Source: a virus (Duplodnaviria > Heunggongvirae > Uroviricota > Caudoviricetes). Taken from it: a stretch of DNA of 13,959 nt. The stretch lies in IMG/VR virus record IMGVR_UViG_2740892233_000006; one strand, 5' to 3'. Both the position numbers and the translations under genes were made by a program. Each line of letters starts with the position of its first letter. Positions within the stretch are counted from its first letter, which is position 1. Of the stretch, positions 1 through 13,959 are shown one piece after another. The notes beneath the pieces are model-generated. The model ran no database searches. It was not told the origin of the DNA and was given only the letters and a program-made list of their open reading frames with translations.

Positions 1-407
1 CGTAGCTGATCACATGCGCCTTTGATATCGCCCTGGTTTATTTTGCGAAGAAGCGTCGATGTTCTGAAATTGCCAGCACCCACGTTGTAAACGAATGAGT
101 AAAGAGCGCCGCGCGTTGTTTCCGGTATATCGACTTCGATGTACGGGTTAATTTGTCTGGCGACAGTGGCAAGGTCTTTATTCAAGAGTGCTTTGCATTC
201 TGCTTTGGTATACGTTTTACCGAGCATGATGTCTTTTCCTGTATGCCCGTGACATACAGTCCATACACCAACAATATCTTTGTATGGTATGTAGCTGACA
301 CCTTCCAGACCATCGTTACCACTTGGGCCAGTGATTAACACTGATGCTATAGCAATTGCTCCGCCACCAATAGCAGCAGCAACGGCTTTTCGTAATGATG
401 GAGGCAT
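1..407 (-). CDS. rrrD: SAR endolysin (phage 21 R / RrrD-like lysozyme), C-terminal part lost at window start
   Basis: Minus-strand reading from ATG at 407-405 gives [23 protein letters not shown]..., a signal-anchor-release N-terminus as in phage 21 R. The ATG overlaps the holin stop (TAATG). ORF runs off the window edge. Confidence 0.8.
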
Positions 408-622
408 TATTCACCTCTCGCAGCCTTGCGCTTATCTTCTTTAATCTTGAAATAAAGGTTTGTCAGGTACGTCAGCAGGCCAAATACCAGGCTACCCAGC
501 ACACCTATTGCTGCCCACTGTGAGGGCGTGACTTTATCGAGCAGCTGTAAAAACCAGTAACCGGCACTACCTGCTGAGGTGCCATAGGCGACACCCGTTG
601 TTAACTTATCCATGGATTTCAT
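407..622 (-). CDS. essD: class II pinholin (S21 / EssD-like) with dual-start motif
   Basis: ORF track 407..667; likely real start is the internal MKSMDK (Met-Lys-Ser-Met dual start) preceded by GAGGTG SD, giving 71 aa: [31 protein letters not shown]...[13 protein letters not shown] with two hydrophobic segments. Confidence 0.85.
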
Positions 623-749
623 AACCCCACCTCGCAGACAAAGCGGGTGTAAATTGAGGGAATACAACGTATCGCAAAAAAGCAGAAACGTAACAGACTC
701 GGAGTCAGTGAATAACTCAGGTATTGGGTTATCAGCTAATATCGAGACT

Positions 750-783
750 CAAAAAATGGAAAAACCCGCTCGACGGCGGGTTT
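750..783 (-). terminator. rho-independent terminator just upstream of the lysis cassette (candidate tR')
   Basis: Minus strand reads CCCGC-cgtcga-GCGGG stem-loop followed by TTTTTCCATTTTTT. Confidence 0.6.
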
Positions 784-1210
784 AAGCTGTGTGACGAAGT
801 AACCACTCTTAACAGCATAACCAATTTTTTACGTACGTAAACCACTAAATGATATTTGCGAGAATGCTACCGAGTATTGAAAACACCACTACAAATACAT
901 AAACAAATCTCAACAAATAACCAACAAATAATTTCCAGCGTTATTTTTAGCCGATTTAAATTGAACCTTCAAATTATAGGGCACTTATAAATAACAGCCA
1001 TTAATATAAATTGGCTAATAGATTTATTTTTATTCAGCCAAGAGCCATGAATAGGATTCGATAGAAAAAGTTCAGATAAAAATAGAGATCTACTTCACAA
1101 ATCAAATGAGAAACCAAAACTTACATCTTGAAATAATCACATTGATTAGATGAATATTTATCGCGCAGTGACATCATTTTTTAATAATAGTTCAAAAAAA
1201 AGGGCTCACG

Positions 1211-2293
1211 ATGAAAAAATTAACAGTGGCAATTTCTGCTGTAGCTGCATCAGTACTGATGGCGATGTCTGCTCAGGCAGCTGAAATTTATAATAAAGAC
1301 AGTAACAAGCTGGATCTGTACGGGAAAGTTAATGCTAAGCACTACTTCTCCTCTAATGATGCAGATGATGGTGATACTACTTATGCCCGTCTTGGCTTCA
1401 AAGGTGAAACCCAAATCAACGATCAACTGACTGGTTTCGGTCAGTGGGAATATGAATTCAAAGGCAACCGCGCTGAATCTCAAGGTTCCTCCAAAGATAA
1501 AACCCGTCTTGCCTTCGCTGGCCTGAAATTCGGTGACTACGGCTCCATCGATTATGGCCGTAACTACGGTGTAGCATACGATATTGGTGCATGGACCGAC
1601 GTTCTGCCAGAATTCGGTGGCGATACCTGGACCCAAACAGATGTATTCATGACTGGTCGCACCACAGGTGTTGCAACTTATCGTAACAATGACTTCTTTG
1701 GTCTGGTTGATGGTCTGAACTTTGCTGCTCAGTATCAGGGTAAAAATGACCGTACTGACGTAACTCAAGCTAATGGTGATGGTTTCGGTTTCTCCACTAC
1801 TTATGAGTATGAAGGTTTCGGCGTAGGTGCAACCTATGCTAAATCTGATCGCACTAATAATCAGGTTATCTACGGTAACAACAGCCTGAATGCATCTGGT
1901 CAAAATGCTGAAGTATGGGCAGCTGGTCTGAAATATGATGCGAACAACATCTATCTGGCTACTACCTATTCTGAAACCCAAAACATGACTGTTTTTGGTA
2001 AAAACCATATTGCCAACAAAGCACAAAACTTCGAAGTAGTTGCACAATATCAGTTCGACTTCGGTCTGCGTCCGTCCGTTGCTTATCTGCAATCTAAAGG
2101 GAAAGACTTGGGTGCTTGGGGTGATCAGGACCTGGTTGAATATATTGATGTAGGTGCAACCTATTACTTCAACAAAAATATGTCCACTTTTGTTGACTAC
2201 AAAATCAACCTGATTGATAAGAGCGATTTCACGAAAGCATCTGGCGTTGCTACCGATGATATCGTTGCTGTAGGTATGGTTTACCAGTTCTAA
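1211..2293 (+). CDS. nmpC: outer-membrane general porin, prophage-encoded (NmpC/Lc type, OmpC/OmpF/PhoE family)
   Basis: 360 aa; signal peptide [23 protein letters not shown] then [16 protein letters not shown]...; C-terminus ...VGMVYQF. Lies between Q and holin on the opposite strand. Confidence 0.9.
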
Positions 2294-2317
2294 TTTGATT
2301 ACTAAAACATATGTTGT

Positions 2318-2363
2318 GGGAGGCTTTGCCTCCCCAACATATAAGTGGCTCCCTCAAGCCACT
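2318..2363 (+). terminator. stem-loops downstream of nmpC (candidate nmpC terminator; no canonical U-tract)
   Basis: GGGAGGC-ttt-GCCTCCC (2318-2334) and AAGTGGCT-ccctca-AGCCACTT (2342-2363), starting about 25 nt after the nmpC stop. Confidence 0.35.
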
Positions 2364-2481
2364 TCCTTTAGAAGCACAACCTTGCTTCTAACTATATAAA
2401 CCTTCTGTTATATATTACCCTTTATTTTTGGGGGCGTTTCAACGCCCCATTCTTAATAATTTTTAGTAAACAATTGGCATA

Positions 2482-2865
2482 TTAATTAGAGTTATTAACA
2501 ACGATATCCATCTCTAACCGGATATCTAATGCCATTAACATCCCTTCAATTATGCCCTCAGCCTTCTGTAACCTTTTCCCGATATAACCATCAGAGCAGC
2601 AATGCTTACCTGCCAGTGACATGAATGTCATACCGACTACATAATAATCTACTAATAAATCGTGCAAATCGCTGTTGTTCTTTTTCAGACGGGCCATGCA
2701 CCCGCAAATGATCATCGCGTCATCGTCACAACATTGCGGGCGAGATTTTACTTTTGAAGTAATTAATCCCTTAAAACCGGCGGCAATGGACGACCAGGTC
2801 ACATCTTCATGATTATTAGCCGCCCACGCTCCCCAACGCTCAAGAACCATCTGAATATCACGCAT
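2482..2865 (-). CDS. quuD: late-gene antiterminator Q (phage 82 / QuuD type)
   Basis: ORF track 2482..2880 (TTG start); better start is ATG at 2865 ([24 protein letters not shown]...) with GGAG SD 8 nt upstream; 127 aa, Cys-rich, matches remembered QuuD. Confidence 0.85.
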
Positions 2866-2950
2866 CAACTTACTCCACAAAAATCAGACCAGAACGCCAA
2901 TTACAAGCAAAAATCAACGAAACAGTATTAGTTGATTGTTATCTCTGACT

Positions 2951-3073
2951 TCATACTCCTGCTCCTGTCAGGGTTTTGGCGTAATTCTTCAGTATTCGGT
3001 AATCGGTCAAAACAGAACCGGGGAAACGATATAAGCGCAGACGCCCCCAGCGGTGGCGAAGACGTTCTGCCAT
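2951..3073 (-). CDS. ylcG: small protein, YlcG-like (40 aa)
   Basis: Manual translation between rusA stop and Q start: MAERLRHRWGRLRLYRFPGSVLTDYRILKNYAKTLTGAGV*. Same position as ylcG in DLP12. Confidence 0.4.
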   Translation of the reverse strand: MAERLRHRWGRLRLYRFPGSVLTDYRILKNYAKTLTGAGV

Positions 3074-3087
3074 ATAAAACTCAAACA

Positions 3088-3450
3088 TCATTCATTCCCC
3101 ATTTCGGTGATGGTCAGTTCCAGCCTCCCACCTTTGGTAACAGGCATCTTCACAACGCGGTAATCAACGACCTGAGCATCATCCAGCCAGAAACCTGCTT
3201 TAGTGAGTGCGTCAAAAGCGGCTTTTTGCAGATTATCCAGGTCACGGCGACGGCGATCCGGCATGTGGCACTCAATGCGGATTTTCACAGGCATAGCCAA
3301 GCCGATATCCAGCATTGCGTTTTTAATGATTCGGGCGACGTTATCGCGGTATGCCTGCCCCTCTGCGCTGACGTGCGTGCGCCCGCGATTATGGCGGTAA
3401 TAGCGATTATTGCTCGGAGGCCAGGGTAATGTGATGCTGTAGGTATTCAC
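3088..3450 (-). CDS. rusA: RusA Holliday junction resolvase
   Basis: [38 protein letters not shown]...[11 protein letters not shown]; likely GTG start at 3450 overlapping the ybcO stop (GTGA); 120 aa. Confidence 0.85.
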
Positions 3451-3737
3451 GCCTTGATTACCCCCTCTTTCAGCCAGATAACCTGCGTTCTCGCCATACC
3501 TTCCAGCGCGCATTCTTTTGCGTACTCAGCATCGACAAAATGCGTGCGGCGGTCGATTTCGTCGTGACAGGCAGAACAGGCAATGGTGGCAATAAGGTCT
3601 GGCGGTTTAATACCGGTGCCACACAGTCCAGCCAGCCGGATATGTGCCAGTACAGACGTTTCAGGGTTGCCATTGCATACGCCAGGGATTCTTACCTGGC
3701 ATTCGCGACCACGCGCTGCTTTTCTCAAATCAGCCAT
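3447..3737 (-). CDS. ybcO: YbcO-like protein (DUF1364, putative nuclease)
   Basis: ORF track 3447..3776; start at internal [37 protein letters not shown]... (96 aa), Cys-rich; overlaps the ninE end. Confidence 0.8.
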
Positions 3738-3900
3738 GATTCCTCCTTGCTGCCAGTCGCAACCATTTTTTATCAACCAGGCTGGCGGTATATCCGAGCA
3801 GTGTTGGTATTTCGGATGGTTTTAGCTCAGGCTTACGCTTACGACGATTTGGTACTCTGTAGATGTGTCCGTTCATGACACGAATAAGCGGTGTAGCCAT
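3730..3900 (-). CDS. ninE: NinE-like protein (56 aa)
   Basis: Manual translation: [59 protein letters not shown] overlaps the ybcN stop (TAATG); stop overlaps the ybcO start. Confidence 0.7.
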   Translation of the reverse strand: MATPLIRVMNGHIYRVPNRRKRKPELKPSEIPTLLGYTASLVDKKWLRLAARRNHG

Positions 3901-4355
3901 TACGCCTCCTGCTTGTCGCGCAGCAGCTGGAACTCGCAGCTCTGCGGAATAGTCAGGTGGCAGCCAATATTCATCGCCCAGGCTTCAACCTTACACAGGA
4001 AGACATACATCTCTCCGGTATCAAGATCGGAGGTATGGCGTAACGACTGGATAGTAGTGATTTCGCCGGTTACGACATCAACCAGGTCCTTGGTTTCATA
4101 ACCGAGGTATGTGTGTTTGAGAGCATCTTTTACCCATGCTGCGGTAGCGAACGATTTCCCCCTGCGGATAAGGTATTCACTGATTTCGCTGTACCACATG
4201 TGGCTAAGTGCATTCTGGGAAAGACTGCGTCTCTCGCGCCACGGTTTAAGCACCATGCGAAAGCACTTGCCGTCTTCCAAATAAGGCTGGAGCTGCTGAC
4301 CGATAGCGGTGAAGTTACCGCGATGCAGTTTGATGCCGTCTTGTGGGAGGTTCAC
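3900..4355 (-). CDS. ybcN: YbcN-like protein (DLP12 ybcN homolog; reported DNA base-flipping protein)
   Basis: 151 aa [55 protein letters not shown]...; GTG start preceded by GGAGGTGA SD. Confidence 0.8.
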
Positions 4356-4391
4356 GCTTCACCTCCGCAGAGGTCAAACGCTGGATAAAGA

Positions 4392-4484
4392 AAATCGCAG
4401 GTGCATTTCTGCATCTGTGACGGGAGAAGATAGTTTAGATTGTATGTGCGCATAAACGTCCCCGTTTAGCGCAGAAGTCACCGG
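4392..4484. repeat. 93-bp direct repeat, copy A (about 95% identical to 6713-6805)
   Basis: aaaatcgcaggtgcatttctgcatctgtgacgggagaagatagtttagattgtatgtgcgcataaacgtccccgtttagcgcagaagtcaccg; contains palindromic hairpin GCGCataAACG-tcccc-GTTTaGCGC. Confidence 0.75.
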
Positions 4485-4505
4485 AGGAGTTCAAACTCCG
4501 GTGAC
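4479..4505 (-). other. perfect 9-bp stem-loop downstream of the cargo cassette (TCACCGGAG-N9-CTCCGGTGA); no U-tract
   Basis: Inverted repeat read directly; lies between the 133-aa gene stop and repeat copy A. Confidence 0.35.
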
Positions 4506-4576
4506 TTAATTATGACAAGTTGATTATTGAAAATCAAAAGTCATTTAAACAATAATGATACCCAGCAAGAGATTTC

Positions 4577-4978
4577 TTATTTTAACTCATAGATCAGACA
4601 GTCAACGATTTCTAAACCATTTACCATAGAATTAGAAACGCGAACTTTACCATCGTTGACTCTAGCAAATCCTTTTAACATTTTATAAACAAAAGCTGAA
4701 TCCCCCTTAGCCTCAATTGCTTCTAATGGTATCGGCTTATACTTTTTTGATATGCTATTTCTATTTATCTCACTGATTTTTCTATATATTTCTGCCGGCC
4801 CACGTTCTGAGAAGTCACTGATAACTAAAATATATCTCCAAGATAGATCTGGGTAATAAAACCACATTGCAGCATCAATAGTTAAATTCTGTAACTTGAG
4901 TTTTTTTAACAAAAATTGACCTGAGAATTCCATATCTTTTGTCAACTCTCTGCCGATTACCAGTGTGCTTTTACCCAT
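4577..4978 (-). CDS. hypothetical 133-aa protein, partner gene overlapping the HEPN-like gene end
   Basis: ATG at 4978 preceded by GGAG SD (7-nt spacing); overlaps upstream gene by 22 nt; AT-rich codon usage unlike flanking phage genes; no family recognised. Confidence 0.55.
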   Translation of the reverse strand: MGKSTLVIGRELTKDMEFSGQFLLKKLKLQNLTIDAAMWFYYPDLSWRYILVISDFSERGPAEIYRKISEINRNSISKKYKPIPLEAIEAKGDSAFVYKMLKGFARVNDGKVRVSNSMVNGLEIVDCLIYELK

Positions 4979-5373
4979 TTCAAAACTCCAGAATTTTGGT
5001 CACCTACAGCATCAAACAATTGTTCGGCCATAGCTTTACTTATGTTATTGTCGTATCTAAATTGCTCGCTCCAGTCTTTAACGACCGACCAGTTAATCTC
5101 CAACGAAACATCATTTTTTGCGTCAGCAATCAAAATTTGATGTAAGTTGGCAATTTTGAGAAGTTGCGACAAATCATGAGTATATGAATCATTTACGACT
5201 TTTTTGTTTGGAAACTCATGTTGTAAAAATGACTTGGCAATACAGGCCTTCAATGCACATTCAACTGCATACCCACAAAGATAATATGCACCATGAAAAA
5301 AGCCATGATCAAGCAAGCATTTGGCCTCATTAAGCCTAGTGTCAGATAATGCTTCAAGGTCGTTTTTATTCAT
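4957..5373 (-). CDS. HEPN-like domain protein (138 aa), candidate toxin/abortive-infection effector
   Basis: LLDHGFFHGAYYLCGYAVECALKACIAKS ... SYTHDLSQLL ... EQFRYDNNISKAMAEQLF matches the remembered HEPN (PF05168-type) pattern (helical A-x-E-x-ALKA, H-x-L-x-x-L, RY); TATAAT-like hexamers upstream on minus strand. Confidence 0.5.
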   Translation of the reverse strand: MNKNDLEALSDTRLNEAKCLLDHGFFHGAYYLCGYAVECALKACIAKSFLQHEFPNKKVVNDSYTHDLSQLLKIANLHQILIADAKNDVSLEINWSVVKDWSEQFRYDNNISKAMAEQLFDAVGDQNSGVLKWVKAHW

Positions 5374-5672
5374 ACAATTATAACTTGAATTATCCTAATT
5401 TTTATGATTATACCCTTATCAGGTATGATGTAGGAACTGAAAACAATATTGGATATCATTTTCGGTATTTCTCTGCAAATTCCAGCCCACAGGATCTCGG
5501 TGTACAATCTGTCGCTGATCGCGCAAATTTAGGGTCAATCACTTCATTTTTTGCATCAAACCCTCACTAACATCGAACGATTATAGTACAAGTAGTGTTC
5601 TTGACTTCTCATTAAACCGTCAGCATTCAATTAATTACAAAATACTAGCGGCATTTCTCTCCCGCAACTTTA

Positions 5673-6281
5673 TTACAGCCGTTCAGAACGTAAATGCGTC
5701 AATACTCGACTCCACTTATCATCCTGCCACGGCCGGAATTTTACATGTGCCGTTTCTCTGGCAAGGATTGCCTGTGCCTTATTGAGTATCCGGGGATATT
5801 CTTGTTCGATTGAAGTGAAGCGACCGGCTTCGCGGTGTTCTGCTACCTGAAGAAGCGGAGTGACGTTTTGGCAAGCGGTTAACATTGTGTCACTTGCCCG
5901 CCATAACCAAGCAAGTGTGCAAAGTTCGTTATCAGTGAATTGTTTTGTGATTGGGGATTGTTGAATTTCTCGATCGAGAATATCCAGCACCCAGCGGCGG
6001 AATTCTTTGGCCACAGGAGTGCGGGCGAACATGGCGATCAGATGGGCGCCACGGAGGGAGAAAATGCGAGTCTTCTTACGATAATTTCCTGAGGTCGTTG
6101 ATTCGACGACCTGAGACATTCCGTCAGTAAACTCATCAATATTTTTGTTGTAGATGTCGGTTACTGCTTTGGTGCTGGCATATTTTAATGCTGCCGCCAA
6201 TTCTTTGCTGGTAAACCAGATCTGGTTGTTGTGATTTATAGGAGTGAATTTTACATCGCGGAATGCGAGCTGAGTGACCAT
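5673..6281 (-). CDS. phage antirepressor-like protein (Bro-N / KilA-N / AntA-type N-terminal domain, unknown C-terminal domain)
   Basis: ORF track 5673..6518; domain-like sequence starts at internal Met: MVTQLAFRDVKFTPINHNNQIWFTSKELAAALKY...TRIFSLRGAHLIAMFARTPVAKEFRRWVLDIL. Start is uncertain (no good SD); a terminator at 6443-6466 argues against the 6518 start. Confidence 0.55.
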   Translation of the reverse strand: MVTQLAFRDVKFTPINHNNQIWFTSKELAAALKYASTKAVTDIYNKNIDEFTDGMSQVVESTTSGNYRKKTRIFSLRGAHLIAMFARTPVAKEFRRWVLDILDREIQQSPITKQFTDNELCTLAWLWRASDTMLTACQNVTPLLQVAEHREAGRFTSIEQEYPRILNKAQAILARETAHVKFRPWQDDKWSRVLTHLRSERL

Positions 6282-6442
6282 AGCGATAATCTCGTTTTGA
6301 ATTTGAGCTATCACCACCGACGACGCCAATCGACTGGTGGTGGACTGTGCAAGGTTGGCGTAACCGGTCAAAACGAAATCCGGCGCTTCCGAAGAAGCCC
6401 TCACACAGCCCACCATAATTTTTGTGTAGACGTGCACTGCGC

Positions 6443-6466
6443 ATAAAAAAACCGCGAACGCGGTTA
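6443..6466 (-). terminator. rho-independent terminator in the nin-type region (tR2-like position)
   Basis: Minus strand: AACCGCG-ttc-GCGGTT followed by TTTTTTTAT. Confidence 0.6.
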
Positions 6467-6712
6467 TGCGTCGTTTTGATGTCCGGGACGCCAATCCCGT
6501 GTGCCGATTTTGCGGCAACGCACAGAATATAGCGCCGGATAAATAATGTCGTCAACCCTTGCATATGGGGGGCGCGATGATCACTACTACCACCATAATC
6601 GCTCCAACTGTTGCAACTACTTTAGGCTAAGACATCACGATTTCCATATCACCTTTAGCCGCCAGACAAACAGAGACTCCCTGTTCTTGGCTGCCAAAAA
6701 CACCGAATGCAA

Positions 6713-6805
6713 AAAATCGCAGGTGTATTTCTGCATCTGTGGAGGGAGAAGAGAGTTTGGATTGTATGTGCGCATAAACGTCCCCGTTTAGCGCAGAAGT
6801 CACCG
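6713..6805. repeat. 93-bp direct repeat, copy B (partner of 4392-4484)
   Basis: aaaatcgcaggtgtatttctgcatctgtggagggagaagagagtttggattgtatgtgcgcataaacgtccccgtttagcgcagaagtcaccg; 5 mismatches to copy A. Confidence 0.75.
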
Positions 6806-7033
6806 TAGTTGTTCATATTCTGATGACATGATAATTTCCTATTGAATAGAAAAAATTAACACGACTCATTCTTATGACTGGAAAAAGCAATCATGCTAAT
6901 AATCATTGTTGTTCCAGTTCCAAATGCAGCGAAATAATCACCAATATTTTTTCTACCGGTTTCGACTTTGATGCTATATTCTGCTAACACCTAACTAACA
7001 CTACGTTTCACACAGCAATTACATGGAAATAAC

Positions 7034-7381
7034 ATGACTATCAAAGCGACTGACATAGAGATTCTTCATCGTTATGCTGAAGGGGTAATGGAACGTTCTA
7101 ACCATCATGCAAAAAATGTTGGTGCAGCCGCTCTTACATTGCTAGGAGGTGTTATCTGGAAAGCCCTGCCCGGATCAATCGAGATAAGAACGTATAACGG
7201 AAGTCTTGCAAATATGGTGTGGTGGCAAAGCGAAAGAACATTAAAAAATTATGCAATCTCATACAACCATAATTCATGTGAAATTGAAATGAGAGATGAA
7301 TCAGTCAAAGGTGCTGTATTATTTAGCATTTCCAACGAAACCACTCCAGAAAAAATATTATCACAGCTTTCTGAGCTTTAA
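7034..7381 (+). CDS. hypothetical 115-aa protein, reverse-oriented orphan (moron) gene at the ren position
   Basis: MTIKATDIEILHRYAEGVMERSNHHAKNVGAAALTLLGG...; purine-rich RBS; AT-rich; opposite strand to the flanking early genes; stem-loop directly downstream. Confidence 0.55.
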   Translation: MTIKATDIEILHRYAEGVMERSNHHAKNVGAAALTLLGGVIWKALPGSIEIRTYNGSLANMVWWQSERTLKNYAISYNHNSCEIEMRDESVKGAVLFSISNETTPEKILSQLSEL

Positions 7382-7386
7382 TTAAA

Positions 7387-7404
7387 GGCGGTGCTAACAC
7401 CGCC
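7387..7404 (+). terminator. stem-loop after the 115-aa gene (GGCGGTG-ctaa-CACCGCC), weak or bidirectional terminator
   Basis: Perfect 7-bp GC-rich stem 6 nt after the stop codon; A/T-rich flanks but no clean U-tract. Confidence 0.35.
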
Positions 7405-7556
7405 CATACCATTACTCCACATCTTACGCAACTTGATAATTATGCTCTATTAAATACCCACAATATTTCATCAATGCATGGGTCAGCTACAAAATGTTTA
7501 CCGTGGTAATTCCTGTTTTCGCAACATCTCAAAAGAACAATAAACACTGTATTTCT

Positions 7557-7589
7557 TCAAGTAACGAAGAATCTTTCTTTGCCCGTCAT
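7557..7589 (-). pseudogene. ren: ren 5' remnant (MTGKERFFVT*)
   Basis: ATG overlaps the P stop codon (GTATGA) as ren does in lambda; first residues MTGKE match remembered lambda Ren, then stop after 10 codons. Confidence 0.4.
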
Positions 7590-8431
7590 ACACTTGCTCC
7601 TTTCAGCCCAAACTTAGCTTTGATTTCTGCGATCTTCGCCAGAGCCTGTGCACGATTTAGAGGTCTACCGCCCATAACAGGAAGTTGTTTTACTGGTTCA
7701 GGTATCGTCTCACCACGGTTAATTCGCGCTGTCATACAGGTCAGTTCATCGGCAGCCTTGCGCCGTAATTCCGCGTCAGTCAGCGCATTGGCCCGCATGT
7801 TCTGGTACAGGTTGGTAACCAACCAGTAATGCGCGTTCGATTTCCACGGATAAGACTCTGCATCCGGATACAGGCCACGCTTCCGGCAATACTCGTAAAC
7901 CATATCAACCAGCTCGCTGACGTTTGGCAGCCCGGCGTTAACGGATGCTTCTTCCCGGCACCATGCAACAAACTGCCCGGGTGATGGCAGAAATGGTCTA
8001 TTCTGCCGACGGGCAACACGCATTCCGGCGCTCACCTGTTCCATCGTGGTGATCCCGTTTTCCCGGAAAGCCAGAACCCACTGGCGGCGGATTTCGTTCA
8101 GTTCGTTCTGGTCACGATTAGCCAGGCTCGCCGGGAAAGTTGCCAGTAACTGGCTGAATACACCGTTGATTATCTGCGCTACCTGCTGTACCTGCGGCTT
8201 TTCGTCGTACTGTTCCGGCATGTTGTTGGCGATCCGACGCATCTGCTCACNNNNNNNNNNGTTAGCCAGGCTCGCCGGGAAAGTTGCCAGTAACTGGCTG
8301 AACACACCGTTGATGATCTGCGCTACCTGCTGTACCTGAGGCTTTTCGTCGTACTGTTCCGGCATGTTGTTGGCGATCCGACGCATCTGCTCACGGTCAA
8401 AGTTAACCATCTGTGCGGCGATGTTTTTCAT
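7586..8431 (-). CDS. P: replication protein P (lambda P-like helicase loader); reading frame contains scaffold gap 8251-8260 with duplicated flank
   Basis: MKNIAAQMVNFDREQMRRIANNMPEQYDEKPQVQQ... ...KIAEIKAKFGLKGASV; the 281-aa ORF is inflated by an artefactual repeat of EQMRRIANN...ASLAN around the N run. Confidence 0.85.
   Translation of the reverse strand: MKNIAAQMVNFDREQMRRIANNMPEQYDEKPQVQQVAQIINGVFSQLLATFPASLANXXXXEQMRRIANNMPEQYDEKPQVQQVAQIINGVFSQLLATFPASLANRDQNELNEIRRQWVLAFRENGITTMEQVSAGMRVARRQNRPFLPSPGQFVAWCREEASVNAGLPNVSELVDMVYEYCRKRGLYPDAESYPWKSNAHYWLVTNLYQNMRANALTDAELRRKAADELTCMTARINRGETIPEPVKQLPVMGGRPLNRAQALAKIAEIKAKFGLKGASV
8251..8260. other. 10-nt N run (scaffold gap) with about 130 bp near-identical duplicated flanks
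   Basis: Sequence before the gap (gattagccaggctcgcc...atctgctcac) recurs after it with 3 mismatches. Confidence 0.95.
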
Positions 8432-9503
8432 AGATCCACCCCGTAAATCCAGTCTGTGTTTGTCAGGTCGAGTTTTGGTTTGCTGGCTGTCACGGCTGCC
8501 TGTTGCTTGTTACGGTTGATTTCGAGCTGGGTCCACTTGTCGCGGAGTTTGGCCGGACTNNNNNNNNNNAATCCACCCCGTAAATCCAGTCAGTGTTTGT
8601 CAGGTCGAGTTTTGGTTTGCTGGCTGTCACGCCTGCCTGTTGCTTGTTACGGTTGATTTCGAGCTGGGTCCACTTGTCGCGGAGTTTGGCCGGACTCAGC
8701 ACGTTACCGGACCAGAAGTTGTCCTGGCAGGCCCAGCGGAAAAGCACACACATATCGCGGTGGTTACGTCCGTCACGTTCACGCATCAGGCGGATATCGT
8801 TAGCCCACCCTGCAAAATTCGGTTTTCTGGCTGATGGTGCGATGGTCTTCACCATGTCAAACATCCACTCTGCGGCGGTCAGGTCTTCTGCTGTTCCCCA
8901 CTTGCTGCCGCTCTGAATTGCAGCATCCGGTTTAACCACAGAAAGATCGTTTTCTGGCTGGTCAGAGGATTCGCCAGAATTCTCGGACGAATAATCTTTT
9001 CTTTTTTCTTTTGTAATAGTGTCTTTTGTGTCCCCCTGTTTTGAGGGATAGCAATCCCCTAATTTGAGGGATGTTTTATCCCTCGTTTTAGGGGATTTTC
9101 CCTCGTTTTGAGGGATGTCCCTCATTTTAGGGGAACCTCCCTCGTTTTGAGGGATGCACCATTCTGAGATGTTTTTATTTGGTCCAAACATGCCGCCTTG
9201 CTGCTTGATAATATTCATTCTGACGAGTTCTAACTTGGCTTCATTGCACCGTTTGACAGGTAACTTTGTAATCTCGCTAAGTTGAGAATCGGTGATTCTG
9301 TCCATTGGTTTATTCCACCCATAGGTTTTACGCAGAATGGCAAGCAGCACTTTAAACTGTCGCTTGGTCAGATCTGCGCCTGAATAGGCCTCAAGCAGCA
9401 TATTTGATAGTCTGGCGTAACCATCATCGAGATCTGCCACATTACGCTCCTGTTCGGCAAAGTTACCTCTGCCGAAGTTGAGTATTTTTGCTGTATTTGT
9501 CAT
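8428..9503 (-). CDS. O: replication initiator O, lambda type (contains ori iterons; frame interrupted by scaffold gap 8560-8569)
   Basis: MTNTAKILNFGRGNFAEQERNVADLDDGYARLSNMLLEAYSGADLTKRQFKVLLAILRKTYGWNKPMDR...; GGAG SD; the C-terminus ...TDWIYGVDL with stop overlapping the P ATG lies in the segment below the gap. Confidence 0.8.
8560..8569. other. 10-nt N run (scaffold gap) with about 125 bp near-identical duplicated flanks
   Basis: O C-terminal coding sequence appears on both sides of the gap with 2 mismatches. Confidence 0.95.
9031..9156. repeat. lambda-type replication origin iterons, six copies inside the O gene
   Basis: Six TCCCTC-N5/6-GAGGGA-type palindromic units at about 20-bp spacing, followed by an AT-rich stretch. 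Confidence 0.8.
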
Positions 9504-9535
9504 AATGACTCCTGTGGATTGATCCAGTAATTCCC

Positions 9536-9677
9536 TCAGAATTGCATATCAATTTGCTTAGAGTCCCCGGCGGCCACCGGGGATTTTTTCTTTGTGATTT
9601 CATCAAGCGCATACTTAAAAGCCCTGCTAATCGGACTGATGTCTGATGCCATTCCGAAAGCACACAAGACCGAAGCA
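9536..9677 (-). CDS. cII-like gene, 3' fragment only (5' end lost in scaffold gap)
   Basis: Frame ending at stop 9536-9538 encodes ...ISRAFKYALDEITKKKSPVAAGDSKQIDMQF*, resembling the remembered lambda CII C-terminus (...ILTNKKRPAATERSEQIQMEF); directly upstream of O. Confidence 0.45.
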
Positions 9678-9687
9678 ATAAATCTCC
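9678..9687. other. 10-nt N run (scaffold gap) joining an O 3' end to a cII-like 3' fragment
   Basis: Flanks are not duplicates here: one side is O C-terminal coding sequence, the other a cII-like gene end. Confidence 0.95.
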
Positions 9688-10571
9688 NNNNNNNNNNCGA
9701 CTGTCACGCCAGCCTGTTGCTTGTTCCGGTTGATTTCGAGCTGGGTCCACTTGTCGCGGAGTTTGGCCGGACTCAGCACGTTACCGGACCAGAAGTTGTC
9801 CTGGCAGGCCCAGCGGAACAGTACACACATGTCGCGGTGGTTACGTCCATCACGTTCACGCATCAGACGGATATCGTTAGCCCACCCTGCAAAATTCGGT
9901 TTTCTGGCTGATGGCGCGATGGTCTTCACCATGTCAAACATCCACTCTGCGGCGGTCAGGTCTTCTGCTGTCCCCCACTTGCTGCCGCTCTGAATCGCAG
10001 CATCCGCTTTCACCACAGGAAGGTCGTTTTCTGGCAGGTCAGAGGATTCGCCAGAATTCTCGGACGAATAAGGTTTTATATTGTCTTTTGTTAGTTTGTC
10101 TTTTGTGTTTACCTGATTCGGGTAAGTGCCTTTACCTGATTTGGGTAAACTTTTCTTACCTGATTCAGGTAAATTTACCTCTTTCAGGTAAACTTTATTT
10201 TTCTTACCTGATTCGGGTAATGTTGACCATTCACTGACCACATTATTAATGCCGATATTCCGCCCGCTCTGAATAAAAATCCCACGCTTTACCAGAACAC
10301 TTTTTGCAGCAGAACACTTGTGCGGCAATATCCCGGTCAACTCGGAAAGTTGCTCGTTGCTCACCCAGTCCAGTTTTTTATTAAAGCCATATGTTTTGCG
10401 CATGACAGCCAGGAAGACCAGAAGCTGGTGCTGTGTTAATCCGGCCAGCATTACAGCTTCCAGCAACTCATTTGCAATGCGCGTATAACCATCATCGAGA
10501 TCTGCCACGCGCGGCTCCTTTTGTGCCGCATCCGGCACTGGAAAATTGAATATCTCAGCAGTGTTTGCCAT
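9688..10571 (-). CDS. replication initiator O, second type (different N-terminal iteron-binding domain; 3' end lost in gap)
   Basis: Start MANTAEIFNFPVPDAAQKEPRVADLDDGYTRIANELLEAV... with GGAGG SD (ORF track start 10661 is too long); C-terminal domain identical in sequence to the lambda-type O. Confidence 0.75.
10108..10222. repeat. second replication origin iteron set, five copies of TTACCTGATTCGGGTAA-like palindromes inside the second O gene
   Basis: Five units (TTACC-N7-GGTAA) at 23-29 bp spacing, read directly. Confidence 0.75.
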
Positions 10572-10657
10572 AATTCCTCCCGCAATGAGTGTGTTACGAT
10601 TTGCACCTGAAAGTCGGTTCTGTTCCAGCAGACCGGCTTTCGCCATTTCTGAACCTG

Positions 10658-11197
10658 TCATATCGCCCCCAGCATGGTAGTAACCATCGCCATCAATGGA
10701 CCAGCCAGCTCTGGGTCCACACGAAACATCGACACAATACCTTCACTAATTTCCTTCAGTTTCTGGTGGCGTGGTGCGTTGAGAATGACAGCCTGTTTTG
10801 CCTCACTGAGTTCCTTTTCCATTTCAGCCAACCTAGCCATGAAGCTATCCTGCTCAACCAGGTAACCGCGATATTCCAGCGGTAGTACCGCCAGAATTGC
10901 CGGGGTCAGTTCACGCACGTTATTTCGGTATTTTTCAGAATCGAATTTGTTATCGAGGAAGCGGAACAGCTTCTGGCGTGTACGGCTGACATCATCAGGG
11001 AAATCGATGGTGCCGCCGCCCTGCTCCCGATACTCATTCACAATGAGTGTGGCAACGACATCCTGATTATCTACAGCCGACCAGGCGCGGACGGCATCAC
11101 GGATTTTTTCGTGGCCTGGCACCTGTTTTGTTTGAGAACGATTTATCACCGCAGTCGGGCTAAATCCGCTAGTCTGTTGGTATGGAAGTGGTTGCAT
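10658..11197 (-). CDS. YdaT-like protein (occupies the cII position downstream of cro)
   Basis: 179 aa; GGAG SD; segment SRTRQKLFRFLDNKFDSEKYRNNVRELTPAILAVLPLEY resembles remembered Rac YdaT; gene order cro-like then this gene then O. Confidence 0.55.
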   Translation of the reverse strand: MQPLPYQQTSGFSPTAVINRSQTKQVPGHEKIRDAVRAWSAVDNQDVVATLIVNEYREQGGGTIDFPDDVSRTRQKLFRFLDNKFDSEKYRNNVRELTPAILAVLPLEYRGYLVEQDSFMARLAEMEKELSEAKQAVILNAPRHQKLKEISEGIVSMFRVDPELAGPLMAMVTTMLGAI

Positions 11198-11242
11198 AAT
11201 TGACTCCTTTAGTTTGAATTGACTGTTAAGTTGATTGCTTAT

Positions 11243-11255
11243 TGTTAAAGAGCGT
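11243..11255 (-). promoter_or_regulatory. boxA-like element (CGCTCTTTAACAA on minus strand) between cro-like and YdaT-like genes, nutR position
   Basis: Close match to remembered boxA consensus (rrn boxA TGCTCTTTAACAA; lambda CGCTCTTA); no clear boxB hairpin follows. Confidence 0.4.
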
Positions 11256-11266
11256 GAAATGGAAAT

Positions 11267-11497
11267 TTAAGCTGCGTTCTTTTCGGTGTGTGGAAACAAC
11301 TTCGGAAGATCCGGGCGAATCTGGTATGCCTTCACTACTCCACCAGTAGCCGTAACAATGCTGCCGACATGTTCAGGGGATACCTTTGCTTTGTTGTGAA
11401 GCCACTTATAGACGGCCTGCTGTGAAACTTCGCAGGCAGCGCCCAGTTTCTTTTGTGAACCAACGATATTGATCGCTGTTTTGATAGCTGGGTTCAT
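11267..11497 (-). CDS. Cro-like / YdaS-like small HTH regulator
   Basis: 76 aa MNPAIKTAINIVGSQKKLGAACEVSQQAVYKWLHNKAKVSPEHV...; GGAGG SD; divergent from cI across an operator region. Confidence 0.7.
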   Translation of the reverse strand: MNPAIKTAINIVGSQKKLGAACEVSQQAVYKWLHNKAKVSPEHVGSIVTATGGVVKAYQIRPDLPKLFPHTEKNAA

Positions 11498-11601
11498 AAC
11501 AACCTCCGTGGTTAATTTGAATCAAGATTAAAACTATGGTTGTTTTTAGTCAACAACCATTTTCGTTTGATGGAATAAAACCTTGGTTGTACATTTGGAC
11601 T
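11498..11601. promoter_or_regulatory. OR-type operator region with divergent pR (minus) and pRM (plus) candidates
   Basis: Perfect palindrome TGGTTGTT-N7-AACAACCA (11537-11559) overlapping a minus-strand TTGACT -35; related half-sites at 11498-11515 and 11584-11600; plus-strand TTGATG-N17-TACATT ends about 6 nt before the cI ATG. Confidence 0.6.
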
Positions 11602-12291
11602 ATGAAAACAACACTCTCAGAAAGACTTAAAGAAGCCAGATTAGCGCGAGGCCTTACACAAAAGGCGCTTGGGGATTTGGTCGGGGTTAGCCAGGCTGCT
11701 ATTCAGAAAATCGAAACAGGGAAAGCTAATCAAACAACTAAAATCGTGGAGATCGCGAACGCTTTGGGTGTGCGCGCAGAATGGTTATCTTCTGGCGTTG
11801 GAAATATGTCAGACAGTACAGTGCAACCAATACAATCAACTGTCAGCCATTCCAAATACTTCAAGATTGACGTTCTTGATATAGAAGTCAGTGCTGGGCC
11901 GGGAGTCATCAACCGTGAGTTTGTAGAAGTTCTACGCTCGGTTGAGTACTCGTTTGACGATGCTCGTCACATGTTCGATGGTAGGAAGGCAGAAAATATC
12001 CGCATCATTAACGTGCGTGGTGACAGCATGTCAGGAACGATCGAACCAGGTGATCTGCTGTTCGTTGATATCACGGTTAAATCTTTCGACGGTGATGGTA
12101 TCTATGCATTTCTGTACGACGACACCGCCCATGTAAAGCGCCTGCAAATGATGAAGGATAAACTGCTGGTTATCTCTGATAACAAGAGCTACTCACCGTG
12201 GGACCCTATCGAGAAAGACGAGATGAACCGGGTATTCATATTCGGTAAGGTTATTGGGAGCATGCCGCAGACGTACAGAAAACACGGATAA
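11602..12291 (+). CDS. cI: CI-type prophage repressor (N-terminal HTH, C-terminal LexA/S24-like autopeptidase domain)
   Basis: Start at MKTTLSERLKEARLARGLTQKALGDLVGVSQAAIQKIETG...; C-terminal domain has GDSM (Ser) and HVKRL (Lys) dyad context; ORF track start 11536 would run through the operators. Confidence 0.85.
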   Translation: MKTTLSERLKEARLARGLTQKALGDLVGVSQAAIQKIETGKANQTTKIVEIANALGVRAEWLSSGVGNMSDSTVQPIQSTVSHSKYFKIDVLDIEVSAGPGVINREFVEVLRSVEYSFDDARHMFDGRKAENIRIINVRGDSMSGTIEPGDLLFVDITVKSFDGDGIYAFLYDDTAHVKRLQMMKDKLLVISDNKSYSPWDPIEKDEMNRVFIFGKVIGSMPQTYRKHG

Positions 12292-12372
12292 TCAGCCGCG
12301 TGTTGATGAGGCTTTTGGGTAATACGCTGAAGAAAATACCTTATAAAAAATAACATTACGGGAAAGGCAAAA

Positions 12373-12636
12373 ATGAGTAATAAAACACTTGTTAAAAAAT
12401 CAAATAACTGTGTCGATGCATACGCCGACGCGTTTGGCTACTCTTCGTTTGGTGACGGCTCTCAGCGCCTAGGTTCAATTTCTTTTTTTCATAATGTAAC
12501 TGAATGGCCTGTTGATGAAAGTGACGATGTTGAGAACATAAAGTACAACATTGCAACCATTAGAATGCCCGAAGAATTGATGCTTAAATTGGCTGACTTC
12601 ATTCGCGACCAGCATGACAAAGCTAAAACAAACTAA
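12373..12636 (+). CDS. hypothetical 87-aa acidic protein, first gene downstream of cI (rexA position)
   Basis: MSNKTLVKKSNNCVDAYADAFGYSSFGDGSQRLGSISFFHNVTEWPVDESDDVEN...; AT-rich; same strand as cI. Confidence 0.55.
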   Translation: MSNKTLVKKSNNCVDAYADAFGYSSFGDGSQRLGSISFFHNVTEWPVDESDDVENIKYNIATIRMPEELMLKLADFIRDQHDKAKTN

Positions 12637-12648
12637 TCGTAATTAATT

Positions 12649-13092
12649 ATGAAACACGATTATTACGAAGCTCCAAACCTAAATGATAAAATTGCAAAGG
12701 CGGCAGAATCATTTTGTTTGCACTCCAGTGCGTCTTCCCAGCTAGCAGGTATATCTGGAAAAAGATGGGACATGCTACAATCAAGTGGTAGCAGTGGGTC
12801 TGGGAGTGATAACATGCCTGAAAAAGTTGCAAAACTGGAGTCCGATGTTGCTCATATCAAACGAGACGTTGATGAACTTAAAACAGACGTTAAAGCTATC
12901 GACAAAAATATGATAACTATTCTTGCACGTCTGGACTCTATAAAAGAATCCTTAACAAACAAGCCATCAAGTGATGCTGTCGATAGAAAGATTTCAGACG
13001 CAAAGCTTGCGGTATTGCTTGGTGTTCCAGCAATCATCGCTGCAGGAACAGGACTTTATAAGCTATCAATGTACTTTTTCTTTAGTGCTTAA
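12649..13092 (+). CDS. hypothetical membrane-anchored coiled-coil protein (147 aa; alternative start at 12811 gives 93 aa)
   Basis: Ser/Gly linker SSGSSGSGSDN, heptad-like EKVAKLESDVAHIKRDVDELKTDVKAIDKNMITILARLDSIKESL, C-terminal hydrophobic helix AVLLGVPAIIAAGTGLYKL. ATG 12 nt after the preceding stop; GGGAG SD before the internal MPEKV start. Confidence 0.55.
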   Translation: MKHDYYEAPNLNDKIAKAAESFCLHSSASSQLAGISGKRWDMLQSSGSSGSGSDNMPEKVAKLESDVAHIKRDVDELKTDVKAIDKNMITILARLDSIKESLTNKPSSDAVDRKISDAKLAVLLGVPAIIAAGTGLYKLSMYFFFSA

Positions 13093-13166
13093 GAAAATGC
13101 TCGCACCCTTGCATTAGGTAAAGCGATTTTTCATTCCCCATTACCCTCGCTCTTAACCAATCATCT

Positions 13167-13196
13167 AAACCCGGCCACCGTGCCGGGTTTTCTTTT
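13167..13196 (+). terminator. rho-independent terminator ending the cI / accessory-gene operon
   Basis: AAACCCGG-ccaccgtg-CCGGGTTT stem-loop followed by TCTTTTG. Confidence 0.7.
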
Positions 13197-13292
13197 GCCC
13201 TCCCCTCATCATACACCGTTCAAAAAAACCACCACGACCTCGCTTCAGTTATCGCTATGCGATGCAAGTCACAAAATAAATCCATCTTAAAT

Positions 13293-13366
13293 ACAACCAG
13301 TTATATCTAAAACAACCAACAAAACAACTTTTGTTGTTGACGATAAAACAACTATAGTTTTAAATG
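13293..13366 (+). promoter_or_regulatory. candidate OL/pL: cluster of ACAACCA repressor half-sites with TTGACG-N17-TTAAAT promoter
   Basis: ACAACCA at 13293-13299 and 13311-13318; inverted repeat AACAAC-TTTT-GTTGTT at 13323-13338 overlapping -35 TTGACG (13337-13342); -10-like TTAAAT at 13360-13365. Same half-site as the OR palindrome. Confidence 0.5.
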
Positions 13367-13471
13367 AGTTCATCGCAACAACACAACGATACGGCAATCA
13401 CCTGATTCACCGTTGCGATGACCGCTTAGATCCGCAGCTTGAATTTCAGCAGGCTTCGGGGAGTGCGAGGG

Positions 13472-13534
13472 ATGAAACGGACGCGTGAACGTCGGTGTGA
13501 CCAGCTGAAATCAACTCAACATTTCATACCTTAG
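13472..13534 (+). pseudogene. N-like antiterminator N-terminal remnant: 20-codon ORF with Arg-rich motif ending at in-frame TAG
   Basis: MKRTRERRCDQLKSTQHFIP*; RTRERRCDQ resembles the remembered lambda N motif RRRERRAEKQ; GGGAG SD upstream; same frame as the downstream 13559..13849 ORF. Confidence 0.4.
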
Positions 13535-13642
13535 TCGCTTCAACGAGGCGGCTTAGTTATGACAACCGGCGGCCATCCACCGCCTGAATACGCGCAGAAG
13601 TCTTTATATGTTCAGCAGCCCAGCTTACGGGCAGGAGTTTTT

Positions 13643-13849
13643 ATGGTTCATCAACATTACGGAACGCAGACCGTTAATCGCGGTGCGGTCATGCCAGGAA
13701 TGCTGGTCAAACGCAAAGATGGTACCTGGACTGCATCAGCTAATTTACGCGGACGACTTTATCTGCATCGCGGCATTGAGCGCACTTATACCCGTGACTT
13801 GCTCGTGGAAGTTTTTCTCGACGGACGCGGCAACGCTCTGAATCACTAA
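13643..13849 (+). CDS. hypothetical small basic protein (68 aa from strong-SD start; ORF track alternative 13559, 96 aa), between N-like remnant and gam
   Basis: AGGAG-N5-ATG at 13643: MVHQHYGTQTVNRGAVMPGMLVKRKDGTWTASANLRGRLYLHRGIERTYTRDLLVEVFLDGRGNALNH. Confidence 0.5.
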   Translation: MVHQHYGTQTVNRGAVMPGMLVKRKDGTWTASANLRGRLYLHRGIERTYTRDLLVEVFLDGRGNALNH

Positions 13850-13924
13850 TCCCCTTTCCTGTTTTCCGAATCAGCCTGGCATTCCGCGGGCGATTTTTTC
13901 ACAGCCATTTTCAGGAGTTCAGCC

Positions 13925-13959
13925 ATGAACGCTTATTACATTCAGGATCGTCTTGAGGC
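13925..13959 (+). CDS. gam: Gam (RecBCD inhibitor), first 11 codons only, truncated by window end
   Basis: AGGAG SD then MNAYYIQDRLEA, matching the remembered N-terminus of lambda Gam (short form); upstream in-frame codons ...AIFRSSA resemble the lambda GamL extension. Confidence 0.55.
   Translation, partial: MNAYYIQDRLE

Follow-up and report, generated by a model that had tools for sequence, protein, structure and literature searches.

The window analysed here (13,959 nucleotides of a Caudoviricetes virus, IMG/VR record IMGVR_UViG_2740892233_000006) contains two direct copies of a 93-bp sequence, one just upstream of ybcN and the other at the far end of a 2.2-kb interval, and so raises the question of whether such a pair marks the entry of cargo or carries a function of its own. 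We find that the repeat forms the core part of a structured, conserved leader whose usual place is at the head of the recombination-gene block in lambda-like phages. The interval, described in an earlier note as a single 2.2-kb cargo insertion bracketed by the repeats, turns out to be two units of different history: a conserved unit behind the upstream copy (copy B) and a variable slot next to the copy at ybcN (copy A).

In the best register the repeat spans 4391-4483 (copy A) and 6713-6805 (copy B), at an offset of +2322, with five mismatches over 93 nt; by our estimate the chance expectation of such a match in 14 kb is far below 1e-30. Length, mismatch count and the span of copy B agree with the earlier note, which had placed copy A one base further on, at 4392-4484, a shift revealed by the mismatch at 4484/6806. 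The five differences (4404, 4420, 4421, 4431 and 4437 in copy A numbering) all lie downstream of the second of the hairpins described below. A looser similarity extends upstream in the direction of transcription (4376-4537 versus 6698-6859, 162 nt, or about 165, at 81%), the upstream parts of the two copies being only about 60% alike. The hairpin GCGCataAACG-tcccc-GTTTaGCGC reported for both copies is present at 4448-4472 and 6770-6794; copy A ends 35 nt before the start of ybcN (4355), near the roughly 40 bp given before; and the interval holds the three genes already described (an antirepressor, 6281-5673; a HEPN protein, 5373-4957; and a 133-aa ORF, 4978-4577). All genes around both repeats, and all features given below, are on the minus strand. 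Positions 1-8250 of the window match the complete E. coli E2865 chromosome at 100% identity, so the region is no assembly artefact.

The leader forms a cassette of about 190 bp. In leader A it begins with a putative sigma-70 promoter-like element found by scanning (4509-4537; TTGATT, a 17-nt spacer and TG-n-CATAAT), the -35 of which sits within a palindrome, TTGAT-N8-ATCAA (4537-4520). Promoter-like sites in the region are no more numerous than the shuffle expectation of the scan; the leader hexamers themselves are conserved, each at 90% or more, around a 17-nt spacer of variable sequence (120 variants), a pattern from which promoter activity may be supposed. Immediately 3' of the -10 lies a first hairpin, SL1 (4476-4506; 11 bp with a conserved 9-nt loop), which has a strong stem but no U tract, the next bases being CUUCUG. 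The second hairpin, SL2 (4447-4473; GCGCUAAACG-GGGA-CGUUUA(U)GCGC), carries a Shine-Dalgarno-like GGGGA at its loop (4462-4459) and the AUG of a small ORF, orf33, in its 3' arm (4453-4451), and at least nine different stem sequences are seen among its variants; both SL1 and SL2 come from the predicted fold together with covariation. A third, terminator-like hairpin with a U tract, SL3 (4387-4421; CAG-A-UGCA-GAAA-UGCA-C-CUG plus three outer pairs), lies inside orf33 and was found by a terminator scan; its stem is weak, it is followed by U4-6, and it shows few covariations overall, with one clear compensatory change (in Siccibacter). Copy A of the repeat takes in the 3' arm of SL1, then SL2, codons 1-21 of orf33 and SL3, and stops within the opening U's of the U tract. 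A 30-nt core of the leader is invariant in the smaller BLAST- and protein-anchored samples, which were used for this judgement as the core itself had been the bait for most loci.

The leader ORF, orf33 (4352-4453; YlcH family, 33 codons), closes with a TGA that forms, together with the GTG start of ybcN, the overlap GTGA, and ybcN (orf151; 3900-4355), which encodes an Orf/NinB-family recombination mediator, is the first gene headed by leader A (PMC4118853). The orf33 frame is open in 120 of 120 variants, with lengths of 31 to 38 codons that differ always in frame, and its stop overlaps the downstream start (ATGA or GTGA) in 112 of 115. Openness alone is weak evidence, because the two other frames over orf33 are also long open frames. 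The N-terminal codons vary with no codon-position bias (5 synonymous and 16 non-synonymous changes) and show no amino-acid-level constraint; translation of orf33 is thus supported by its signals and the conservation of its frame, not by selection at the protein level. The earlier note had named membership in a conserved coding sequence as a finding that would speak against its reading of the repeat; formally the repeat does contain the first 21 codons of orf33/ylcH, while the peptide itself shows no amino-acid constraint.

Evidence at the RNA level comes from covariation, folding and mapped transcript ends. In an alignment based on a covariance model, and thus fitted to that model, 97.8% of the cells are paired and 25 of the 28 pairs have changed on both sides (two-sided covariation at 9 of 10 pairs in SL1 and at all 10 in SL2); none of 500 shuffles matched the observed pairing, and slid controls were 16-35% paired. 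The G-U pairs of the hairpins can form in minus-strand RNA only. Copy A has a folding z-score of -6.3, and the covariance model scores it at 110.5 bits and copy B at 84.5 bits. In K-12, Term-seq lists RNA 3' ends at 572349/572350, 6-7 nt after SL1 (equivalent to 4472/4471 in the window), with low read counts, and lists none at SL3. Searches of Rfam 15 with the whole window and with the leader alone returned no family for the leader, the miRNA and snoRNA matches obtained being at chance level (E 0.56-9.3), and neither the covariation nor the wide distribution of the leader appears in any annotation or Rfam entry searched. One resemblance was judged coincidental: the SL2 of phi80 type (ATTTAAG-N4-CTTAAAT) resembles the P22 c2 operator consensus, but this SL2 is found across phages of different immunity, and other variants pair via G-U.

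The closest described relative is the orf33-orf151 leader of phage 82 (GenBank X92588, nt 48-235; Mahdi et al. 1996). Identity to the phage 82 sequence is 93% for copy A, across about 740 nt, and 90% for copy B, across 138 nt. The 1996 record already annotates a putative -35/-10 with the same hexamers as leader A, an inverted repeat that is SL1 and that it calls a possible regulator-binding site, an RBS and orf33; in the DLP12 prophage of K-12 the homologous small ORF, ylcH, likewise stands in front of ybcN. Single-copy relatives of this kind (phage 82, 4A7, PhiR30_1, PhiR5_1, Turner and K-12 DLP12), in which the repeat sequence lies directly upstream of ybcN, are what the earlier note had proposed to look for. 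Compared with phage 82 and DLP12, the window has the head of the cassette twice, the second copy being joined to another pair of small ORFs. The suggestion that the 93-mer might be a common linker of lambdoid nin regions was borne out: it occurs at 6292 places in 4253 of 5426 complete E. coli genomes, at a mosaic junction, and the flanks of 202 leader copies fall into 92 distinct clusters upstream versus 30 downstream. The leader is also found in at least 120 IMG/VR contigs and at 12 of 16 ybcN homologues in species-representative genomes (Escherichia, Enterobacter, Citrobacter, Huaxiibacter, Siccibacter and Phytobacter). Some matches of about 82% identity are labelled tnpA; a link to IS200/IS605 was considered and dropped, the IS there lying beside a degenerate leader in a prophage remnant.

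Copy B belongs to the same cassette with a different partner. Its SL2 (6769-6795; AUG at 6775-6773) is identical to that of copy A, with the Shine-Dalgarno in the loop and the AUG in the stem, whereas its promoter is degenerate (TTAATT...AATTAT) and its SL1 weakened (6798-6859); the intact version of both is kept in other phages (L091 and L005). Where copy A has an ORF of about 33 codons overlapping the start of an Orf-family gene, copy B opens ORF46 (6635-6775), whose first 25 or so codons are homologous to orf33 before a different C-terminus; the stop of ORF46 and the start of the small ORF that follows overlap. Two subtypes of B differ, by our reading, at third codon positions of the ORF46 frame. 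The next ORF (6552-6647) encodes in relatives a hydrophobic peptide of 31 codons, MEIVMSWPKVVATVGAIMVVVVIIAPPICKG, that matches the C-terminal half of phrog_4612, and in the window it is cut by a TGG>TAG change (6629-6627). The stop of this ORF overlaps with the -35 of a promoter-like site (6526-6555; TTGACG, an 18-nt spacer and TATATT, by scan) of an isrK/c4 unit, in which Rfam models place c4-a1b1 targets (6532-6480), an isrK-like RNA with terminator (6517-6445) and a C4 antisense RNA (6420-6333), together 6333-6532. The scores against gathering thresholds are 82.5 versus 45 for C4, 64.1 versus 50 for isrK and 40.6 versus 46.7, below gathering, for a1b1. With the antirepressor downstream (5673-6281; Bro-N and P22_AR_C domain matches), the C4 RNA and target repeats make up a module of the P1 c4/ant (immI-like) type. 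The c4-a1b1/isrK and C4 RNA genes, the 46-codon ORF and the disrupted peptide ORF had gone unlisted in the earlier description of the interval. In this prophage copy B shows decay, with weakened promoter hexamers and SL1, a disrupted SL3 and a nonsense codon within the peptide ORF; 78 nt of the copy are entered in RefSeq as a truncated hypothetical-protein pseudogene. Elsewhere the unit is regular. The leader core lies 74-77 nt upstream at 49 of 50 peptide-junction loci, and the series of leader B, small ORFs, isrK/C4 and ant occurs in about 50 contigs, with a second leader 1.4-2.4 kb downstream wherever the sequence extends far enough; the two-copy layout is present in 301 E. coli genomes.

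The likeness of the block behind copy B to P1 immI (c4-icd-ant) and to Salmonella Gifsy-1 isrK-anrP (C4, isrK, a1b1-like targets and a Bro-N/P22_AR_C antirepressor) concerns the cargo and not the repeat, and the module is found without leader B in many genomes. Between the ant stop and leader A lies the variable slot (4545-5640), delimited by homology breakpoints and filled here by the HEPN gene and the overlapping 133-aa ORF; at least seven alternative contents are seen across other contigs. The HEPN protein matches PF05168 (27.8 bits versus a threshold of 22), and the 133-aa ORF matches phrog_5760 and no family in Pfam, NCBIfam or PADLOC. The slot contents here also give a match to phrog_5737 and a weak one to PDC-M28A; the alternative cargo proteins have almost no matches in PADLOC, Pfam and NCBIfam. 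A HEPN-MNT toxin-antitoxin pair was considered for the cargo here and set aside, the 133-aa partner having no match in Pfam, NCBIfam or PADLOC that would make it a nucleotidyltransferase.

We consider it probable that the two copies are paralogous heads of the lambdoid Orf/nin block, A being the working leader of ybcN and B an old, degenerating duplicate with a new partner. This is close to one of two origins offered earlier, a regulatory element duplicated to head two modules: both copies are the same leader cassette, each followed by a different, translationally overlapped ORF. The other way to read direct repeats at both ends of an interval, with single-copy relatives that have the sequence directly upstream of ybcN, is that one 2.2-kb block entered there recently and left a target duplication or recombination scar. 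That account is largely refuted and its probability very small: no transposase, integrase or terminal inverted repeats lie between the copies, as a transposon with target-site duplication would have them; an imperfect repeat of 93-165 bp far exceeds the length of such a duplication; the copies differ at five positions, and their upstream parts much more; lineage-specific substitutions of B are common to phages whose ant modules differ by 16-22%; and the two-copy layout recurs in the contigs and E. coli genomes counted above, with the many contents near copy A. The arrangement is old and common to many phages, and the repeats are therefore not the scar of a fresh insertion. It is also rather improbable, if less so, that copy B is a truncated ylcH 5' end left by an unequal or illegitimate crossover and that the B unit was never a leader. 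The window would fit this, with its damaged promoter, SL1 and SL3 and its interrupted peptide ORF, as would the call of an incomplete pseudogene by PGAP and a B unit in IdasGreatGrand with both AUG and Shine-Dalgarno mutated; yet most of the remaining B variants (distinct B units number 16 in total) keep SL2, the AUG, the ORF46 frame and a hydrophobic ORF of 29-31 codons, several retain good promoter hexamers and SL1, the B subtypes are separated by in-frame indels of 3 and 6 nt, and the leader parts of A and B are more than 90% identical while the adjoining ant module has diverged by about 20%.

The remaining alternatives concern what the leader does. Modular theory holds that mosaic boundaries in lambdoid phages carry conserved "linker" sequences, and our leader resembles these in being a conserved sequence at a junction of exchangeable modules with one side hypervariable; RNA structure and expression signals, and not recombination alone, account for its conservation, which sets it apart from a plain linker. 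If it were a boundary for module exchange by homologous recombination and nothing else, the mosaic junction, the hypervariable upstream flanks and a recent conversion between the two leader copies of L091 would all be expected. Homologous recombination needs no compensatory changes, however, and the stems of SL1 and SL2 have been replaced repeatedly with pairing kept; the promoter hexamers, the geometry of Shine-Dalgarno and AUG and the ATGA overlap are all conserved; RNA ends in vivo at SL1; and recombination between leader types would be hampered, not promoted, by their sequence divergence (about 80%). We regard this purely recombinational role as highly unlikely. Scarcely better is the chance that the leader is chiefly a gene whose product is a short RNA, trans-acting or protein-binding and some 40 to 115 nt long, that would run from a promoter to an end after SL1 or at the U tract of SL3, with no action in cis. 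Hairpins immediately after a promoter-like element, the K-12 3' end, the terminator-like SL3 with its U tract, and conservation of the SL1 loop and 30-nt core beyond coding needs would all agree with such a gene; against it, the element is always fused in frame to a downstream gene start, has no known target and yields low Term-seq read counts, and pairing of the leader with the neighbouring C4 and isrK RNAs is no better than in shuffled controls, in a test where C4 with a1b1 and C4 with the ant leader, as positive controls, both exceeded the shuffles.

Under the preferred explanation, two paralogous heads of which A is the functioning leader of ybcN, the order on the minus strand is a promoter-like element, SL1, SL2 and SL3 inside an ORF of about 33 codons, with a stop overlapping the first start of the module. 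SL2 displays the Shine-Dalgarno in its loop and buries the orf33/ylcH start codon in its stem; the first gene would depend for its translation on that of a leader ORF itself restrained by SL2. The cassette may shield the genes from nin to Q from upstream (cargo) transcription, their expression presumably staying low and gated unless N-modified polymerase reads through, and may be a positional analogue of lambda tR2; a regulatory function of this kind is what we infer for the leader. Copy B would be an old duplicate whose leader ORF became joined to a hydrophobic peptide of 29-31 aa upstream of the isrK/C4-antirepressor module. Because it is so conserved, the leader would serve in addition as one homology arm for swapping the adjoining upstream cargo.

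Lambda tR2, between ren and ninB (orf), has the same position at the start of nin, directly upstream of an Orf-family gene, and a hairpin-associated RNA 3' end is plausible at both; the two have no sequence similarity, and tR2 is one canonical GC hairpin with a U run, whereas the leader has three hairpins, a promoter-like element, a coupled leader ORF and an SL1 without a U tract. Since the leader occupies the place of tR2, it bears on how lysogens, and cryptic prophages like DLP12, keep nin and Q silent; in DLP12, according to the literature, rusA needs promoter-creating insertions, which we take as a sign of poor read-through. To specialists in lambda this will be no major surprise. Leader-ORF attenuators and translationally coupled upstream ORFs are exemplified by the pyrBI leader and by mok-hok. 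They share with our leader a short ORF that runs through a terminator-like hairpin, ends in overlap with the next start and has its own start sequestered in a hairpin, and mok-hok shares with the B unit a coupled partner that is a small hydrophobic peptide; the analogy is functional only, without homology.

The reading as an insertion scar gives way to a definite cis-element, very common among lambdoid prophages, that annotations list as a hypothetical protein of 33 aa or, where it is the second copy, as a pseudogene. As a candidate RNA motif it is well supported, has no entry in Rfam, and comes with an in vivo 3' end already in the literature. The hotspot just upstream of it, where HEPN-type and other uncharacterised genes alternate, should be useful for mining phage-borne defence and accessory genes. 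A bolder thought, which we hold to be unlikely, is that the nin leader, an element already seen in roughly four in five complete E. coli genomes, is an autonomous riboregulatory device of an undescribed family, its promoter-proximal pair of covarying hairpins (SL1 with a conserved loop) and its invariant, switch-like 30-nt core being bound by a phage or host factor or acting in cis on RNA polymerase; such a device would gate transcription and translation into the recombination genes and on to Q, and would be modular enough for a second use in driving a small membrane peptide.

The early-right genes of the lambdoid prophage in this window lie on the minus strand, in the order cI/cro, O, P, a cargo zone, ybcN-ninE-ybcO-rusA-ylcG and Q. 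The direct repeat that the earlier note described as flanking a 2.2-kb cargo insertion in the nin-type region was recovered: 4391-4483 and 6713-6805 match over 93 nt with 5 mismatches (the position given for copy A, which heads ybcN, was off by one base), and weaker similarity extends upstream in the sense of transcription (162 nt at 81%). The complete chromosome of E. coli E2865 matches window 1-8250 at 100% identity, so the two-copy arrangement was not created by assembly. The window has three 10-N gaps (8251-8260, 8560-8569 and 9688-9697); they are flanked, within 8118-10000, by an apparent in-frame 48-aa duplication in P, a 137-bp repeat and a second O-like gene that has iterons of its own, and segment 8251-9697 is missing from the otherwise identical E2865 genome, so that these P/O-region "duplications" seem to stem from scaffold joining or a mixed assembly.

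We read the repeat as two copies of one regulatory leader, in line with the second of the two readings offered in the earlier note. By BLAST the 93-mer matched phage 82 (GenBank X92588), whose annotation gives the same DNA putative -35 and -10 elements, an RBS, an inverted repeat labelled "possible regulator-binding site" and orf33, whose stop overlaps orf151 (ybcN). In the window orf33 occupies 4453-4352 (-) and overlaps the ybcN GTG at 4355; its homologue in K-12 DLP12 is YlcH, a name found in UniProt-derived records. With the three leader hairpins called SL1, SL2 and SL3 in order of transcription, the repeat contains the 3' arm of SL1 (the inverted repeat), SL2 (the hairpin already seen in the earlier note), codons 1-21 of orf33, and SL3, at whose U tract it ends. 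Parts of the leader were already annotated in 1996, and leaders or attenuators that sit at a mosaic junction and carry a coupled upstream ORF are a familiar kind; apparently new are the three-hairpin structure with its covariation support, how widely the leader is distributed, its re-use ahead of a hydrophobic-peptide unit, and the definition of an adjacent cargo slot.

Conservation was assessed on an alignment of 120 distinct leader variants, in which a core of ~30 nt is nearly invariant. The promoter-like element consists of a TTGATT and a CATAAT hexamer, both at least 90% conserved, separated by a variable 17-nt spacer, and its -35 sits inside a conserved TTGAT-N8-ATCAA palindrome (window 4520-4537, minus strand). 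In some IMG/VR contigs this palindrome is swapped for another, ATCAyTTTT-C-AAAAGTGAT, together with an extended -10, TGnTATAAT; the palindrome and its replacement suggest a candidate operator for a dimeric factor. Directly 3' of the -10 lies SL1, whose stem sequence has been replaced many times with retention of pairing, often via G-U pairs that are possible only in the minus-strand RNA, and whose conserved loop reads (C)CUGAACA. At least nine different stems were seen for SL2, each with GGGA as the loop and an AUG or GUG in the 3' arm. SL3 (CAG-A-UGCA-GAAA-UGCA-C-CUG followed by a U run) varies little, the one clear exchange being A-U to U-A in Siccibacter.

A covariance model built from one leader type yielded 103 aligned hits, 75 of them distinct, with 97.8% of cells paired, a value inflated by the fitting of the alignment to the model; slid controls gave 16-35%. 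Changes on both sides were found in 25 of 28 pairs (9/10 in SL1 and 10/10 in SL2), and none of 500 shuffles equalled the observed value. The same hairpins emerged from per-sequence folds, which are independent of the model alignment, and copy A folds with a z of -6.3 against shuffles. A search of Rfam matched the leader to no family. In phi80-type leaders (loci L002 and L012-L015) the DNA of SL2 reads ATTTAAG-GGGA-CTTAAAT, which we take to equal the half-site consensus of the P22 c2 operator; we judged this likeness to be probably a coincidence.

The frame that begins at the SL2 start codon is open in all 120 variants; it spans 31 to 38 codons, with every length difference in frame, and in 112 of 115 its stop and the next start overlap (ATGA or GTGA). 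The N-terminal codons of orf33 have no codon-position bias (5 synonymous versus 16 non-synonymous changes), and the other two frames across it are also long open frames; for these reasons we read orf33, with moderate support, as a leader ORF whose translation, rather than product, matters.

Of 5426 complete E. coli genomes, 4253 contain the 93-mer, at 6292 places in all; 29 deposited phage genomes, among them those of phi80, HK225, HK639 and phages of Enterobacter and Klebsiella, have it at ~80% identity, and a 29-nt core occurs in at least 120 IMG/VR contigs. Among species-representative genomes sampled by protein, not by leader DNA, the leader precedes 12 of 16 YbcN homologues (in Escherichia, Enterobacter, Citrobacter, Huaxiibacter, Siccibacter and Phytobacter) and is absent from the other four, in three Pantoea and one Rosenbergiella genomes. 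In HK639 and KO-TP1 it precedes ninB-type, not ybcN-type, genes.

Where the similarity to copy A ends, copy B carries on as a 46-codon ORF (ORF46, 6775-6635, minus strand), the stop of which overlaps the start of a conserved hydrophobic-peptide ORF of 29-31 codons (6552-6647, minus strand); the latter's stop in turn lies across the -35 of the putative isrK/c4 promoter. The peptide gave a match to the C-terminal half of phrog_4612, which has no assigned function, and by analogy the pair could have a mok/hok-like layout. Two B subtypes are separated by in-frame 3- and 6-nt indels, and base differences in the ORF46 tail fall at third codon positions of the orf33 frame. The leader core lies 74-77 nt upstream of the peptide junction in 49 of 50 loci, and every one of the 50 with enough sequence has a second leader 1.4-2.4 kb downstream, the spacings falling into at least seven classes. 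The unit is present in 301 E. coli genomes, one per genome, and in the isolated phages PhiR26_1 and IdasGreatGrand. In this prophage copy B is damaged: its hexamers are degraded to TTAATT and AATTAT, SL1 is down to 6 pairs, SL3 is broken by G>A at 6726, the peptide ORF is inactivated by TGG>TAG at 6629-6627, and the fold z is only -1.8. In locus L091 (470-668 versus 2933-3131), which has a truncated antirepressor gene, the two copies do not differ at all upstream of SL2, not even at positions where phages vary, which indicates recent recombination or conversion between copies A and B.

Most likely, we infer, the nin module begins at the leader, which terminates transcripts or forms their 3' ends at SL1, perhaps at SL3 too, so that upstream cargo or promoter-proximal transcripts would be stopped from entering the nin-to-Q genes, and the first gene would be translated only via the leader ORF, whose start SL2 would sequester. 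Term-seq 3' ends have been mapped, in two condition tabs, at K-12 572349 and 572350 and classed "orphan" (Adams et al. 2021, PMC7815308), in a paper in which we found no discussion of them; they precede the ylcH AUG by 19 nt and, from the printed context, follow the SL1 stem by 6-7 nt, which is equivalent to window 4472/4471. Lambda tR2, a hairpin with a U run between ren and ninB, occupies the same position as the leader, and work on rusA implies that expression of the DLP12 operon needs promoter-creating insertions (Curtis et al. 2014, PMC4118853).

Other explanations of the repeat are weaker. A recent insertion is contradicted by the distribution of the leader, and the repeat is neither a target duplication nor the mark of a fresh insertion. 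A pure recombination linker, a reading that would suit a mosaic junction, is contradicted by the covariation; that copy B, damaged as it is here, is a dead remnant is contradicted by the large number of intact B units; and a trans-acting small RNA lacks support and is less likely.

Across 202 copies the leader has 92 distinct upstream flanks versus only 30 distinct downstream ones. Phages share homology from 4538-4550, a little upstream of the leader A -35, and again from 5638-5680, the end of the antirepressor gene ant (5673-6281, minus strand), which delimits a variable slot at ~4545-5640, likely an accessory or defence hotspot. It holds an HEPN gene and a 133-aa ORF in the window and at least seven alternative gene sets across contigs (among them L004, L005, L033, L091, L170 and L190), such as ORFs of 118, 169 or 83 aa, a 241-aa ORF on the opposite strand, a 58-aa with a 210-aa ORF, or a 66-aa ORF with a theta-like 81-aa and a 195-aa ORF; in family searches most of the alternative ORFs received no assignment. 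Several sets carry HEPN-like R-x4-H motifs, and the window HEPN protein has a weak match to the PADLOC candidate PDC-M28A. Separate from this slot is a conserved unit that runs from leader B to ant; in it a C4 antisense RNA, an isrK-like RNA and c4-a1b1 target repeats (6333-6532, minus strand) lie upstream of the antirepressor gene and form with it a control module of the P1 immI / Gifsy-1 isrK type; the isrK/C4-ant part is also found in many genomes without leader B, and the module occurs in many E. coli genomes in other contexts.

Between P and leader B, a gene of the VCH_CASS14 integron-cassette family (PF18315, E 6e-20) lies on the opposite strand at 7034-7381 (+); in other phages the P-to-leader interval holds PD-lambda-1/DUF4041, an esterase, EmrE with a recombinase, or a lipoprotein with an acyltransferase. 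In the prophage remnant emrE-ybcL-ybcM of E. coli NT1W25 (L010, locus 3497-4124), a degenerate leader, which the model scores at 31 bits, is adjoined by an IS200/IS605 tnpA that replaces ybcN and the rest, which accounts for the "tnpA" labels under ~82%-identity matches in many genomes.

Follow-up and report, generated by a model that had tools for sequence, protein, structure and literature searches.

What do two small overlapping genes do that a lambdoid prophage carries as AT-rich cargo in its nin region, and how might the product of the second act on that of the first? The question arises from a 13,959-nt stretch of viral DNA, in the following called the window, in which an initial annotation had seen a HEPN-like protein with an overlapping partner and a candidate toxin–antitoxin or abortive-infection cassette. 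The features of the locus are collected in Table 1.

Table 1. Features of the HEPN–partner cassette and its surroundings, in window positions.
Feature	Position	Strand	Remarks
HEPN-domain protein, 138 aa, WP_001038620.1	4957..5373	(-)	ATG start; putative RNase effector/toxin
Partner protein, 133 aa, WP_000520500.1	4577..4978	(-)	ATG start; putative antitoxin/regulator of the HEPN protein; undescribed alpha+beta family
Dual-coding overlap ATGGGTAAAAGCACACTGGTAA, 22 nt	4957..4978	(-)	HEPN C terminus W-V-K-A-H-W-stop; partner N terminus M-G-K-S-T-L-V
Partner Shine–Dalgarno element GGAG	4986..4989	(-)	7 nt before the ATG; inside the HEPN codons of the invariant Gly129-Val130
Putative -10 hexamer TATAAT	5407..5412	(-)	kept in diverged cassettes; 18-nt spacer to the -35 hexamer
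Putative -35 hexamer TTCCTA	5431..5436	(-)	TTACAA in diverged copies; from upstream-region alignment
AT-rich cargo island, GC ~0.35	4541..5672		holds the cassette; between a Bro-N/P22AR-C antirepressor-like gene and the conserved lambdoid nin-promoter block

Our comparisons place the pair in a prophage of known type. Prophages in O26/O111-type E. coli chromosomes contain the segment 4400–5650 with 100% identity. In NZ_CP027387.1, the pair lies in a DLP12-like lambdoid prophage between a P22AR-C antirepressor-like gene and orf33/ybcN(ninB)-ninE-ybcO-rusA-quuD, and its products are labeled "HEPN domain-containing protein" (WP_001038620.1) and "hypothetical protein" (WP_000520500.1). At this position, the small genes of other lambdoid phages are different and unrelated, and the nin region hence provides the variable cargo slot that the initial annotation had supposed. 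The AT-richness of the pair relative to the flanking phage genes is likewise borne out, with a GC content of 0.34–0.36 over positions 4400–5600 compared with 0.50–0.54 in the nin genes at 3000–4400.

The HEPN fold of the 138-aa protein is established. The protein matches the Pfam HEPN family PF05168 with 27.8 bits against a gathering score of 22, and the four-helix up-down bundle of the HEPN superfamily (PF05168, HEPN-T clade) is thus detectable by profile. This was the check that the initial annotation had suggested for its assignment, which it had based on three sequence motifs; all three are found in the translation (AYYLCGYAVECALKA at residues 29–43, SYTHDLSQLL at 63–72 and FRYD at 105–108). 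In PADLOC, the only match of the protein is a weak one to PDC-M28A (E = 1.8e-7, 29.7 bits), a profile that its distant relatives match at a similar level. In a separate comparison, Csm6, HepT-type toxins, AbiA, AbiV, LsoA and HepS were among the matches with lower scores. PHROGs assigns the protein to phrog_5737, of unknown function. NCBIfam gave no match for either protein of the pair, and searching the PDB sequences with the HEPN protein and with its family profile returned nothing significant. The protein is most likely a HEPN of the AF0298 type, within the HEPN-T clade.

The canonical Rx4-6H motif is absent, as first observed: R106 is followed by Y-D-N-N-I-S-K, no His stands four to six residues after this or any other Arg, and the family consensus lacks the motif as well. 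The initial annotation had concluded that catalytic activity was doubtful, a point that we correct here. According to the survey by Anantharaman et al. (2013, PMC3710099), AF0298-type HEPN-T proteins and AbiV keep the basic residue of Rx4-6H, and its His is typically missing; a conserved His from the helix 2–3 insert and an acidic residue of helix 2 are described there as a possible alternative active site. In the present family, R13, E38, K42, H66, W101, R106 and Y107 are invariant across phyla, with E38, H66 and R106 invariant in 49 sequences and conserved to at least 95% in 71 sequences. The predicted secondary structure places E38 in helix 2 (residues 26–46), H66 in the insert between helices 2 and 3 (residues 47–77) and R106 at the end of helix 3, right before the loop to helix 4. 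By sequence and predicted helix positions, the family has all three elements of the AF0298-type site, i.e., the retained Arg, the His of the insert and the acidic residue of helix 2. E38, H66 and R106 would thus occupy the positions of this predicted alternative site and form a candidate active site. Because this E/H/R arrangement is kept, the missing Rx4-6H motif is not evidence of inactivity. Our literature search found no report that directly tests the AF0298-type alternative site predicted in 2013. With only two genes, the system offers a convenient test bed for it, and cloning should be straightforward.

From the sequence comparisons, the partner represents an undescribed protein family. 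Phmmer, run exhaustively against 1.84 billion cluster representatives, returned 233 relatives at E ≤ 0.001, nearly all of them stand-alone proteins of ~125–140 aa. Among 81 members, W39, W47, R113 and Y130 are invariant, and G20, L27, G60, Y65, G121 and D126 nearly so. PHROGs places the partner in phrog_5760, of unknown function. The assignment to an undescribed family follows from the failure to match any library (Pfam, NCBIfam and PADLOC for the protein, the PDB for its sequence and for the family profile) and from profile comparison with MNT nucleotidyltransferases. Both initial statements on this protein, that it belongs to no recognizable family and that it is not an obvious MNT, agree with these searches. 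Furthermore, the partner contains no recognizable DNA-binding domain and no recognizable catalytic constellation. Most type II antitoxins use a DNA-binding domain for autoregulation, and its absence from the partner counts against a type II toxin–antitoxin reading.

Could the partner nevertheless be a highly diverged MNT that neutralizes the HEPN protein enzymatically in a type VII-like manner, for example, by nucleotidylating Tyr107 as MntA does with HepT? A Foldseek search of the partner model against the PDB gave nothing significant (best E 0.07, TM < 0.4), so that no fold can be assigned. The best structural matches of the partner, though weak, were MNTs, and beyond this resemblance nothing speaks for an MNT origin. 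The GS...DxD motif is missing, and the invariant residues are the Trp, Arg and Tyr positions given above. None of the 81 members matches an NTase family, or any other family, in Pfam. For profile–profile comparison, we built an alignment from a genuine MNT (PF01909/PF18765) found in one of the loci; hhalign assigned the partner family a probability of 0.2% against this one MNT subfamily, and by sequence the partner as an MNT was rejected. Moreover, the gene order is opposite to that of MNT–HEPN pairs, in which the MNT gene almost always comes first (PMC3710099). We consider an enzymatic, MNT-like partner highly improbable.

The two genes are strictly paired. A partner homolog lies directly downstream of the HEPN gene, on the same strand, in all 86 genomic, plasmid and reference loci, and every one of the 42 complete IMG/VR viral loci has it as well; the order, HEPN upstream and partner downstream, is the same in all 128 checkable loci. 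Even HEPN relatives of only 27–31% identity, in Rhizobium and Lichenicola plasmids, are followed by a partner homolog (hhalign 96–97%). All-against-all clustering of the flanking ORFs revealed no conserved third gene.

The junction between the genes is equally rigid. The 22-nt overlap, which the initial annotation had reported correctly for this copy, has exactly this length in 81 of 86 loci from many phyla and takes the form NTGG-N13-TGG-TRR, which reads W-x4-W-stop in one frame and M-x-x-x-x-(L/V)-V in the other. The five exceptions resemble frameshifts, variant starts or a fusion. Some loci (Acinetobacter, Catalinimonas) contain A-rich slippery runs, and a programmed frameshift over the overlap was considered; we rejected it because these runs are not conserved. 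In one locus, both domains are found in a single ORF, either by true fusion or by an assembly indel.

Translation signals differ between the two starts. An element of the GGAG/GGGG/GGAA type is found at the position of the partner Shine–Dalgarno sequence in most loci. At the HEPN start of the present copy, no Shine–Dalgarno sequence lies at a usable distance. Across 76 loci, a Shine–Dalgarno match of at least 4 nt precedes the partner in 72% and the HEPN gene in 36%. This bias would fit a partner that is made in excess over the HEPN protein. The two proteins also evolve at different rates. In pairwise comparison, HEPN sequences share 48.5% identity on average and partner sequences 34.0%; HEPN has diverged less in 98% of pairs, and the distances of the two proteins are correlated (r = 0.72). 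Such a difference fits an enzyme with a faster-evolving binding partner. As a separate observation, this degree of HEPN conservation across phyla (~50% identity) is unusual for a toxin and counts against a toxin reading.

The gene order also bears on which of the two proteins is the effector. Several characterized systems are toxin-first, rnlAB among them, and the HEPN protein has a candidate catalytic constellation, whereas none is recognizable in the partner. Roles might still be reversed or shared, with the partner as effector or sensor and the HEPN protein as regulator or antitoxin. The upstream gene is in the usual antitoxin position (PMC3710099), and a fusion on a Deinococcus plasmid would suggest that the partner can serve as an adaptor for other effector-like domains. 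There, the downstream protein matches the partner family over residues 3–129 (hhalign 99.1%), the 22-nt overlap is kept, and an additional C-terminal DUF3800 domain follows; the DUF3800 literature includes studies of retron-associated genes and rare CRISPR–Cas systems. However, in every characterized HEPN pair described in our sources (HepT, RnlA, LsoA, AbiV), the HEPN protein is the toxin. Reversed or shared roles thus appear improbable to us.

A promoter of its own is suggested for the cassette by comparison of upstream regions. The initial annotation had pointed to TATAAT hexamers upstream; indeed, of the five such hexamers in the window, three are on the minus strand at most 210 nt before the HEPN start (5377–5382, 5407–5412 and 5580–5585). 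We aligned the upstream regions of enterobacterial cassettes that have HEPN proteins of 74–85% identity and reside in different prophage contexts. Conservation among these diverged cassettes is limited to the ~75 nt that directly precede the HEPN ATG. This block begins at the -35 hexamer, and the sequences are unrelated further out. The TTACAA-18-TATAAT block is hence conserved only together with the cassette; this promoter-like element, which moves with the cassette, is a putative promoter of its own. The predicted transcript start at ~5400 gives a leader of ~27 nt. In the present copy, the -35 hexamer is weak (3 of 6), which explains why a generic promoter scan calls no TATAAT here and renders expression in the lysogen uncertain.

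The stem-loop downstream of the pair, also noted initially, exists as a perfect 12-bp hairpin (arms 4475–4486 and 4496–4507), but its attribution to the cassette does not hold. The 126-nt stretch that contains it folds at -33 kcal/mol with z = -3.6, and no T-run follows on the minus strand. It lies inside a 141-nt block (4400–4540) that is 88–90% identical to many lambdoid phages without the cassette, and in phage 82 the same element is annotated as "possible regulator-binding site" beside a putative promoter for orf33-ninB. From this it follows that the stem-loop belongs to the phage backbone. The cassette copies in the nin slot (L108–L118) diverge for a few dozen bases past the partner stop and then converge on the conserved lambdoid block. 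A function of the stem-loop as cassette terminator was rejected, as it is part of this backbone.

Across genomes, the cassette is widespread and scattered. Of 5426 complete E. coli genomes, 190 (3.5%) cover at least 80% of the segment 4400–5650, and a collection of 185,579 species, with one genome per species, contains at least 556 confirmed HEPN relatives. Among the matches listed, these relatives span more than a dozen phyla, and the neighborhood differs each time. In 80 loci, again among the matches listed, they represent Gammaproteobacteria, Desulfobacterota, Acidobacteriota, Chloroflexota, Planctomycetota and Verrucomicrobiota, furthermore Bacteroidota/Chlorobi, Nitrospirota, Gemmatimonadota, Latescibacterota, Methylomirabilota and Poribacteria, and one Aenigmatarchaeota metagenome-assembled genome also has a HEPN relative. 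The cassette is found in 43 IMG/VR viral contigs. Deposited phage genomes and plasmids seldom contain it (1 of 50,697 phage records and 5 of 72,556 plasmids), which counts against reading it as a conflict module.

The neighborhoods are mixed. In Acinetobacter, a chromosomal or prophage copy of the pair has prophage lysis genes, an IS and umuDC as neighbors, and a 13.9-kb plasmid carries the pair ~1.1 kb from BrnT/BrnA with one gene between; in Catalinimonas it stands amid housekeeping genes. We searched 139 immediate neighbors in 80 diverse genomes with PADLOC and Pfam: two match PtuA, three carry a PIN domain, and the others are transporters, oxidoreductases, TPR proteins and similar, mostly of housekeeping type. 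Residence in defense islands outside prophages was not found among these 139 neighbors. The pattern is that of a solitary, horizontally moving two-gene cassette, as known for toxin–antitoxin modules, rather than that of a defense-island resident. The anatomy is likewise that of generic type II toxin–antitoxin systems, with two small, adjacent and coupled genes, a patchy distribution on mobile DNA and variable neighborhoods.

The same neighborhoods could point to a pair without any role in conflict, that is, a non-toxic two-subunit complex for RNA binding or processing, or a regulator, that is only sometimes carried by mobile elements. In most environmental genomes the neighbors are housekeeping genes, association with known defense genes is slight, and the HEPN sequence is unusually well conserved; some HEPN domains, e.g., MtlR, are non-catalytic regulators (PMC3710099). 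Yet the cassette is very patchy, both within E. coli and across the species collection, it lacks conserved synteny, and it recurs in prophages, on small plasmids and flanked by IS. Furthermore, it is AT-rich foreign DNA with a putative promoter of its own, and the E/H/R residues of the alternative RNase site are kept. We hence regard a non-conflict role as unlikely, although less so than a diverged MNT or an exchange of roles.

The reading that we favor, with a probability of roughly 0.55, is that the pair is a toxin-first, translationally coupled HEPN module in which an AF0298-type RNase with E38, H66 and R106 would be held by binding of the partner, the whole serving as an addiction or as an abortive-infection/superinfection-exclusion cassette. 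Its small coupled genes, putative promoter, patchy mobile distribution and strict co-occurrence agree with the toxin–antitoxin or abortive-infection candidate proposed at the outset. Such a cassette would be a self-contained two-gene module under its own putative promoter, carried as cargo in the lambdoid nin region. The HEPN protein would be a metal-independent RNase with a catalytic set of E38, H66 and R106/Y107, the latter two at the end of helix 3. The partner would be translationally coupled via the fixed 22-nt overlap, with a better ribosome-binding site than HEPN, and would bind the HEPN protein and keep it inactive. This would amount to direct protein–protein neutralization of type II-like character, with the toxin gene first as in rnlAB. 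If the partner was lost, titrated or displaced, for example, upon phage infection or loss of the element, the HEPN RNase would be freed, and its toxicity would consist in cutting cellular or phage RNA and thereby stopping growth.

A more far-reaching version is conceivable, if doubtful as a whole. The pair may stand for a new and broad family of HEPN immune or addiction modules, in which the alpha+beta domain of the partner is a dedicated regulator or sensor, perhaps related to the nucleotidyltransferase fold in a degenerate, non-catalytic form and sometimes fused to further domains (DUF3800), that would release the RNase upon a phage trigger; the 22-nt overlap would then set the ratio of the two proteins.

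Many immune and addiction systems, among them Cas13, Csm6, RnlA, HepT, AbiV, HepS and Tha, rely on a HEPN RNase as their active component, and each system silences its nuclease differently. Should the partner prove to be a new type of HEPN inhibitor or sensor, it would add a regulatory principle to the HEPN systems. It would then also give a function to a protein family that is now annotated only as hypothetical, and the pair could account in part for prophage stability or superinfection exclusion in O26/O111 strains. The pair merits interest for its breadth, with relatives in at least 556 species-level genomes and, among the matches listed, more than a dozen phyla, for its presence in prophages of Shiga-toxin-lineage E. 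coli (STEC), for a partner without any family annotation and for the rigid dual-coding junction.

How does the cassette compare with known systems? No characterized system matches the pair in PADLOC or in the literature searched, and the possibility that it merely duplicates a well-characterized system, raised in the initial annotation, did not materialize in these searches. Our literature queries (PDC-M28, the two WP accessions, non-MNT HEPN partners, nin-region defense, UPF0332/COG2250) returned no paper on the pair. The DefensePredictor supplements searched list neither accession, and the HEPN two-gene system DS-28 therein consists of different proteins. AF0298-, TT1696- and ST0689-type HEPN-T proteins (PF05168; PDB 2hsb, 1ufb, 1wol) typically stand alone or are paired or fused with an MNT. 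In contrast, the present family always has a non-MNT partner downstream, and its similarity to these solved proteins is below HMMER detection. One family of the 2013 survey, HEPN-T (Cpin_6617), is described as "fused to a dyad of ferredoxin domains" (PMC3710099). It might be the present HEPN family, in which case its fusion partner of 2013 would be the partner domain described here.

With HepT–MntA (type VII), the cassette shares two small overlapping genes, one of them HEPN, a widespread and mobile occurrence and, through the weak best structural matches of the partner, a faint resemblance to MNTs. It differs in that the gene order is reversed, with HEPN first in 128 of 128 loci, RX4HXY is absent, and the partner has neither NTase motifs nor profile similarity to MNTs. 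A type VII system would have an MNT partner, encoded upstream of an RX4HXY HEPN, which we did not find; for the same reasons, neutralization of the AMPylation type is unlikely. In AbiV of Lactococcus, the antitoxin is an RNA (type III), whereas the second component of the present cassette is a conserved protein. A repeat or structured RNA antitoxin, as in AbiV or ToxIN, was sought in the cassette, and neither tandem repeats nor an Rfam match were found.

A further relative is PDC-M28 of PADLOC (Payne et al. 2024, bioRxiv 10.1101/2024.01.29.577857), the A component of which is a HEPN profile of ~138 positions. The PDC systems are uncharacterized candidates that are embedded in BREX, DISARM and type I restriction–modification loci (bioRxiv 10.1101/2024.01.29.577857). 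The present partner matches no PADLOC model, so that an A component is found without a B component, and given the weak A match the present HEPN protein belongs to a sister family of PDC-M28A rather than to the same family. RnlA–RnlB and LsoA–LsoB resemble the cassette in having the gene of a HEPN RNase toxin upstream of that of a small protein antitoxin and in residing on mobile DNA, and RnlAB acts in anti-phage defense (PMC8266594). Against these systems, the pair would stand as a candidate for a new HEPN module of the toxin–antitoxin or abortive-infection type, with a non-MNT partner and a gene order reversed with respect to MNT–HEPN pairs.

The partner domain also occurs in a larger protein. 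On a Deinococcus plasmid (locus L088), the gene for a HEPN homologue (42% identity) precedes that for a 460-aa protein, and the 22-nt overlap between the two genes is kept. Residues 3-129 of the larger protein correspond to the partner domain (hhalign, 99.1%), and a DUF3800 domain is found at its C-terminus. Publications in which DUF3800 is mentioned include work on retron-associated genes and on rare CRISPR-Cas systems. In a Bryobacterales MAG (L068, 5947-6777), a single uninterrupted ORF even spans both the HEPN and the partner domains, which reflects either a fusion that is natural or an assembly error of 1 nt within the overlap. Furthermore, one partner homologue of 178 aa labelled 'eukprot' (P0135) shares 99% identity with the E. 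coli partner across 77% of its length; it is almost certainly a bacterial contamination of a eukaryotic assembly.

Several features of the window lie around the cassette or further along the prophage and are listed in the table.

Features described in this section (window coordinates, except for the Deinococcus locus)
Feature	Position	Strand	Evidence or description
Stem-loop	4475-4507	-	perfect 12-bp stem
Promoter-like site	4509-4537	-	TTGATT-17-CATAAT, upstream TG
Antirepressor-like gene	5673-6281	-	Pfam: Bro-N, P22_AR_C
115-aa ORF	7034-7381	+	Pfam: VCH_CASS14, E = 5.7e-20
Phage_rep_O-domain gene, 337 aa	8490-9503	-	Pfam
Phage_rep_O-domain gene, 344 aa	9627-10661	-	Pfam
251-aa ORF	11536-12291		compared with S24 peptidase gene of reference prophage
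87-aa ORF	12373-12636	+	
147-aa ORF	12649-13092	+	
HEPN homologue and 460-aa protein (L088)	NZ_CP140099.1, 4995-6763		

The stem-loop and the adjoining promoter-like site form one conserved lambdoid element immediately 5' of the nin-region genes orf33-ninB; in the phage 82 record X92588.1, its counterpart is labelled as a putative promoter and a 'possible regulator-binding site'. On its upstream side, the cassette is directly adjoined by the antirepressor-like gene, where the longest ORF, 5673-6518 with a TTG start, exceeds the annotated 202-aa product. A second AT-rich island, at about 6600-7600 with a GC content of 0.36-0.40, encloses the 115-aa ORF, whose strand is opposed to that of the early-right operon. 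VCH_CASS14 is an integron cassette protein family, and a PADLOC scan of the ORF product gave no match; the ORF probably is a further cargo gene.

The Phage_rep_O domain is present in both of two tandem genes, whereas the prophage of the reference E. coli NZ_CP027387.1, otherwise identical to the window, contains only one replication-O-like gene. The window thus represents a variant whose replication module is duplicated or mosaic. By comparison with the reference prophage, the 251-aa ORF probably encodes a CI-like repressor. Immediately 3' of it lie the two small ORFs of 87 and 147 aa, for which neither Pfam nor PADLOC returned a significant match. In lambda, the equivalent position is occupied by rexAB.

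Follow-up and report, generated by a model that had tools for sequence, protein, structure and literature searches.

A Vch_cass14-family cargo gene in place of ren in a lambda-like Escherichia coli prophage

We analyzed a 13,959-nt stretch of DNA, hereafter the window, from the virus record IMGVR_UViG_2740892233_000006. The prophage in the window is of the DLP12/lambda-like type from enterohaemorrhagic-type E. coli, and the operon that is called rightward in lambda lies on the minus strand. A cI-like repressor gene (11536-12291, plus strand) is followed in order by a cro-like gene, ydaT, O, P (from 7586) and the cargo region described here, beyond which lie ant, a HEPN gene pair, ninB/ybcN, ninE, ybcO, rusA, ylcG, quuD and an ompC-type porin gene. 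Carriers of this prophage include O157, O26 and O103 strains of E. coli.

Positions 1-8250 of the window match the E2865 chromosome at 100% identity. Three runs of N follow (8251-8260, 8560-8569 and 9688-9697), and the pieces joined there are only 94-97% identical to the reference prophage. Because the N runs join mismatched pieces, the P and O frames are artificially lengthened and O is seen twice. The segment from 8251 to 9697 looks like a scaffold patchwork of paralogous lambdoid prophages rather than biology, and it leaves the finding at ren untouched.

Two further features of the prophage are recorded here as observations. Two small genes encoding 87 and 147 aa (12373-13092, plus strand) lie 3′ of the cI-like repressor gene on the same strand; they hold the position of lambda rexAB and may be lysogen-expressed cargo. 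An OmpC/NmpC-type porin gene (1211-2293, plus strand) sits just downstream of the Q antiterminator gene and faces the other way, which is also the placement of the Lc and NmpC porins of PA-2 and DLP12.

The 3′ part of P occupies 7586-8250 on the minus strand (PF06992 Phage_lambda_P, E = 5e-64; "replication protein P" in RefSeq), and its product ends in GASV before the TGA stop at 7586-7588. Overlapping this stop as ATGA, an ATG at 7589-7587 opens a short frame, MTGKERFFVT, that runs to its own stop at 7557-7559 (whole frame 7557-7589, minus strand). An earlier note on this DNA had described the frame and taken it for a remnant of ren. Everything described is present, and the resemblance is not coincidental: an ungapped alignment to lambda (J02459) gives 97% identity across the final 100 nt of P plus nt 1-14 of ren (ATGACGGGCAAAGA), followed by 19% over the next 100 nt, which is chance level. 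BLAST homology to lambda and to phage 434 stops at window position 7576, so that the ren-homologous part of the frame is 7576-7589 only (ren nt 1-14). Lambda Ren begins MTGKEAIIHY and shares MTGKE with the stump; because lambda identity stops after nt 14, the first five stump codons are real ren and the last five are junction sequence. The locus thus resembles lambda in its ATGA overlap, its first 14 nt and its first five codons, whereas the rest of the 96 codons is gone, homology to full-length 96-aa Ren is absent, and the new gene lies on the other strand and bears no similarity to Ren. The comparison with lambda indicates that ren has truly been replaced, with a genuine 14-nt stump left behind.

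The position at which ren breaks off (nt 14, 7575/7576) is the right border of an AT-rich cargo block. To its left, positions 6698-6861 (minus strand) are a decayed second copy of a "nin-start" element, comprising a palindrome and the first ~26 codons of orf33. Over 6698-6859, this copy is an 81% direct repeat of a 162-nt element at 4376-4537. Alignment with phage 82 (X92588) and PhiR30_1 showed that both copies correspond to the nin-start of phage 82, in which a palindrome (GTCACCGGAG...CTCCGGTGAC), annotated as a possible regulator site, precedes the start of orf33. RefSeq has a partial pseudogene at the decayed copy, where orf33 is truncated. Because 6698-6861 is a nin-start copy and the right break falls at ren nt 14, the cargo is limited to about 6862-7575, with the borders taken from the lambda, BLAST and nin-start alignments. 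The block therefore measures 714 bp, and its GC content is 37% compared to 54% for P. It stands in place of ren from codon 6 to codon 96 and of the stretch from there to the nin-start element. The interval first proposed, 6806-7589, was right in its gene content; 6806 does not hold as a boundary, as the AT-rich block begins near 6862.

The slot between P/ren and nin-start carries other genes in other phages. PhiR30_1 has ren, a reverse-oriented small ORF, an acyltransferase gene and a lipoprotein gene there, and IdasGreatGrand has a string of small ORFs. These slots share the P 3′ end and the nin-start palindrome/orf33 borders with the window but differ in gene content. The direct repeat within the window suggests that the nin-start element may serve as a recombination linker for cargo exchange. 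Of 5426 complete E. coli genomes, 181 carry the intact block in one copy, with 99% identity or more; its flanking sequence is matched by 3592 E. coli genomes, only 181 of which have the cargo block.

The block contains one gene (7034-7381, plus strand), which encodes a cytoplasmic protein of 115 aa and 12.9 kDa, identical to WP_000152742.1. The gene faces against the pR early-right operon, in the orientation opposite to all neighbouring early genes, and has 38.5% GC overall and 30% GC3. The 115-aa AT-rich gene on the opposite strand in the earlier note is thus present as described. The protein has 11 basic and 13 acidic residues and a pI of 6.06. Because its highest 19-residue hydropathy is only 1.4, it has no signal peptide, as the note had also said, or membrane segment.

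We rejected one further ORF in the block. A 44-aa frame on the minus strand (6856-6990) was considered as a divergent partner or small toxin, but it has no family match and no RefSeq annotation, lacks sequence conservation in Citrobacter and overlaps with the putative promoter described below; it is probably not a gene. An Rfam scan of 6400-7700 returned no match within the cargo block.

The cargo gene had been called an orphan without a nameable family, to be checked by profile and structure searches. Those searches found a family. The protein scores 71.7 bits with Pfam PF18315 (VCH_CASS14), for which the cut-off is 26.7 (E = 5.7e-20; positions 2-92 of the 97-position profile), and matches phrog_5959, an unannotated PHROGs family, from end to end. 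Among known structures, residues 3-109 match PDB 3IMO, the "integron cassette protein Vch_cass14" of Vibrio cholerae (phmmer E = 1.3e-17), and a profile built from 99 family sequences matches 3IMO with E = 4.8e-46. PF18315 is matched by all 99 of these aligned homologues. Recent PGAP/RefSeq and UniRef entries name the protein "Vch_cass14 family protein", and many RefSeq records just give "hypothetical protein". The exact protein WP_000152742.1 occurs on at least 1000 contigs. In 1.84 billion representative sequences the family comprises 469 clusters at E ≤ 1e-3, nearly all with a length of ~113 aa. Among 150 representatives, no second recognisable domain was found in the longer proteins except one Clp_N fusion, and these are probably gene-call extensions.

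Other collections gave no match. None of the NCBIfam models matched the 115-aa protein, tblastn against 50,697 deposited phage genomes returned no Vch_cass14 homologue, and Foldseek against the BFVD viral structures returned no fold match at E ≤ 1e-3. A literature search on Vch_cass14, 3IMO, PF18315 and WP_000152742 found nothing beyond the 2013 structure paper (PMC3548836). The family and its structure with a ligand pocket are thus known already; what is new is a prophage-borne member.

Lack of conservation, which the earlier note had named as one thing that would speak against its reading, is not what we observed. The gene is conserved in Citrobacter and Serratia, and comparison of the E. 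coli, Citrobacter and Serratia copies gave dN values of 0.18-0.29, well below dS, as synonymous sites are saturated. Between genera, BLAST aligns the coding sequence only. The substitution pattern argues for a real gene under purifying selection. That the reading frame is spurious or a decaying pseudogene, as might be thought from an AT-rich region and from the many "hypothetical protein" records, is refuted by the 469 homologous clusters, the crystal structure of a homologue, the low dN relative to dS and a confidently predicted structure (pLDDT 97). We regard the reality of the gene and its membership in the Vch_cass14 family as practically certain.

The predicted monomer model of the 115-aa protein is an alpha+beta sandwich built of two layers, with the order b1-a1-a2-b2-b3-b4-b5-b6-a3, and the residue numbering of 3IMO carries over to it directly. 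The 3IMO protein, a sandwich of the same type, is a homodimer joined by its helix faces (Sureshan et al. 2013, PMC3548836). Its pocket is deep, measures about 15 Å in length, is lined by 17 hydrophobic residues and has a gate formed by Tyr14, Arg21 and Asn60; an unmodelled linear aliphatic molecule occupies the pocket and acetate is bound at the gate (PMC3548836). Its authors kept enzyme, sequestering protein and transporter as possible roles (PMC3548836). In the E. coli protein, all 20 of the pocket positions given in that paper, as read from the alignment, are identical or conservatively replaced, and the gate residues are identical. The gate is also conserved across 99 diverse homologues (Y14 in 93%, R21 in 88% with K in another 7%, N60 in 94%). 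Among the other 17 pocket positions in these homologues, 15 are at least 93% hydrophobic and the remaining two, which are small residues, are 80-88% hydrophobic. The most conserved columns of the family are the pocket positions together with His24, His25, Tyr77 and His79. Because the gated pocket is conserved, small-molecule binding is the most likely core activity of the protein, an assignment to which we give slightly better than even odds.

The helix-face hydrophobic residues are conserved in the family alignment, and the 115-aa protein is probably a dimer. Compared to 3IMO, for which a strongly basic beta-sheet surface was described (PMC3548836), the E. coli protein is slightly acidic (pI 6.1) and does not keep the basic sheet face. 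The median pI of the 99 family members is 6.5; because only 28% have a pI above 8, the basic face is a trait of the Vibrio protein and not of the family. Frataxin/YdhG-like and type III secretion chaperone-like sandwiches (2plg, 9t2w, 1s28, 4jmf) also appeared in the structure search, but their identity is 7-13%, their topology differs, and their scores fall far below that of 3IMO, and they provide no basis for functional inference.

Sequence upstream of the gene contains a candidate extended -10 promoter element, TGCTATATT (6972-6980, plus strand; hexamer TATATT at 6975-6980), from which transcription would start near 6987 and produce a 5′ leader of about 47 nt. The upstream regions of the E. 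coli and Citrobacter copies share, without a change, a 10-nt block that includes it, TGCTATATTC (6972-6981), in flanks that BLAST otherwise leaves unaligned. A scan for two-hexamer promoters did not call the candidate -10 at 6972-6980. We infer that the TGCTATATTC block may act as an extended -10 promoter. A weak Shine-Dalgarno-like GGAAA, read from the sequence, lies at 7025-7029, 5-9 nt upstream of the ATG, and the Citrobacter copies have AGGGGA at this position.

Six nt past the stop codon lies a hairpin, GGCGGTG-CTAA-CACCGCC (7387-7404), with a 7-bp G+C-rich stem, a folding energy of -13.2 kcal/mol and a z-score of -4.4 relative to shuffled sequences. On the strand of the gene the hairpin is followed by CATACCATT, without a T tract; a T-rich tail (TTTAATTAAA) is present on the minus strand only. 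Because the T tract is missing on its strand, the hairpin is not a canonical terminator for the cargo gene. Of the stem-loop terminator that the earlier note gave the gene, a stable 3′ hairpin is present, with no U tract on the strand of the gene. The hairpin may end or stabilise the cargo transcript, and its sequence would also allow it to terminate pR transcripts.

The anatomy of the block recalls lambdoid morons. These genes, for example lambda bor and lom and HK97 gp15, are AT-rich single-gene insertions with promoter-like and hairpin elements. The block likewise lies between genes that are adjacent in related phages, deviates from them in base composition, combines one gene with promoter-like and hairpin elements, and is placed for predicted expression from a repressed prophage. 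Unlike bor, lom and gp15, it is located in the early-right region between P and nin, antisense to pR, rather than in the late operon, and its product is cytoplasmic rather than an envelope protein. The moron configuration put forward in the earlier note is borne out in that the insertion is AT-rich, reverse-oriented and single-gene, and we consider it likely that the block is an independent moron-type unit. Compared to the Vch_cass14 gene of 3IMO, which is a promoterless attC cassette, the unit described here is reverse-oriented in a lambdoid prophage and has a putative promoter.

Based on this information, we propose the following explanation. The 714-bp AT-rich block would have recombined in between ren nt 14 and the nin-start element, deleting ren and leaving a mosaic junction in a DLP12/lambda-like prophage. 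It would be a self-contained moron, consisting of the candidate extended -10 promoter, one gene and a 3′ hairpin. Its own promoter may drive the cargo gene while pR is repressed, that is, in the lysogen. The protein would act alone and bind a small amphipathic molecule, which it might sequester, sense or modify. The ligand may combine a carboxylate-like head with an aliphatic tail, like the unmodelled molecule in the 3IMO pocket. We assign a probability of roughly 55% to this explanation up to and including ligand binding. Beyond that point, the unit could be of use to the lysogen, with phage-host conflict as the most plausible arena. A role connected with defence, whichever its sign, such as the lysogen-expressed defence, anti-defence or immunity protein put forward in the earlier note, is suggested by location alone, and we consider it less likely than not.

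The contexts of family members elsewhere, which were gathered by exact-protein look-ups, bear on this explanation and on its rivals. A scan of GTDB genomes with an alignment of close homologues gave no confirmed locus. The gene occurs as a lone reverse-oriented gene in the early regions of at least three temperate-phage lineages. In lambdoid prophages of Citrobacter with a DnaT/IstB-type replication module, it is the sole reverse-oriented gene between the replication genes and rusA/Q. Two metagenomic viral contigs have a 49%-identical copy, again lone and reverse-oriented, between a Dcm methylase gene and Ash/AntA early genes. Outside phages, the Vibrio cholerae gene is a single-gene superintegron cassette, and tyrosine recombinases adjoin the gene in four further elements. 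Comparison of 12 immediate neighbours from independent loci revealed no shared homology except one marginal 35-residue match. The gene thus has no obligate partner.

Among the rivals, a metabolic or housekeeping role survives best. The protein would then be a small enzyme or carrier for a fatty-acid-like compound that hitch-hikes on mobile elements. The aliphatic ligand and acetate in the 3IMO crystal agree with this (PMC3548836), and the conserved His24, His25 and His79, with Tyr and Asn, could form a catalytic site. Many homologues come from soil and water bacteria, and one lies inside a dcw cell-wall gene cluster. However, no metabolic genes are consistently linked to the family, and nearly all contexts examined are mobile elements, edges of integrases or islands of defence/toxin-antitoxin genes. 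We consider this role unlikely.

Close behind it is a stand-alone anti-phage protein of the superinfection-exclusion or abortive-infection kind, expressed in the lysogen, with the pocket as sensor or effector site. Because the cargo gene is reverse-oriented within the early operon, its expression is expected when pR is off. Prophages, integrons and integrase-bearing islands have captured the family repeatedly, the HEPN pair lies 1.7 kb from the cargo gene in the same prophage, and defence genes adjoin homologues in several loci. In one genome the gene comes after an integron-type integrase, with a PDC-S35 TIR gene as the next cassette. Some other loci include a type IIG restriction-modification enzyme together with TacAT, or else RosmerTA alongside DUF499 and HigA. 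A PADLOC match with E < 1e-50 lies within 4 kb in 5 of 13 independent non-prophage loci, a raw count with no background for comparison. The cargo of mobile elements tends to co-localise whatever its kind, and the defence-gene neighbourhood is suggestive only. Against a stand-alone defence role, no known defence model is matched (the 115-aa protein hits no PADLOC-DB v2 family at E ≤ 1), the protein has no recognisable effector domain such as a nuclease, pore-former or NADase, and the neighbourhood counts come without a control. This reading, too, appears rather improbable to us.

A counter-defence protein or modulator would instead be a small "sponge" or regulator that tempers nearby abortive-infection proteins or sequesters a signalling molecule, guarding the prophage or its host against self-activation. 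This idea draws on loci in which the gene lies directly downstream of, and is plausibly co-transcribed with, unrelated single-protein systems. In Serratia marcescens, an AbiU/AIPR gene and a 64%-identical homologue share a strand, with the homologue 35 nt downstream (4218-6348 of locus L009); this arrangement was found in 4/4 S. marcescens loci examined, and AbiU and Vch_cass14 may form a two-gene unit there. In Syntrophobacteraceae, the gene lies 22 nt downstream of PDC-S06 and two genes upstream of an Avs2-like NTPase gene. A small, probably dimeric protein with a conserved pocket would also follow a logic similar to that of known phage sponge proteins. However, a hydrophobic and aliphatic pocket with a carboxylate-type gate sets the protein apart from nucleotide-binding sponges, and the gene has no such partner in E. 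coli, Citrobacter or Vibrio, where it stands by itself, while the neighbours that do occur are non-homologous. We think a modulator role improbable.

A role as an orphan immunity protein or as an antitoxin, directed at an inter-bacterial toxin or at the toxin of a toxin-antitoxin system, fares a little worse. No toxin gene is conserved next to it, conservation is strongest in residues that line an internal pocket and not at the surface, and family sequence conservation is high for an immunity protein.

Least probable among the rivals still standing, and in our view very much so, is a role in cis. Here the hairpin would be a tR2-like terminator of pR transcripts, convergent transcription would damp early-right expression, and the protein would be incidental. 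Lambda has a terminator just after P and ren, and the T-rich tail of the hairpin is solely on the pR-transcript strand. Nevertheless, the coding sequence is the sole part conserved between genera, and selection on the protein is strongly purifying. A hairpin shortly past the stop codon is present in the Citrobacter and Serratia copies as well, but its sequence differs from that of E. coli, as do the flanks.

Returning to the explanation by a moron whose product binds a small molecule, we also considered a broader hypothesis, which we regard as doubtful: that Vch_cass14 proteins are a previously unrecognised single-gene phage-host conflict module, either a defence or a modulator/counter-defence, acting via a conserved pocket for a lipid- or fatty-acid-like ligand. 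If this were true, the module would have been captured repeatedly by integrons, temperate-phage early regions and integrase-borne islands, and here one such module would have replaced ren, which is itself related to exclusion. Overall, the locus combines routine lambdoid mosaicism with a gene from a catalogued family and changes little; its value is as a lead. The structure available for the family is of high resolution, the setting, a lambda-like prophage of E. coli, is genetically tractable, and a function found here could extend to the family and to a recurrent class of integron cassettes.

The neighbouring part of the early region contains further cargo, which we note separately. The nin-start direct repeats bracket 2.3 kb that include ant and the HEPN pair. 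The HEPN-domain gene (4957-5373, minus strand) overlaps a gene for a 133-aa protein (4577-4978, minus strand) by 22 nt, and both have 35% GC. The 133-aa gene has no family match, and for the HEPN protein PADLOC gives a weak match to its candidate PDC-M28A (E = 2e-7); the two genes are a possible defence or toxin-antitoxin module. Just upstream of the Bro-N/P22AR_C anti-repressor gene (5673-6283), positions 6445-6532 (minus strand) match the Hfq-binding sRNA isrK (RF01394; 64 bits, gathering score 50). A c4-a1b1 antisense-target match overlaps it (40.6 bits, below the gathering score of 46.7), and a promoter-like site lies at 6555-6526 (minus strand). Together, isrK, c4 and ant resemble a P1 immI-like or Gifsy IsrK-type RNA-controlled ant unit.

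Follow-up and report, generated by a model that had tools for sequence, protein, structure and literature searches.

Tandem O genes in a lambdoid prophage sequence, very probably a scaffolding artefact combining contigs of three prophage copies

Lambdoid phages typically combine a mosaic N-terminal iteron specificity of the O protein with a shared C-terminal region that interacts with P. Lambdoid prophages recombine freely through this shared O C-terminal/P region, and mosaic replication modules are common. The closed genome of E. coli O26:H11 str. 11368 (NC_013361.1), used here for comparison, contains three prophage copies of such a region, designated A, B, and C (L001, L002, and L003, respectively). 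The copy A prophage, at ~0.62 Mb, is located next to a tRNA-Arg and is annotated with the order S24 repressor, transcriptional regulator, YdaT-domain protein, replication protein (O), and replication protein P. The copy B prophage, at ~0.90 Mb, lies ~280 kb from copy A, and copy C, at 3.13 Mb, lies ~2.5 Mb away from it. The copy B prophage is degraded: its O is frameshifted, its cII and sieB are truncated, and IS3/IS600 elements are inserted nearby. Of the paralogous replication modules, one or more is therefore a pseudogene remnant.

The window, meaning the whole stretch of 13,959 nucleotides analysed here (IMG/VR virus record IMGVR_UViG_2740892233_000006), contained exactly three N-runs of 10 nt each and no other ambiguity code. 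This fixed length (three times 10 N) is one of the marks of a scaffold-join artefact. The runs divided the window into four pieces:

1–8250: seg1, contig of prophage copy A (argU/DLP12-like lambdoid)
8251–8260: linker 1, 10-N scaffold linker with overlapping flanks
8261–8559: seg2, 299-bp contig carrying the copy B allele (second prophage)
8560–8569: linker 2, 10-N scaffold linker with overlapping flanks
8570–9687: seg3, 1118-bp contig of a third prophage, copy C
9688–9697: linker 3, 10-N scaffold linker at a non-homologous join
9698–13959: seg4, contig of prophage copy A

The initial annotation had placed the first two runs exactly, and the third at 9678–9687, 10 nt too far to the left; these positions are real sequence and correspond to the last 10 nt of a cII fragment. 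Seg1 contained an ompC-like porin, a Q-like antiterminator, rusA, ninE, and related genes, and its right end was inside gene P. Seg2 consisted of the 5′ end of P (8261–8431) and the 3′ end of O (8428–8559), and seg3 of the 3′ half of cII and a lambda-type O. In seg4, Pfam matches indicated a second, 3′-truncated O, a YdaT-domain gene, a YdaS/Cro-like gene, and an S24 repressor (plus strand), with further genes downstream. A 123-bp direct repeat was also observed in the nin-like region, at 4391–4513 and 6713–6835 (108 of 123 positions identical, or 88%; 2.3 kb apart). A hairpin (AAGTCACCGGAG...CTCCGGTGACTT) closes the copy at 4391–4513; its counterpart in the copy at 6713–6835 is degraded. Since the closed reference contains the two copies as well (L001 5992–6114 and 8314–8436), the repeat is real and not an effect of the assembly.

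The two outer pieces were neighbours in NC_013361.1. Seg1 corresponded to positions 1602–9851 of L001 with an identity of 99.988% (1 mismatch in 8250), and seg4 to positions 9941–14202 with an identity of 100%. Only 89 bp separate them there, within one prophage with an intact O and an intact P. Against copies B and C, the identity was 94% over 675 nt of P for seg1 and about 94% over 408 nt of the 3′ part of O for seg4. The inner pieces mapped elsewhere, and such an origin from different loci is another mark of a scaffold-join artefact. Seg2 was 100% identical to NC_013361.1 positions 900337–900635 (L002 4001–4299), as compared to 98.3% with copy C and 97.0% with copy A. Seg3 corresponded to NC_013361.1 positions 3128207–3129324 in L003 (99.7%, 3 mismatches), and to copy A at 94%, the match being limited to the 461 nt of the shared 3′ part of O. 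It was 100% identical to the sequence of strains SJ2D and 13081, lying in SJ2D inside a normal cro-cII-O-P-ren module, and 99.7% identical to the replication module of Stx1a-converting phages. The strain of the window differs from 11368 (1 mismatch in seg1, 3 in seg3), and its prophage layout could differ from that of the reference.

A contiguous contig of E. albertii (L006) showed how the pieces relate to each other: the homologues of seg3, seg2, and seg1 tile one normal cII-O-P stretch, with exactly the overlaps described below. Two MAG contigs, L008 (JAJXBQ010000280.1) and L009 (CAKRSU010000058.1), labelled Segatella copri and Oxalobacter sp., respectively, share with the present E. coli-type lambdoid cII/O region an exact 39-mer as well as stretches at 96% identity. 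Mis-binning of Enterobacteriaceae phage contigs is the probable explanation.

At the first gap, the last 134 nt of seg1 (8117–8250) matched the first 134 nt of seg2 (8261–8394) with 4 mismatches. At the second gap, the last 127 nt of seg2 (8433–8559) matched the first 127 nt of seg3 (8570–8696) with 3 mismatches. The repeats had been given before as 125–130 bp with 2–3 mismatches; their presence stands, with these corrected sizes. Matches of such length and identity are far beyond chance. An end overlap between seg3 and seg4 was looked for at the third gap and none was found, but in reference coordinates the two pieces overlap on L001 (9891–10351 for seg3, 9941 onward for seg4). Overlapping or homologous flanks, a further mark of scaffold-join artefacts, were thus observed at all three joins, the third by way of the reference. 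Alignment revealed that one homologous stretch of 76 nt, from the 3′ end of O, occurs in the window as three different haplotypes, at 8484–8559, 8621–8696, and 9698–9773. The starts of seg2, seg3, and seg4 each fell, in the alignment, on a SNP position that distinguishes the prophage copies: seg3 starts with an allele specific to copy C, seg4 with an allele specific to copy A, and seg2 with an allele common to copies B and C and absent from A. In the source genome, the O 3′/P region is present in three or more paralogous copies, and the contigs end inside this repeat. The flank repeats at the first and second gaps are unmerged homologous contig ends and not true duplications. An assembler k of about 65 was also considered from the contig ends, two of the right ends being located 64 nt past the last copy-distinguishing SNP; the left ends misfit the same k, and this speculative value was dropped.

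The replication genes at the joins (the two O genes are called O1 and O2 in their order along the window) were the following:

7586–8250, minus strand: P, copy A allele (Pfam Phage_lambda_P, E = 8.7e-62)
8570–9503, minus strand: O1, lambda-type replication initiator (Pfam Phage_rep_O, E = 6e-36)
9033–9155: iterons of the O1 ori, six lambda-type palindromic units (TCCCTCnnnnnGAGGGA)
9536–9687, minus strand: 3′ half of cII (Pfam Phage_CII, profile positions 48–88 of 91)
9698–10571, minus strand: O2, copy A replication initiator (Pfam Phage_rep_O, E = 6e-34)
10108–10220: iterons of the O2 ori, five TTACCTGATTCGGGTAA-like palindromic units

Every one of these genes was cut by a contig end. P in seg1 lacks its first 37 nt (the CDS at 9187–9888 of L001 corresponds to 7586–8287 of the window). 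O1 is present in its own contig for 934 of 939 nt, without the last 5 nt (CDS at 3996–4934 of L003, window 8565–9503). The cII fragment represents 152 of 297 nt (CDS at 4967–5263 of L003, window 9536–9832) and belongs with O1. O2 lacks its last 56 nt, as seg4 begins 56 nt before the stop codon (CDS at 9885–10904 of L001, window 9642–10661). The initial annotation had described two complete O genes, which does not hold; apart from the missing 3′ ends, both reading frames are intact. It had correctly seen that the third gap puts the 3′ part of the second O directly against that of a cII gene, and that the two iteron sets differ. Both proteins are members of the family, with Phage_rep_O scores of 123.2 bits for O1 and 116.8 bits for O2 against a gathering cut-off of 28.7, and in both the iteron array was found inside the gene, beyond the N-terminal domain. 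Overall they share 65% identity, with divergent N-terminal and iteron-coded parts. The C-terminal domain, reported as identical, is indeed shared over ~125 amino acids, in a nearly identical form.

The start of O2 deserves a comment. The RefSeq homologue begins at the ATG equivalent to position 10661 (339 aa) and overlaps the stop codon of the YdaT-domain gene. The homology with lambda-type O starts at the ATG at 10571 (MANTAEIFNF versus MTNTAKILNF), a GGAGG is present upstream, and the alignment with O1 runs from Met1 of both proteins. From these sequence features, the RefSeq-annotated start is probably 30 codons too long. In copy A, the YdaT-domain gene (10658–11497, minus strand) is located between the Cro-like gene and O, where the lambda-type order has cII; this sets the module apart from those of the two sister prophages, which contain cII. 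The Cro-like gene of copy A matches the Pfam family YdaS_toxin, a toxin by its Pfam name.

The tandem arrangement was searched for in 5,426 complete E. coli genomes and 50,697 phage records. With the segment 7400–11300 as a query, 128 closed genomes covered at least 80% in one place, and none of the 5,426 closed E. coli genomes covered more than 82% in one place. The uncovered 18% corresponded to the O1-specific part, and the top places spanned only 2.5 kb (one O and P). In all 25 listed genomes of these 128, a single O was found next to P, in one case split by IS600: H1, the top hit and the only listed genome in which the match covered two features named "replication protein", was examined as a possible true tandem and rejected on this ground. 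An explicit query was then built by fusing the O1-specific part and the cII fragment (668 nt) to the O2-specific part (522 nt). It was found at a threshold of at least 80% in one place in 0 of the 5,426 closed E. coli genomes and in 0 of the 50,697 phage records. Absence from finished genomes, too, is a mark of scaffold-join artefacts. In the closed genomes each O is directly followed by its own P, an adjacency that the joins break in the window.

The tandem O arrangement is thus very probably a scaffolding artefact, formed in an EHEC-like (O26:H11-related) draft genome with at least three lambdoid prophages. We propose the following origin for the joins. The prophages share a stretch of no less than about 1.1 kb (P together with the 3′ part of O) at about 94–98% identity, and the assembler broke the contigs within this O 3′/P repeat. 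In a later step, the contigs would have been laid out by their alignment position on a reference prophage, and neighbouring contigs joined with a fixed 10-N spacer, the overlaps remaining unmerged and the copy of origin unchecked. The outcome is that the 299-bp copy B contig and the 1118-bp copy C contig are interleaved between the true neighbours of copy A. The order of the four pieces is that of their ascending alignment starts on L001 (1602, 9719, 9891, and 9941 for seg1, seg2, seg3, and seg4), and the same order is obtained on L003. It is because the piece order equals this sort order that a reference-guided layout is suggested, and ordering by reference start would also explain the otherwise senseless join of a cII fragment to an O 3′ end at the third gap. 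In the literature, only anecdotal uses of 10-N spacers were found (scaffolds concatenated with 10 Ns; a 10-N gap in a MAG), with no software named.

The true locus consists of seg1 and seg4 with, between them, 89 bp of copy A that are absent from the window. Its local order is repressor, Cro-like gene, YdaT-domain gene, O2, and P, and the piece with the cII fragment and O1 is foreign to it. The suspicion, raised by the initial annotation, that the tandem O genes are an assembly chimera is borne out by the 89-bp spacing of the outer pieces in closed O26:H11 and by the best matches of seg2 and seg3 in other prophages. Near-identical prophages were indeed mixed, three copies rather than the two supposed, and of the two modes envisaged it is mis-scaffolding that applies, the pieces being interleaved and not collapsed. 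The warning against the gene order across 7586–10571 was justified, the O-specific halves being adjacent in no closed E. coli genome or phage record. On the whole, its observations are partly confirmed and its interpretation is supported.

The same chimera could have been produced by a paired-end or graph scaffolder (e.g., de Bruijn, with a minimum 10-N gap), reference ordering not being involved. The fixed 10-N spacer and the near-identical unmerged ends are compatible with such software, and the overlap of exactly 127 nt between seg2 and seg3 could point to it, as 127 is a common maximum k in short-read assemblers. However, overlaps with 3–4 mismatches imply that the pieces are not true graph neighbours, and the overlap between seg1 and seg2 is 134 nt, not 127. 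Moreover, the join between seg3 and seg4 brings together a cII fragment and an O 3′ end without homology, a link that one would not expect from the read pairs of either prophage. Sorting by reference start coordinates explains the order fully. This route fits the mismatched overlaps and the third gap less well than a reference layout, and we consider it rather unlikely; the arrangement is an artefact under either.

It is very improbable that the arrangement is real, i.e., that a recombinant prophage carries O2, the cII fragment, O1, and P in tandem, the gaps being small unresolved stretches. Mosaic replication modules could arise through the shared O C-terminal/P region, and both O frames are otherwise intact. 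Yet a real tandem would also require true imperfect duplications of 134 nt inside P and of 127 nt at the O/P junction. A genuine tandem duplication has both copies complete and a continuous junction; here O2 stops 56 nt short of its stop codon, at a contig start, on a copy-A-specific SNP, and abuts an N-run. In addition, the flanking pieces are neighbours in closed genomes, the inserted pieces match prophages at distant loci, and the tandem occurs in none of the closed genomes or phage records searched. We give hardly any credence to a strain truly possessing two O initiators of different iteron specificity, and hence two origins, upstream of a single P, with the N-runs hiding short stretches. 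The idea that the N-runs are masks over real, truly contiguous bases, as practised for some stretches of a public collection, was rejected as next to impossible on account of the flank duplications. In masking, Ns take the place of the bases they hide; here, two of the runs are flanked by imperfect copies of one sequence (over 134 and 127 nt), and the two sides of the third are collinear in no reference compared. A collinear passage across a run, with exactly 10 bases in place of the 10 N, was found in none of these references either.

A scaffolding artefact being the preferred reading, an annotation of the window at face value would produce three false proteins and a false claim of a dual-origin phage. 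The first is an ORF of 281 aa (7586–8431), P with a false insertion of 48 codons across linker 1, because the 134 nt of overlap and the 10 N make 144 nt and keep the frame. The second is an ORF of 337 aa (8490–9503), O1 with a frameshifted tail across linker 2: 127 and 10 make 137 nt, which shifts the frame, so that the false O ORF ends at 8490. The third (9627–10661, 344 aa) is O2 running into the cII fragment across linker 3, an antisense fusion. Read correctly, the window contains one ordinary lambdoid replication module (O2-P) and stray fragments of two sister prophages. The value of the case is one of quality control only, in showing that reference-ordered drafts of EHEC genomes with multiple prophages can fabricate gene orders.

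Among known systems, the window resembles fragmented or chimeric short-read assemblies of EHEC genomes with multiple lambdoid prophages, such as O26:H11 11368 (NC_013361.1). As in that genome, several prophages share the O C-terminal/P region at 94–98%, contigs break inside this repeat, and each piece of the window has a counterpart at 99.7–100%; the differences are the 1 mismatch in seg1 and the 3 in seg3, which is 100% identical to SJ2D and 13081. With the module of phage lambda (cII-O-P-ren, ori iterons in O), seg3 and seg2 together share a cII 3′ half, lambda-type iterons within O, and an O stop codon overlapping the start of P, but only a fragment of this module is present in the window, where it is foreign to the surrounding locus. 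Another known system is the copy A prophage at the tRNA-Arg of 11368, which bears the DLP12-style gene names intD, quuD, rusA, and essD and an immunity region of the YdaS/YdaT type. The window shares with it the S24 repressor, the YdaS/Cro-like and YdaT-domain genes, O2, and P, followed by the nin-region genes, rusA, quuD, ompC, and the lysis genes, and differs at the O/P junction, where 1447 nt of foreign contigs and linkers stand in place of 89 bp. The biology is that of known lambda-type O/P replication modules, disarranged by assembly, with no real novel feature.

Follow-up and report, generated by a model that had tools for sequence, protein, structure and literature searches.

Repressor-linked prophage cassettes that join exchangeable partner units to a conserved coiled-coil membrane module: candidate exclusion systems of Enterobacterales

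Directly behind the cI-type repressor gene of a lambdoid prophage, the stretch of DNA analysed here (13,959 nucleotides of the Caudoviricetes record IMGVR_UViG_2740892233_000006; hereafter the window) carries a pair of small genes, A and B, that belongs to a family of two-gene cassettes built on a common plan. In these cassettes the coiled-coil and membrane-helix module of B is the conserved part, and the N-terminal domain of B is swapped jointly with the gene upstream of it as an exchangeable unit, of which we distinguish at least five types. The A-B pair lies inside the phage immunity region, is oriented as cI and is closed by an intrinsic terminator, and B is an N-in, tail-anchored coiled-coil protein. 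Judged from sequence and genomic context, A-B is probably a prophage-expressed exclusion module of some kind, and below we lay out the architecture, distribution and polymorphism on which this reading draws, together with the alternatives that it has to be weighed against.

Positions 11500–13250 of the window are 100% identical to a DLP12-like lambdoid prophage found beside tRNA-Arg in Escherichia coli O26:H11 str. 11368, and an equally identical copy is found in numerous further strains of O26 and of B1. IS insertions are present in the O26 prophage, so that the cassette may or may not be active in that setting today. In window orientation, the left part holds lysis genes, an ompC-like porin, Q and the nin region, followed by the replication genes O and P, a YdaT-type cII-like gene and a YdaS-type cro (minus strand), then by cI on the plus strand, gene A, gene B and the terminator; to the right of the latter lies a KilR-family gene, with gam, bet and exo beyond the window. 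The repressor gene (11602–12291, plus strand) encodes HTH_3 and Peptidase_S24 domains (Pfam E 6.5e-13 and 1.5e-18, respectively), is labelled in RefSeq as an S24 family peptidase of 229 aa, and is presumed to be the first gene of a cI-A-B transcript. The 81-nt spacer that separates it from gene A (12292–12372, plus strand) contains no plus-strand terminator and presents GGAAAGG 5 nt ahead of the gene A ATG. Furthermore, no sigma-70-like promoter was called on the plus strand between 11200 and 13959, which leaves a separate promoter for A-B, or for a short form of B, unsupported.

The unit is closed by an intrinsic terminator (13167–13200, plus strand), with a 9-bp stem at 13167–13190 in which six of the nine pairs are G-C, a T run after it, and a distance of 75 nt to the stop codon of gene B; the strong terminator that had been read behind the pair is thus in place. 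Further downstream, at 13310–13352, three AAACAAC half-sites surround a TTGACG hexamer, and the same half-site recurs in the cro-cI gap (nine copies in the window as a whole vs. 3.4 expected). On the strength of these repeats we read 13310–13352 as a putative oL/pL cluster, which would probably mark the far edge of the immunity region. A scan of 12292–13400 against Rfam returned no RNA family. With an HTH_3/Peptidase_S24 repressor before it and operator-like repeats after it, the pair does occupy the position of rexAB downstream of cI, as an earlier note made from the letters of this DNA had proposed.

Gene A (12373–12636, plus strand) encodes a soluble, mildly acidic protein of 87 aa that matches phrog_4231 (E 7e-54). 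Its pI of 4.96, its 14 acidic vs. 10 basic residues and a hydropathy that peaks at only 0.55 over 19 residues, from which we conclude that it has no membrane segment, bear out the acidic, cytoplasmic-looking protein described in the earlier note. It is predicted to fold as a beta-sheet and then a helix at the C terminus (model pLDDT 78), and the motif KKxNNCVDxYxDxFGYSS is kept among its relatives. These are few: the family is very small, with ten word-indexed matches, and a deep search with gene A through 1.8 billion proteins recovered eight cluster representatives, all of its own family. In RefSeq both proteins are hypothetical (A, WP_000066829.1; B, WP_012565042.1), and both of their PHROGs are unassigned in function. 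The pair had further been described as AT-rich, and this is so, with a G+C content of 39–40% in A and B vs. 46% in cI and 45% in the window; the bias is modest.

The gene A stop codon ends at 12636 and the ATG of the long form of gene B stands at 12649, in the same frame and, as first noticed, 12 nt downstream. This long form (12649–13092, plus strand) specifies a tail-anchored coiled-coil membrane protein of 147 aa matching phrog_3556 (E 1.5e-58), and the three elements originally read from its translation, namely a Ser/Gly linker, a heptad coiled coil and a single C-terminal membrane helix, are all borne out. A variable N-terminal domain (aa 1–44, 12649–12780), with a short helix predicted at aa 11–23, leads into the linker (aa 45–55, 12781–12813), where SSGSSGSGS occupies aa 45–53, and thence into the coiled coil (aa 56–103, 12814–12957). 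The latter displays 13 consecutive hydrophobic a/d positions, at residues 60, 63, 67, 70, 74, 77, 81, 84, 88, 91, 95, 98 and 102, and a direct reading of the sequence thus gives an unbroken 3-4 spacing over six perfect heptads; generic coiled-coil Pfam matches and an indel of exactly one heptad (7 aa) between homologues are found in the same segment. An invariant K-P-S motif (aa 105–107) then precedes the membrane helix (aa 119–141, 13003–13071), which coincides with the sole hydrophobic stretch of the protein (near aa 118–141, hydropathy 1.8). The structure model, of low confidence (pLDDT 56), places helices at aa 11–23, 56–103 and 110–146 and disorder at aa 24–55.

Both are real genes and not chance open reading frames, as follows from their PHROG matches, their presence in 205 of 5426 complete E. 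coli genomes (151 at ≥99% identity and about 50 at about 80%) and an excess of synonymous changes. Compared with the 80%-identical variant, gene A has accumulated 28 synonymous and 19 non-synonymous codon changes and the C-terminal part of B 23 and 16, respectively, a pattern that points to purifying selection on both. The N-terminal domain of B, with 19 non-synonymous and six synonymous changes in the same comparison, is fast-evolving; it is open and in frame, and its third-position bias is kept against a more distant variant.

The start of the second gene had been flagged as ambiguous, and the ambiguity is real. No Shine-Dalgarno sequence precedes the ATG at 12649, to which ribosomes probably come through coupling to gene A, and a second ATG, at 12814 (Met56), is preceded at a distance of 7 nt by a Shine-Dalgarno-like GGGAG within the linker (12802–12806). 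Translation from Met56 to the end would yield a candidate nested short form of 92 aa (12814–13092, plus strand) comprising the coiled coil and the membrane helix only. Across the family Met56 is kept as ATG, or as GTG in one subtype, and it is there that the coiled coil begins. Furthermore, of 23 unique linkers, 19 have GGAGG at 4–11 nt ahead of the candidate internal start vs. 3.95 expected when synonymous codons are resampled with E. coli Gly usage, and a 4-nt core in 22 of the 23 vs. 5.05 expected. Counting eight lineages as independent, seven have GGAGG vs. 1.3 expected (P 4e-6), and even linkers with just two glycines use GGA GGN for them. The conserved methionine, together with this excess of upstream GGAGG, leads us to infer that gene B would give two products, a long one of 147 aa and a short one of 92 aa. 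RNA structure near the internal start is unremarkable (z −1.1). Gene callers, for their part, disagree systematically on where B begins, calling products of either 90–93 aa or 125–175 aa, and their frequent choice of the internal start accounts for the many “homologues” of 90–93 aa. More generally, the family would illustrate how the Gly-rich linker of a protein may at the same time serve as a conserved ribosome-binding site for an internal start.

A profile of the last 92 residues of B retrieves 284 proteins, all from Enterobacterales and all unnamed or hypothetical; one of them bears the automated label “Hemolysin XhlA”. About 100 loci were collected and compared by script, and at every phage locus a variable N-terminal domain of 31–76 aa and a Gly- or Ser-rich linker stand in frame before the coiled-coil/membrane module, with the partner gene separated from B by −20 to +17 nt, short gaps that amount to translational coupling. 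The type found in the window (T1; also at loci L001, L003 and L040) combines a partner of 87–98 aa with an N-terminal domain that starts MKHDYYEAPNL. In T2 (L005, L014, L041–L048, L055–L064) the partner is a protein of 136–160 aa (phrog_5893) and the N-terminal domain measures 33–47 aa; in T3 (L008, L049, L065–L071, L076) a partner of 84–98 aa (phrog_12039) goes with 75 aa; in T4 (L016, L073) a Cys-rich partner of 119 aa (phrog_4293) goes with 31 aa; and in T5 (L070) a partner of 88 aa goes with 45 aa. A Klebsiella unit with a 144-aa partner and a Citrobacter/Cronobacter unit with a 93-aa partner are among the variants. No known domain was found in the partner proteins of any type. Those of T1, T3 and T5 are alike in length, in an N-terminal [ST]xN[YC] followed a few residues on by AD, and in a strand-then-helix C terminus, and a profile-profile comparison of A with the 84–98-aa partners of other types gives an end-to-end colinear alignment, though at no better than E 0.053, all of which is at most suggestive of common ancestry.

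Partner and N-terminal domain travel together, and they do so over different coiled-coil/membrane modules. The T1 unit is found on at least four of these: the window-type module, a second subfamily in Salmonella phage UPF_BP1, and two more in Serratia and Raoultella. Likewise, module subfamilies I (L016) and II (Salmonella phage 29485) both carry the T4 unit. The window and UPF_BP1 cease to resemble each other in DNA sequence at 12821, just beyond Met56, which makes the linker look like a recombination joint. In Pantoea (L012, L015) a short form with only eight upstream codons and no partner is a chromosomal gene adjoining an AraC-type regulator and an EamA transporter. Since this gene stands alone in a chromosome, the coiled-coil/membrane module by itself must be tolerated and is not intrinsically lethal; its role may be that of an anchor or scaffold and not of a toxin.

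At the lambdoid loci examined, the cassette always lies directly behind the repressor gene and in the same orientation, and it does so with S24-type as well as short HTH repressors, with differing upstream replication modules, and whichever of N, KilR, Gam or Exo VIII lies downstream. Salmonella, E. coli and Serratia phages of the P22-like kind show a second slot, in which a T1 cassette sits behind mnt and faces the ejection-protein gene 16 (L001, L040 and, in Serratia, L097); in the P22 record exactly this place, behind mnt, is taken by orf59a and sieA. Tail genes surround the third slot: the Raoultella cassette is encoded on the other strand from the neighbouring chaperone and tape-measure genes, and in Salmonella phage 29485 a family member is inserted between the major tail and chaperone genes. 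The exclusion moron gp15 of HK97 is reportedly located beside tape-measure and chaperone genes as well. Together, the recurrence in repressor, mnt and tail-gene slots identifies the cassette as an autonomous moron that moves between places known for exclusion genes expressed in the lysogen, and shows that the same cargo is exchanged among the repressor-downstream, mnt/sieA and tail-gene positions.

How might such a cassette work? In the version that we tentatively prefer, A-B would be a Rex-like, membrane-abortive exclusion cassette made together with the repressor. The A protein and the N-terminal domain of long B would bind each other in the cytoplasm and form the specificity or sensor part, a contact that we infer from their co-variation, and long B would co-assemble through the coiled coil with the short B from the internal start in the inner membrane. 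Binding of a protein of the infecting phage to the sensor part could then change the assembly, upon which the membrane module would permeabilise or depolarise the membrane and the infection would abort. It is a more speculative thought, and one that we hold doubtful, that these loci represent an undescribed and widespread class of enterobacterial plug-and-play immunity cassettes, with A-B as the type example, in which a hypervariable sensor is recombined at the Gly/Ser linker onto diverse tail-anchored effectors and the ribosome-binding site in the linker supplies a short isoform that sets or restrains the effector, in the manner of Esc. The points that we counted in favour of exclusion are the position, the alternative slots, the polymorphism, the coupling, the candidate nested start and the weak XhlA-type PHROG similarity; counted against it were the lack of homology to known defence proteins, the Pantoea stand-alone gene and the IS insertions of the O26 prophage.

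Of the functional ideas put forward in the earlier note, that of an exclusion or abortive-infection system therefore stands as to position, and is strengthened by the mnt/sieA slot, but finds no homology to RexA/RexB, SieA, SieB or the PADLOC models behind it. The companion idea, in which a small sensor or regulator is paired with a membrane effector, agrees with the finding that upstream gene and N-terminal domain co-vary over a conserved membrane module, but the Pantoea gene cautions against calling that module a toxin.

That same Pantoea gene fits an anchor better than a toxin, and with it a quite unlikely reading in which A and B, tethered to the cytoplasmic face of the inner membrane, would block the DNA-delivery conduit or its host factor in the manner of SieA and let the cell survive. 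The slots speak for such an entry block, as a homologous cassette replaces orf59a-sieA in P22-like phages and others lie beside tape-measure and chaperone genes, a place like that of HK97 gp15. The topology speaks against it: all of A and almost all of B are predicted to be cytoplasmic, with a few residues at most past the membrane helix, whereas the entry blockers known to us either span the membrane several times or face the periplasm (in SieA there are about four hydrophobic segments). It would also leave the candidate nested short form without a role.

A role in lysogenic conversion or prophage maintenance that has nothing to do with other phages, be it as an addiction pair of the toxin-antitoxin sort, in modulating induction, or as a tail-anchored membrane or stress factor of the ElaB/YqjD kind, is in our estimate unlikely. 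Presumed co-transcription with the repressor by a pair that has no defence domain would suit it, as would the stand-alone homologue that is a normal chromosomal gene in Pantoea, and a small upstream protein followed by a larger membrane protein superficially resembles an antitoxin and its toxin. Hypervariable, cassette-swapped partner/N-domain units would however be unexpected in housekeeping or addiction modules, recurrence in three moron slots of unrelated phage types equally so, and the partners have no DNA-binding antitoxin domain. Finally, the XhlA architecture of the short form, together with weak matches to the “hemolysin” families phrog_937 and phrog_1193 (best E 5.8e-6), might be taken to indicate a true XhlA-type holin partner that assists lysis in the phage’s own lytic cycle. 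We regard this as very improbable: the Pfam XhlA threshold is never reached (12.1 vs. 34.7 bits; best homologue E 0.004), and holin, endolysin and spanin lie about 12 kb off on the other side of the window (lysis genes at 407–667 and past its left edge) in a Q-dependent context of their own. The cassette is instead oriented as cI, closed by a terminator and located upstream of the oL/pL-like repeats, so that leftward early transcription would run away from it.

If the cassette does exclude phages, it would stand for a family of small defence cassettes, about 720 bp in size, to which current defence finders are blind. About 4% of complete E. coli genomes carry it, the EHEC O26 lineage included, as do many prophages of Salmonella, Klebsiella, Citrobacter, Serratia and Pantoea. 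The natural swaps would amount to ready-made specificity variants, one putative sensor being found on several effector modules and one such module with several sensors, and the putative nested isoform offers a simple way to ask how a membrane effector stays silent.

The A and B proteins are undescribed in the libraries and papers searched. Neither reaches any threshold in Pfam or NCBIfam; in PADLOC-DB v2 A has no match and B matches just the coiled-coil regions of PbeC, LmuB and JetC (E ≥ 0.004), and sequence searches of the PDB return generic coiled coils only. Direct and profile comparison with RexA, RexB and SieB of lambda and with SieA, orf59a, SieB, gp17 and the holin of P22 gave no similarity: RexA/RexB vs. 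A/B stay below 1 bit in phmmer, blastp and profile searches alike, and SieA against the family profile reaches 3.9 bits at best (E 0.034 in an eight-sequence database). No DNA-binding antitoxin domain or toxin domain of type II toxin-antitoxin systems is found in A, B or the alternative partners. The Tai and SNIPE systems were also considered and are unrelated to A-B. A literature search by accession, locus tag and PHROG identifier turned up nothing on A or B, the DefensePredictor supplements do not list the two proteins, and none of the deposited PhiR phages of Brenes & Laub 2025 carries the module.

Architecturally, the 92-aa short form resembles XhlA of the Bacillus prophage PBSX (PF10779) in that both are small and combine an N-terminal coiled coil with a C-terminal membrane helix. 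The resemblance had been offered as a loose impression, and it is probably no more than architectural. PF10779 aligns to B with 12.1 bits (E 0.23; gathering threshold 34.7 bits), matches four of 25 B homologues, all below threshold and with a best E of 0.004, and finds no match among the more distant cassette partners; the “hemolysin” families phrog_937 and phrog_1193 are matched by 10 of 16 (best E 5.8e-6) and three of 16 members, respectively, scores that coiled-coil composition may inflate. Unlike XhlA, B has 55 extra residues in its long form, a variable domain and a partner gene, and does not lie in a lysis cassette. The S107/S105 pair of lambda offers a different parallel, with one gene giving two membrane proteins by alternative starts, the longer of which could regulate the shorter, as the candidate long and short forms of B might. 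The S107 and S105 products are late lysis proteins and differ by two residues, vs. 55 in B, and no similarity to B was seen (the P22 holin being the one compared).

In genomic setting there is a parallel with SieA of P22, a prophage-expressed inner-membrane protein (PMC10883804). Its place behind mnt, facing gene 16 convergently, is the one that the homologous cassette takes in P22-like phages, but it is a single polytopic protein with about four hydrophobic segments, unlike the single-helix B, and is found behind mnt rather than, as the window cassette, behind cI. SieB of P22 and lambda, an abortive-infection gene of the immunity region, provides a precedent for the putative internal start: SieB and Esc are both annotated as coding sequences in NC_002371, the first for the full-length protein and the second for its C-terminal part, read in frame from a start within the gene, an arrangement that the candidate Met56 start of B would resemble. 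SieB is a single gene, whereas B has A as its partner.

In layout the pair resembles RexAB of lambda. A repressor-linked two-gene exclusion module is a classical kind of system, and the lambda map gives the same order of cI, two genes on the same strand and oL, all inside the immunity region, with one soluble and one membrane product in both cases. The proteins themselves differ, RexA having 279 aa vs. 87 aa in A, and RexB having four to five hydrophobic segments (five hydropathy windows ≥1.6) vs. the single C-terminal helix of B (one window). We know of no modular variable domain or nested start in Rex. What the two would share, if our proposal for A-B is right, is the logic of a sensor that acts through a membrane effector, with the sensor in the family described here exchanged as a unit with the N-terminal domain of its membrane partner.

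In the two-gene cassette, A encodes a small soluble protein and B a protein with a variable N-terminal domain, a Gly/Ser linker and a conserved coiled-coil and C-terminal membrane helix module. The E. coli protein P0070 (134 aa) is an in-frame deletion hybrid that joins residues 1-57 of A to the C-terminal module of a B protein of the type found in Salmonella phage UPF_BP1, with the fusion point at the short sequence ENIK, common to both genes; it shows that decay of the cassette is possible through recombination between A and B. Within the coiled coil, the indel seen in the alignment of B homologues (columns 101-107) spans exactly 7 residues, or one heptad, and on this sequence comparison the insertion is consistent with selection for a preserved heptad register. 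Some members of the family may further be three-gene units, since in the Citrobacter prophage cassettes L089-L092 a third co-oriented gene (5474-5854, 126 aa), its product devoid of a Pfam match, follows B ahead of a convergent gene.

The coiled-coil/membrane module is also found without the N-terminal domain, and Pantoea sp. alder81 carries such a short-form gene in single copy on its chromosome (L012, 4974-5276). At the corresponding site in 'Ca. Pantoea communis' (L013, 4481-5220), two coiled-coil/membrane genes (99 and 136 aa) lie in tandem and are followed by phage-like genes, an arrangement that may reflect prophage insertion in or beside the host homologue, with its consequent duplication.

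In the window itself, the first gene past the oL/pL-like region encodes a 68-aa KilR-family protein (13643-13849, + strand; PF27398 in the homologous loci), and no N-like antiterminator gene is evident in 13200-13640. The replication genes (7586-10661) are interrupted by three runs of 10 N each (8251-8260, 8560-8569 and 9688-9697), with P-like and O-like protein stretches duplicated across both flanks of the gaps and two O-like ORFs (8490-9503 and 9627-10661) near-identical in their C-terminal halves. The O26 reference carries a single O gene and a single P gene there, so the arrangement appears to stem from faulty scaffolding or assembly and not to be a genuine feature of the prophage.

On the minus strand, an antirepressor-like gene with a P22AR C-terminal domain (5673-6281) is immediately preceded on its 5' side by C4 antisense RNA and isrK (6333-6517; Rfam 82.5 and 64.1 bits, respectively), together a P1/P7-type c4-ant immunity module within a lambdoid prophage. 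Two minus-strand genes of the nin region overlap by 22 nt and may constitute a HEPN-type toxin-antitoxin or defence pair: one (4957-5373) encodes a 138-aa HEPN-domain protein, the other (4577-4978) a 133-aa product to which no family is assigned. Finally, the OmpC/NmpC-type porin gene (1211-2293, + strand), flanked by the Q antiterminator and lysis genes, is a classical moron, as likewise found in DLP12.
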